A stretch of 64,000 nt of DNA from Lophium mytilinum. Its lineage: Eukaryota. The stretch's first letter is position 1. Every line of letters begins with the position of its first letter. The stretch spans positions 207,334 through 271,333 of the forward strand of contig MU004185.1 of the NCBI GenBank assembly GCA_010093605.1. The letters are read 5' to 3'. The translations under genes and the position numbers were made by a program. The notes beneath the pieces are model-generated. The model had not been told where the DNA came from and did not search any database. It saw only the letters and a list, made by a program, of their open reading frames with translations. This document shows positions 1 to 64,000 of this stretch, piece after piece.

Positions 1-30
1 ATCGTATGAAGTGATGGTAAGAAGACAGTG

Positions 31-912
31 TCAAGAGCTTTGGCAAAGTCTACATGAACTAGAATGCTGTCTCCAATAATGTGGGGATGTGGTATACATG
101 CCCACCCGCGCCTGTCTTCGACAAGCGACGGACTCGTAATCCCCTTTCGTGTGCCTCCAGTCCCAATGCTCCAGGTACGGGAATCTGGATGCGAGAGCCG
201 CGAAGGATGATGGCTCGACGTGACGTTTGGAAGCGGGGTACAAGATTATCAGGTTGCTAATGGAATAGAGTAAAGGCAGTTTGTCGATGTTTGGAGGCCG
301 GATAATCGAACGCCTGTACCGCTCGGCACCAATACTATTCAGGACACTATCAGGTAAACTTAGTCGACGACGTCCCGGGTACCACTGTTTGTCCCTGGCT
401 GCGTTTTCGTTGCGCCCGCTGCACCACGCTCGGTCTGCTCTTGAGTGGAAATCCCTCAAGACAAGGGTTCGGCCAGCATGTCCGTTCGTAAACTCCAGTA
501 CTTTCAATATTCGGAATAGGCCAACGAGTGCTCGCGTGAAGGTAGCGTTGTTGACGCGGTGATCGTTGTCAGTCTCCCTAAGTGCACACTCTTTGTCAGA
601 CTATGATGGGAGGATGATGTCGTATCGAATGACTTTGATGAACCGCACACGATACTTTAAATCATCTCCTAGAAGTTTCTTGACCTCTGAAATCTCCTGA
701 CTATTGAAATGAATATCGCGGAAGGTTCGTCGCTCGACTTCATACTGCCAGCTGCGTGAAACTGTCGAGTAGGGAGCGCACTTAGTTCCTCTTCCGCCTC
801 CTTCTATTGCGGAACCCGTATTGGAGGGCCATGACTGTGCGCCGTCGCGGTCTTCCGGTGGGACGAGCTGAAATAGGATCTCCTCAACAACTTCTTGCGG
901 TACTTTTTCCAT
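31..912 (-). pseudogene. F-box-like N-terminus hypothetical protein interrupted by an in-frame TAG at 601-603; probably continues beyond the left edge through an intron
   Basis: ORFs 601..912 and 31..507 are in the same frame. Reading through the TAG gives YDIILPS*SDKECALRETDNDHRVNNATFTRALVGLFRILKVLEF. The N-terminus VPQEVVEEIL...YSTVSRSWQYEVERRTFRDI is F-box-like. Confidence 0.65.
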
Positions 913-1368
913 CTTGGTACGTAGTGGGGGCTTGATCGATCGTTTTAGATATGGAGCGATGTATGAAGGTGGTGGTGGCTAACGTTGTTGATCTGATGAT
1001 GATAGAGTTGATAGAGAAGGAAGAGGTTGACAAGGTGCAGAGATTTTCATATCTACAGAAGTGGGCTGTAGCACACTAATGCTGAGCCGTAGAGCACTAA
1101 AGCTAAGCTGTAGCCTGCTAAAGATGAGCTGTGATATGTGCACGGACCCACGGCGCGCCCAGCTATCAACGCTGAGATCCTTATTTCTTCTTAGGAGGAT
1201 TTCTAGAGCGAGTCGGTGCCAACATGTGTAGGTTCAATGGTTCTGGCCAATGCATGCTCTGGTAGACACGCCACGGGTATTAGGTATCACACCTGCGAAT
1301 GAGGCGCTTGCTTGAGTCCCTCGCATATCCGAGTGAGATGGTTAGAACAGTAGATTAGTCGCGTATTG

Positions 1369-2024
1369 CTAAAGCACCCCATTCAGATGAAGGCGAAGTG
1401 TGCAAGCTAACACGGCGATATACACAACCGCGCCTTGTCCCATAGACAAGATCCTGGGCCAGGAAGCCGCCGAATTAGTCACCGGAGCACTGGTCAAAGT
1501 ATTCGTAGCAAATGCCGCCGAGGTGCGTGTCGCTCCGATAGTTCCGGCCGATGTAGAAGCCTTCGTAGGGTTAACGATAATGTTGAGCTGCGTAGCAGTC
1601 GGGTTTCCGGAGGCAGAGTCGGGCGGGCCTTGATCAGGGGGCTCTGTGTGTTCTCCGGGTTCGACAGTTTTTGGTTTTGGATTATTGGGATTCTCGTTTG
1701 GATTCTCTTTTGGATTTTGGTTCGGATTCGGATTGATGGTAGGATTCTTGTTGGGGTTCTCATTTGGATGCGGGATCGGAGCCGGTGGCTCGATCGGCTC
1801 TATTGGCTTGGGTTTTGGAATAAAAATACGAGGAACCAGGGTCCTCTCGGCGCGATCTTCTGGAGCGACATGAGACTACGAAAACATATCGAAAGACGGT
1901 GGGGAACATTCATACCGATGGCTAGATTATGGACTCGAGACTTGCCTGGTGCATTTTTGGCAACCAAAGGACTTGTAAAGCACAATATTTGAAGAATAGA
2001 GAGCGCAAAGAGTGTAGAACGCAT
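1369..2024 (-). CDS. Secreted Asn-Pro-repeat, Ser/Thr-rich, probably GPI-anchored cell-surface protein (2 exons; intron 1860-1915)
   Basis: Signal peptide MRSTLFALSILQILCFTSPLVA. A GTATGA...CTCCAG intron joins it to EDRAERTLVPRIFIPKPKPIEP...PNENPNKNPTINPNPNQNPKENPNENPNNP..., then a S/T/A-rich tract and a hydrophobic tail NSAASWPRILSMGQGAVVYIAVLACTLRLHLNGVL*. Confidence 0.7.
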
Positions 2025-2486
2025 TTTGAATATTTTTGATGTTCCTTACTCAAGGCAGAGACGCCAGAAGAGGACGAAGAGTAGGAGGAATGCACAGGTA
2101 CTTAAGAGGTTGGAAGAGGGCAATGCCGTGCGGCACAGCGGTGGCAGCGCTGCATCCCTAGATGCTTCGCCACTCAGGATCCACATGCAAAAAGTACAGT
2201 ACTAACTTAGCCATGATCCTTTCAGGTCGGTCCTGGGATATTGAGCCTATAAGACGTCGTTTCAAAGTGGTGCGGCGGCTATGCCTTCCAGGTCTCTGGG
2301 GCCAAAACACAGCCTCATGTTTCATCAAGTCGACCAGGGCAGATTCAGGAGTACCTAATCTGAAAATTGAGAAAGTCGCAGAGCTGTCATGTGACCCTAG
2401 TCCTTGAATAACAACTAGAATTAGATAACCAAGCTGACTCGCGATGCTAGCGATCAATTTATTGTCAGGCATCGCTAATGAAATGA

Positions 2487-2541
2487 GAAAGCTATGAGAA
2501 AGCTATGGGAAAGCTATGGGAAAGCTTTGAGAAAGCTTTGA
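2487..2541. repeat. 11-bp minisatellite, GAAAGCTWTGR x5
   Basis: gaaagctatga gaaagctatgg gaaagctatgg gaaagctttga gaaagctttga. Confidence 0.85.
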
Positions 2542-4125
2542 GGTCACCTGCACAGACCCTCTGCTGATTCAGCAGAACTCTTGGCTTTTGCTCGACTTCC
2601 AAATTTTCGCGAAATTCAATATTCCCACCATCAAAACCATCCCCCATCGCAGCTCTCCAACTCAAGCGCCTGTTGCGTACTCACGCTTGTTGCTCAGCCT
2701 TACCCTCACGATACCATCGTCCCGCAGCTTCCGCGTGAACAACTCGTAGGAAGATGCGGGGAGGGCTTTGAGTAGGAGAGCTGGCCTGTGAAGGTGGTTC
2801 TGGGAGTACTAGAAACTAGCTGCCATCGCCATCCCAGTCGACAGAAACTCTTTGAAGGTGTCAGCTGCCCAGAGGAAGAGCTTCACTAACAACTAGGCTC
2901 CAACGAACGCGTCTCGACTCTGCGCACCCGACTACACCATATCGAGCGACCGACCCAAAATCCACCGGGCCATTCTCCCTCTCCCACAGCTCTCTATGTA
3001 CGTACATACTTCATTTCATCTCCAACACCACCCCCAGCGTACAATGATGAGAAGTTTTCAACCCTCAAGAAATCTTATAGGAAGAGCCGGAAAAGGTATG
3101 GCCAGTATCGACAAATGCTGTGCTGTCGCTGCTTATATCACGGGTCTCTGAAATACGCTTCGCATCACACATTTTCTCGTCTATTGTTTGGGGAATAATG
3201 AGCTAATTGCGATGAGAACAGGTTCGAGCGCCTCCTCCCTACGGCCGTCCTGTCGCATCGCGTAGATACAAGAGATATGCGTGAATACAATATACGAGCT
3301 CATAAAATCAATCCCGATGCCCTAGACGTGAAGATATACTCGTGAGACTGAGATATAAGAGAAACGCTGGTTGGGCTCGTCGACGAGAGCGTGTCAACGA
3401 CGGTATGAGAGCGTCGCCACTCCCTCCGCCTCTTAGCATTAGCGTGCTAGAAGGACCCACGAGTTAGGCATTCCGTGCCATAACTGTGAAGGGAAAGACA
3501 TTCATATTCATCTCAAGAGCCCCCTCAACTTGACCCACGACTAGACCATGCCTCACAACGCAGCCACGCTGATGTGTCCGTACCCGCCCTACTGCGCTTC
3601 TACAAACAGAAGGCTCAAAATTAGTCCTGAAAGCAGAAGTAGGCATAGACTTTTGCTGAGCTGGTTCCGCTGATGAGAAGACGGTTCCTACAGGTTTAAC
3701 GACCCAAGGCAAGAAAGCGGTTTGGTAGGCTTGAAGGGATCGAGAAGTGTATCAGAGCACATGTGAAATAGAATTGAGGCGAGATTGAAGCGGTGCTTCA
3801 TTTGCTGGGATTCATAGCGGAGAAAGCATCGAGATTAAAGGCACGCGGCGGAGTGGGTCTGAGGATGGGGTGTGAGTATCGGGCTGATCTTGAAAGGCGG
3901 CCATGAGATCAACAGCTGTATGGAGTGAAGAATAGAACATGGAGAGTCATTCTGCGGAGGTAGAGGAGGAGACTCATAGCGGGTGGGAGAACGGCCTTCT
4001 CTTTAGTTGAAGAAATAAAATGGAACTTGTTCGTCAATCTACCATATTCCATCGTAGTCGTGTTTGAACACCTTTTCAACTTCTTCCACTGATGTCTTGG
4101 GCACCCAAAAGTCTCGCAAAAGAGC

Positions 4126-4132
4126 AAAAAAA
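4126..4132 (-). terminator. RNA polymerase III T-tract terminator of the tRNA-Lys gene
   Basis: A7 on the plus strand is T7 on the minus strand, ~30 nt downstream of the tRNA 3' end. Confidence 0.7.
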
Positions 4133-4162
4133 GATGACGATGTTGCTATTCATCGGGAATTG

Positions 4163-4260
4163 AGCCCGATGCGGGGGTCGAACCCGCAACCTTGAGATTG
4201 CTTTCACTGCCACAGGGCTGTGGTAAGAGTCTCACGCTCTACCGATTGAGCTAACCAGGC
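4163..4260 (-). tRNA. tRNA-Lys (anticodon CTT) with a ~25-nt intron
   Basis: Minus strand reads GCCTGGT TA GCTC AATCGGTA GAGC G TGAGA CT-CTT-A [CCACAGCCCTGTGGCAGTGAAAGCA] A TCTCA AGGTT GCGGG TTCGACC CCCGC ATCGGGC T. The cloverleaf is complete, A and B boxes are present, and the intron is at the canonical 37/38 position. Confidence 0.96.
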
Positions 4261-4502
4261 GAATCAGGTGATTTTGATATCTGCCGGAACGAGAGCGTAG
4301 ATATGCCTAGGGAGCGGCGGTAGTGAGGGCAAGTTTATCGCAAGATGAGCTTTGCCTACTGATCCAGGATGCTCTCTTGCTATTTAGGCTCGGCGTTGTG
4401 TGTGTGTGTCATAGTACACAAATTCTGAAAGAATTCTTTGAGTCATAAAACGCTGTCCGTGCAGGGGAAATCCTGTGCCGACGGGGCGAACTCCATGTTC
4501 TT

Positions 4503-5695
4503 TCAAGGAATGATAAACGGATTCGAATCCGCATAGTTCCCGGAGTTGAAGTCGTACGGGGCCAAAGAATTTAGACTTTTGTCGTCCTCCATATTCAGCC
4601 AAGCATGTTCGATTTCATCCACACCCCCAAAAGTCCCCAGGTCGAGCAGATCCAGTCCTGTTTCATCGAAGGTGAAAAGAGCCGAGTAGAATGGCATCTG
4701 CTTTTCTCCAGCAGCATCAGCAAACACATCGGGTAGAATGCCGTCCAGACTTCCATCTAGCAACGGCGGCGTGGGTACGTCGGGACTCAGACTGCTCTCC
4801 CCGCCACTCATCATCTCTTCGTTGACCAGGTCCGTGAAATCGAAATCGAACCCAAGCTCCTCCTCTCCTCCGTTCTGTACTCGTTGTCTATCTTCCTTGC
4901 TCTCTTCTTGTGGTAAGTCAAGCCCCTGGACTGTGGCCATCTCCCCCTGCTTCAACTTCACATACTGGGCAGGTGTCACACCCATCCGATCCTTGAACAC
5001 TTTATGGAAGTATCTCGGTGTCAGCCCTACGGCCTTTGCCAAATCTTTCAATCCGAGTTCGTTTGCATTCCCTTTAGCGACAGCGGCTACGATGATCGAA
5101 CAAGCCTTTTCGAATGCTATGTCTGCGGCGTCTTTCCTAGAGTTCAACCGAGTCAGCATAATCCTATAGGAACTAGATTTAGGATTCTATGCTATCCGCT
5201 TAACTGCGACGGTGTTTCAAGCGTTTGATATCGCGGTTTCAAGAAGGCGTGTGTACACGGGGTGATACGTACTCGTCGCCAGCATCCGGTTTACACCGCT
5301 TACACGCCCTAAATCCGTCCCTTGCTGCCTCAGCCGCTGAAGGATAGAACACTACGTTTGCGCGTCGAGCACTATGGATCAACCTTCAAATCAGTAAAAC
5401 TTTCTCTAATGCCATCTGATGACAAAGAAGACTTGGTAGTCCAGCTCGTTAAATGCCACTTCGCTCAAATCACGTGCCCCACAGCTTTTCCAGGCGTAGC
5501 TTTGAGACAAAGATCTCTGGAATGAAAGAGATATATATATATAGTAGATTTGACTACGTACAGACGCGCAGGACATGTCGGGCGGCAATAGCAATTCGTG
5601 CTCTTGACCGCGTATATGAATGCGGAGTAAGCGGCGGGGTCGCGGGTTGTGAGAGCGGCCCAGCGGCTGGAGGAGGTGGTAAAGCTGGAGGACAT
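4503..5695 (-). CDS. Ada-type methylphosphotriester-sensing Zn domain plus AraC HTH regulator (3 exons: 5562-5695, 5273-5371, 4503-5136)
   Basis: Spliced protein MSSSFTTSSSRWAALTTRDPAAYSAFIYAVKSTNCYCRPTCPARLARRANVVFYPSAAEAARDGFRACKRCKPD...LKDLAKAVGLTPRYFHKVFKDRMGVTPAQY. It has the CRPxC and CKRC Zn ligands, an AraC HTH and an acidic C-terminus. Both introns are GTACGT...TAG. Confidence 0.9.
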
Positions 5696-6047
5696 TTTGA
5701 TGATAGACAGAGTGCTACGGGATAGGGAAGAAGTTTGGATGAATGGAGGGAAAGGATGGGGCATATATGGCATCTCGAGGTTGAAGGTTGAAGAAGCGTG
5801 ATGGCATGGCTGCGGGGGTTCGAGAGCACTGATTGGCTACTTTGAGAGCACTCTTGGGGGGCAGGGGGCTATGACGCAACCAACATTACATTTCGTGGAA
5901 TAGCATGGAGATCGTGTATGGTAGCTCCGTGTACTATCGACATGTGTTCTAGGGCCGCTTCAATGCCCTTGCTAGATTCTCAAGGTAGCGCTCAACGCGA
6001 AAAGGTCACGTGAATGTCATGTGTGCCAAGTAGCGGAGTCTGTTCCT

Positions 6048-7762
6048 TCAGCTCTCACAATATGGGCAACTACGATCCGTCATATCGTCCATCATGTTCA
6101 ATCCGCCCGCATCTACAAGCAAACGCCGCACACCTTGTTCAATATAGGTCATCTTCTTCGTATTACCCGGGCCTTTAAATGGTCCAAATGGCGAAAGCCC
6201 GCACCTTGCGCCATGGACTGGCACTCCCTCTGAAAGCAGTAGTCTGACCATCGACTCGAGCCCTTTCTCCGCTGCCAGCCGAAGTGCCAGCCCGCTTATC
6301 GCACGATTGCCGAGTACAGCTCCGTGTTGACGTAGGAGATCGAAGAAGTCGGTGTGCTCTAGCTGGACCACGAAGATGATAGGGGGCGTGGGTTCCACAA
6401 CGCACGAGATGCCATCAGCTTTGAGAGTATATCTTGGCTTCGCGGGTTCGAGCTTGAGTCCATGTTCCAGAAGTAAACGCGTCTTCACGAGCTGGCCCTT
6501 GCTGATCGTTTGGTGGAGATGATGAGGCGTGGGTTCCGAACCGCGGGCTAGGAATATGGAGACGAGTTCTGGAGTTCCGCTGAGGCATGCTTCTAGCCAG
6601 TATAGTTCGACTGTATTATCTGCATTGCGGACAGACGGGTTTTGCTCTCTGAAGCTGCGGGAGTCCTGGGGCTGTAGGAGGTATTTCACTACGGCTGTAG
6701 TGCGGTTGATGAAACGGTGGAAGGCTCCTGGGTCAAATTTTGAAGCAATATTGATCTTGCGGTCACTATCAAATGGGGAGGGGAGGTCCCAGAGCTGGAT
6801 GAAGATGTCACGACCGGATATGCCGTTGAAAGCGATCAGGTATTCCAGCTGGAAAAAGTCGACTGGGGCCACCCAACTCCTGCGGGTCCATGCTCGAGGA
6901 ACGATAGCATCGTGATGTGCGCCGTTTTTAGCATAAATCGCAGCTCGCAACAGATCTGGATTACAAGTTTCAGCTGCTGTATTGAGTATGCCTAAGATAT
7001 ACGCAGACCACAGGGGTCCGTTTGAAGAGAAGTCAATCTCTCCTAGGAGGAACTCGAGAACGTGATACTGTCCTTGCTTAGCAGCGGCCTTGGCCGGACA
7101 GCCAAAGACGTGACCGCAAATTGTACCACCAGATGGTTCTCGAGCCTCTGGGAATCTTTTGATCTCTTCAAATAGGATTTTTACCAGGTCCAGGAACCCC
7201 ATATAAGCCGCTGCAACCATAGCATCAACTGTGATATTGTACTCGAGCGGAGCGTCGACAATAACGAAAGAATTGCGGTTGCTGGGTCCAACTCGTGCTT
7301 TGGACCATATGGGCTCGGTCAATGGGAGCTGTCGATCACAGCAGAAGCACAGCGCTTCTAGATAGGCCCTCCTTGCGGTATAGTCGTGATCTGAAATCCC
7401 ATTTCGTCGACATAAAGTCTGTGCCGTTGTACGAATCGCTGATATAATAGTGATTTTTGTGGACGTCTTCTCTTCTTGGAAGATCCGAGAGAGGAGGTAT
7501 GAGTGGTATACTCGTTTCGGCATATCCTTGGACGATTTGGCACATTTCCGTGATTCTAGAAGATCTGTCGCGAATACAGCCTGTTCGACCTCCTGTGAAA
7601 ATAGCTCTTGGAATCATCAGTTCGATAAATTAGACAAGAGCGTTCAGGGACGAACATACTATTGACCAGCCTCAATCTCAGTCCCCTTTGCAGTCCTCGT
7701 TCTAGGACAGCTTGCTTGAGGATATCGCGGAGGACCTCCAGAGGAATGTCTGAAAAGGCCAT
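6048..7762 (-). CDS. F-box-like N-terminus plus ankyrin-repeat protein (intron 7607-7659)
   Basis: Exon 1 MAFSDIPLEVLRDILKQAVLERGLQRGLRLRLVN splices in frame to KLFSQEV...MPKRVY. Ankyrin-like motifs: AAAYMGFLDLVKIL, AAAKQGQYHVLEFLL, ALRLAAEKGLESMVRLLLSEG. Confidence 0.8.
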
Positions 7763-8208
7763 AGTGAGAACTTTACAGAAGGCAAGGGCTTGCATGAGAA
7801 TGAAGGGCTGAAAAGGGAGACGCATACATATATACTTGAAAGAGGTCGTAGGAGTTGCTGCCTGGAAGCAAGGGATGCGGAGATTCATTCCACAGAATGC
7901 TGATTTTGCATTGGGATCGCGTCATACATATAGGTTGATACCCTTGTATGTATAGAGTGAGAATCAGAGAGAAGAAAGACCTCTAGGTTGATGCACAAAA
8001 ACGAGAGGGCGAGCGTGTATTGTGCCCAGGTGCATGGCCTTCAGGTTTTGGATTTTACTGGGGTTTGACAGAATTACGCTAGCGTACTGACACATGATAC
8101 GGAACCTGAGAATGTATTTGCTTGTTTCATCATTCATATCTCGGACAAAAAGGGATTCTCCAATACTGCGTTGTCTCCTTGATCACGTGAAAGGCACGTG
8201 ATGCTCTA

Positions 8209-9309
8209 TCACTCGGGGTTCCCCTCAATCTCTTCCTTTATATTCTTTGCATTCACGCCCTTCAGTCCAAACTTATCGATCTTCTCATCCGCCCATAGTG
8301 GTCGTGTATCGAAGTTGAAATTTAGAATCTCGGGTCGTTGATAGTGTCCCGCAGCATCAACCCAGACCTTAACCCCACCCAGCTGCGAAAGATCAATTTC
8401 ACCCTGGATTAGCTTCTCCTCAGCACCCGTATGCGGGCCCGCAATGTAGGCACAAAAAGGATGAATCACAGCCGACCACCCGCCACCAGCTTTGACAAGA
8501 TCCTGCTCGCCCAGATTCTCCTTCATCCAATCCAGGCAGGTGTCGTCAACGTAATTTGACGCGGTGATGCAGAAGACCTGGGCGGTAAGTGCGTGCGTTT
8601 TCATCAGAGCTTCAATCTGTGCGTCGGCCACAGGTTCAAATCCCGCCATGGTCGACAGCGCAGGCCACGCCCCAGCATGGATGTGCTGGTTCTGTTGAAT
8701 GAGAGCTTGTCGAGCGCCGTTCATCGTATGCTCCCAGCACGCCAGACCGCCGAGATTGTAGCCCAACGAGAGCGGCCAATTCTTCAGAGTGCTGCCATCT
8801 CCTTGGGCCCAGACATAGCGCTCGCAGTAGGTGGGCTGCAGCTTGCGATGGACGCCGAGGATGCTGCCATCAGACTCGATGATGACCTGCGAATTGAAGA
8901 GTGTATGGCCTCCCGCAATGCGCTCTGATACGCCGAGACTGATTGCCACACCAGTCCGGCGGCAGGCATCCTGGATACCGCTCACGTCCTTTCCATTGGG
9001 CTCGACGACGACGCTCTCCTCCGCATACTGGACAAGGGCCCCGACTTGCTTCAAGGGCGGGTAGCATTCTATCCAGTACTATGGGAGGGATTAGTTGGAG
9101 CACCTTGCGAAGTACAGATGTGCAGCAGCACCAGGGCGTACCGGATATCCGGGAATGAAAGTCTCGGGAAAGACCAGGAGCTTGATATCGTCGGAAGCGG
9201 CCTGCTCGATCAGACGAATGACTTTCTTAGTGGTAGCGGCTTTGTCCATGAACACAGGCGCCGCGTGAGCCGCCGCCACTTTGAACTTTGGGGTCTTTGG
9301 GGGCGCCAT
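8209..9309 (-). CDS. Nitrilase (carbon-nitrogen hydrolase, aliphatic nitrilase-like); one intron at ~9082-9141
   Basis: Catalytic triad motifs LLVFPETFIPGYP (E), HRKLQPTYCER (K) and GGLACWEH (C); C-terminal DAAGHYQRPEI. Confidence 0.92.
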
Positions 9310-10225
9310 GTTGGTGACAGTAGCAGTGGTTGAGGATGCAGGAAAAGCAACAAGCAGCTCCTGTAGGAGGAGGGGTAGCTCCCTGGCCACGCTACTTTAT
9401 GGGTGGGCCATGTATGGGTTTGAGAACTGCGGGCGTTTCGTGCCGGTCCTGGCGCCTCAGCCGTGGGGAGACCAAGCAGACCCAGTCAGGCCAACAGCGA
9501 GGCGAGCGGCTCACCGGCTGTTGCGCTAGAGATGGTGGGATGCAGCTGCGGGCACATGGGGCTTCCTCCTGTCGATCCGCTGCTCTAACCCTCTACAAAC
9601 TCTTCTAATCGGCCGTTGACCTTTCTCGACGGACTTGCAAGGAACACTGACTCGAGTGCTCCACCTTCACAACTCATGTACACGCGTGCTTATGTATGCT
9701 CGACGGATAGACGGCTTTGAGAACAAGGATCGATCATCAGACATCGTAAGGTTCGTAACGCCAAAATTCAGAGCTTGAAATCCACCATTTCTTCGGGGTC
9801 GCGTCGGTACTGTGCCGGATACTGTCAATGGCGTGCGGCTCTTACACGAACGAGCACGTGGAAACTGTGGCATGAATGCAAGCAGAAACTCGTCTCCAGT
9901 TGCTCGGTGTATTGGCCATGCACACGAGTCGGAGAAGAGAAGATCTTTCCTGCGTGCCGTTACTGCGATGACCACGCCTCACCGCAAGGGACCCTGGGAC
10001 CCACGAAGAACTCTCGTTTTCAATCCTCGGCTCTCCAACGACAGTGGGCCAAAAAGACGATCAGCGCGGGAGCGGCTGGCTCCGAGTTCGTATGAAGACG
10101 AATGACCTCGCCCTACGTAGGGTCTCGAGTCCGCGTCCCCCACTGTCTTCTATCGTGGCGTATTAGAGCCAAGACGCCATAACAACATACAATAGAGATC
10201 CTCGAGAATCTCGAGGACTGCCAAG

Positions 10226-11770
10226 ATGGCAGACTACTTCTCGAATCCCCCACCAGGCCTGGATCTGAGCGAAAATCGGACAGCTTCCAACAATGCCGTT
10301 GGTGCTGTGCTCTTTGGGCTCTCAGCGGTGTTCGTGGGTTTGCGGCTGCTCACCCGATTGAAGTACCAGCATGCAGCGCTGGGGCTGGACGACTGGCTCA
10401 TGTTTTTTGGTCTGGGGCTGAATGCTGGAAATTTGGCTTGTTGCATTGCAGGTAAGCTGTCTCTACAATACATCGTCACGAACCTGTACACGGTGTCGTG
10501 TCTGAAGTGTTTCCATATCCGAATAAGAGGATAGAACGGAATTATGACAAACCTCGAATCTTTCTGGGTGAATCCGAAGCGGTACAAGACCATACACGTT
10601 CACGACGAGACGCCGCACTATCCTGTCGTAACTAGAATCTGATCGATACTGTACTTTAGGGGGTTTCTTCGGGTTAGGACGTCACATTTACGTCCTCACG
10701 CCCTACGATATGCGACAAATCTCTATCATTACATTCGCATACGTCTTCATTTACGCCTGGAGCGTCTGCATCATCAAGTTCTCCATCATAGCCCTCTACC
10801 GCCGTATTTTCGGCATGACATTGCTAGGCTGGTGGTGCGTATTCTTGACTACAGGATACCTCATCACGAACCATATTGTGCTTCCACTATACACCAAACC
10901 GCTTTCATATTACTGGGACCAGTGGTACGGTGTGAAAGGTGTTGTTCAGGTCAACGAAGGAAATGTCTGCTCTCCGTACCCTCCTTATTCGTCGAATAGT
11001 ACGTTTACTTATGTTCAACGTAGTTCTACCTCGGAATAGGCATCATAAATCTCTTCGGTGATCTCTGCATCTTATCAGTCCCCATCCGCAACGTATGGCG
11101 CCTACAAATGAGCCGACCGCAGAAGTTCATTATTATGTTCATGTTTCTACTCGGAAGCTTCGTTTGCTTCGCCTCCCTCTACCGCATCGTTACCATCATC
11201 CGTTTAACCAAAACCACCGATATCTCCTGGGCCAAATCGGACGTCTTCATCTGGTCCTCTGTCGAGCCGTCCATTGGCATTATCTCTGGTTGTCTACCCA
11301 CTCTCCGCCCCGTATTAATGCACATATTACACGACGTCTTCGGCTACGACCTTAAATCCTCAGGTTCCGATAATGGAGGACCTCCGTATCCAACTCTAGA
11401 AACGATATCCAAGAAGCGCACGAGGAAGGTGAGGAATCGGGACGTAGATGCGGAGGTATTGAACGAAACCCAACTTACACAGTTTGGAGACGAGAGGGAT
11501 GACGGGGGCAATGGGGAGATCGCACTTGTGAGTTCGCCGGGAAAGACGAAGATCAGGTTCGGCAAAATTGAGGCGGAGACAGGGAGGTGGCGACCTGACG
11601 AGGATGAGATGTGCTTGACGACGACGGTCGTTGAAGGGCGAAACGCCTCGAAAACGAATGTGGGGTGCCACACAGATAAAGACGTGGAGTCGCAGGGTTG
11701 TGAGAGTAGAGACGGGATCAAGGTGGAGAAGCAGTTCTTTTGGGGAGAGGAGACAGGAGAAACCCGATGA
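10226..11770 (+). CDS. PTH11-like / fungal rhodopsin-domain integral membrane protein (3 exons; introns ~10452-10659 and ~10964-11022)
   Basis: VGLRLLTR...LGLDDWLM, GLGRHI, IKFSIIALYRRIF, DLCILSVPIRNVWRLQM, WSSVEPSIGIISGCLPTLRP; seven hydrophobic segments; no CFEM domain. Confidence 0.9.
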
Positions 11771-12083
11771 TGAATGACCTTAACTATGAGACGAAACCAC
11801 CGCTTCAATGACGGAGAATGGCGGCTGGAGAGTAGCGGTGAGGAAAACACGTGGCCCAAGATGACCTTGACTTGACGCTACTGTTTGGCAAGCCACCGAC
11901 GGAAGAAGCCAGCTCTCGGCATGAAAGAGTTCAAGGACCGCCGGTCCTTTCAACAACACTACTTCAACTGCTCTACTGTCTACTTCGACATCCCTTCTCT
12001 CCAACAATTCTCACTTCTTCGACACATCCATTCCTCTTCGAGACATTTCGAACCTTGAACTCCTTCCCGGACTCTTCCACATC

Positions 12084-12623
12084 ATGTCTCTCGAAACCCT
12101 CGAACCCGGCGGACTATACGTTGTGCTTTTCATCCAAAACGTTCCACCACCAAAGAACGACTTCCACTGGGGACTGTATCTGCACAAGGACAAGGATAAA
12201 GGCGGCACCAAGTATCACATCTGGGATCCCAATCGTGACTGGGTATGGGTTGCAGATCACGGCACCACCACGGGGCTCTTCAAGTCACATGCTCTGGTTG
12301 GGCTTTTCCAAGTGGCGAGAGTATGTCCGGAATTGGAGTGTGAAGTTGATAGCGCGGCCAGGAGCTTTGACGACACCCTGAATCAGCGTCCAGGAATCGG
12401 CTGCGATGTCTGGCTTTTTTGGGTCCTTGAGCTTCTTCGGGAGCCGCGTGGGGCTGATCGATATCAGATTCTCAAGTGCACGGATTTGAAGGCGTTAGAG
12501 GAGGAGGTTCTTGCTTGGGGGAACATGCACATAGAGGATGCAGCTGAGTTATGCAGAACTAAACCAGACATTGGCACGGTGCCACCTCGACCAATCGCTC
12601 TGTCCAAGCTTTGTGGACTCTAG
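12084..12623 (+). CDS. Conserved-looking fungal hypothetical protein, possible papain-like fold (FHWGLY...GCDVW)
   Basis: 179-aa ATG-initiated ORF with globular composition and His and Cys motifs. Confidence 0.65.
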   Translation: MSLETLEPGGLYVVLFIQNVPPPKNDFHWGLYLHKDKDKGGTKYHIWDPNRDWVWVADHGTTTGLFKSHALVGLFQVARVCPELECEVDSAARSFDDTLNQRPGIGCDVWLFWVLELLREPRGADRYQILKCTDLKALEEEVLAWGNMHIEDAAELCRTKPDIGTVPPRPIALSKLCGL

Positions 12624-12831
12624 ACGCATATACATAAACGAAACCTAAGACTCTTGTATTTCTATGAAAAAGTTCACCGCTGTCAGAAATGCCCAACCGC
12701 CGAATCCTTGGAGCCGTGGTTCATGCGCTCAATCATCTCCTTTGGGGAGTTCGGTCGCAGGTTTTTGAAGTGCTAAAGTGGTCATAGAGTCATTGCGAAC
12801 AGTATCAACCGCCAAGTTCTAATATCAGTGA

Positions 12832-13986
12832 ATGCCGTCAATGAGCACAGACCACTCCGCATTTGGCTCCACAAGGACCTATCAAACAACACACTCCTCT
12901 ACCCCACAGCCTCTAATTTCAATTCCGGCGACTACCTTTCGAGGTCCTCTCCATCCCCTTTGTATCCGAGACGGGACTATGGAAGTCACAATTTCGGCTA
13001 CACCTAATGTTCATGAGATGGGGTGGCCATACCGCTTCCTCCCCCCTTCCTTACTCTTGCCTACCTTCGCCTGGCCACATCGCATTCTCGGACAAGTCCC
13101 CTTAGCTACCAAGATTCCACCTACACCAAAACCAAATCATCCCTTAGTCCGCCGATTCTGGGGTTTCATGCATTGCTGTCTGATCAAATTCTCCTATCGC
13201 TACTACTGCCCATGGCTCAGAATTCCCTTCGACAACCAAATTGTCCCTCTTCTCTTTGGGCTAGTCTTGAAGTGGTCCGACGGCACCAGGCTTGAAGAGG
13301 TTCTGGCCACCAAGGTTGCCCGCGCTGCTGGACTTCCAGTTCCTATCATCCTCACCTATGGTGATCATCCGGACACTCCGCACGCTCTAATGTCCATCCT
13401 CATGACACGTCTGCCAGGACAGGAGCTTGGACAGGTGTACATGAAACTCACCAAAGACGACCAGAACACTGCATTGTCAGAGATGCAAACTATCATGAAG
13501 GCGATGCGAGAGTGGCCCAAACCCTGGGATAGAGAACTCATCTGCTCAACCTCTGGCACGGACCTGCGAAGCGTTCGCTTTCCTGGCCTTCCCAAGCACA
13601 GCGCCGGCCCTTGTGGAAGTGAGCAGGAATTCAGCGATCGTCTCCTCAACTCTGCATCTGGGCGCCGAATGTCGCAAGAGGTATTTGAGGAGAAGCTGGC
13701 GAAGGCGAAAAGCATGCCGTCTCTGTCTCACCGGATCGTCTTCAGCCATGGCGATCTCAAGCACTACAATATTCTTTTCTACAAGGGGCATATTTCGGGC
13801 TTCATCGACTGGGAGTCGGCCGGCTGGTATCCTGAGTACTGGGACTTTACTACCGCGTTGAAGTTCTGCCAGAAGGATCACTGGTGGCATACCTTTGTTT
13901 GAAGACTGGGAGGTGAACACTACATAAAGGAGTTAGAGATTGAGAAGGCCTTGCAGAATATTACTAGAGATGCATTTACATGGTAA
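12832..13986 (+). pseudogene. Aminoglycoside-phosphotransferase (APH/choline kinase-like) protein with a premature TGA at 13900-13902; true start uncertain
   Basis: Motifs FSHGDLKHYNIL and FIDWESAGWYPEYWDF. After the TGA the frame continues RLGGEHYIKELEIEKALQNITRDAFTW* to 13986. Confidence 0.75.
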
Positions 13987-14291
13987 TAGGCCCTATGGCA
14001 ACTTGCCTGTTTCACAGCTGGCGGAACTTTCTGTCCCCAAAGATATGCACAATCAGTAATACATAGAATCACCAATCGACAATACAACAATAGCTAAATT
14101 CAAATCGTTAAAGGGAAACCTTATGCACGTGATTAGGTGAGAATTTCGTGTGGCGCACGGACCCCAACTTTCCTCATCCCCTGCATCTTCCATTCCTCCG
14201 TCTCTATCATTCCCCTCGTGATTTCTTACATCCTGGTATCCTTCTGAGCCGCGAATCCTCGCTCGATGGGGCGTGGCACACTATCCGCAAT

Positions 14292-17032
14292 ATGGAGGAC
14301 ACCGCGGCTCCACCTCCAGTAAAGGGATCTATCGCGGCCCTCCCACCAACGACCATCAAGCTCATCGGATCCGCTCAAGTACTATCTGATCCTAGCTCTG
14401 TGGTCAAAGAGCTCATCGACAATGCACTCGATGCTCGCGCAACATCCATCGTGGTTGAGATATCGTCAAATACTCTTGACGTCATCCAAGTCCGGGACAA
14501 CGGCCATGGCATTGCTCCGGAGGACCGTCCTATGGCAGCTCGCCGTTACTGTACGAGCAAGATTCGCAAATTTGATGATTTGAAAGATGTGGGAGGTCGC
14601 TGGCTTGGCTTTCGGGGAGAGGCACTGGCTAGTATGGCAGAGATGAGCGGCTCGCTTTCCATCATTACTCGTGTTGAGGGAGAGGCTGTTGCTATGCTTC
14701 TTAAAATGGCCAGGAACGGCGAAATTTCTGGGTGAGTCCTCAATCTTGAGATCCATTCATGATGAGTGACTATACTGACTACTTACTCAGAAAAGAACGA
14801 GCATCTCATCCTATGGGAACCACAGTCCGTCTCACAGACTTCTTCAAGTCACTTCCAGTCCGCAAACAGGCTGCACTGAAGCACTCTTCGAAGTACCTCG
14901 CCAAAGTCAAGAAGTTGATGCAAGTGTACGCACTATGCAGACCCAAGACAAGGTTCTCTCTTCGAGTACTCAAAGCAGCCAACGAGAAAAGCAACTGGAT
15001 GTATGCACCAAAACCGGACGCCAATGTAGAGGACGCAGCTTTCAAAGTGATCGGCAGAGAGTGTGCCTCTCAGTGTGAATGGACTATCCTGGAATCAAAC
15101 GGGTTTGAGATCCAGGCATTTCTGCCCAAACCAGCGGCTGACGCTTCGAAAATCGGGAACGTTGGCCACTTCATCTCGGTCGACTCGAGGCCGGTTTCCG
15201 CAGTACGTGGCGTTCTGAAGCAGTTCGTCGTGTTGTTCAAAGACAAGATTACGAAGTCGGCCCCGAACCTCTCTGGAGTGAGAGATCCATTCATCTTTAT
15301 GAATATCGTTTGTCCTCCAGATAGTTACGACGCAAACATCGAGCCAGCAAAAGACGACGTTTTGTTCGAGAATAGTGACATGGTCACTGGTGCAGTCCGT
15401 CAGCTGCTCGATGCCTACTATCCGGAATGCCCAAAAATCGATCTGGAACCCTCTTTCGACGCGACAGATCATGATACGCTCGCACAGTCCTCAAGCCAAC
15501 GGCGCAGCGAGATCACTATCTTTGAGGATGAGAGTGAAGCTGAGGAATCTTCTCCGAAACGAAGGCGAACCTGGAGAACCAACATGTACGGCATTGACCA
15601 GGAGGACTTGGACCTACTCGTCGAGAACACACCTGATTTGGATGATGAAAACGATGATGACGACGTCGCAGAACGCCGCAAAGCCTCAATCTCAAATCCG
15701 TGGACCATAGCAAAGATGAACGCGTCGATCAAGGCACCTGCAATGATCTCAGGTGCACCGCTAATGACACCACTCAGAGAGCGAGGCGGCCAGCAGGCCA
15801 ACTCCAGCTCTCCGGTAATCAGCCCGAGCGGGAAACGACAGATATTTGCTCCACTGCCAACACCTGATGCTTCTTCTCCGGGTAAAGTCTCCGCATCCGC
15901 CGACGACGAGAGCTTGCCAGCAGGCATCCAGTATCTGCCAACACCGAGATCCAACGTCAAACCCGCTCGATCATTCTCAACAGATAGATCACAAGACGAC
16001 GAGATCTGCTTTCTGGAAGCCCGGCAAACCCCCGATGAGCCCCGTCATGATTTTCGCAACGCGAGCCAATTGACCTTGGGCACACAGCTAGAGGGCATTC
16101 CCGAAATTCGTACTAGGCCTCATCGAAAACTCCAAACCTCCAGCCAGAGCATCAACAAGCCGTTCGTGCCACCTGTCAGAAACTTGCAGAATGACTGCTT
16201 CAACAATGGGTCGGCTCCTCGATCCTCTCAACCTAGCCGTCGCCGAAAGCAGGGTCGTCGCGCAAGTGCGACTGAACCCCCAGATGAATCAGCTAGGTCC
16301 CAACGACACTTGGTTCTAGACGCTGCCAATGCATTGTTTGACCCCGGAGATACGACTCGGAACCGAGACATAAGAGACTTTGCTGTTCCAAAACAACCTC
16401 CTCAGCTTACACGGACGAGCGCCGATGCTTCGCCCGCCAAACCTCTTCCACAGCGTCGAGTTCGTGTGAACAGGATGGAAGACGAGGATAGTTCTGGCAT
16501 GGAGGAGCCAAGGATCCGACGAGGCCCCGAGCTACCGCCAGAAGAATCTCCTGAGCCTGAAGAGCACATAGTTCCCACAACGTCTTCCTTCACGCCCATT
16601 AACCCGCAGCCCAATATTCCAGGAGAGAGTACTAGGCCTATAGCGACTAAGCGTCGCCGCCGGACTACTGACCACCTCCAGCGAACCAAGTCGGCCAAGC
16701 TGCCCCTCGAGCGAGTGCCACCGGAGTTCCAAATCCAGAACGCTTATCTTGTTGTTGAAACTTCAGTCACGTTTATCGCGGAAAGCTTCCGAAAGCTGGA
16801 TACGACAACTAATTTCGTCGATTGGGAGAAGCCAACTGATCATGCGTATGACGCCTTTTCTATATCGCCCACGCCCGGAATGCTGAAGGCCTGGTGTGCA
16901 AGGCTCGAGCCATGTCTACGAAAGACAAACGCTAGTATGGAGATGGTAGGTGACTTATATGAGTGCGTTCAATCTGCGTTCGCAGCACACGACGATGATG
17001 TTGTGGATGAGAATGTTCCTGCCATATTGTAA
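14292..17032 (+). CDS. MutL-family DNA mismatch repair protein (MLH2/PMS1-like, no visible endonuclease motif); intron 14732-14790
   Basis: GHKL ATPase motifs VVKELIDNALDA, VRDNGHGI, LGFRGEALAS and GTTV; transducer motif YDANIEPAKDDVLF; long disordered C-terminal half. Confidence 0.9.
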
Positions 17033-17732
17033 GACAGAGTGGTCGGGAGATGCGCTTTCGGCCTTCACTTCATCCTACTTACAGTTTCTACCTTGCTGAC
17101 CAACATCATTGTTTTTGCTTACCCGTTTCCTCTCACACGTTGATGATGGGAGGTAAAACAAATCTTCCTGTCTCACTATTTTGCTATTGTAAGTACATTT
17201 GTTCTGATTTTGATCTCGTAACTTTTCCTCGGGGATGCCAAAGGTCATCATATTCTATCTAGATACCCATTTGCCATTAGCCCAGCCAATTCACGACATC
17301 TCTTCTAAATACAAGATGTATGGGGTGTTCTCGGTGTGCCACAGAGTTATCAGTTGCGCCATCTATCTTTCCCGAGTTTCCATCCATCCTTGTGATCTTC
17401 AACAATCAACGCTTGTCTTCTAAGCGAGATCCACTACGCTATTTGGCCAGACGGTTTAGGAAATATTCCGTTTCAGGCTCGATAGTGCGTGCGCTAATAT
17501 GGCTTTCCCTTTCAAATGGGAACAGCGTCCGCTTTCAGCGCTACCATCAATACAGCTTTTTTGGGCTAAACGGTTTAGGAAAGGTTACGATTTGGGCATG
17601 ATACGAGTTATGCTGAGGTCATCTCATATCACCCCTACCCCAGCGTTCAGAATCTCATTTATCTAGTCATACACCTTTTCGCCTTCTAGTTTCCGCCTTT
17701 TGACCCAGATCCTTCCATCCATTTTATCAACC

Positions 17733-19016
17733 ATGGCCCCATCAAGTCTCTCTGACCCAGCCATATCCCAAATCAAGGCCCTGCTAACCACTTTCCTTGC
17801 CTCATCCACTACATCTTCTCCAGGCATCGGAATTCAAGTGACAACTGCAGCCGGAACACAACTCCTCTCTTTCTCCGCCATCCCCGAATCCGCTCCCTCG
17901 ACCCAGTTCCAGACATCGCATAAAACTTTCTCACCCACCTCCATCGCCCCCATCCACTCGTTCACTAAACTCGTCATCACCATCGCCTGTCTCCAGCTAG
18001 TCGAACGCGGACTCTTCTCCCTTGACGACGAGGCTTTAATCCCAACCCATCTCCCCGAACTCGCGGAGAAGAAATTGTTCGTCGGTTTCGCCGACAACGA
18101 GCCCGGAACCCCGAACTTCGAAGACCGCAAAAGTTCGCTTACCCTCCGCCACCTCCTAACGCATATCTACGGCGGTGCGCACTCCTTTTTTGACGCCAAA
18201 CTCCTTGCCTACCAGCAAGAGATAGGCAAAGGGAACTGGCCCACCAACTTCTGGCACTCCATGCGAGACAGTCCGCTCTGCTACCAGCCCGGTGAACGTT
18301 TCGCGTACGGCGCGGGGATGGACTGGGTCGCCGTGCTAATCGAGCGCGTTACCGGGCAGAGCATGAGCGCCAACCTCGCCTCGAATGTCTTCGAGCCGTT
18401 AGGAATGGCGGATACCAGTTACATCCGCGAGGTCCCTGAAGCTCTAAAGCATCGTGTCTGTGTCGCTTCGTTCGGAGCATTCGCGCAGATCTTTAAGGAC
18501 TGGGATAAGCCGATGGAGAAGGATGTCGAAGAGGAAAAGGCGGGGAAGGCGAGGCAGCACCGGTATCCGGGGAGTGTTGGGCTATTTTCTAGTATGAGGG
18601 ATTTTGGGAAGTTGTTGGCTGTATTGTTGAATCGTGGGACGTGTCCGGCGATTGGGATACAAGTTTTGAGGACGGAGACGGTGCAGCAGATGTTTCAGCC
18701 TCAGACCTCGAGCGAAGCGGCGAGGTGGAGGCAGGTGGGGTCGACGCTCCCAGCGATTGCGTTGCCAGTTGATCTGACCATCAAGGATCCGGTGGGTAAT
18801 GTAGGTTTGGGTGGATGTGTGCAAGGTGAGAATAGGGGGAGGGGAAGGAAGAAGGGGAGTTTGTACTGGTACGGCGCGACGAATTTGGATTGGTGGGTTG
18901 ATCCCGCCGCCGGGATCGCGGTGCAGATCTGGGGCAATTATTCGCCGTGGAACGATGAGAAGTGGGTGGAAGTGGTGGATGCCCTAGAGGGGATGGTGTA
19001 TGGAGGCTTGAGATGA
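17733..19016 (+). CDS. Beta-lactamase/transpeptidase-fold serine hydrolase (class C / LovD-like esterase family)
   Basis: SxxK motif HSFTKL, LRHLLTH, YQPGERFAYGAGMDW, YWYGATNLDWWVDP; intronless. Confidence 0.88.
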   Translation: MAPSSLSDPAISQIKALLTTFLASSTTSSPGIGIQVTTAAGTQLLSFSAIPESAPSTQFQTSHKTFSPTSIAPIHSFTKLVITIACLQLVERGLFSLDDEALIPTHLPELAEKKLFVGFADNEPGTPNFEDRKSSLTLRHLLTHIYGGAHSFFDAKLLAYQQEIGKGNWPTNFWHSMRDSPLCYQPGERFAYGAGMDWVAVLIERVTGQSMSANLASNVFEPLGMADTSYIREVPEALKHRVCVASFGAFAQIFKDWDKPMEKDVEEEKAGKARQHRYPGSVGLFSSMRDFGKLLAVLLNRGTCPAIGIQVLRTETVQQMFQPQTSSEAARWRQVGSTLPAIALPVDLTIKDPVGNVGLGGCVQGENRGRGRKKGSLYWYGATNLDWWVDPAAGIAVQIWGNYSPWNDEKWVEVVDALEGMVYGGLR

Positions 19017-19954
19017 TCTTCCTGTGAGGGAAAGGGGTGCGCCTCGCGGTAACACCCTGATATAAAAGCATTGTGGGTTTGGAAAGTTGATATAGGAGCT
19101 GTGATAAATGCATTTTCAATCGGGATAAGTCAACGGGGTCGTAATGAATGATAGTTAAAGACATTTCACAGGCCTCCTCTGTTACTTTACGTTGTGCAAA
19201 TTTAAGTGCCTGACATGCCATATCAGGTTGACTAGTTGCAAATAACCGGAGAGTGTGAGGATAGCTGACTGTAGAATACTCGACTTGGTATGTGTGGTTG
19301 CGCTACACGGAATTCTAACCGAGGATCCTCACGGAGTATATACCGAGAGGGTTGATCCTCTAGATCTACATGAGGATTCATAAAGATCTAGCTGAGGATC
19401 TACAGGTGAAAGCTTCCTAGGGCAGTCAATGTGTAACGTCTCACAAAACTCTTCTTTGAGGTCTGGAAAACAAAATCAATGTGAGCCTGCGGTCTAACGC
19501 TCAGAGGAAGGATTTGTATCTTTCCTACGTATCATAGCCTCATAGACATCGTCTACCGGTAGGAGAGTGCATAAATCACGGGAACGCGCGTTCTTAGTGT
19601 CCACTAGCGCGACAGCGCATCTTGCTTGCTTTTTATACCTACCCCTCCTGCCTAAAACATCCCCAATTCCTACCCCTCTCCCCTTGACCTCCTCCGTCAA
19701 ACGACACATGAACAGCAAAACTTGTAGCGTATATAGGGCATCTGATGAATTGGTGCGCCACAAAGCACTAGGTAAGTAGTTCGCCTGCCTACTATCTTGT
19801 CTACAGATTCACTAACTTCTGCTATTTTAGCGCTACCGAGAAAACCTGATCCCATTGGAACCTACATCTCACGCAACTCTTTGTCGTTCGACGGAAGCAC
19901 CCTTTGCAAGCGCAAACAAGTTGGGATAGGGGGTAGAGAGAACGCTACCCAGCC

Positions 19955-22805
19955 ATGGCTTCACAGGTCACTAGCTATGAGCGCTACAAAGCGGACACGA
20001 ACCTCTTCACGACGTGGCTTGGGACAACAGCTAAAACCTGTGGTTGGAAACCGTCTTCGAAACTTAGTGAGTGTACTTTGAGTTTGCAGCTACTCGACGA
20101 TCGATGGATCTATATCTCCCACACTTGGAATGCAGCTTGAAAGAGGATAGCTCGCTAACCTTGTTGTAGCGGCTACGACAAACACCCCGACGACTGAAAA
20201 AGAAGCAGCAAAAGGGCCGCGACTGAAGGGCAAGGCTCGCAAGCTTGCCAAAGAAGAGGCACAGGGTTCCTCTGCGTCTATGAACAAAGTCGCGCCGAAA
20301 GAGTCTAGACCGATACAAAAATACATCATCACCACCGAAGAGCTTCTCGAGCAAGTCGACGTGGTCTCCACGTCTCGGAGCTCGATGATGCCCGATGCGA
20401 TACGTAAAGCGCTTTCAGGTGCTATCAAAGCGCGGCAGAGATGCGCTGCTTGGTTCGAGAAGACCAACTCAGCAACTCGAGGTAGGTGGCCGGCGAATTG
20501 AGTGAGTGCCCATCACTGTATCCTAATGAATATGACAGAGTCCTTGGATGGCCATCAGTACTTCATTGGAGTGCTTCAACGAGCTTTGAACAAACTCGGA
20601 GTTACTACACCCCTACCTAAATCGGTTCCCGGCCTTGACGCTGCGAATGAAGGCGAAGAGGACCTTACCTTTATGCTAAATGCTTTTGAGGCGCTGGAAG
20701 TTGAGGACATCACTGAAGAGGAGACTCTAAAGTCCCTTCAATCAGAGGCCGCAAACGAAAGCAAAACCCTCAATGACTCGTATGAAGTCAAAGTGGACGA
20801 CAACGCGGAAATTGCCTTCAAAATCTTCTCGTTATTCGAAGACATTCATAGGATTCGGACGGAGCTCAGACAGGTCTGGACGCAATTCCGCGATGGTCAA
20901 ATTCAACTGCTTCAAGCCTCTGTATTGACGACAGCTGCCCTGGAAATTGTAGACCAGGCTGAGAAAGAGGTCTATCAAGCATATGCGACTACCAACAAAG
21001 CGACACCAAACACATACAAAGACCTTGCTGGACTCATCTATGCCACTGAAGCACTGACCAGAGGCCAAGACTCCGATTTCATGCCTGAGCCAACCGAGAT
21101 CAAGTTCGTGAAATTGGAGGATGTTCACAAACTTCGGGACCTCTATGACAGCGACGATGATGATACAGACCTACCACCGACTAGAAGCTTGGAGATTCCT
21201 CCTTTCGATGAGTTCGTTCTGCTACCCACTGGCCGCACCCTCTTAAGATTGGCACAGTACAAGGATTTCGTTGCAACAACCGGCTGGCCATATCCTATCC
21301 CAGGAATGCAACTCAACTATGTCCGTCGCCCAGAGTTACTTGATGACCCGAGGATTCAAAAGTTCATGAAACAAGACGAGTTCCTGTGTCAAGTTTTCCT
21401 CGATATGACATTGGAGGAAGGCATCAGACGCCCGGGGAAAAAAGTTCGAAGAGAGATCAACAGCTTGGCACCTCATTTAGCATTGGAGTACGATGATCCG
21501 TTCCACTCGATAATGCGTCAAGTCTGGTCAGAAGGAACGGTAACAACAAGAATGGTGTTCGCTGCACAGGTCTTGTGGGACATGTCTGAGATTTGCTACT
21601 CTGCTCCATCACCTCTCGATATCATGAAGGCTGCATCCGGTCAAGTTCAGGACTCGTTCAAGTTCTTTGTTGACTCATCTGGGACTTTGGATACTGAAGA
21701 CGTCAGATGGCTGAGTAAGGACCAGGGTCTCATCATGAAAATATATGGGCGAATGAGTTTCAACCTTGTCCAACCGCCAGTGAGCATGCTGAAGGCAATG
21801 GCGATGAAAGGACTCACTACTCAGCCGAAAATGGGCCACAGCTTTCCATCGGAGATGTTCAATAACCCGGGAAGAATCGCCAAATGGGAAGGAAATGCAA
21901 AGAAGATCAAAGCAGACCAGATGACTGAGCCCAACAAAGACGCTAGCTTCTTGCTGAAAGCCAACCCCCTTTACGCCGGGACTCTTCTTCTTGATGTTGC
22001 GGCCATGGTGGAAGAGGCGGGAGTTGCCCTAGCAAATCATCATTTGTCAATCTTCTGCGTCGCTCATCTCTACAACGCCCTTCGTAGGTTCGGACTTCTC
22101 GACGTCAACTGGCCAGATCTTGAGCGGATCATCGAGCTGCACAAAGGCGCGATATTTGCCAACGACATCCCTAGTATTTCCAACGAGATGGTGGCCCGGT
22201 TCTCCTACCGAACGGGGCTTTCAACGCCGAACTCTCGTCGCTTCGAGACGAAGAAGCCGTGGAAATTTCAGACCACGCCAGCTACTCAGGCCCTTCGCGG
22301 TTTCTTTGGTACAAAGGAGCCGATGTCTCGCCTCATGGATAATCTACGCACCCAAGCCGAGTCGCACGAGCTGAAGATCGATGACCCGGTTCTGGAACGC
22401 TCAGATCTCCCAAAGACTGGCAGGAGCAGTAAGACATTGACCCTCACACCTCGCCACGCTCTTGTTGAGATGGGTCGCTACATTGGAGCCATCCTGCCCG
22501 ACATTGAACTCGACTACGTTACCTTGACGAGAACCTGCAACAAGCTCCTGAGGCAGCTTCGCTCACGCATAAGATCTGAGTTCGGCATTGACTATCCTAC
22601 TATTCGGGAGTATCCCGGCGATTCGAATGATCACAGCGTGATGCTTGTCGTCTTAGGGATTCTCACAGAGGCGAATGACGTGTCGAAGAAGCGATCCAAA
22701 CGTAAAAAGACTAAGAATGAAGAGCCACATGACATGTGGAAGAATGCGCCGCAGCTGATACTCGCGAGGGATATGCTGAAGAAGTGTGTTGAGCCCGTAA
22801 ACTGA
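19955..22805 (+). CDS. DUF6604-type fungal hypothetical protein (introns ~20067-20169 and ~20482-20538)
   Basis: N-terminal YERYKADTNLFTTWL...GPRLKGKARK...AIKARQRCAAWF...HQYFIGVLQRA...NAFEALEVED pattern (family recalled, not searched); long open frame to 22805. Confidence 0.75.
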
Positions 22806-23118
22806 GCGCTCGAGTCTTTCGTAGTCAACATCTTAACGACTGCTATAGGCCAGATGGCGAGTAGTCTCGATTTTTCCTCCGCGCCGGCAAGCTGTTACCG
22901 GCGGATGAGGAGGAATTGTGAAATGGCATTCAAGGTTGACGGCATGAATCAGATTGGCATGTACACCCCTTACTCAAAACGATTTCGATACTGCCTAGTC
23001 TCTCCCTCCGAACTAATAGAGGAATGAGCGCAATATCTGTTTCCAACAGGATAAACCCAGACTGTATTCATCGTTCACGTGACATGAAACTCGCGCCTCA
23101 CTCCCACACAAACCAAAC

Positions 23119-23956
23119 CTACCACGGTTGCACTCCCGCCCGATTCACCACCAATCCGACCCTATCATCCCTGACCCCCTCAATCACGTCTTTGATAAAG
23201 ATCCCCCCCACATCCGCGTTCTCCGCTCCCATCTTCTTCATCGCCTCCGGGTTACCAGCCAGTCCCGTCGCCAGCAGCCCCGGCGAGATGCACCAGATCT
23301 TCACGCCGTGCTCCTTCAGCCTATTGCACCACCCCAGCATCTGCATGTTCATTGCCGTTTTGCTGCAGCGGTAGCCGAATGGATACGTGATCCCAGGCCG
23401 GGGGTGGAGGCCTGCAGTTGCGGTGGTTAGAGACGAGAGGCCGGAGGTCACGAAGAGCAGACGTGGGGATTTGGATTTCAGGAGGAGGGGCTCGAAGACC
23501 ACGGTCAGAACTTGGGTGCTGGTGACGTTGAGGTTGTAGGCGCGGTTCATGGCGGTGCGGATGGAGGCAGGGGATCCGTCGGCCATGTCGGTGTCGAATT
23601 GGGCACCTGTTATGTTGGTCAGCTCGATCCTTATTGGGGGAAATAGAAAAAAGGGCATGGCGCGTACCTGCGTTGTTGATCAAAACATCAATGTACCCGA
23701 CGCTGGACTTCACGGTCTCGAAGGCTGCGGTTATGGACTCGTCGCTCTCGATGTCAAGCTGCAGCGGTACGAGCTTGCTGGCGGTATCTGAGAACTCTTT
23801 TTCAAGAGTAGCAATAGCATTGTTGACTTTCTCGATTGATCGTCCGCTTAGCAAGATAGTGTATGGACCCTTGGAGGATACATAGAGGGCTTTCACGGAC
23901 TCGTAGCCTATGCCCGTGTTTCCCCCAGTGATGAGAACGATGGTGTTGCCAGACAT
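23119..23956 (-). CDS. Short-chain dehydrogenase/reductase (one intron at ~23608-23667)
   Basis: VLITGGNTGIG Rossmann motif, DVLINNAG, catalytic YRCSK, ISPGLLAT. Confidence 0.9.
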
Positions 23957-24935
23957 TTTGCTTTTGAGTTCTGAGTATACTGTGAAGTGACTGAAGGAAT
24001 TCGATCTTAATCGAACCGCACAAGAAGCGTTGTCCGTTGTATATGACTCCCTTGTACGAATTCTCGCGTAGTTTGCACGGCTGGAGTCCGAAACCGGGTT
24101 CGGGGATAGTGACGGACTTAGGAAGCTAAGCTTTCGACCGCTCACAGTCCGCTCTTCTTTCAAGTCGGCATCACTTTTTGGGGGTTTGATTACTTGGTTT
24201 ACTCTGCGGCGGAGGCATAACGTCCCGACGGACCATCGGATGTCACTCTCTTTCGAAACAACGACACAAATGTAGCCTATAAGAAGTGAGGATGATTCTC
24301 AGGCCTCTCGCTCAGACCTCCCACCACGCATCTCCTTTCTCCTTCGCCGTCTGTGCTGCAAAAGTATCATACAGTATTCATGAAGGTACTGTGAGTCGAA
24401 TCTGGGAGCTGTGTGGACCTGCCCTACGCCATAGGCTGCTTTTGCCGGTAAACGTACGGGTTTGGATCTATTTTGGATGGGCATTTGGTCTAGATGTACA
24501 ATTATGCATGTTCCGTACATGACTGTGAAAGGGGCGAGGCCGTTGCCCCTGTTCATGGAGGCGTTGAGCCCCAGTCTATCATGCTTCATGAGGATCAGTT
24601 GCGTCGCGCGTCCGATGTTCCCAGAACCTACAGTATAGAGGCCCTTATCTTCGGGGCGCTCTCGGCGGTGAGTCTCTCCAGACTTGTGATTTGAGTGGAA
24701 GTTGAGCGAAAAGTGGTGCTGTGAAGGCTAGCAGCCCTGGCTACGGACGGAAGAAAGTGGACAGCATATTTACGTCGGCCCAGGTGTTGGACGTGCTCTT
24801 TATGGGGACGGACACCTTACTGAGCGCTCTAACCTTACCTACTAATTTGTCCGTCTTTACTTCATATCACCCAACTGCAGGTAAGCGCTGCCCTTTCCAA
24901 AACACCGCATTTGCACACCGGCTTTTGTCTCCACT

Positions 24936-25780
24936 ATGGCGGACCAAGAATCGTGGGTTGAATTGGATGGCAAGCCGGTTAAACCCATACAGAGCGGCGT
25001 TTCGGATCAACAGCAAGCTCTTGACAAGGTGAGTCGAAACCTGTTGGAAGCGAGAACATGGCTAACCACATGTATCAGACAGTCGACAACGATTTGCTCC
25101 ATCAGCTCCCTTTCGAACTCAAGGAAATGGTCTATGAGCATACCTTTCCGGACAAGGTCGTGTGGGCCGACCGAAAGCGGATCACGAGGAAGACTTTGTC
25201 GTTTCGACACGACGGTGAAAAGTGCAGTCTTGGACTGCTACGTACTTCAATCACCACCAAGATGATGGCGCTCCCCGGTCTTTATGCTTTCGCAGCATTC
25301 CAAGTCAGGATCCAATCCAACGCGATCAGTTTCCTTGGAAAAAGACACATCAACGGCGGCACCATACCGAGTTTAGAGCACGTCCGAAACGTGCACATCA
25401 TTCTCGACGTCATGAAGGCACCGGCATTCGAACTGGACGAGCCTGGCAGATGGGAAGACAAGGCCGCCTTGTTGCGGAGGAAGATCCAACTCGCAAAACT
25501 CCAACAAAATGTCAACACTATTTCACAGGAGCTGAAAAGGTGCGATGCCATGCGAAGCCTGTGTGTCGTCCTTACCGAGAATGGGCATCCACCGGAGGAT
25601 GTGTACTACACGGAGTCCGTCAAAACCATCGTACTACCACTTAATGATATGGTGCCCAAGACAAAGGTCTCGATACTGTACTCATCGGAGTATGGTAGCA
25701 TGGAATATTTCCTCGGATATGGACGTCTCACTCTAACGAACTTGAATATTGAGGCTGTTAGAGAATGGCTGGGTTCTTGA
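24936..25780 (+). CDS. Hypothetical protein with F-box-like motif (intron ~25029-25078)
   Basis: Exon 1 MADQESW...ALDK, then a GTGAGT..CTAAC..CAG intron, then TVDNDLLHQLPFELKEMVYEHTF. Confidence 0.65.
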
Positions 25781-25802
25781 ATCAGTTTTCGGACGACCCG
25801 AA

Positions 25803-26038
25803 AATCCCCTCTCCCCCAAAGGCAGCCGAGTTTATCTGATTGCGTTTTCGAATCCCCTCTCCCCCAAAGGCAGCCGAGTTTATCTGATTGCGTTTTCGAA
25901 TCCCCTCTTCCCCCAAAGGCAGCCGAGTTTTTCGGATTGCGTTTTCATATCCCCCACAGGCAGCCAAGTCTCTCCAATTGCGTTTTCGAAGCCCCCCTCC
26001 CCTCAAAAGCAGTCGAGTTTCTCTGATTGCGTTCTCGA
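25803..26038. repeat. ~48-bp minisatellite, 5 copies degenerating rightward
   Basis: Unit aatcccctctcccccaaaggcagccgagtttatctgattgcgttttcg; the first two copies are identical. Confidence 0.9.
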
Positions 26039-26842
26039 CTGTCCCAAGCTAAGGTTGATATGAAACTCAATCCTTTTTCCAACCCAAAGGTCTTGGTTTC
26101 ATATTCGCATACATGGATTCATCTCCCATTCTAATCCCAGAAATCTGCAAGCGACTCCCAGCATCTCTTTCTTTCCTACTAAATATATTGCGTGATTCCA
26201 AAGAATAATCCTATCTCTTACTACAACCTTATGGTACACGCTGAACTGAATCTGGGTCTAAATATAAAGGCAGTATTAGTTGACTTGAGCCTCATCTGCA
26301 AGGTCTGCTAGCTATATTACCGGCAGCATCCCCGTGAGGCCACTCTACTGCCGCTTAAACCCGTGAGAGTAAGCTTTATACACGCCTCTAAACTCACTCC
26401 CCTTCAACTTACATCACTCCTCACCTACAGATTACTTTTGTGTAAAGGCAGCTTAATAGCACCTCACTTCACCATCGGAGATAACCTGCTGGCTAAACCC
26501 GTGAAAGTAAGCTTTATAAACGTTTCCGATATCTCTCCACCATCAGCTTTCAACCCCTCTCGCCCGCCAGCTTTTCAATACCACCCAAAGGCGGCCTAGC
26601 ACAACGTGACATTACCTCCAGAGATAACCTACTACATATGCCCAGAGGAGTAAGCTGTCTCCGTGAATTCAATCTCTCTCCGCCATCAGCTTACACTACC
26701 TTAGGAGTACCAACTTTCCACGCCCATTTACGAAGTCTTGTGGAGCACCACCTTTTTCAGCCACTAAACCAGACAAGGTACGTCGTCCATAGTGCATCCA
26801 TTTTGTTAAGAGTGGCGGCTAATTGTTTTCAGATCAACCAGA

Positions 26843-28117
26843 ATGGAACCCAGAAGCATGTTCGGCCCTTACGACGACACCCCAGGAACTGCAAGCGTCG
26901 CTACTCCAGCTGTTAAACTCGAGGAGACCGCCAGGTCAGGACCTAAGCCAGCAACATCTACTCCACATCCACCACGCGTCTCACCTATTCATACCGCCAG
27001 CGGACCCATTAGCAGTGACAAAGCCGGCGTCGATGCCAAGGCCCCCGACCGCATTTTCAAACCCGCATCGAAGTCCACTTCAGCACCCAAAGCCTCTGCA
27101 ACACCTGCCCTCTCAAGCTCGACTATGTCAGCCGCCGTTTACAGGGAAAGAAGGTCGCCTCCAGAGAGTGACCTGCAGGGAGATCAGGCATTGGCTGGTA
27201 ATGCCAACGCCCGAGACGGCGTTCCTCGTCCTGCATCCAACCCCGGGGATCCATCCGAAACCCTTGCGCCCCCAAAGGAAGCCATAATCGGCGCTGGCGT
27301 TGACATCTCTACACCTGCCTCCCAGCCCGCTCCTCATCTTGAAAGCTTGACATCCTCTACCCCCCCATAGTCGAGCTTGACGCCCGTCATCCCCTCGGAG
27401 AAAATGGCGTCTCCACACACTGACCTGCAGGGGGGTGAGGCATCGAATACAAACGATGATTCACCAAAGGTACGTCCTCTGCATTCAACTATTATTACTA
27501 GTCTAAGTTTGTTGTACCAGAGTCCGAATTCGAAGAAGCCCGAATCGCCAGCCAACTCGAGCGGTGGGGACGAGGGTTCCAGTCGAAAAAGAAGAGCTGA
27601 TCCATCTCTAATCCAGAAACGCGTTCGACTGGTGGACGCGGTGGTAGAAAGAAGAACAAGAAATCAAGAGTTAGAGAGGACAGTCGAGAATCTTCGACTC
27701 CAAATAGCGAAAAGCGATAACGAAAAGAATGAGCGCGAAATGAATCGAGGTTCGTTTCGCAATCAGATCAGCGACTTGGAAGAGAAGCTCAGCAATGCGA
27801 ATCGGAAACTTTCCGATACCCAAGCCGAACTGGAGAAGGTAAAAACCGACTACGAGGCAAAGATGGAAACGGAAAGACAGGCATCGAAGGTACAGATAGA
27901 CGCGGAGAAGAAGGCATTGGAGACAGCTCGGCTCGATATGGCCGAGGAACTTACAATGTATCTCGTGGATGCGCTTCTCCCCGACAGCGAGATAATAGAG
28001 GCGCTAAAGACCTATAGAATCAACGAGAACGAAGCAGAAGAAATCCTCCGAGAATTTCAACAGAGGCTATTCGAAAACGGCGAAGGTGCGGATGATGGTG
28101 GTGCAGCTGAGGATTGA
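26843..28117 (+). pseudogene. Pro/Ser/Ala-rich plus coiled-coil protein with an in-frame TAG at 27368-27370 (intron ~27470-27520)
   Basis: ORFs 26843..27370 and 27377..28117 are in the same frame. A repeated motif (SPPESDLQG / SPHTDLQG) lies on both sides of the stop. The C-terminal part is a heptad-rich coiled coil. Confidence 0.55.
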
Positions 28118-30025
28118 TATGGGCAGGGGAGGCATATGGGTTACTGAGAGATTCTCCAAGGGATAGGCGATCTGTATTCTAGCACAATCTTTCCAATCAT
28201 GGGATGCCACGATTCAATACTTCCCTTTCCTTTGGAAATTGGGGTCTGTCGCCTGTTGTCCTAGAATTTTCGTCTTGACAGCGTCACTTCTCGCCTTCTA
28301 CCCTATCCTCCCCACTGAACAAGCGGCCAGTTGGGTGGATATCAGAGGGTTTTCTGCGCCCAGTCATGGCCTAACTTTTCCTTCATTTCATGGCATCGCA
28401 TATCTGCGCTAACTTCTGTAACTTCTAGCAACTGCTATCCGTATGCTTCCTGCACCACCACACTCCATGAAACCGCCAACTTTTTGGCAATAACTGGCAC
28501 CACCGGGTTTCAAATTCTGTCCGAGCTCCACCGTCACCCCAACAATGCGAAATTCGTCGCTGCCAGGCTCTACTATTCAAAGCACTTATCCACCGTCCTC
28601 CTACCCCTGCACAATCCATCACTACGACAACTTTTCAGCGACGTGATCGGCAGTATCTTTGGAGCTGTTGCTCTAGATCTCTCGACCCTTGTTCTATCTG
28701 GGCCACTCGACAACTAGGAACCAAGTTCGAATACGTACCCTCTGTCCGAACCTTCAGTCCGCCCTTGGCCCTCATATCCCGTTTCCGTACTCTGGAAATC
28801 TCAAACATATACAGCCTCCAATTGCCACTCATCTGTCACTCTCAGCAATCCGAACGTTTTCGAATCCTCTCTACATCTCAATCGTACTCATGGCATCACT
28901 TTCATCGCTGCCTCCTGAGCTGATGGACAAGACTCTGCGCCAGTCGGTTATCAACACACAGCGCGATGTCGACACTCTCGAATCGCCCCAGACAAGGGAG
29001 GAGGTTCATGCGGTGCGAATTGGCAGAGTCTCCAGGCGGACGAACCATCAGCGCCCTCAGATCATCCTAGTCAAACTATGTCTTGATACTGTCCCCTTTG
29101 TACCCAATGTTGCTTTCCATTCGAAGTTTCGGAAAAAGTTCGTCCGGCTTTCGTTAGTGCCTTTGTACCTCCTGATGGAGGTTTTCAGTATTGCTTAGCT
29201 TCACGTGGCTCATTTGCTTCATACTTGAATTAGTTCAATACATCCTTCTGTCCACAAAAGAGCATATCCCTATTATCAATCCTCCCAACTACCTAGGTAT
29301 GTTTATACTATAAGTAAACTAGAAAGTTGCAGCTGTGGAAATGAGGCCGGTTTTCGTCATCCCTTAGTGCCATTCGTCGCATACCTGAGTAGCGGACAGC
29401 TAAGCGGGTCACGAGTTCGGTGAATAGGGTGTGGGAGGGGGGCCCTCACATAGCCCTAGCGATACTTATCCGAAGCATGACAAGCTAGTGATAGTGGTTA
29501 GTGAAGGTTACTCCGAAGACTTATATTATTCCTTTTGGTCTGGAAATAGGTCTTCGCTACGCCCACCCCCCTCGATTACAGACGTTATTGGGTTCGCTAT
29601 TTTTAGTTCTTTCAGTGATCAGCTGAATTGTAGGCTGGAACGCATGCTTGTTATCTGTTTCCAAGCATTTACTTCTGGACATCTTGGCGTCTTGCGATAG
29701 TAGCGCTTTCAACGGGTATTTTGGCTTTCATATTGGTCTTGATCAAATGTGGACTAACAGCGCCAAAAGAGGCTAGCTTCCTCTGGGACATCCCGGCCGT
29801 GCAGCATGACGTGAAAGCTCTTCTTTGATGACTCTGCAATCAGCATTACTTGTTTTATATAATAATGCACCCACTCGCTTTTTAATGAAGAGCAAAGATG
29901 ACCCTCTGAGATATAAAGTTACTTTGACTTAGAAGTATTGTTTGCCATCCTTGTCCGAACGGCGACAATCCCGGCCGCAGATCGAAGCACATCGCCTTTT
30001 CTAGCCATCGCCTTTTCTAGCCATC

Positions 30026-31327
30026 ATGGATCCCTCAGCAACCTTCGCCAACTGTCAAGTTCATCAAAACACCAGCGATACCTTCCAGCATGAGTGCCAC
30101 ACCAATACCAGCCAGTATGCCGTCCAGGACCTGGAGAAGCAGATCCGCGAGAGGAACAGTCGTGGGTGGCGAAAGATCGTTATCAACTTCACCCCGTCAT
30201 GGTTCTCCGTAAACATGGGCACAGGCATCGCCTCTATTCTCCTTCAAAACCTACCTTACAACGGAAGATGGCTATACTGGATTTCGGTCATCATTTTCTG
30301 CCTCAATGTCCTTCTCTTTGTCACTTTCCTAGCGATATCAGTCCTCCGATACGTAATGTTTAAAGGATTATTCATGTTCATGATTCGGCATCCTGTCCAA
30401 TCGCTCTTCGTTGGCACGTTCCCGATGGGTCTGGCGACTATTATCAACATGATTGTTTTCGTGTGTGTACCTGCATGGGGTCCTTGGGCAGTGACCTTTG
30501 CTTGGACTCTTTGGTGGATCGACGCGGCTATCTCGGTCGCGACTTGCTTCTCTCTTCCATTCATAATCATGAGCAATCACAAGTCCGATCTCTCAACTAT
30601 AACGGCGGCATGGCTCCTTCCAATCGTCAGCACCATCGTCGCATCCGCTTCCGGTGGCATCGTAGCCGAAGTACTGCCAAATCCGCAACACGCGCTATGG
30701 ACCGTTATCGTCTCTTACATTCTCTGGGGCACTGGTTTCCCTCTCGCGATGGTGGTGTTGGTCATGTACTTCCAACGTCTTACCATCTACCACCTCCCGC
30801 CTCGCGAGGTAATCGTCTCGGTCTTCCTCCCTCTCGGTCCCCTCGGCCAAGGCAGCTTCGCCCTGATGCAGCTCGGCAAAGTCGCCTTGAAGATATTCCC
30901 CATCACAGGGACTTTCGAACCCGACAGCGGACGCTTCTTCTACAATCTCGGGAACTACGCCGCCCTGATAATATGGGGCTACGGACTCGTATGGCTCTTC
31001 TTCGCCCTCGCGAGTATCAGCCGAAGCAGATTCCCGTTCAATATGGGCTGGTGGGGTTTCACGTTCCCCTTGGGCGTGTATACGGTTGCGACGACTACGT
31101 TAGCGAAGGATCTACCGAGCCAGTTCTTCAAAGTGCTGGGCACGATTTTCTCCGTGACGGTAATTCTTCTGTGGTTGACGGTTTTCATCAAGACGCTCCA
31201 GCGAGCAGCTACGGGGAAGCTGTTTTTTGCGCCTTGTGTCAAAGACTATGAGGCGCAACTAGCACAGAAGACGGTGGGGCCGAGTGCGGCAGAAGGCGAT
31301 TCAGAGACACGGTCTAAATCGGGGTAG
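30026..31327 (+). CDS. SSU1: SLAC1/TDT-family transporter (sulfite efflux pump SSU1 / C4-dicarboxylate transporter)
   Basis: NFTPSWFSVNMGTGI, TAAWLLPIVSTIVASASG, VFLPLGPLGQG, FNMGWWGFTFPLG; about 10 TM segments; intronless. Confidence 0.9.
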   Translation: MDPSATFANCQVHQNTSDTFQHECHTNTSQYAVQDLEKQIRERNSRGWRKIVINFTPSWFSVNMGTGIASILLQNLPYNGRWLYWISVIIFCLNVLLFVTFLAISVLRYVMFKGLFMFMIRHPVQSLFVGTFPMGLATIINMIVFVCVPAWGPWAVTFAWTLWWIDAAISVATCFSLPFIIMSNHKSDLSTITAAWLLPIVSTIVASASGGIVAEVLPNPQHALWTVIVSYILWGTGFPLAMVVLVMYFQRLTIYHLPPREVIVSVFLPLGPLGQGSFALMQLGKVALKIFPITGTFEPDSGRFFYNLGNYAALIIWGYGLVWLFFALASISRSRFPFNMGWWGFTFPLGVYTVATTTLAKDLPSQFFKVLGTIFSVTVILLWLTVFIKTLQRAATGKLFFAPCVKDYEAQLAQKTVGPSAAEGDSETRSKSG

Positions 31328-31796
31328 CAGTTGGGATGTGAGGCCCGACTGTTTGTATATACCAGCTTACACGTAATTATAACAAGGTGAAACGCTTCTC
31401 TTGCCCTCCAGCCCTACTAGGTACTCTCGTTCGTTGTCACCATCTTAAGCTGGGTGGTACCAGCACCTCTCTTCACGAATAGGTACAGGTCTCGTCTCCC
31501 CTCCCGGACTCAGAGCCAGCTTCTAGGACTTTCTGGAACTCGAGATCACTGTAAACGTGGAGTCGAGAATCCACACTCTTTCCCTCCTCGGCTGCTTCTG
31601 GTGAAGGTGGAAGACCTGTGCAATAGACCACCCATTAGTATTTGCCCAACCATCTACTTGCCAGCTTCGTCATATGCTATTGCTAATGCTTCAATATCTA
31701 GTCTCTCTCTTGTTCCAGCATCAGCCACAGCAACTACTTCTAATGCCTCTTGAAGCTCGTCATCTCCGCATTGCGTGACTGAAAAGGTGGTGTAGT

Positions 31797-33932
31797 CTAA
31801 CATCTCGAGAACTCGGCCTCGGTCTTCGCGTTGGCGACAATATGCTTCGAGGATTTATGCTGGAGAAACTCCGCTAGATCCAATACCTTCGCTTTTCCAA
31901 GCCCGTCAGCCGTGATGAAGGCGTAACGACTCCCACTGATTTGGTTTTCCATCATCGAGCTCGCCTTTTGAGTGATCAAGACTGTCCATTCGCCCTGCCG
32001 AATCGGTCGGGACTCCGAATAGAATCTGCGACTGTCTCTTGCGACTCTCTTTGCTAAGCGGTAGAGGTCGGGTGGAAGAGCATTTACTTGGCTTTTAGAC
32101 TGTGCGATAGTTAAAATCTGGAAAACCATAGGCGTAGGGGATGTTTGAGGGAAGAACGTACTTGACTTGAATGTGCGAAGCAGTATGCTGCGGCGAGCCC
32201 GGTTGACGCCAAGTTGAATGTGATAGGGTTGTCCGTGTTCCAGCAATCGGGATGGTTACTCACCAGGTATTTGATGAAGTTGCCAACTCCCCTAACCAGG
32301 TTCTCAACAGGCGAAAAGTGGTCTAGCAGTGGAAACGCAGTGACCCGGATTGAGTTCTGTAGTGACAAGGTCGTCGTCTAATATGCAGTTCTTCCAAGGA
32401 CATCCTCCATCTCTGAGACGTAGCTTCTTCTCGTTTTGACCACAAACCCAAAGTAGTTGAACGATAGGGGCCTTAGCGTTTCTTGAATACTCATTTTCGC
32501 AAGGAGACGTAAACTCGAAGTCCTCAAATGCTCGTTGATATGTATTAGGGAAGTGAAAGCTGCATCCGGGTGTCCTTGTATTAGTCCGATCATGTCATCG
32601 ACACTATGATGTGCATCGAACTTGGTGAGTTGGCGTAAGGAGGGCCAATTCGGCAGGCGAAGCCCGAACTTTTTCAATGAGACGAGTTTATTTCCTGTCA
32701 GATCCAAAGCTTTGGGTTGCACCAACGCAACAAGCTCGTTGACTGCACATTCGGGCAAGTCATGGAACATGCTCAAGTCCAACCTTCCAGAGGCTGAATT
32801 ATTGCTCTTTGAAAGAGTTCGGTATAGAATTTGAGGAGCATGGGGTGATACTCCAACCATATCAGTGTGGTTGAGGAGGAATTCCAGGAGTAGTGGGTAG
32901 AATTCGGGTATAGTTTCGGCTTCTGCGATCCATGTATGGTAGTCTTGATCTGTCAAAGCCGCCTCGAAGACTCTCATTATTGACCGGTTTCCAGGCGAAG
33001 ATTGTGGTGTTCTGCGGTCGTTATCGGTAGACACTGACCTAGATCTAAGATCAGACTCTCCGGGTCCACGCGCTCTTTCCAATGTGCCCACGGTCTCTTG
33101 ATTGACCAGCCTGGCCACGTAGATTCCAGGGTTGCGGTATCGATGAGGGGGCGAGAAGCAAAATCTTCCACCAGTACTGCATATCTGCTACTCCATCTAT
33201 TGTTCACCGAGTCACCCTGTCTGCGATAGTACAATATCAAATAGTCCGTGGCGGTCATTGGGGCCATCATGAAGCGGACTGGTGTCTTTGGCAATGGGCG
33301 CATCCTTAGGAAGCAGTGATTGACAGCTGCAAGATTTGTGATGTCGAGAATCGTGTTTGCATCGTCGTCTTCAGCTCTCATGATATGCAAATTCCAAGAA
33401 TTTAGTATGACCCGAGAGGAGACCTTGCCCCTATCAAGTGCCGCAGATATCCCGACCACCATACAAGTCGTGATGAAAGGAAACTTCGACGGTTGTGGGC
33501 CATCGGATGCGATGAAGGTAGAGTCGTCGTCGCTCGGATAGTCGCATTCTTCGTCGTCATCGTCGTCGGGCGCTTCGCTCCATTTCCCTCCGCTATAGTC
33601 CTCATCGCTGAGGTGTTTTGCACTCTCCAGCTCATGGTGAAGGAGGGCTCGGTTCTCTAGGTCTTGAAAGATTCTGAGCAATCTGAGACAGCCTGTATGA
33701 AAATTAGCACAAATGGCTACGAAGAACTCAAGGCGTCCTAGGATAATGCGTTCGGAATATAATGGTTCCCCCACTGAGCTCTTTATGACTTACTTTCTAG
33801 AGCTATTTCGCCGAAAGTGCCGCTAAGATCACGGCGGGTCACATAGTTGGCTGCAGCCAGTCCACGATACCGGTGTCCGATTTTCGCAATAACGAAGACT
33901 TGATGGCTGGTGTCGTACTCATATCCGTCCAT
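31797..33932 (-). pseudogene. Disrupted conserved fungal hypothetical gene (frameshift between 33118 and 32977; in-frame TAG at 32378-32380)
   Basis: Exon 1 MDGYEYDTSHQVFVIAKIGHRYRGLAAAN...IALE splices (GTAAGT..CTAAT..CAG) to CLRLLRIF...FPFITTC. The frame then changes, passes a TAG, and a further GTACGT..TTAAC..CAG intron leads to ...GEWTVLI...RYAFIT. Confidence 0.7.
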
Positions 33933-35092
33933 GGTAACTTCGTAGCTAACTTAACCCCTAGATTGCACAGCTTTATAGGCCTGTCGGGGAATGAATTTGG
34001 TTGCAGAAGGTGGGAATAGGAAGTCAGCGGGCCCAAAGCTGGGGTAATATGTGCTGAGTCGGCCAGCCCTGTGCGTCAACCTACGCATCTGGTGAATGGA
34101 AATATCTTGGCACCTCAATATCAAGATGTAGTATCTCGTTATAGTTCTCTACGCGCTCTCCTGTTACTACTGGATAGACTCGTCTTAATCTATGCTTGTC
34201 ATCTTACCAGGCAATCGTCTTCAAAGTAGTGCGGCTAATTTGAGGACGGTTTAAAGTGGTGAATTTTGACTACACTTGCATTCCTAACAAGACCTTGAAC
34301 GCTTCAGCATTTTCAAAGACCTATACGGACATCAGTAACGAGACATCGTACATAGAGGCAGCTTGACCGTCTTCGCAAACTTCAACGGCGTCGATCCACT
34401 AATTTGACCAGAAATCTCGGTAGGCACAGCTATTACCACAACTTCATAACGGTTCATGTACGCAAGGCCTGATATTAGCCACTCATCAATTGTCACATAG
34501 CGTAATACGCCATGGGACTGTCGGAAGTGGCGGTGTTTCGCTGCTTTTGCTCCACTAGGGGTTAGAATTCGGGATATCTTTGCACTTCTTTCGTCACGTT
34601 GGGGAAACCGGGGAAGAGAGAGAGCGGGGAGGTCGGGATCAAACGAGACAAGAGGAAAAGGATTGCTGGTGATCGAATAAGCTTTAAAACACGGAGATGT
34701 AACAAAATTTGCTTCACTAGCCTGTCACAGCTACATACAACGGGCAAGGCGAATAGACGACTCTTTGCAAAGGTATAGAAGCACACCGAGAGTTTTCAAA
34801 TAAAAAGTGTACATACCTACATAGCGTACTCACTGCGGGTAGGCGACAATGACGAATGACGGAAAGTAGCACGTCTTCTGATGGTACACAGAATTATTGG
34901 CAAATATATCCTCTTATACAAGGCTCAACACCTACGGTTATCCTGCCGTCCCTGCGCCGAGGATTGACCTTTCCCGAAATGCATTCATCTCAACGCCCGA
35001 ACACCGGCCATGCATTGTAGTTGCAGCGCTCTCTGGCTACACGAATAATACTGTCGAATCAGAGAAGAGAAATTGAGGACAACTAGCCGCTC

Positions 35093-35875
35093 TCAATGCT
35101 TCCCCTTTTTCCTGTTCTTGCCCTTGGGTCCGCCCGCAGGAGAGTCCACCAACACGGCATCATCATCGCTACCCAGCTTCGCCATGGCTGGCTTGATGCT
35201 GTTGCTGCTTGCCGTTGTAGCCAACGATGGTTTCGCAGTCTTTTCCTCATCCAACTCCTTCATAAGCCCCGAGGAAATATCGGCCTTTCGCCTCTCCCAC
35301 CACTCCTTCTCGGCGTTGGCTTGACCTTGGATCTCAGTGATGCGGGCGCGGATTTGAGCGTTCTGGGCCATTTCGGAAGCGGACTGGAAAATGGTTTGGC
35401 CCCAATTGGGAGAAAATGCGTTAGCCTGTGGCAGTTAGCGCCCCTCTTCCACTGAATCTCAGCTGTATGGGTAGTCTCGTACCTCGCTAACGACATCCCT
35501 TAACTCCTCTTCAATTTCCTTCTCGGCCCTCTGGAAGCGCTGCCATAGATCATCCCCCACACTGCCCCTCTGCAACAGCGTGCTCAGTGCCTGCTTTGCA
35601 TTCCTAATCTGCACGATACGGTGGATATCCTCTATAGCTCTCCGCAGCAGCGCTGCCTTGAGATGGCCGTCGGAAACCTTGGGCGAACCGGTTTCGGGCT
35701 CTTGGTGGAGGAGGGTGAGGTAGATGTCCCGCTGGAGATGTTGGCCAAACCACGGCGCTAGAGACGCTGCTCTAGAGATTTTGCCCTTGCGGTATACTGA
35801 CGTAAAGACGGCGAGGGATCCGACGAGAATGCCTAGGTAGGCAATGGCGAAGGCGAGCCCGATCAAGTCGACCAT
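35093..35875 (-). CDS. SEC66: Sec62/63 translocon subunit Sec66 (intron ~35426-35482)
   Basis: N-terminal TM; PWFGQHLQRDIYLTL; LKAALLRRAIEDIHRI; LLQRGSVGDDLWQRF; ANAFSPNWGQTIFQSASEM. Confidence 0.93.
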
Positions 35876-36347
35876 CTCGGAGGTGCGCCCAGCGAGGGGC
35901 TATTCTACTTCGTGTCTGGGACAGAGACCGTGGGACGGTGGGCGTATTGGAAGGAGGTGGTAGTATCCGGTGCGTGTGTGCGTGTGCGTGTACAGAGGGC
36001 GGCCGCTATCGGGGGTGGCTCGATGTCTTCACTGCACCGGCAAGGAGGAATAAAATAAGGCCAGAGTTGCAGTCGGAATCTTGGCGAAATCTGATAGGGC
36101 TGAGAGTACGGCACACGATATCATCCTGACGCGCAGGTGGGCTGCGTCGGGTGTCGCACTGGCGAGCCCTAGCAGCTACACCCTACCTTCTGACGCCTTC
36201 CACCACCACCTACAACCCATTACGAACCACACTGTCGCCTGTCTCTGCCTGCCGCCCTCTTCACCTGCCTGGAGATCACCGCCGTCTACAAATAACTAAT
36301 CTTGATAGTCCCAGAATCTCCACACCGTACACTAGCCCGCCGTCAAT

Positions 36348-38351
36348 ATGATACTGAGATTCTTTAGCCGCGAGGGGCAGTTCCGCCTCGAGGTGCAGCC
36401 ATCTACGACTTTCACTGATATCATACCCCAAGTCGCCGAGAAGCTGCCCAAAACGATCGACATCAAGTCCATATCTGTGAGCAACAAGCCGCACGGTGGT
36501 GATCACAGGAAGCTCAGTACGCTCAAAGGCGTCACGTTTGACCAGGTGGGCCTCAGGTAGGCAAGGCTCTTATCATAAAGCGACGCCGCTGACGCCTATT
36601 ACAGCCATGGAGCTCCTCTTTACCTTGACTTCACCGACCAGCAGTCAGTGTCCAACGGACACTCCGAGCCCGGAGCTACTTCCAACCGCCTGAACGGACG
36701 CGCCGTGTCCCCCTCAGAATCTGCATCCGTTACGGTCCCACTAGGATCGCCTACACAGCTCATTAAGAACCCTTGGGAGGTCGTGAAACAGTCGCCTCTG
36801 GACGACAGACTGGACAAGCTCGATGGCAAGATACCCCGAAAGCTGGATCAGAAGATGTGCAGGCACGGGCCGAAGGGCATGTGCGACTATTGCATGCCGC
36901 TAGAGCCATACGCCCCGGAGTATATGCTAGACAAGAAGATCAAGCACCTTTCGTTCCACTCATACCTTCGCAAGATCAACACCGGGAAGAACAAGCCAGA
37001 ATCCGGGACATCGTACATGCCGCCACTTAGCGAGCCATACTACCGTGTCCGACCAGATTGTCCAGCGGGCCACAAGCCTTTCCCCGAGGGCATTTGCACA
37101 AAATGCCAGCCGAGCGCAATCTCGTTACAACCGCAGGAATATCGAATGGTGGATCACGTCGAGTTTGCCACACCTGATCTCATAAACTCACTTTTGGATT
37201 TCTGGAGGACAAGCGGAAGCCAGAGACTGGGATTCCTCTATGGGAGATATGAGGAATACACAGAGGTACCGTTAGGAACAAAAGCGGTCGTCGAGGCCAT
37301 CTACGAACCCCCGCAGAGCAACGAAGCTGATGGAGTGTCGCTTGGAGAATGGGATAATGAGAAGGAAGTGGATGAGATAGCGAGGGCGTGTGGGCTAGAG
37401 AAGGTTGGAGTTATCTTCACAGATCTCCTAGATGCAGGAGAAGGAGATGGCTCCGTGGTTTGCAAAAGACACATCGACTCCTACTTCCTCTCATCACTGG
37501 AAATCCAATTCGCTGCACGGTTACAGGCCAAATACCCACGACCCACCAAGTGGAGCGAAACTGGGAAATTCGGATCAAACTTTGTTACTTGTCTGATCAC
37601 TGGCAATGAAGACGGCGAGATTGGCATTGCTTCATATCAGGCTTCAAATGCGGCTGTGGAAATGGTCAGGGCGGACATCATCGAACCATCTGCGGAGCCG
37701 TCCGTCATGCTCGTCCAAGCGGAAGAGGACAACGATGTTCTCAACAAAGCGAGATACATTCCCGAAGTCTTTTACCGCCGAAAGAACGAGTATGGCGTCA
37801 ACGTACAGGAGAACGCGAAACCTTCTTTCCCTGTAGACTACTTACTGGTCACGCTCACCCACGGTTTCCCCAACGAATCGAACCCAATCTTCATAGGACC
37901 GAAATTCACGATCGAGAACCGAGAGCTTATTGGCCAAATGCAAGAACCATCAAGTCTGTCTAAGGCGTTGAACGCGAAGGCAAATGGCCTTGCTCTAAGC
38001 ACGTCGAGTGGAGTCAAGTCCGTGTCTGACTTCCATCTCATTACCTTCATCCACAAGCTTGGCATATTAAGCAAGGTATTATTCCCTCACACATCGTTAA
38101 CATTCTTGATAACTAAACACTGCCGCCATTAGGACGAAGAAACCCTTCTCTACCACGTCGCAAGCAAACACGACCTATCACAAGGCCTACAGCTACAGCA
38201 CAGCCCGGGATGGGCCACTCTTCTGACCATCCTCAAAGAAAGCGGTGAGAGACCCCCTAAACGTGCAACTCCTCATCGCGACTTCTCCCCAAGCGATAGC
38301 ACAGAACAGCTTGCTAAGAGGGTCAAGGGGGTTAGCCTGAAGGGAAAATAA
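36348..38351 (+). CDS. NPL4: Nuclear protein localization protein 4 (Cdc48-Ufd1 cofactor); introns ~36557-36604 and ~38076-38132
   Basis: [63 protein letters not shown]; last exon ...[14 protein letters not shown]...GK*. Confidence 0.96.
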
Positions 38352-38617
38352 TTAAAGATTGTTTTTCCTTTTGCTACTCTTTTGTGTAGGTTCGCCCACG
38401 TATGTAGACTCCAGAAGTCATGACCCGATTCGAACGAGCTAAGACAAGCTGGTGCTGGGGCGGAATGGGATAGATTCTGGGGCATCTGGGGAACGGTCAT
38501 CATCGTGCTATCTGCATCTTCGATGATGATAGCTATGGCCGCAGCTAAATAAAACAATACGAAAGGCATTGGAACTGAAATGTGTGCTCTTTTGTGACTT
38601 TATCTAAGGCTGAATGG

Positions 38618-38858
38618 CACGCTAGGCATGAAAAAGGTGGCACGTTCAGCAAGCATTCTGCCTTTTCGGTCGTGTGTACACTTGTGTGCCACTGCCTGGA
38701 GTGATTCAACAAGTTTCCACGTTCCCGAAGCTAAGATTTGTTATCTCGTTGATCTCTTTGAAAATGAATTGAAGCACTCCAAGCAGTGGCAGACAGGTGT
38801 GCGGTGCACAAAAGGCAAAGTGCTTGCTGAGTGTGCCACCTTTTTCATGCCCAGCGTG
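38618..38858. mobile_element. MITE family A, copy 1: ~241 bp, ~90-bp terminal inverted repeats, flanking direct repeat
   Basis: Left end CACGCTAGGCATGAAAAAGGTGGCAC...; right end ...GTGCCACCTTTTTCATGCCCAGCGTG. It is flanked by AATGG/AATGG, or by 9-bp TGAATGGCA/TGAATGGCA if the ends are CGC..GCG. Confidence 0.85.
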
Positions 38859-39100
38859 AATGGCAAGGTATGAAGCCTGTCAGAAAGCTCACTTTGCACC
38901 TGTTCCACATTCTTGAAGGCATTATGAGACATTGTAGACAGTGTCAAAATGATTCGATACAGGACGGTCGGAACATATTTTCGAGAAGCTAAAGTGGTGC
39001 ACGTGACAGAGCGCGTAAAATGTTCGGCTTTCGCGTTTCTCGCGTCGTCCCTCAACACCAAGGTTACTCCTCCAACTTCAGCCAATACAAATCCTCCACA

Positions 39101-40462
39101 ATGGCGAGTTTCTTCGATATCAAAGCTCGGCAGGCTGCTGCGGCGGCCGCGAGCTCTTCTAAAGCCCCGATTACGAAACAAGAGAACAATCGGATGCAGC
39201 CGTGGGTGGAGAAATAGTACGTCCAATACAGCCCGTGTCCTTCAACATTCAACTCTCTTATATCTCACAATCATGACTTTCTTATAAACACATTTCCATC
39301 ATTCAACCTATATACACTTCCGTCATGATATTTCCCCACTGACGCACCCTCTAGCCGCCCCCGCTCTCTTAACGAAGTCACGGCCCAAGACCACACAATT
39401 CAAGTCCTCTCCCGCACCCTCCAATCCTCCAACCTCCCACACATGCTCTTCTACGGCCCGCCCGGCACAGGCAAAACCTCCACTATCCTCGCGCTCGCCA
39501 AACAGCTCTACGGCCCCGACCTCATCAAATCCCGCGTGCTCGAACTCAACGCCTCCGACGAGCGCGGCATCTCCATCGTACGACTGAAAGTCAAAGACTT
39601 CGCTAGACAACAGCTCAGCAATGCGCCGAACTATAACGTCATGGTCGACGATGGCACGGGCGCTGGATCGAAGCAAGTCAGGTATAGGGACAAATATTCT
39701 GCGCCGCCGTTCAAAATCGTGATTCTGGATGAGGCGGATAGTATGACGCAGGACGCGCAATCTGCGCTGCGTAGGACGATGGAGACGTATAGCAAGATGA
39801 CGCGGTTTTGTCTGGTGTGTAATTACGTTACGCGCATCATCGATCCACTTGCGAGTAGGTGCAGCAAGTTCAGGTTCAAGAGTTTGGATGAGGGGAGTGC
39901 GGTGGCGCGGGTGGAGTTCATCGCGAAAGAGGAGGGTGTGAGATTAGATCCGGGGGTGGGGGAGGAGTTGGTGAGGGTGTCCGATGGGGATTTGAGGAAG
40001 GCGATTACGTTTTTGCAGAGCGCAGCGAGGTTGGTGGGCCAGGCGGCGAAGAATGGAAATGGCAATGCGGATGCTATGGAGATCGATTCCGACGACGATG
40101 TTGGCTTGGGCTTGGGCTCGGCTGTTACAATGGAGCATGTTCATGAGATCGCGGGTGTAATACCGACGCCGACGCTCGAGCTGTTGCTGGACAGCATGCA
40201 GCCCTCGGCCTCGAAAACGATACAGTTCAAGACTATCAGCAAGGTGGTCGAGGACATGGTCGCTGATGGGTGGAGCGCTGCTCAGACCGTGTCACAGCTC
40301 TACGAACAAGTTTTGTTCGATGAGCGAATTGGGGATCTCCAGAAGAACAAAATCGTGGGGGTGTTCAGTGAGGTGGATAAGCGGCTCATCGATGGTGCGG
40401 ACGAACATCTTGCGGTGTTGGATCTCGCCGTAAGAGTGGCAGGGGTAATATGTGAGGGCTAA
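39101..40462 (+). CDS. RFC2: Replication factor C small subunit 2 (clamp loader); intron ~39217-39354
   Basis: PWVEKYRP, Walker A GPPGTGKTS, LELNASDERGI, Walker B IVILDEADSMT, SRC motif DPLASRCSKFRF, GDLRKAIT. Confidence 0.95.
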
Positions 40463-40830
40463 GGAACACGAGTTGGTGCTGCATTGCGATGGCGTCCGGC
40501 GTTATCAGACTAAGTCTATGGTAAATTGGTGGAGGGATGGGTAGGTACGCATGCCCTCAAGACCTCCGTCATATCTCTAGCGAGAACGCAAGAGAATTCT
40601 TATTTAAAGGGACTAGCATACACATTTCAAAGCCAATGATACTAGTTCCAAACCCTTCACCATTTTTTAGTAAAAAGGGACCATATCCACTTTCTCAAGC
40701 TCAAAGCTTTTCTCCATGTCTCAACCCCTCTTCATCCGTCTCAACGACTACCATCTCCTTTTCATCCTACCGCTTTCACACGTCTGCTTCACACGCATTC
40801 CTCTCCTCTCTTCTTTTCCTAACCCTCTCC

Positions 40831-41235
40831 TCATACCTTCTTCATAACCAAAACACACACCGCCACTACCACTACCAACATCATTGCCTTCGTCCAAACT
40901 CCCGGAGCGCACTCAGGGCAGCGGCAGGACTAGCCAAGATTGTCGCAGAAACAGATGTCTTTGGACCCTTTGTCATTGTCTCCATCTTCAACAACCCTGA
41001 TACCAAGGTCGCCGCTTTCGAGGTCGATATCGCCGCCCTCATGATCGATATCCGCGCGCTCGGGGTCCATGCTCGTGCCCTCTTGCTGGGAGTCCGGGCT
41101 GTAAGACGGAGGGAGATTGGGCGTAGGTTGCTCAGAAATGTTTGGAGTGTCGGCCCTCTTAATGTCGGGTTGTTTGGTGTCGTAGTCTACAAGGGGGAAA
41201 GGTAAATGGCGGAAACTTATGGGGTCGGCGGCCAT
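40831..41235 (-). pseudogene. Small tail-anchored, Cys-rich membrane protein with an in-frame TAG at 40930-40932
   Basis: MAADPISF...LPPSYSP...DLESG...ICFCDNLG*SCRCPECAPGVWTKAMMLVVVVAVCVLVMKKV*. Confidence 0.45.
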
Positions 41236-41561
41236 CGTGTTACGCTTGGTGGGCACGTTGCCTTGTATTTGGGAGTTATTGCGGCAGGAAGGATGAGGAT
41301 GGTGATGTCGATGGAACTTTCAACTGTGTGTGCGAAGGGAAGATTGGGGAATCGTGGGCCCTGGAGGTCATGAACCATGGATATCAAATCATTTCAACCA
41401 TGATAATGCGTGAACGAGCTTCAATCCCTCATCACTGAGTCTGCATTCATAGTCACTAGTTGCTCGCTCTTTCAATCCCTATCTTAAGGATACGACATGG
41501 TTCTCAGGGGACCTTATTTCCTTTATACTCCCAGATCTCCTAGCATGATTCATAGGCCTCA

Positions 41562-41857
41562 TCAATAACATGCCAAAATTACCTTCAATTCGCACGGACT
41601 GGCTCCGCGTTATACATCTCACACCCTCAAGATCAACTCCAATCCTAAAGCCCGATCTAAAGGGTCTGCCAATAATATGCCAAAACGACCTTCAAATCGC
41701 ACGGACTGGCTCCACTTCATACATCTCGCACCCTCAAGATCAACTCCAATCCTCAGACCCGATTCAAAGCGCTCGCCAATAACACGCCAGAACCACCTTC
41801 AAATCACACAGATTGGCTGGCTCCAGCTCACACATCCCCCGACACTAAGGTTAACTG
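41562..41857. repeat. 107-bp tandem repeat, ~2.7 copies
   Basis: Units start at 41570, 41677 and ~41784: atgccaaaa..accttcaa.tcgcacggactggctcc...ccctcaagatcaactccaatcct...ccaataa. Confidence 0.88.
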
Positions 41858-42463
41858 CTACCCCCCGGCTCTTCTGTCTGCCTTCTCCCTCCACTGCGTC
41901 CTTCTGCTACCTCCTCGCTCCGTCGTAATCGGAAGTCTCAGAGACAGATTCGTCGCGCGGGCCGATGCCGCTGCCGTCGTTGCGGACTGTGAGAAGGTGC
42001 TGCTCCGCTCGCGCTTGCTAGGTCCGCTGGCTGTTGCAATGCTTCTTTCCTGGAAAAGCGCTGGGCCCGCTCTAGGGTTAGGGGGCGCGAGTATAGAGGA
42101 GGTGGGTGCATTTTAGGGCGTGCATAGCTTTAAAGTTATCCGGCTGGGTCTGCGGCGAGGCTGAATTGGAAAGACGTGGGAATGCAAATGAGGCAAGCAG
42201 TAGATTTGGAGTGGGCTGAGGGAAAGGGCAAATAATAGGGATACTGGGCTTCGAGAGCAGGGATGGGGTACACAGGGGCACTGAAGGTTGCAAGAAATAG
42301 TAATCAAAAAGATACGACAGTGGTTTCCATTGCGAACAGATGTCTACGCCAGCTTCTCAGCTATAAGCCCCAAAACAAACAGGAGGAGATACAGAGAACC
42401 CAAATCTCTCGAGTCTACAGCCCAGGGAATTCCAGAACAGTTTAGATATACAGGTCCGTCGTC

Positions 42464-43768
42464 TTACTTCCTCGTCGGTCCGCTCACTCCAGCGCCGATC
42501 ACGCTCGGCAGCTCCTCCTCGCCCATGCTGTACAGCATGCCGATCCCCGTGCCGACCAAGAACATCAGCATCACAGTCGCGCCGGCGAATAGCCAGAACT
42601 CGACTACTACGTCCTTCTTTTGGCACGCCGGCCCGCCCCAGTTCGTCGTCTTGTGGCCCTTGCCCTCGCCCCGCTCGACAACGGTAGGTATGCAACCGCA
42701 GCTGTAGCAGTCGGGGAATTTGGTTTTGCTGCCGGAGCGGTCTTCGCCGTGTCGTGAGAGGTAGCAGGCGCCGTGGCCGGTGCAGTTGCGGGTGGCGCTT
42801 ATACATGCGGATTCCGAGGCGTAGCAGCTTTTGAGGATGCCAAGGAGGGGGCCGTCTTTGGCGAGGGGGAGGGTGGGGGTGGTCTCGGTGTTGTTGATGA
42901 CGTTGGCAGCGTGGGAGGCAACGGCGGCGGAGGAGCTAAGGATGGCTTCAGGGACCTGGCCGCGGCGTTCGAGGTGGTGAGTGGGGATGGTGTAGGTGCC
43001 GTAGGGGTGTTTCTTGGACGTTACGATGCCGCGTGGTGACAGGACGACAGTGAAGGAGAAGCCGAGGTCTTTAGCGGCGGCGAGGAGGTCCGAAACTTCC
43101 TTGCGGTACGTATCTGCGCCCGCGAAGTCCCCGTCCTTCTGAATGGGTTTTGGTTTTGGCAGCTTGACGTATAGGAATGTTTTGTGATTTATGGGCGTCT
43201 CGTCAGCCAGTATGTTGTGAATAGCCGTTTCAGAGTCGTAGGATTTCAACTGTGGATCGTGCTGTTTGGGCAGGAACTCGGCCTGTTCCAGAAAGTGGTA
43301 TACGAGGTCTTCATTCGCTGAAGGGTGGGCAGGGTTGGAGAATGTGAGATGCGAGTAGTCAGCTAAGTCGGACTCTGATATAATGTCTGTAGTGTCGCAT
43401 AAGTACTTGAACATTCGGGGAGCTCCAGGGCACCGACCTTGAGGATCTTCGACATTATCCAGCCATATCAGGGCATGTGCATGATTGCTCTCTCGATCTC
43501 CCCCAAACAGCTTCTGTTGTCGTCCTCCATACCGATTCAGCTGCTGGACAACCTCTTCATCCGCACTATTCAATGAATGAAATCTTGACAGCCCTAGCCG
43601 TTGTGCTATTATCAGACGAGCGGTCTCAGCGGTGACCAGCGATTCCTGTGTGGTGTCTTTGCTTTTGATGGCTGCGTCGTATGTGTAGACATGACCGACG
43701 GGGGATTTCGATGTGGCGGAAGCTGCGCAGTATAGCGAGAATACGATGAGTCCCCACGACGGCTTCAT
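42464..43768 (-). CDS. Type I membrane protein of the DUF3844 / vacuolar-sorting Vps3844 type (probable in-frame intron ~43388-43438)
   Basis: Signal peptide MKPSWGLIVFSLYCAASA; ARLIIAQRLGLSRFH; Cys-rich CYASESACISATRNCTGHGAC...WGGPACQKKDV; TM segment, then ELPSVIGAGV. Confidence 0.85.
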   Translation of the reverse strand: MKPSWGLIVFSLYCAASATSKSPVGHVYTYDAAIKSKDTTQESLVTAETARLIIAQRLGLSRFHSLNSADEEVVQQLNRYGGRQQKLFGGDRESNHAHALIWLDNVEDPQGRCPGAPRMFKYLCDTTDIISESDLADYSHLTFSNPAHPSANEDLVYHFLEQAEFLPKQHDPQLKSYDSETAIHNILADETPINHKTFLYVKLPKPKPIQKDGDFAGADTYRKEVSDLLAAAKDLGFSFTVVLSPRGIVTSKKHPYGTYTIPTHHLERRGQVPEAILSSSAAVASHAANVINNTETTPTLPLAKDGPLLGILKSCYASESACISATRNCTGHGACYLSRHGEDRSGSKTKFPDCYSCGCIPTVVERGEGKGHKTTNWGGPACQKKDVVVEFWLFAGATVMLMFLVGTGIGMLYSMGEEELPSVIGAGVSGPTRK

Positions 43769-43840
43769 GGTTGCTGGTTGCGGGATTGGTGATAGGGTCG
43801 TGGTGGTGGTGATAACAGACGTCAGTAGCTGTGAAGGAGC

Positions 43841-44016
43841 CACGCGGGGCATGCAAAAGGTGGCACTCTAATCTACACAGGCGTATGCCACTGCCTGGAG
43901 TGCTCCAATACATTCTCGAAAAGTCAAACGGGATGAAAGTTCTTCCTTCTGGGGCCTGTGGAAACTCGTTGAGGCACCTCAAGCAGTGGTAAACAGGTGG
44001 ATCTAAAGGCAGCGTG
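43841..44016. mobile_element. MITE family A, copy 2 (inverted relative to copy 1, internally deleted, diverged)
   Basis: CACGCGGGGCATGCAAAAGGTGGCAC...GCCACTGCCTGGAGTGCTCCAA...GTGGAAACTCGTTGAGGCACCTCAAGCAGTGG...CAGCGTG matches the reverse complement of 38618-38858. Confidence 0.7.
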
Positions 44017-44466
44017 GTAATTTAGGGTTAATAGAGAGTAAGTTGCAGTATACAAATCTATGAGGTATGTATATACACACTATTCATGTGCTATACACGC
44101 TTGTTTAGCACCGCATGAGGTCCCCCAGTATGCTATTGCTAGTTACAGACTACCAGCTTTCGCAAGCGTCATAACTCTTCGGGCCACCTCAGACAGTGAT
44201 GAACTGCTGTAGTATGCCACTTTTTTCCTGCCTAGCGTGGGAGCCTCGCCGCGGGCTTGGCATCGTGAATGCCGCGCGAGAGGCTCCACCTCTTTTCTCG
44301 AAGCCGCCATTCCAAGGGTCTCGCCATTCGCAGTACAAATCGCAGTCAACGGCCACACTCTTCCGGTCGTTATCCTATTCTTCCGTGATACCCATTTGTG
44401 CAGCGTTCTTATTCCTCGCCACCCCATGACTGCCCTCACAGAGCGGTAGCCTCCTCCACAACCCTC

Positions 44467-45983
44467 ATGTACAAGCCGTCGATTCGGAGGCCGGCGCTTC
44501 ACGTCGCCCGTCAGACACCATTACCAATAAGGGTATCCCGACCATTTATTCGTCATGCGAGCACGGAGGTGAAGGTCCAGCGGGTGCGCTTCAAGAAGCG
44601 CATATTTACCAGAGTGTTAGCCGGCACCCTACTTTCCCCAGTAGAATAGTCCAGTGGTTAATCATTTTACAGGACTCTCGCCTCATTATGTCTCTACACC
44701 GCCGCATACTACACATATTTCCAAATGATAGGCCGTCAACTCGATCGACTGGATGAAGGCGAGGGAGTGGCAAATCCAGGACGAAGCCCCGCAGACCCAA
44801 CTCTCGACGAGGACGACGAACTAGAGCCTATATTTATTCCCCTGGGACTCACAAAAGCGAGGCCGAAAACATATTACAAAGGTTCGGATCCGGAATGGCA
44901 GGAATTCAGGAAACTTGCGCCGGACCAGAAGAAGCATGCGAGGATGCGAGGTACTATAACCCATCTCTACAATCCTAGATAGGCCACAAGTCTGGGCATG
45001 CGGACTTGGCTCCAACTTGCCCAATTAACACCACTGCTCGGGGTAGCCTGGCTGCTGAGTAGGCGTTCAGTCAAAAGGCAGTCTGATCTCCACTACTTGA
45101 AGCCTAACATCGCCTTGAGTCTTCGAAACCCTGCAGGGGTACCCCAAGCAGTGGCGTACCAGTGTGCCCAGGCTTGTGGCCTGGCACTGTAGGCATTTGC
45201 GAGGATATACTGACAATCTTCTTAGACCAACTCGTTGCAATAGTGCGAACTCAGATAGCAAACGACAAACGCTTCAAGCCCCGCATGGGCGACATCAACA
45301 TCACCGTAGGCGCCCACTGGCTCGACATTACATTCCCGGACGGCCCTCCTACAGAGTACGAGCGCTCCGGCCTCGAAATCGGCGACCACATTGCCTGGAC
45401 CGCCCGCCCAGTCACCGAGCTCAATTACCATCGCTTAAACCGCGCTCTCTACCCCACCGCAGTCTTCTCGTCCGTCTTAGCCAGCTCGAAATACCTTGTA
45501 GACAGGCAGACCCAGATGGTCAAGAGATTCTTCAATCTTCCTGTCAGTGAGGAGCAGCAGAAGCGACAGTATCGAAATAGCGTCCTCGGGAAACCGACCA
45601 CGCCTACAGGGATAGAGTCAGGTTCTGATGCTGACTCCACCCAGCGCTCGTCTGTTCCGCCTCCACCGCAAGTCCCACAAGCCCCTGGATCCAATCCACA
45701 AGAGAAGAACGTAGCATTTCCAGACTTTTCGCCGGCCCCTCCCAAGTCTATGGCCCTCTCCATCTTTGCGAGCACTCTTGCCAAGAACTGGCACGCCTTC
45801 AAGCTCGAACCTCCACGCGGCACAGTGGTGGTATCAGGATTGATTGAGATCAAGGGTTCCAAGGCGCGGATGACGATGGATGTAAACGCAGCCTACGATC
45901 CGAAGCAGGACAAATTTGTCATGCTTCAGGGCGCCATTAGGAGGATACAAGACATGAGCCAGAGACCTAAGGGCGGTAATTAG
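44467..45983 (+). CDS. Conserved fungal hypothetical protein with a mitochondrial-presequence-like N-terminus (multi-exon)
   Basis: Arg-rich MYKPSIRRPALHVARQ...VQRVRFKKR; FIPLGLTKARPKTYYKGSDPEWQEF; PPRGTVVVSGLIEIKG...DVNAAYDPK; introns at ~44614-44672 and ~44951-45226. Confidence 0.75.
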
Positions 45984-46779
45984 GCCACTCTGAGGATGCT
46001 TCATTTCGTTTTTCTGATTGCTTGTTGCTAGGGCCGAGGCGCAGGCGTTCACAAGGTTGATCAGCGTGCATAGGATTTGGCGTAGTCCCAGGCATTTCAG
46101 CTCTCTTTACTAGGAGGACGGCGTTTTGGGTTGATGGACACTCTCCAACGTGCACAAACTTGGGCTATTGATGCCTGATTATGACTTTAGGCCAGTTCTT
46201 CTTTTTTTGAGTCAGCGGCATAGATAGCTTGGTGTAAGCCTTTCCAATTGAGCGGTCATTTGCGGATCTATACGACTTCTACCTCCCTTCTCGTTTGCTT
46301 GTCGCTGTATAAAGCTCTCCAATCCATTTCGACACACCTAGATATGACTTGAAGCAACCGTGTTGGACAATTTATCAGCTTGTCAGGCCCCATCTAATGC
46401 TATTGACTCCCACTACACACTCTACCACTGATGGGTTTCTGCCAGGGTGAGTCGCTACTATCTTTTCGCGATGGAGTCCGTGAATCCTTTCAAAAGGGAT
46501 GACGTAAGAGTCTGTGCGCAAGCTCCTACATTCCAACTCGAACGGGATTAAACCCCTCATTAACCCCATCCTTCCGACAACACCTGCCTTTGTGCTGCGC
46601 GAAGAGGCCTGGACGTCTTCTTGAGTTCTGCAAGCGAGTCTTTCCTCGATCTCTCCCCTCAATAAGGCCGTGAAGCCGCTTTCCCAGAGCCACAACTCAT
46701 ACGGGTCAGTAGAATAGTCGCCGATAAGCTCCTATCTCCGGTGTAACTAACAATTGACAGTACCGTGGATCTAGCAAAG

Positions 46780-48210
46780 ATGCAGCCACTCTATCCGTCC
46801 CAGGAGATCCTCCAGAACGTCTTCTCGGCCTCTTCCCCATTAACGTTGCACAAGACGAGCTCGACCCCGAAGCCGCGATCCAAATATGAAGCACCTCGCG
46901 GCGTCTTCAACACCTGGAGCGCTATCGACGACGCAAAGAATAAAGCAGGGCAATTGAGCAATGCCGCCATCCAAGAGCTGGGAAAGGGCAGCGCGAAGGC
47001 ACAAGCAAAGGCAGGCAATATCGAGATGTACTCTATGCAGTACTATGCGGCCTGCACGTTTGGCGGACTGCTAGCTTGCGGTACCACGCATACGCTTGTG
47101 ACGCCGCTGGATTTGGTCAAGTGCAGGCGACAGGTCGATTCAAAGATGTATAAGGGGAATATTGAGGCGTGGGGCAAGATTGGGAGGGCAGAGGGGTTCA
47201 GGGGCATTTACACTGGATGGGGTCCAACGGTATTTCAATATCATGCCCCGATTTATAGACTTGACTAACTGAATCTTCTAGTTTTTCGGATACTCTGTTC
47301 GATATCCCCACAATCTTCGTATTTGAAAGTGTTGCTGACTTCTTCCAGGCCCAAGGAGCGTTCAAGTACGGCGGATACGAGTACTTCAAGAAGACGTTCG
47401 CAGACCTTGTAGGACCTGAAAATGCGTACAAGTACAAGACCGTGCTTTATCTCGGTGCCAGTGCATCGGCTGAGTTCATTGCCGATATTGCGCTCTGTCC
47501 TTTCGAAGCAGTCAAAGTCCGCATGCAGACGACTATTCCACCATTCGCAAAGGGAACGTTCGATGGAATCTCCACCATCACTGGTAAGGAAGGGTTTGCA
47601 GGGTCAGCACTGTCTTCTCCCCACCTTTTGATATCGCACTAATCGGATTAGGCTCTATAAGGGTCTCTACCCACTCTGGGGTCGCCAAATTCCCTACACC
47701 ATGATGAAGGTACGTGATCTATCTTTTCTGTTACTTTCTTTGCTTTAATGATTCGATACTCACAATCTCAGTTCGCCTCCTTCGAAACCATCGTCGAAAT
47801 GATCTACTCCTACCTCCCCGGCACCAAAGCCGACTATTCCAAGTCCGCGCAAATCGGCGTCTCCTTCACCGGTGGTTACATGGCCGGTATCCTTTGCGCT
47901 ATCGTCTCTCACCCCGCCGATGTCATGGTCTCAAAGTTGAACGCCAATCGCCAGCCTGGTGAAGCCTTTGGAGGCGCTATGAGCCGTATCTACAAGGATA
48001 TCGGCTTCGGTGGTCTCTGGAACGGATTGCCGGTCAGGATTGTTATGATCGGTACCTTGACTGGGCTGCAGTGGATGATTTATGATTACTTCAAGGTCTT
48101 CTTGGGCCTGCCTTCTACTGTGAGTTATTTCGATATTTCTAGTGGGGGAGAAGATGCTAATGTGCGAATAGGGTGGCCCGGCTCCTCCTCCAAAGGAGCT
48201 CACCGCATAA
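46780..48210 (+). CDS. PIC2: Mitochondrial phosphate carrier (PIC2-type, SLC25A3 family); multi-exon, with a 15-nt micro-exon at 47282-47296
   Basis: [94 protein letters not shown]. Confidence 0.92.
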
Positions 48211-51200
48211 GTGCCGGCGCGGGGACGTGAGATATGATGCGCCATTATACGGCTTGTTCGTTGAACGAGAGGAGGGGGCTTGCCGGGGTAGTAATATACT
48301 TGGTTTGCGTTTCTTGCCCTTTACGCCTGCAATTGGGGGGTTTCTTCCTTTCGGTGTCCCTTGTAATCGTACCTGTCGAAGTCGTTCTGTACACGAATCA
48401 TACCTATATCATCTCTTCTCTCATCACTTCCTAGCCGTTCTTGGAAACTCGCGAGTCCTTGCAACTCGAGGGTGTGTCGATATTAACGTTTGATGCGCCT
48501 CTCCAGCACCTGAATACCTTCATGATCATCGCCTTAATAAGAAGCCCCCAGCCACCTCAAACCATCCCTAGCGCCCAACACTACCGCACACTTCCCATGG
48601 CTATCATCATCAGACTTCGCGGCGTCCTGTCCCTCCAAGCCCCCTCCTCCATTACGTGTCTGGTTGTTGGATTGTTGATCCCCTTCGCCTTCTCTCCAAC
48701 TAGGACATGCGAAGGAACACATTTGTGATGGACAACGCACTCTCCATGGCATCGGATTTGTGTTGCTTTCTAACTCCCTCTCACTCCGACCACATATCGG
48801 GACGGCGCACGGGCAGTCGATCCACCACTCTCCAGCGAGCATGGCAGGCTTTCGTACAGGTTTTGCTGCTCCGGCCATGGGCTGCATCGGGCTGGCTAGT
48901 TGATCACCCAACCAAGACTCTCACAGCTCCATGGCCACACTGTCACGATCTTTTCGAAGACAGCATCTCCACCCCACTCCATTGTTGCAGTCCCACTCGT
49001 GTTTTGATCTCCTCCCCGGAACCTTCTCCCCCAAACCTCCTCCCCCGATGAAGAAAAACGATGGGCGAGGCGGGATGGAGGGAGGTCTTATACCCGGAGA
49101 TATCATCAGGGTATCACGGGGTTCTTGGCAAACGCACGTGGTTGCAGGTTACTATGGCTAAACAGGACAGGGACATCATACCAAGGTCGATAGCAGTATG
49201 GAATCTGGGATTAGTAGGCATATGGAGCACGTGAGACACGTGAGCTGGCTTGGCTTTGGGGTTTAAAACTTCGCTCGCGAGCGGAGGAAGTTGTTTTTCT
49301 TCATCGGGAGGAGTTGGGGTCGGGTGCAAATCGTAGGAGGAAGAAGAACCATGGTGGCTGGATTCGAAAGCTGGAGGAAGGGCGTGCCATGTTGTGGGAG
49401 TATCAACACCAATGAAGTCATGGTTCCATGGCTGCGTGGTCTTCGAGCACCCCGTCTGCAAATGGCGTATGGTGTGGAGTTTGGGATGGGTCGGCGCCGG
49501 CTATTAAATACTGATAGGTTTCGCTGCTGCAGCTCTTCATTATTGTGCAGTGCTGATTTGCAGTTTCTAGATGGTAGAGCCTTATTCAGCGATAGCATTT
49601 AAAGGTCCGAAGCGTTACGCGCTATGGATAATGCGATTCACCATCGATCTCCTGAATCTAACCCCACCCCACCCCAACTCCATTGTTCTCCTGCCACGGT
49701 GGTTTCACACTGCCTCCGCCCGCCAGCATACCCTCCCACCAATTCTTGTTTGATCCGCCCAATCTCCCTCCCTCCGACTCCATTTTCTATTGCGATCTTC
49801 ATTGTTGATCCTCCAGCCATTCGATGTTCTGCGTGAACGTTTTGATCGCACCATCACCAACAAGCAACCTCCATATGACCCTTCCGTCTCCTATTTTGAA
49901 CTCCTCCCCGACTTCCTTTGCCGATGAGAGAGGAAATTGAGGGAGGGAAGAGGGTTATATACCTGGGAGAAATGCTGCATTACATAAGCCTCGCGTGGGA
50001 CACGTGAGCGAGGTAGCGGTGATCGTCGCAAGACTATACCGCAGGGAGAAAGAGGGGTCGGTAAGTGGGTGATGCACGTGAAGCACGTGAGAAGCGAGAA
50101 TGGGAGGGTATATAATCTTCCGTTCGAGGGCGGAAGGAAGGTTTCTTCTTCATGGATGGAGTATGCTTACTGCTTAAGCCAAAAGGAGCAAAGCTGTATG
50201 GGCAGCCTTTAAAAAAATGTAGAGAAGAAAGCCATGGTGTGGTGGGATCAGCACCTGGTTCGCGTTCACTCTATGTTCGATTTGGGGGGTGATCATTTCT
50301 GCGTAGTGATCACGTTGGGTACAAATGTACGGTGATGGCGAGGAGCACGAGGAGTTGAAGATGAAACTTGAAGAGCTGTTTAGGTTATTGGGTAGCGGAA
50401 GCAGAAACGACCGCTCCTAAACGAAAATCTAGACGAGTGTTGGAGATCATTAGAAACGGACACTGATGACGCGCTTGCACTCCGGAACACCCCACTTCCT
50501 CCGCTCACATGGTTTGAGGTCTGCTTGATTTTGATCCACCCACTCCTCCCTCTCTCCATGTTCGGTGGTGATGAGCGTTTTTGATATTCCAACCATTCGT
50601 TCACGTTTCCGTGGTTGCATCGCAGCGACGAGCACACGACTTCCTCCACATAGGGCGTGCGCAAGTACCCTTTCGCTCTCACCTCAAAACCAGATCCTCC
50701 ACCGACGAAAAAATAACCTTTGGCCGTTCAAGGAAGGGCTTTTATACCTAGAAGAAGTCCTAGGTCACATGGCTGGACCGCTGGGCTCGTGACCGCTCTC
50801 CCTTAAGCAGACTTGAAACCGAACGCTGACCGATGACTGGCGACGGAAGAGACGCACGCGGAGCACGTGAACAACCGAATCTCGCCCGAGGGTGGAGTAT
50901 AAAGCCCCCTTACCTCGCTCAGCTTTCTTCCTTCTTCATCGGTGGAGGATTTGGGGTTACAACACGATGAGGAGGACGAGTCCATGTTTGTCGCAGTGCT
51001 GTAAAACCATCTGATAGACCTTGCTATGGTGGAGGCTGGGTGCTGGTCTTGCAACAATGCTAACAAAAAGGAGACATGTCCTGGGGCATCAACTTGTGGG
51101 GCAGCAACAAGCGATGGTTGTGCGGAAGTAAAACAGAGAAGTAGGAGATGTTGATGGTGTGGTAGCATGTCCTAGATAAACAATCTATGTTGGGAGAGGG

Positions 51201-52390
51201 GGGTGGAGGAGCAAACCGTGAGGAGTGGAAGTTCCGATGGTGGGAGAAACATTAGCATTCGTGATCTTCATCGTTTTGAGGAGATGATTGTGAAAGGGAC
51301 CTGGGGAGATAGATGGGAGGGCAGACTTGGGGATGGAGATAACGAGCAGCGATTGAGAGAAATGATGGTGAGCGAGGAGATTAAGATGACTAGAGCCCCT
51401 CTAATTCATGAATTGGCCGTTGGCGACATGTTGATGGCAGAGCGCAGCGCCCACCAAGACTCACCCATTGCCGAGTGGTAGCAGTGTTTTTCCTCCCTCT
51501 GACACGTAATGTTGTTGACCCAATCCTATTTGTGAAGAACTCCGTCCCCAGCGGAAGAAGATTTATAGGCGAAAGCATCAGGGAGCACGTGATTTACACG
51601 TGACTCTTTCTACCTTCCTCACTCCAAACTGCCACGACCTACCACGCGACCACGTGGCAGCAATGGATCCTCTTCTTGTATTTTCGCATGCTCATGACGC
51701 TGTCAAAAAACCTTGCCTGAAGGCCCACTGACCACAGAATCCTCCACCCCCGTGACTCCACCCAAGGCTTCAAAATTAGCCCACCTCAGCTGTCACCCCG
51801 TGGGATCCCGCCGGCCTCATCACTAGCGCAAAGACAAGCCGGCCAAGCACTCTCCCACGCCCACGCGAATCAAACTACGCGACGTTATCAGGCGAGGAAA
51901 AAGCAGCATCCGCCATCACCTCACGCCGACGACAAATCCGCGGTCGCGAAGCTAGGTTCGCGCATCCCACGGCGCTCTTGGCCCTGCATCATCCGCCATG
52001 CTAGCATCTTCCGCTCGCAAAAGTTCGCGGGTGACGTGCCCGGTGGCTGGTCTTCGCCAAGGAGCCGCTGGGAGATGACTGAGACGCGTTGGGCTGGAAC
52101 TGCTTTCGCAAGAACCCAGGCTGGCACTTGGACTTGGGAGGCTTGGAGCAGGGCAGATACTCGCGGGCATCCCACGTTGGTAGGTCGCCGGCCGCGGCCA
52201 CGGTGTGACGGCGCGATTGATGTTGTGGTTGCGTCATGTGGGTGTGGATGAGGATATAAACTTGAAGCCATGCCCCCCCCCCCGCTATGCGCCCTGAATC
52301 TGCCCCGCTAGTTCTATATCAAAGATCGCAGAGATCCTCTTAAGATAGCAACTTTATTACAACCCCGGATTTAAAAGCTTCAATTTCAAT

Positions 52391-53049
52391 ATGCCTGGGG
52401 ATCCTATTGTCTCAACTGGCCGTGGTGGTATGATCTTAACATGGACGTTGATAGGGAGCTTGAAGGCTGATAGCAGATAGGCGCCGGAAACATCGGGCAT
52501 GATGAGACGCCGTGAGTACTCCATTCCGCATGCTCTACCAGATTCAGCTTCGACTTCTAGCAAAGAACAAATCCTGACAACACATAGATACGCTGATGCC
52601 GGCATCGTCCGTGAGGGGCCAGTTGGCGAATCTACCGACGGAGCCACCTTCTCCACCGGCGTATGTGCCTCTACTATACATCCCCTCAGACGATATACTT
52701 ACGCTGAACACAGCGCGGTGGTGCTGGTAACATCGGCTCGCCATCTCTTGGCCCTCAACGCGGCCGCCGCGGGTCGCAGGACGTGATTCCAGAGCAAGCG
52801 CTCCGTGAGGGACAAGCAGACTTCCACACTGGGGTATGCATGCAACACTTTTCTGGCCGGTAACAAGGAAAAGGCTGACTCCAATCACAGCGCGGTGGCG
52901 CTGGCAACGAGCACCGCGACAAATACGGCGGCCACAGCAAGAGCCCATCGCGTGAGCGTCTGGGCGACAAGGTCAAGCACCTGCTGCACAAGGACCATAA
53001 GGACCACAAGCAGGAGTCGCCTCTGCAGAAGTCGGAGGCTGCTGAGTAG
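52391..53049 (+). CDS. Small DUF3602-type protein with three GRGGAGN repeats (5 exons)
   Basis: Spliced: MPGDPIVSTGRG|GAGNIGHDETP|YADAGIVREGPVGESTDGATFSTG|RGGAGNIGSPSLGP...DFHTG|RGGAGNEHRDKYGGH...KSEAAE*. Confidence 0.85.
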
Positions 53050-53378
53050 ACGTCCGTGTTGGACGCTGGGATAGATAAATACAGGGAGGAAGGAAAGGGG
53101 TTTTGGGCGTCACGTCATGATGATACCACATCGACTGGTGCGGAAGACATTTCAGTCGAGGATGCTTTTTTGGATTGGTTTTAAATAGTGTTGTTTAGAC
53201 TATGAAGCTTTTTGGAAGTTGAGGAAATGTGGTGTCATTGCTCCCCTGTTGATGCGTGACCCTACAGAGTTGGTTTGTGGGGGCAACGGGAATGCCTTAT
53301 CGATAAGACATTGCGTTATTTGCATCTTTTTCTTGACCTTCAACTCTGCATCTACTCATTCGTTATTCGTACTACATC

Positions 53379-54561
53379 ATGGCATCGGACGAAGCTAATT
53401 CGAAGGCTGTGGATGATGCCGAACAGCTTGTACAGTCGGAAGACCCGCAGCATCCATCGAACCTGATCTGTGAGCTTTGCCGGAAGTTTTATGCTCTAGG
53501 CTGGGTATGTATATGTTTTCAAATATGCATGTGAGCTCATCTCTATGCGAAGAATTACTAGGCATGGGATGGGACATTTGCTAACGGGATGAGCTCAGGT
53601 TACTGGAACTGGTGGTGGAACCAGCATCCGGCAACATGACCACATCTTCCTCGCCCCATCAGGCGTGCAGAAGGAGCTGATGAAGCCAAGCGACATATTT
53701 GTGATGGATTTCAACACGAAAGAATATCTGAGGAAGCCTAGCGTATGCATTTCTACTTCATTAATCTCACCGTGACTCTGTTCCTCCAAATTCGGTCTCC
53801 TTCGACTTGTTTTATCGTTCGTGTTTCTCTTTTCACTCGAATCATGCCCAAACATCGTCTCTCCGAAAGTCTTCTAACTGTGCTTTCTTTCCAACAGGTT
53901 CTCAAGCCCTCAGCTTGCACACCACTCTTCCTTGCCGCTTTCACACGCGGCGCCGGCTGCTGCATTCACACGCACTCCCAATGGGCGGTTCTCGTCACCC
54001 TACTCGTAGAGCGCGACTTCGGCCAATCGGCGTGCTTCGAGATCGAGGAGATTGAGCAAATCAAGGGAATTGGCAAGGGGAGGGGTAAGGTCGGAAACCT
54101 AGGGTATCATGACCGACTAAGGATTCCCATCATTGAGAACACGGCTTTGTAAGTTCTCCGCTTTGCTTCCGGAGGGCCTGAAGTCTTCCGCAGCAATGTG
54201 GGGCTATTCTGATGCGTGGGAATACAGCGAGGAAGATCTCACCGAAAGCTTGGAGGTTGCGACGGAAAAGTATCCGGATACGTATGCTATCCTGGTCAGG
54301 CGGCATGGCATGTACGTTCCCCTTGTGATCTTTTCAGTACCTCCTTTTTGGTTCACAGATTGACGTTTTCAGATATGTATGGGGCGACAACGTGCATAAG
54401 GCGAAGACGCAGTGCGAGAGGTAAGCTATCACCCTAGAGTTTGAGGAAAGATCAGGAGCTAATCTAATTATAGCTTGGACTACATATTCCAGCTTGCAGT
54501 TGAGATGAAGAAGCTAGGATTGCCGTGGACAACCAGAGCGTCAGAAATCAGCGATATTTAA
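53379..54561 (+). CDS. MDE1: Methylthioribulose-1-phosphate dehydratase (methionine salvage); multi-exon
   Basis: [74 protein letters not shown]. Confidence 0.95.
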
Positions 54562-55036
54562 GAGTCTTGCAAAGAAGCTGGATTAAAACAAATGTAATTG
54601 CTGAAATTTTTGCTCTATGACCTCTTTGATGATTAGGGATACATCACTCTTGTGTTACTATTGTAAAGTAGCTTGGGCAAAGTCTTTGCGAGATGATGGA
54701 TGATGACACAAGAAAGCGCGCATAAGGCTACTGCGGATTTTCAATCACGCTAGCTAATATGGCAGCAATAGTCAACTTCAACCTCCTTCGGTCCCCTCCT
54801 CCTCCTCATGATCATATTAGCCTTCATGATTCGTGTGTACCGTGACCTCCATGAATCTTCATCTATAGACTCGACATGTATCTCTGGTAGGCTGCCGTAG
54901 TAGCCAGCTTTGAAGTATCTCGCGAGTTCGATCGCTTCAGCTGGCCCCTAGGCAGCCTTCAGCTTGTTAAATATCTCTTTACTTGCAATACATCAACCCC
55001 TGAGCCACATTCAGCACTCTTCGATTTGCCCTGAGA

Positions 55037-55630
55037 ATGCCGCCCTCCGTCCACCCACCCCTCGAACTATCATTCCGGTTCTTCGACCTCCCAGCCGAAC
55101 TCCGCGCCGAAATCTACAACTACGTTTTACAAAACGACACGTTTAGCGTCAAGTATGGCCCTTCAAGGTTCTCCAGACATCGCCTCCGCTCGCATCTATG
55201 CCGGCCCGGTACCGCCGGCGGTTTCTTCCTCCCCCACCCCCTAGCCCTGATAGACATAAACCAGCAAGCCCGCCTCGAACTCGCGCCGCTCGTCTTCTCC
55301 AGCAAAGTCCAGATCAGATTGCAGAGCCACACCGGACTCCTCAATCTGACGCGCAACTTTGGCGCTCTAGCCTTAGAGCGCATCACTTTCCTGCGCATGA
55401 ACATGTATCTCCCGGAATTTGCGGGTGGCATGACGAAGAAACCTTCGTTGCGGGAATTGTTCTGTAAGTTTACTGGCCTCAAGCTCTTGGAGTTGAGGGT
55501 TTATCTAGCTGCGTATGACGCGGATCCTGTGGATGGGGTTGAGGATTGCGAGTTTACTAGGGCGCTGGGGGTGAGGGAGCTGCGGGCGGCTTGGGTGGAA
55601 GTTGATCTGAAATGCGTTGTACGCGGCTGA
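55037..55630 (+). CDS. F-box-like orphan family member 1
   Basis: FRFFDLPAELRAEIYNYVL...FFLPHPLALIDINQQARLELAPLVFS; paralogous to 60547..61386 and 62064..62819. Confidence 0.7.
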   Translation: MPPSVHPPLELSFRFFDLPAELRAEIYNYVLQNDTFSVKYGPSRFSRHRLRSHLCRPGTAGGFFLPHPLALIDINQQARLELAPLVFSSKVQIRLQSHTGLLNLTRNFGALALERITFLRMNMYLPEFAGGMTKKPSLRELFCKFTGLKLLELRVYLAAYDADPVDGVEDCEFTRALGVRELRAAWVEVDLKCVVRG

Positions 55631-55769
55631 TACTTGGATTATGGAGTGGGACCATAAACTCCGGGACTTTTCCACTCTGGAGTGATGATCGAGCTATGAG
55701 ATGATGTATACTGGAAGTAGCCACCGTCAACGCATTGCTCACTTGCATGTCCTGAATGTTGCTGCGGTA

Positions 55770-56807
55770 CTAGAGCTCACACACAACCGCTTCGTTCTGT
55801 AGCTCGTTGTTCGGCCCTCCCACCACTGCGGCGTTCACGAATGTCGTTACGCGCTCAGCTCTCAGCAACGCATCCCTACCACTGACAGCGGCGCGAAGCC
55901 TCGCAAAGACCATGCCAACCGCCACAAAACCCAGCGATACCCACCCAGCCCATTGGTTCGTGATCTCTTCCCAACGCCGCTGAGCCCCATCAAGCACGAC
56001 ATCTTCCCGTCCGTAAGCTACATGGATATGCCCGAAGACAACGAGCCGCGGTCTTACACCTGCTATCTCCTGAGCCAGGAATGGGCAACCCGCACGATGG
56101 AAATCCCTTCTATCCAAGTGCAGGCGTGGAGGCCCGTGGGTGATGAGGATGTCTGTATCTGAAGGTATTTTGTCGGACCAGACGTCTTTTTCGCGTGGAT
56201 ACTGGAATGCTGAGATGCCGTACTGTGGCGTCCATGGGCTGCCATAGATTCGTAAAGTGCGTTCCGAGGGGCCAGATGCATTTTGGGAGTCGAGGGGGAA
56301 TTTGAGTTCTATTGAGGAGTCTTGGAGGTAGTGCACATCGCTCCAATCGAGATCGGCCGCAGTCTTGCTTTGGCCATAACGTCGCTTGGGATTCTCCGTG
56401 AGGAACTTCCCGTCTAGGAGGACGTCATGGTTTCCCGCGATGAGGATTTTGTGGTCGTGCGGCTGTTCGGAGAGCCACGTGATCTGGGATTGCACTTCGT
56501 CGAAGCTTCCATTTTCCGTCAAGTCGCCGGCATGGATGAGGATATCTCCTGGGGGAAGATCTGGCTGCGTGTTGTGTGTATCGGATATGCACACAACTCG
56601 AATTACGGGTAATGAAGACTCCAAGGGAGGTCTTGGGGTTTGATGAAGAGGATGGAGTTTGAGCAGTGATGTAGCGAGGCCAGCAAGTCGCTGTCCCGGA
56701 AGCTTGATGGTTCGCACAGAAGTGGGATTTGAGGAGCTCATAGATACTGCGCAGCCAAGGAGAATAGCATAATGTTCGGAAGGAGCTGGAGGTGTTGTTG
56801 GATACAC
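55770..56807 (-). CDS. Calcineurin-like metallophosphoesterase (MPPED/239FB type); the start may be the downstream Met (MSSSNPTS)
   Basis: VCISDTHN, HAGDLT, IAGNHD, ITHGPP, FGHIH, FVNAA. Confidence 0.92.
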   Translation of the reverse strand: MYPTTPPAPSEHYAILLGCAVSMSSSNPTSVRTIKLPGQRLAGLATSLLKLHPLHQTPRPPLESSLPVIRVVCISDTHNTQPDLPPGDILIHAGDLTENGSFDEVQSQITWLSEQPHDHKILIAGNHDVLLDGKFLTENPKRRYGQSKTAADLDWSDVHYLQDSSIELKFPLDSQNASGPSERTLRIYGSPWTPQYGISAFQYPREKDVWSDKIPSDTDILITHGPPRLHLDRRDFHRAGCPFLAQEIAGVRPRLVVFGHIHVAYGREDVVLDGAQRRWEEITNQWAGWVSLGFVAVGMVFARLRAAVSGRDALLRAERVTTFVNAAVVGGPNNELQNEAVVCEL

Positions 56808-57068
56808 ATGTTCTTTCAGCCTCCACCCGCATGGAGGTGGCGCGGGTTTGAGAGGTGAAGGGGGACGTCGGCGCTTCGCTGTCCAGGGTCCCGATTCTTC
56901 ACCAAGGCTTGGCAGCGCTTATTTTCCTACCTAGACCTTCTACCAAATCAGTACAATCTATTAACCACTCCAACCTTATACTTCTACGCCGCACTATAAT
57001 CCGACTTCCTCGCCATGTCTAAAAATACGCATCGCGGCGTTGATACTCTGATCTCGAGCAGATTCATG

Positions 57069-57695
57069 CGGGCGGTCTCCGGGCAGGCCCCTCGAAAAGG
57101 CCCCTTCGTCACGTGCTCACATAAGCGAATTTTGTGAACATCATAAAACTCACGGGCCTACACTTAACACCTAAAAATTAATAGCTCTATTAATATCAAG
57201 CTACTCTATCTATCGCATTGCAGCCTTAGATCATTATTTTTACAAGTGCGCTTTGTGCCTAGGGCTAGGCCTAGGAGGTAGTAGGATCCTTACTAAGACG
57301 CTGATATTAATAATAACACATTCCTTAGTAATAGAGATGACGGGGCCATTACGCACAGCACGCTGGAAGGGGATCTGCACAAGATTTTATAGCAGATCCC
57401 GCCTATTCTACCTGCTCCGCGTACAAAGGATATCGGGAAACCACCCGTGGTGTAGATTTGAGGCGCCCGGCATTATCCTAAGTTGTACGTCGGCTTAGTG
57501 TTAATCTGTGGAACAGAGTCCTTCTCCTCTTATCCTACGCCTCTTTCTGTACACGAGCGTTGGTAGATTGCTTGGCAGAGATGGAAAATAAAGATAGGAG
57601 AGAGAGGGACGTGTTGATTTTGTGATGTTCATAAAATAAGCTAGCGAGCACGTGACGAAGGGGCCTTTTCGAGGGGCCTGCCCGGAGACTGCCCG
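57069..57695. mobile_element. Non-autonomous Mutator(MULE)-like DNA transposon / MITE family B, 627 bp, ~80-bp TIRs, 9-bp TSD AGATTCATG
   Basis: The first 50 nt, CGGGCGGTCTCCGGGCAGGCCCCTCGAAAAGGCCCCTTCGTCACGTGCTC, match the reverse complement of the right end at 49/50. AGATTCATG occurs at 57060-57068 and 57696-57704. Confidence 0.92.
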
Positions 57696-58347
57696 AGATT
57701 CATGATTTTCAAACACTGATATTCTTGGTTCTACCACACTGTAGATCACAGCACTTTCAGAGAACGTATATAGGAACCGTCCTTGCAGGGCAGCTTTTAT
57801 ATCTAGATACTTGAGGTTTCCTAGCTGAGTGAAACAAAAAAGAACATTGGAAGCGCTATAGACGCGTCATCCAATCCACACCTCTTCGTACGGCGCAGCA
57901 AACTTCTCCTGTTTCGCGAAGCAATCACGCCAGCCAAAACTTGCATAGAAAGACCTGCATCTGAGACATGGTATGCTTCAAGCCGATAAACAAGCGCTTG
58001 CTCAAATGTGCTTATATAGAGCCTGTTGAATCATAGACGAATGTTGGAATCGCGATATTATATCTATGACCGCTTTGTTGCTACCGAATGACAGTTTTCA
58101 CATCTTTGCAATAAATTCTAAAGCGAGCGAAACGTGGAACAACCTTTCTATTCTACTTCCCAGCTTCCCTTATTGGACACGTCACAGAGACTTGCCACTT
58201 CATCTGTTATCACGCTTCCCGGAGAGTCCCGAAGACACTATAAGTACGACAGCAGCTAGATCTTCCCATTCTCCCATCGATTCCGATTCGTAGAGCGGGT
58301 AAACTTTGCAGTCCCTTTAATATCTTCTTCTTCAACACACAGCGACC

Positions 58348-59301
58348 ATGTGCTTTGGAAAGTCCGGGTCTGGAACCGGCGGCCAAGCTCCTCGGACAGC
58401 AGCTCCTCAAACAGCAACAGCCCCTCGAACTGCAGCAGCCCCTCAGCCGATAGCTCCCCGGGGAGCTCCTAAACCTTCGCCGCGCGCAGGGAAGATAGGA
58501 AAGGGCGCTCAACAACCACTACAAATAGGACCCCCAACGGAAGCGACAATTCATATTCCCCGAAATCGACTAGATGCTCACGGAGTTCCGGTCCAGTTAA
58601 CATCTTACGACATCGACAGGCAGTCGTTAGAGAGCGCGTTAAGTTCGATGGCTCAATATTTGAATCAGAAGCGTGTTCATCTGATAGCCGTCACCGTAGG
58701 AGGTGCAGTGAACTGCCTCTACCTCCGTAGTAGGCAAACGACACATGACGTAGACATCTTCGGCTCGAACTTAGACACACCAGCTCGAATTCTGCTAGAT
58801 CAAGCAATGCAGTACGCTATTCAACAGTTCGAAGGACGACTAGGAACAGACTGGTTCAACACGGAAAATCAGATGTGGATGGGACCGAACACCCAAAAGG
58901 AGCTGACGGAACTGGCTATGCGGCAAGGAGCCGTGGTATTCGAGGAACCCGGGTTGAGGCTTCTGGCTGCGCCCTGGGAGTACGCATTTTCCGGAAAGGT
59001 TTAGAGGCTGCTCACTGGAGGTAGTCAGGTCCGATCGTACGACTTGGACGATGCTGTAAGCTATCTGGCGCAGCTAGTTCGCAGGAATGGCGATCGGCCG
59101 ATAGCACTGGGAATTGTTGAACGCTGGTCGAGCCGATTTAGCCATACAACAAGCAGAGACTTCCTAGTCAATAGGGTAGACCAAGAGTATCGAAAGCGCT
59201 TTGGCAAGCCGGGAATCGTACAAGTCGAGGGTAGTAGCCGTGGGGGAAATAATCTTCGTGGCGGGCGCAACACTCGTGGTAGTGGTCGTCTAAGAACGTA
59301 G
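58348..59301 (+). pseudogene. Nucleotidyltransferase-fold protein (DUF7582-like, AbiEii-like motif) with a single in-frame TAG at 59002-59004
   Basis: VTVGGAVNCLYLRSRQTTHDVDIF (GG..DxD), LGTDWFNTE, GLRLLAAPWEYAFSGKV*RLLTGGSQVRSYDLDDAVSYL; ORF 59044..59301 is in the same frame. Confidence 0.8.
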
Positions 59302-59375
59302 TGATTGTTGGTGCAGTGAGACTGGGGAATATTTTACTATGTCGGTATGGCGTTTTCAGGTTGAGACCAGACGTG

Positions 59376-60086
59376 TCATGTAAAATAAATGTGCGGTGTC
59401 CATAATAGAATGTTCATCTTCGAAAAATCGGGATCGGCCCTATCATCGTCTTTGTAGGTCAACGTTTCTCCTTCCTCTGTTGGGATTACTAATGTTGTAG
59501 CTAGAGCAGGGACTTTTTGCGCCCATTCGGGAACTTTCTCGTAGGGACGCTGTTCATGTGGAATATCCTTCGCTTTTTCGGCTTCCTCCATAGACAAAAG
59601 AGGACTAGCGCCACGGGTGAGACCAAGAGCAACCCTAGCATTGAAGGACTTGACGATGAGACAAGTGACGCCAGCTAGAAAGGCATACCGAGCAGGATCA
59701 TCATCTTGAGGGTCTACAATATCGCAGATTTTCCATTGCTCCTGCCTCCAAAGCCATTCCAGCATGTTTCGGTACGCAAATCTCTTATCGAGTACGAAAC
59801 ATTCGTATAGCCGATACAGCGTGTATAGCGAACTGTCTTCGAAAATGCCTTGAGGAGCAGCAAACTTACGTGCGGACACGGCGGACCAGTACTGCTCGGG
59901 ATTATCGAGAATTCTTCTAGGAGAAGGAGGAGGGAACACGGGATAATCTTCTAGAATGGGCTCATATAGTTCTGGCTCAGGCTCTTGCAAAATCCCCGGA
60001 CTACCTGCACTTTGGAAAGACGCAGAACGAGGTGGGCCCTTTCGGGCGCGAAGGAAGCGCTGGAATCTGCGAATAGCCGCCTTCAT
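59376..60086 (-). CDS. Uncharacterised fungal protein, convergent neighbour of the NTase-fold gene
   Basis: Intronless ~236-aa ORF: DSSLYTLYRLYE...W...DIVDPQDDDPARYAFLA...IVKSFNARVALGLTR...EKVPEWAQKVPAL...FSKMNILLWTPHIYFT. Confidence 0.8.
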   Translation of the reverse strand: MKAAIRRFQRFLRARKGPPRSASFQSAGSPGILQEPEPELYEPILEDYPVFPPPSPRRILDNPEQYWSAVSARKFAAPQGIFEDSSLYTLYRLYECFVLDKRFAYRNMLEWLWRQEQWKICDIVDPQDDDPARYAFLAGVTCLIVKSFNARVALGLTRGASPLLSMEEAEKAKDIPHEQRPYEKVPEWAQKVPALATTLVIPTEEGETLTYKDDDRADPDFSKMNILLWTPHIYFT

Positions 60087-60546
60087 CGTGGAAAGACAGT
60101 CAAAGTTTGGAGAGCTGAAAGGGGAGTGTTGCGCTTTTGACGTCCAATACCAGGGCCAGAGCACGAGGGAGTGTTGAGTAGAGAGCGTGAGGTTTGCTGA
60201 CACGATGGCCAAGGGGCACAGCCAAGAGAGCGTGTTTGCTAAACTACTCTATTAGATTGAAAGCCCTAGCGTCGGCAATACCCGGCGCTAAACCCATTCC
60301 TGGCAGCGCTCTGATTGACACTCCTCACTTAAACTCACCCACACCACAAAATTCAGTCCTCGACTCGAGCTCAAGAACCTTCGTGAAAGTTCCTCCAGCC
60401 CACAACAGAACTTCCAGCTTAAGCAAAATAGCCAGAGGAAGTTGCTAAAGACGCCAACGAAGAAGCCGCCGAAGATACCACCGCAGATACCGCTGAAGCA
60501 ACAGCTACTTTAAACCTCTCCAAGCTCCTCTCTTCAAACCAGCAGA

Positions 60547-61386
60547 ATGCAGAGCCAGACTCAAGAGCCTCCGCAGAAGCGCAGGAAACTCGAGCACGAT
60601 GCTGAAGTTTTCCACAATGTCGCTGAGGAAACCGCTGAGAAAGCAGGAGCTGAATCTCTCTCTTTCTTCAGCCTTCCCGGAGAGATACGAAACAAAATCT
60701 ACGACAACATCTTCCAAGATAAAGACTACAAAATTCATCTTCCCCAGTTCGTTCTTGGTTCGAATACACACCGCCATCGCCCTCTCCCTCAGCTCACCAG
60801 TCCGGACGGGATCTTCGTTCCTCATCACGTCCGCGACTACTACGCCCTCTTAGCTGTGAACCGTCAAATGCGCAAGGAAGTCGCCTCGCTCATCTTCAGC
60901 AATCACCTCCACCTCTCTATCGAGACCCCTAGTGGGCTCAAGGACGTTGCGCAAAATGTCGGGAACCTAGGCCTATCGTACATTCGGCATCTGGCTCTCG
61001 ACTGGTACACAAGCGGATACCTATTCTTCAACCTGAAGAAAGAGGCAGGTCTTTCCATATCCTCCTTGCTGCAAAGATTCACTCAGCTGAAGACGGTCGT
61101 CATCTCGGTGGATTGCCAGTTCACGCCACGCTTCACCAAAGCTGCTGCGTTTGTCGAGGACAATGGCTTGCAGGAGCTGCGTGCAGCCGGGATCGAGGTC
61201 TCAATTTTGGGGCGCTGGGATCCCTACCTCATTGAAGGAGAAGGGTGGGGGCAGAGTATGTTCGAAACTTTTACAGAATGGCATGCCGAAGTTTGTGAGA
61301 TTAGGCGTAGGGATCCAGGGTGCCCTCCGCCTCAAGCATCGCAAAAGAAGAGGAAAGCGGAGAGAGCCAATTTATCTTGCGACTAG
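60547..61386 (+). CDS. F-box-like orphan family member 2
   Basis: SFFSLPGEIRNKIYDNIF...IFVPHH..YALLAVNRQMRKEVASLIFS...FVEDNGLQELRAAGIEV. Confidence 0.75.
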   Translation: MQSQTQEPPQKRRKLEHDAEVFHNVAEETAEKAGAESLSFFSLPGEIRNKIYDNIFQDKDYKIHLPQFVLGSNTHRHRPLPQLTSPDGIFVPHHVRDYYALLAVNRQMRKEVASLIFSNHLHLSIETPSGLKDVAQNVGNLGLSYIRHLALDWYTSGYLFFNLKKEAGLSISSLLQRFTQLKTVVISVDCQFTPRFTKAAAFVEDNGLQELRAAGIEVSILGRWDPYLIEGEGWGQSMFETFTEWHAEVCEIRRRDPGCPPPQASQKKRKAERANLSCD

Positions 61387-61398
61387 CGAATGGACGAT

Positions 61399-61430
61399 CA
61401 GACGAGCAGACGAGCAGACGAGCAGACGAG
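61399..61430. repeat. 8-bp tandem repeat CAGACGAG x4
   Basis: cagacgag cagacgag cagacgag cagacgag, just 3' of the 61386 stop. Confidence 0.85.
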
Positions 61431-62063
61431 AAACGGAGATATGGAGTCGAAAACTCGGATATGAGAGGAAGCAGTCAGAGCGGAGAAGGTATTGGATGGG
61501 TTGGTTTGAAGATGCGTTGAGGTTTTATACTACGGTTCAATGAGACCGCATTTGTGTATGGAGATATTGGAAAGTTTTGAAACTGGAGATCTCAGTTCTC
61601 TTCAATGCCTCTTCATAGATATACGTATACCTTTATACCGCTAAATAGAAGCCTCAAGTCATTTTCAGTGTACCCAATGAGTGAGGTGTTCGGTATTTTG
61701 GACAACTGGTAAACTCGTGCGCCCACCCCAGAGAGCGTTAGCAGGGTGTCGCAGATTGGACGTTTATCCGCTGGCCCCAGTGCTTATGAGTATGTTGGAG
61801 CCCCACAATCAGTAACAAGAAAGTGTACAGATGTTTACAACAAGCTTTTGTATTTGGCCACTTATGAAAGCAGCAAGAAAATACACCTGTAGGAAAGAAA
61901 CCAGACCTGCCGGTGATTGCAATCGCTAGAGCTCCAATATCGCGCGTGAACCTTCTCATGCGCTATAAAGACCATACGAGTGAGACTCTTGAGGGACCCT
62001 TCAACACAGTAGTCATCTTTGGGTGCTGCCTCGTTCCAGAATCTTCATCCTTCAGCCCCCTCC

Positions 62064-62819
62064 TCATTGTACTCCTCTCATAGCCTCCACCACATCTCTC
62101 CACCACTGCTTCGCCTCGTCATCATACTTATCCTCATCCTCGCTGCACACATGGAACCGCATCTTTACCCCCTTCGTCTTGAACTCCCTCATTCTGTACC
62201 TCTCTACAAACTTGCCTGGCTCCAGGCGCCTGGGCCCCAGCGTACTATGCCTCGCACTAACATTGATCTTGACATCCCTCAACCGCTCGAACTGCCCTAA
62301 CAACGTCGACTCTCCCGGAAATCCTGACGCCGGGCGTCTCCAAAGCCATGACCAATCGATACCCAGATGGTGAATGTGCGCACGGCCGAAAGAACCGATG
62401 TTAGAGGATAGGTTATGGAGCGCGGCGTAGGTTTTGAGGGTAAGAAAGAGATAAGACCTATAGATGAGGGAGGCGACTTCGAGACGTGTCCGGTGATTGA
62501 TGGCTAGCAGTGCGAAGTGAGGTTCCGGAGGGTGAGGGACGAACACAGTGTCGAAGGATACGGGGCAGGGGATATAACGCCCCCGTGAGGACCTTGAGAA
62601 GATGTTAGTATCACCGAGCCAGATCCAGTATTGGTGGCCTGCTAGACAGTGCGCGTAGATTAAGTTGCGGAGTTCGCCTGGGAGGTCGAGGAAGCGGAAT
62701 GGCTGAGAGTTTGGAGACGCTGCTGAAGCTGATTGGGTAGTTAGCTCCTGCGTTGTTCCTGCAGACGCCTTTTGAAGAGGTTCGTTGAAATCGAGTTCGC
62801 TTCGCATGAGAGGATTCAT
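62064..62819 (-). CDS. F-box-like orphan family member 3
   Basis: FRFLDLPGELRNLIYAHCL...VFVPHP..FALLAINHRTRLEVASLIY...FVERYRMREFKTKGVKM. Confidence 0.75.
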   Translation of the reverse strand: MNPLMRSELDFNEPLQKASAGTTQELTTQSASAASPNSQPFRFLDLPGELRNLIYAHCLAGHQYWIWLGDTNIFSRSSRGRYIPCPVSFDTVFVPHPPEPHFALLAINHRTRLEVASLIYRSYLFLTLKTYAALHNLSSNIGSFGRAHIHHLGIDWSWLWRRPASGFPGESTLLGQFERLRDVKINVSARHSTLGPRRLEPGKFVERYRMREFKTKGVKMRFHVCSEDEDKYDDEAKQWWRDVVEAMRGVQ

Positions 62820-63364
62820 TTGCTCTCAATCTAACACCTTGACGGTGGTGATTGGAGGTTGGTGAGATGAATGGAGGCTCAAGTGAGGTCTAAAATATAT
62901 GCAGCTAGTACTAGCGCGGATGACATAACCTGTCCCTGCATATCATCCTATGCACACGGGGGGGCATGAAAAAGCTGGCACTCTTATTTTGATGAAGAAG
63001 TGACGAACGTGCATGTACGCCACTGCTTGGGTTGGTTCAATGCGTTTCCAACAACGTAAATGAGATAGAAGGTCTTCACTTCCAGCTTCTTTAGGCACTT
63101 CAAGCCGCGGTGAATAGGTGTAACGCGAACTTTTACTTTGTTCATCTATGTGCTAAGCTACTAGACCTGACTCTCAGCAAATTGAATTATCATCGAGCAG
63201 GTCCATCGCATAGAACAAGGTGGGCGTCCTGTTCAAAACAACTGCCCCTTACTCCCCTCAATTCTGGCATATACCGTGATATCAAACTTTTCCCTCTGCA
63301 CTTTGACTCCTGCACCGAATAGACTTCTAGCGAGAAAAAGTCAACGCTTCTGCAGGACACTAAA

Positions 63365-64000
<636 letters not shown>

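What the first reader, a model, noticed from the sequence alone, without database searches (positions are those of the whole stretch)
58348..60086. Convergent two-gene module: NTase-fold gene plus uncharacterised partner, a candidate fungal toxin/antitoxin-like system
Seen: two intronless genes lie tail-to-tail, only ~75 bp apart. The plus-strand gene has a low-complexity N-terminus (TAAPQ/TAPRT repeats) and a Pol-beta-type NTase signature, VGGAV-x-RQTTHDVD, with downstream DWFN and K-x2-R...YDxxDA motifs. The minus-strand gene encodes a helical ~236-aa protein with no recognisable enzyme motif. Known: the GG/DxD...K...D motif set resembles bacterial AbiEii/MenT-type nucleotidyltransferase toxins, which are encoded next to an antitoxin. 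Inference: the pair may be a linked toxin-antidote, meiotic-drive or allorecognition module. Fitting this, the putative toxin carries one nonsense codon while the partner is intact, the usual decay order for addiction modules. The pair also sits in a mobile-looking neighbourhood, with a MULE MITE 650 bp upstream and flanking paralogous F-box-like genes.
Basis: partly seen in the sequence, partly recalled or inferred. Interest (0 to 1): 0.8.

Follow-up and report, generated by a model that had tools for sequence, protein, structure and literature searches.

The report
Conserved fungal nucleotidyltransferase three-gene cluster
A fungal gene resembling bacterial nucleotidyltransferase toxins sits beside an unknown helical-protein gene and a phosphodiesterase gene in a trio kept together across many ascomycetes, and the copy here carries a premature stop codon.

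Summary
A plus-strand gene (58348-59301) and a minus-strand gene (59376-60086) lie tail to tail, 74 nt apart. The plus gene is a Pfam DUF7582 protein with a nucleotidyltransferase (NTase) fold. Its closest solved structures are the MenT/AbiEii-type toxins and related NTases, and the family keeps the full catalytic motif set. An in-frame TAG sits at codon 219. The public gene model hides it inside a 45-nt "intron" that would delete the conserved catalytic lysine.

The partner is intact, highly conserved, in no Pfam family, and matches no known fold.

The pair is really a trio. An MPPED2-type metallophosphodiesterase (55770-56741) is linked to both genes in many Pezizomycotina, in two different gene orders. 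All three gene trees show the same class-level misplacement of Sphaceloma. The partner also occurs next to the phosphodiesterase without the NTase. The closest bacterial relatives of the NTase sit in toxin-antitoxin-like two-gene operons.

I found no evidence of toxicity, addiction, meiotic drive or physical binding. My best reading is a three-gene nucleotidyl-transfer module of bacterial toxin ancestry whose NTase has recently been inactivated in this strain. A true toxin-antidote system is possible but unshown.

The parts
55770..56741 (-). MPPED2-type metallophosphodiesterase gene (323 aa). It is the third member of the conserved cluster and is transcribed divergently from the NTase gene.
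   Evidence: Pfam Metallophos scores 58.2 bits against a cut-off of 21.5. The match to rat MPPED2 (PDB 3rl4) has E 3.1e-36. Homologues lie beside the partner or NTase in 10 of 22 metagenome loci and by consecutive locus tags in several named fungi.
57060..57704 (.). MITE-like insertion in the intergenic region between the phosphodiesterase and NTase genes. The element spans 57069-57695 and is flanked by the 9-bp direct repeat AGATTCATG.
   Evidence: The inverted arms are 50 nt long and 98% complementary. The arm sequence occurs only at this element in the window. The direct repeat was read.
58348..59301 (+). DUF7582 nucleotidyltransferase gene (317 codons) of the MenT/AbiEii-like NTase fold, interrupted by one nonsense codon.
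   Evidence: Pfam PF24483 scores 60 bits against a cut-off of 27 over residues 91-287. The AlphaFold2 model has pLDDT 85.8. VIA Z is 8.5 to MenT1, 7.9 to 5uvd and 7.2 to MenT4. The motif residues G118, G119, T132, D134, D136, K217, R220, D232 and D235 are kept in 55-57 of 57 sequences.
59002..59004 (+). In-frame TAG at codon 219, between the conserved K217 and R220.
   Evidence: Homologues carry S 23, N 19, Q 6, D 3, A 2 and R/H/G 1 each at this column, and never W. The TAG is identical in contigs of 3 runs from 2 studies.
58980..59024 (+). 45-nt GT...AG segment that the public gene model (P0003, 302 aa) treats as an intron. Removing it deletes residues 211-226, including Y212, F214, K217 and R220.
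   Evidence: Splicing out exactly 58980-59024 reproduces P0003. None of the 56 homologues has a gap there. The one contig that may be RNA is collinear across it.
59302..59375 (.). 74-nt spacer between the two convergent stop codons.
59376..60086 (-). Partner gene (236 aa). It is intact and mostly helical, and belongs to a conserved family with no Pfam model and no detectable known fold.
   Evidence: 112 homologues were found. A profile search found 554 representative clusters at E<=0.001. Mean column identity is 43% over 86 sequences. The AlphaFold2 model has pLDDT 91.1 and pTM 0.82. The best Foldseek PDB match has E 0.73, the best VIA Z is 4.4 and the best BFVD match has E 0.30.

Best explanation
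The two genes belong to a conserved three-gene module of filamentous ascomycetes: an MPPED2-type metallophosphodiesterase, a DUF7582 nucleotidyltransferase and an uncharacterised helical partner.

Shown here. The NTase is a eukaryotic branch of the bacterial DUF2204/MenT/AbiEii-like minimal NTases and keeps every catalytic motif. The three genes stay linked in two different gene orders. Their trees share the same misplacement of Sphaceloma within the Sordariomycetes; Talaromyces is also misplaced in all three, though the phosphodiesterase tree uses another Talaromyces species.

Inferred. The NTase is probably tethered to a membrane by N-terminal acylation (MG-C...S/T in most homologues). It probably transfers a nucleotide from an NTP onto an acceptor hydroxyl; by analogy with MenT, the likeliest acceptor is an RNA or tRNA 3' end. 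The partner probably controls the enzyme, filling the role MenA/AbiEi antitoxins fill in bacteria without being related to them. It may act through the invariant T132, which sits two residues before the first catalytic aspartate, as the MenT1 phosphoacceptor T39 does. The phosphodiesterase probably removes or degrades the nucleotidylated product.

In this Lophium mytilinum strain, a nonsense codon between the motif III lysine and arginine has knocked out the NTase. The mutation may be a single C-to-T change from a Gln codon. The partner and the phosphodiesterase remain intact, as in other fungi that keep those two genes without the NTase.
For: Family and fold:
- DUF7582 scores 60 bits.
- Weak but consistent NTase-family hits appear in family members: DUF2204 in 56 of 57 and DUF6036 in 38 of 57.
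- The top nine VIA matches are MenT1, Pb27-like 5uvd, MenT4, ANT(2''), TglT, JHP933-like 4ok0, TM1012, AbiEi and LnuA, with Z 8.5 to 5.3.
- A bacterial 176-aa DUF2204 NTase aligns to the family profile with hhalign probability 97.8% and E 7e-13.

Motifs:
- VGG-x14-DVD with R129, K217/R220 and D232-x2-D235 are kept in 55-57 of 57 sequences.
- These correspond to hG[GS]x15DhD with Arg, the motif III Lys/Arg and +DxxD, as defined for AbiEii (PMC3985639, passages).
- They also correspond to MenT1 T39, D41xD43, K137 and D152 (PMC11375011, passages).

Linkage:
- NTase and partner carry consecutive locus tags in 7 named species.
- All three genes carry consecutive tags in Sphaceloma, Claviceps africana and Chaetothyriales CBS 134916.
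- The NTase is adjacent in 11 of 22 partner-anchored metagenome loci, 7 convergent and 4 divergent.
- The phosphodiesterase is present in 10 of those 22 loci.
- One public gene model fuses the partner with Metallophos (P0162).

Co-inheritance:
- NTase and partner distances correlate with Spearman 0.73, and 0 of 2000 permutations reached that value.
- Sphaceloma falls inside the Sordariomycetes in all three trees (SH-aLRT 99, 95, 99). A Talaromyces falls inside the Hypocreales (96, 88, 99).
- An AU test rejects the congruent alternative for the NTase, p 0.017.

Acylation signal: 42 of 57 homologues start with MG, 39 of 57 fit MGxxx[S/T/C], and 35 of those 42 have a Cys at positions 3-6.

Nonsense codon.
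Against: - No activity, substrate, toxicity or binding has been shown for any of the three proteins.
- The Foldseek matches of the NTase are all weaker than E 0.001. The tool itself warns that a VIA Z of about 8 is borderline.
- The window protein matches no AbiEii Pfam model; only DUF7582 and DUF2204 appear at E<=1.
- Motif III is K-x2-R, not KLxAaxxR.
- The partner occurs without an adjacent NTase in 5 of 16 informative metagenome loci. It also sits directly beside the phosphodiesterase in three named species. It therefore must have a role that does not need the NTase.
- In Arachnomyces and Helicocarpus the best phosphodiesterase homologue lies on a different contig from the NTase.
- The window protein and one homologue start MCFG, not MG.
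- Some pairs used were matched only by equal contig length and may be wrong.
- The AU test group was chosen after the tree had been seen.
- The T132/T39 equivalence rests on motif spacing, not on a residue-level superposition.
Confidence: 0.5

Rival explanations
1. This is a genuine toxin-antidote element. The NTase would poison the cell, for example by blocking tRNA 3' ends. The partner would neutralise it. The unit would persist by addiction, meiotic drive, allorecognition or a defence role, and the phosphodiesterase would be a passenger or a helper.
For: The closest structures are proven toxins: MenT1, MenT4 and TglT. The closest bacterial sequence relatives sit in overlapping two-gene operons, one of them beside a Phd/PIN pair. 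Linkage to the partner is tight and survives a change of orientation. The partner outlives the NTase in several lineages, and the NTase is the broken gene here. The named hits are patchy and include no classic model species. Two placements conflict with fungal classes and could be transfers.
Against: Most of each tree follows fungal classes. The partner is among the best conserved proteins of the locus, with 43% mean column identity, and it persists next to the phosphodiesterase without the NTase. That pattern suggests a cellular function rather than a pure antidote. Other members of the same structural group, such as Pb27, ANT(2'') and LnuA, are not toxins. The pair is convergently transcribed, so it is not an operon. 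No repeats or mobile-element genes bound the unit, apart from one MITE in the promoter region.
Confidence: 0.13
2. This is a small-molecule modification cluster. The NTase would nucleotidylate a metabolite or xenobiotic, as ANT(2'') and LnuA do with antibiotics. The phosphodiesterase and the partner would act on the same compound.
For: ANT(2'') (Z 7.0) and LnuA (Z 5.3) are among the fold matches. Conserved fungal gene clusters are typically metabolic (general knowledge). The partner has many invariant polar residues, such as R92, E95, R106, R133, N149, R158 and H232, as an enzyme or ligand binder would.
Against: No transporter, transcription factor or other metabolic gene is conserved alongside the trio; no fourth family recurs in the loci. 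The motif set, including the Thr before DxD and DxxD, is closer to the MenT/AbiEii pattern.
Confidence: 0.15
3. The adjacency is inherited synteny with no functional coupling. Three unrelated genes simply have not yet been separated.
For: The trees largely follow fungal classes. In some species the phosphodiesterase is unlinked. 5 of 16 informative loci lack the NTase.
Against: Linkage spans at least four classes of Pezizomycotina. It survives a rearrangement into a second gene order, seen in L014, L015, L017 and L018. All three gene trees share the same misplacement of Sphaceloma.
Confidence: 0.15
4. The TAG does not inactivate the gene. It could be removed as the annotated 45-nt intron. It could be recoded by A-to-I editing (UAG to UGG) at the sexual stage. 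Or it could be read through.
For: The segment 58980-59024 has GT...AG ends and a CTCAC branch-like site, and keeps the reading frame. Restorative editing of premature UAG codons is documented in Fusarium graminearum (PMC10776026, abstract and passages). The rest of the reading frame shows no further damage.
Against: Splicing would delete K217 and R220, which are kept in 56 of 57 sequences, and no homologue has a gap there. The only contig that may be RNA is unspliced and carries TAG. The editing machinery is reported to have arisen in Sordariomycetes and separately in Pezizomycetes, not in Dothideomycetes. W is found at this column in 0 of 56 homologues. The local RNA fold is no more stable than shuffled sequence, z 0.73.
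Confidence: 0.07

Closest known systems
MenT1/MenA1 and MenT3/MenA3 of Mycobacterium tuberculosis (NTase toxins that extend tRNA acceptor stems and are neutralised by antitoxin-induced auto-phosphorylation)
   Same: The NTase fold matches (Z 8.5 to MenT1 8an4_A over 163 residues, rmsd 3.9). The family has GG...T-x-D-x-D, a downstream Lys and DxxD. An invariant Thr lies two residues before the first catalytic Asp, as MenT1 T39 does before D41. A conserved neighbouring gene is present.
   Different: This is a eukaryotic gene that is monocistronic and convergent with its neighbour. The partner is 236 aa, of unknown fold, and unrelated to MenA1 or the wHTH antitoxins. The protein carries an N-terminal acylation-like signal and a disordered extension. 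A phosphodiesterase is a third linked gene. Toxicity is untested.
AbiEii/AbiEi (DUF1814, Streptococcus agalactiae abortive-infection toxin-antitoxin system)
   Same: Motifs I/II have the long spacer and an internal Arg. A motif III Lys/Arg and an acidic DxxD motif IV are present.
   Different: The window protein matches no PF08843 model at E<=1. Motif III is K-x2-R rather than KLxAaxxR. Dy et al. 2014 state that fungal DUF1814 homologues are not linked to antitoxin genes, whereas this different fungal family is linked to a conserved neighbour.
Bacterial DUF2204 minimal NTases (Anaerolineae/Chloroflexota loci L023-L025; TM1012, PDB 2ewr)
   Same: These are the closest sequence relatives outside fungi (hhalign probability 97.8%, E 7e-13 over 140 columns). 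They share VGGAV, THDVDVF, DWLN and K...R...DxxD.
   Different: The bacterial proteins are 176 aa and have neither the N-terminal extension nor the C-terminal helical extension. They are followed by an overlapping 118-aa ORF that shows no similarity to the fungal partner (hhalign probability 0.5%).
Pb27, the antigenic NTase-like protein of Paracoccidioides brasiliensis (PDB 5uvd)
   Same: It is a fungal protein with the same structural neighbourhood (Z 7.9 over 175 residues; best Foldseek row, E 0.065). A preprint groups it with MenT, AbiEii, ANT(2'') and JHP933.
   Different: Sequence identity is only 14-16%, and it belongs to a different family (DUF1814 superfamily versus DUF7582). Its gene neighbourhood was not examined here.
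MPPED2 (mammalian metallophosphodiesterase, PDB 3rl4)
   Same: The neighbouring gene at 55770-56741 is a clear homologue (E 3.1e-36 over residues 39-245).
   Different: No link between MPPED-type enzymes and an NTase is known to me. That statement is recalled and no search was made for it. The substrate in fungi is unknown.

Membership tests
Pfam DUF7582 (PF24483) | HMM score above the curated gathering threshold of 27 bits | tested here: met
   The window protein scores 60 bits, E 2.5e-16, over residues 91-287, spanning the TAG. 52 of 57 aligned homologues also match.
AbiEii/MenT-type (DUF1814 superfamily) NTase toxins | Motifs I/II: hG[G/S]-x(about 15)-DhD with an Arg inside motif II | tested here: met
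   The window has V117-G118-G119, then 14 residues, then D134-V-D136. G118/G119 are kept in 57 of 57 sequences, D134 in 56, D136 in 55 and R129 in 55. The motif definition comes from PMC3985639.
AbiEii/MenT-type (DUF1814 superfamily) NTase toxins | Motif III, KLxAaxxR: a Lys flanked by hydrophobic residues with a downstream Arg | tested here: inconclusive
   K217 and R220 are each kept in 56 of 57 sequences, but as K-x2-R-L-L. R229 is also kept in 56 of 57. The bacterial relative has KLSAWR.
AbiEii/MenT-type (DUF1814 superfamily) NTase toxins | Motif IV, the +DxxD pentad | tested here: inconclusive
   D232-x-x-D235 is invariant in 57 of 57 sequences. The basic residue R229 sits three positions before D232, not directly before it.
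AbiEii/MenT-type (DUF1814 superfamily) NTase toxins | Match to the family's sequence model (Pfam AbiEii, PF08843) | tested here: not met
   At E<=1 the window protein matches only DUF7582 and DUF2204. PF08843 is not among the 25 families shown of the 34 hit by the 57 members.
AbiEii/MenT-type (DUF1814 superfamily) NTase toxins | Structural similarity to solved members | tested here: met
   VIA Z is 8.5 to MenT1, 7.2 to MenT4 and 6.7 to TglT/MenT3. The same list contains Pb27, ANT(2'') and JHP933-like 4ok0. Foldseek E-values are weak, 0.065-0.98.
AbiEii/MenT-type (DUF1814 superfamily) NTase toxins | Ser/Thr phosphoacceptor just upstream of the catalytic DxD (MenT1 T39, MenT3 S78) | tested here: inconclusive
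   T132 is invariant in 57 of 57 sequences and lies two residues before D134, the same spacing as T39-R40-D41 in MenT1. The equivalence is inferred from spacing, not from a residue-level superposition.
Toxin-antitoxin system (operational definition) | The toxin inhibits growth and the cognate neighbour neutralises it | not testable with these tools
   No experiment was possible.
Toxin-antitoxin system (operational definition) | An adjacent antitoxin of a known class (COG5340/COG4861 wHTH, MenA1-like) encoded in one operon | tested here: not met
   The partner has no Pfam or NCBIfam match. No wHTH or antitoxin fold appears among its matches. The genes are convergent, not co-transcribed.
MPPED-type calcineurin-like metallophosphoesterases (the neighbouring gene) | Metallophos domain above threshold and homology to MPPED2 | tested here: met
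   PF00149 scores 58.2 bits against 21.5. The match to PDB 3rl4 MPPED2 has E 3.1e-36.
Mutator-like MITE (the upstream insertion) | Long terminal inverted repeats, a 9-11 bp target-site duplication and no coding capacity | tested here: met
   The arms are 50 nt and 98% complementary. The 9-bp direct repeat AGATTCATG flanks them. The element is 627 bp with only a 53-aa ORF inside. Assignment to the Mutator superfamily rests on the recalled TSD length alone.

The most novel reading that the evidence does not exclude
The trio could be a eukaryotic descendant of bacterial MenT/AbiEii-type NTase toxin systems that has become a three-part conflict or immunity cassette. A membrane-tethered tRNA- or RNA-nucleotidylating effector would be held in check by a neutraliser of novel fold and reset by a phosphodiesterase 'eraser'. 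The cassette would occasionally move between fungal classes as a unit. It would tend to lose its effector first, as in this strain.
Probability: 0.13. Interest if true: 0.85.

Novelty: new variant of a known kind. Interest (0 to 1): 0.6.

Why it matters
MenT/AbiEii-type NTases are known as bacterial toxins. The founding paper states that fungal homologues are not linked to antitoxin genes. Here a different fungal branch of the same structural group is tightly linked to two other genes across several fungal classes. One of those genes encodes a well-conserved protein with no family model and no recognisable fold.

This gives a concrete, testable entry point into three questions. Do bacterial toxin-type NTases keep a regulated, possibly harmful activity in eukaryotes? 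What does the unknown partner family do? Can an MPPED-type phosphodiesterase reverse nucleotidylation?

The finding also flags a public gene model that hides a nonsense codon inside an implausible intron.

Tried and rejected
- **Complex prediction.** I submitted the intact Aulographum hederae pair (P0013 residues 20-250, P0097 residues 28-226). The result was "no answer", ipSAE 0.00 in two runs, and the alignments were not used. This is evidence neither for nor against binding.
- **Partner identity.** Every search came back empty:
  - PDB profile search, best E 0.61.
  - Foldseek against PDB, best E 0.73.
  - VIA wide, best Z 4.4.
  - BFVD, best E 0.30.
  - ESM Atlas, no usable hit; scores at most 0.82 and TM at most 0.34.
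  - Pfam on all 86 members, only stray weak hits.
  - PADLOC, none.
  - hhalign against the bacterial 118-aa ORF, probability 0.5%.
- **NTase searches that added nothing.** The PDB sequence-profile search gave only a non-significant CCA-adding enzyme match, E 0.44. PADLOC gave no hit.
- **Own genome.** None is held for this window. I therefore could not look for a second, intact NTase copy, other MITE copies or genome-wide synteny.
- **Sequencing runs.** No holder is on record as RNA. X1 is only guessed to be RNA, and all three runs are contigs. Expression, splicing and editing remain open.
- **Earlier findings of this scan.** Nothing was found by place or by sequence.
- **Literature.** "DUF7582" returned 0 papers. 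"DUF2204" returned 1 irrelevant paper. No paper describing this cluster turned up.
- **Apparent extra NTase hits.** Hits in L011, L012 and L022 from ORF clustering proved to be antisense ORFs of the partner gene with no NTase domain.
- **A-to-I editing of the TAG.** Considered and judged unlikely.
- **HEPN-like partner (MNT-HEPN analogy).** I saw no Rx4-6H motif when reading the alignment, and no HEPN fold was found.
Full report
**What is in the window.** Between 58348 and 60086 there are two open reading frames on opposite strands.

The plus-strand frame starts at 58348. It is interrupted by TAG at 59002-59004 (codon 219), continues in the same frame and ends with TAG at 59299-59301. The minus-strand frame runs from 60086 down to its stop at 59376-59378 and encodes 236 residues without interruption. 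The two stop codons are 74 nt apart.

The organism is named by the best database hit. That hit is a 302-aa protein of Lophium mytilinum, 95% identical over the whole query.

**The nonsense codon is real, and the public model hides it.** The public protein P0003 lacks the 16 residues EYAFSGKV*RLLTGGS and has a single Asp in their place. Removing exactly 58980-59024, a 45-nt GT...AG segment, from the reading frame reproduces P0003.

The removed residues are among the best conserved of the family. Y212, K217 and R220 are each kept in 56 of 57 aligned sequences, and F214 in 52. None of the 56 homologues has a gap there.

The TAG column itself is variable: S 23, N 19, Q 6, D 3, A 2, and R, H, G once each. 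A single C-to-T change in a Gln codon would explain the TAG. That step is inference.

Contigs of three public runs from two studies are identical to the window across 58300-60150, with no junction at the proposed intron. Two of those runs may be the source of the assembly. The third, X1, is only guessed to be RNA. Its contig is 2195 nt long and covers just the two genes and their upstream regions.

I conclude that this strain carries a true premature stop. Whether any transcript is spliced or recoded cannot be settled without raw RNA reads.

**What the plus-strand gene is.**
- **Family.** It belongs to Pfam DUF7582 (60 bits, cut-off 27, residues 91-287). Among 57 aligned members, 56 also give weak hits to the NTase family DUF2204 and 38 to DUF6036.
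- **Fold.** An AlphaFold2 model built on the alignment is confident over residues 70-290 (mean pLDDT 85.8, pTM 0.74). Foldseek finds nothing below E 0.001. Its best rows are the Paracoccidioides NTase-like antigen 5uvd (E 0.065) and MenT1 in the MenAT1 complex (E 0.093).
- **Structure-only search.** The search of 48,161 chains gives as its nine best rows:
  - MenT1 (Z 8.5, 163 residues, rmsd 3.9)
  - 5uvd (7.9)
  - MenT4 (7.2)
  - ANT(2'') (7.0)
  - TglT/MenT3 (6.7)
  - a Helicobacter NTase, 4ok0 (6.3)
  - TM1012 (6.0)
  - AbiEi (5.5)
  - LnuA (5.3)

  The tool warns that a Z near 8 can arise by chance. However, this is almost exactly the set that a 2026 preprint lists as the DUF1814 superfamily: MenT, AbiEii, Pb27, ANT(2'') and JHP933 (passages read).
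- **Motifs.** The family motifs fit the definitions in Dy et al. 2014 (passages read). VGG is followed by 14 residues and then DVD, with an internal Arg. A Lys/Arg motif follows, then an invariant D-x-x-D. The four residues that Arrowsmith et al. 2024 call highly conserved in MenT1 are T39, D41, K137 and D152 (passages read). Their pattern counterparts here are T132 (57 of 57), D134 (56), K217 (56) and D235 (57).
- **Truncation.** The TAG falls between K217 and R220. A truncated product would lack half of the active site and the whole C-terminal helical part.

**Bacterial relatives.** A scan of one genome per prokaryote species found three loci, all in Anaerolineae/Chloroflexota. Their 176-aa protein passes the DUF2204 threshold (31.4 bits) and aligns to the fungal profile with hhalign probability 97.8% and E 7e-13 over 140 columns.

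In two loci this protein is followed by an overlapping 118-aa ORF conserved between them. In L023 the pair lies beside a Phd/PIN pair. That is the layout of a toxin-antitoxin operon. The 118-aa protein has no similarity to the fungal partner (probability 0.5%).

**What the minus-strand gene is.** It has 112 homologues in the first search. A profile search of 1.84 billion representatives found 554 clusters at E<=0.001, of which 387 were at 1e-10 or better.

The alignment of 86 sequences has 43% mean column identity and many invariant polar residues, including R92, Y94, E95, R106, R133, N149, R158 and H232. The AlphaFold2 model is very confident (pLDDT 91.1, pTM 0.82) and mostly helical.

Nothing identifies it. 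No Pfam or NCBIfam family matched, no PDB sequence match was found, no fold match in PDB or BFVD, and nothing in the ESM Atlas. Some database records name homologues "DNA-binding protein". I found no support for that name.

**Linkage, and a third gene.** Consecutive locus tags join the NTase and the partner in seven named sources:
- Arachnomyces sp.
- Onygenales sp. PD_12
- Sphaceloma murrayae
- Talaromyces atroroseus
- Claviceps africana
- Chaetothyriales sp. CBS 134916
- Chaenotheca gracillima

I fetched 22 metagenome loci with the partner profile and searched them with profiles and tblastn. The NTase was distributed as follows:

| NTase status | Loci | Count |
|---|---|---|
| Adjacent, tail to tail as in the window | L001, L002, L004, L007, L009, L010, L020 | 7 |
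| Adjacent, head to head (a divergent subfamily) | L014, L015, L017, L018 | 4 |
| Absent despite enough flanking DNA | L003, L005, L008, L011, L021 | 5 |
| Locus too short or cut to tell | L006, L012, L013, L016, L019, L022 | 6 |

The window's upstream gene (55770-56741, minus strand) is a homologue of mammalian MPPED2 (E 3.1e-36). Its homologues lie in 10 of the same 22 loci.
- In L002, L004, L007, L010 and L020 the order and orientation match the window: phosphodiesterase and NTase head to head, NTase and partner tail to tail.
- In L017 and L018 the order is NTase, partner, phosphodiesterase.

Locus tags show all three genes in a row in Sphaceloma (CAC42_6480/81/82), Claviceps africana (E4U42_006995/94/93) and Chaetothyriales CBS 134916 (g2978/77/76). 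In Apiospora rasikravindrae, Diaporthe citri and Hirsutella minnesotensis the phosphodiesterase and the partner carry consecutive tags with no gene between them. One public model even fuses the two (P0162).

Against a strict trio, the best phosphodiesterase homologues of Arachnomyces and Helicocarpus are on other contigs. No fourth gene family recurs in the loci.

**Co-inheritance.** For 20 NTase-partner pairs, pairwise distances correlate with Spearman 0.73, and none of 2000 permutations reached that value. Related genomes would also give a correlation without any coupling.

Quick maximum-likelihood trees of named sequences are more telling (24 NTases, 32 partners, 32 phosphodiesterases). They mostly follow fungal classes. 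In all three, however, the Dothideomycete Sphaceloma lies inside a Sordariomycete clade (SH-aLRT 99, 95, 99), and a Talaromyces lies inside the Hypocreales (96, 88, 99). For the phosphodiesterase the Talaromyces is T. rugulosus, not T. atroroseus, and its linkage is unknown.

An AU test rejects the NTase tree in which the eight Sordariomycete rows exclude those two sequences (p 0.017). That group was chosen after seeing the tree. Either the cassette moved between classes as a unit, or all three genes share an old duplication and loss history. Both readings imply that the genes travel together.

**Other features.**
- **Acylation-like start.** 42 of 57 NTase homologues begin with MG and 39 fit MGxxx[S/T/C]. 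Of the 42, 35 have a Cys at positions 3-6. From memory, this is the pattern of N-myristoylated and palmitoylated proteins, so a membrane tether is likely. The window's protein and one homologue (P0006) begin MCFG instead.
- **Lineage-specific tails.** The Ala/Pro-rich N-terminal repeats and the Arg/Gly-rich C-terminal tail are largely confined to the Lophium protein.
- **Partner N-terminus.** It is variable and basic: in the first 25 residues of 81 full-length sequences the mean is 5.5 K+R against 1.6 D+E.
- **MITE.** A 627-bp MITE-like element with 50-nt arms and a 9-bp target duplication sits in the region between the divergently transcribed phosphodiesterase and NTase genes. It may affect their expression.

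**How it most likely works.** The shown parts are the fold, the intact motif set in the family, the three-way linkage in two architectures, the shared tree anomalies and the nonsense codon. The rest is inference by analogy.

The NTase would use an NTP and Mg2+ to add a nucleotide to an acceptor. For the closest characterised relatives that acceptor is the tRNA 3' end. The partner would regulate it, as the unrelated MenA1 and MenA3 regulate their toxins through the Thr/Ser before the DxD motif. The MPPED-type phosphodiesterase would cleave the resulting phosphodiester.

The partner persists with the phosphodiesterase where the NTase is gone. It must therefore have a function of its own, and the NTase is the dispensable member. 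The broken NTase in this strain fits that pattern. The identity of the Lophium NTase and partner to their orthologues is similar: 62% and 62% to Onygenales sp. PD_12, and 58% and 57% to Aulographum. The inactivation is therefore probably recent.

The functional part is neither supported nor excluded. That covers toxin-antidote, meiotic drive and allorecognition. The largely class-congruent trees, the strong conservation of the partner and the third gene all make a plain selfish two-gene element less likely than a regulated cellular module.

The complex prediction gave no answer and counts for nothing. I found no paper describing this cluster. "DUF7582" returned no paper, and the MenT/AbiE papers I consulted mention fungal homologues only in passing, as unlinked to antitoxins.

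Noticed in passing
window 55770-56741 (-): The MPPED2-type phosphodiesterase matches the PADLOC candidate phage-defence model PDC-S10 with E 1.6e-53 (179 bits). This may only reflect a broad bacterial-eukaryotic family, but it is notable next to a toxin-like NTase.
   Followed up: no
window 57060-57704: A 627-bp MITE-like element with 50-nt terminal inverted repeats (98% complementary) and a perfect 9-bp target-site duplication, AGATTCATG. It is inserted between the divergently transcribed phosphodiesterase and NTase genes. The arm sequence occurs only here in the window.
   Followed up: partly
window 60547-61386 (+) and 62064-62819 (-): Two paralogous genes (33% identity, E 1e-32) give weak DUF7730/2EXR hits, and one gives an F-box-like_2 hit (26.9 bits, cut-off 21.6). 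Both lie downstream of the partner gene and are not conserved neighbours in the metagenome loci.
   Followed up: partly
L023 2956-4811; L024 2992-3865: Anaerolineae MAG loci carry a 176-aa DUF2204 NTase overlapped by a conserved 118-aa ORF with no family. In L023 this pair lies directly beside a Phd/YefM-PIN pair. It looks like an undescribed bacterial NTase toxin-antitoxin-like operon.
   Followed up: partly
protein P0162 (Chaetothyriales sp. CBS 134920): A public gene model fuses the partner family (N-terminal 154 residues) with the Metallophos phosphodiesterase. It is probably two adjacent same-strand genes merged by the annotator.
   Followed up: no
window 58348-58530 and 59230-59298 (+): The Lophium NTase has an Ala/Pro-rich repeat extension at the N-terminus and an Arg/Gly-rich tail at the C-terminus that most homologues lack. 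It starts MCFG rather than the MG-C start found in 42 of 57 homologues; only P0006 shares MCFG.
   Followed up: partly
run X1, contig record 1 (window about 58007-60201): A 2195-nt contig from a 2014 run of another study covers just the two convergent genes and their upstream regions, collinear with the genome. If the run is RNA, both genes are transcribed with overlapping 3' ends and the 45-nt segment is not spliced out. The run type is only a guess.
   Followed up: partly
L014, L015, L018 (NTase on the minus strand): In the divergent subfamily the NTase is split into two reading frames at the same profile position (about 140) in three loci. This suggests a conserved intron there. The window's gene and most others are single-exon.
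   Followed up: no
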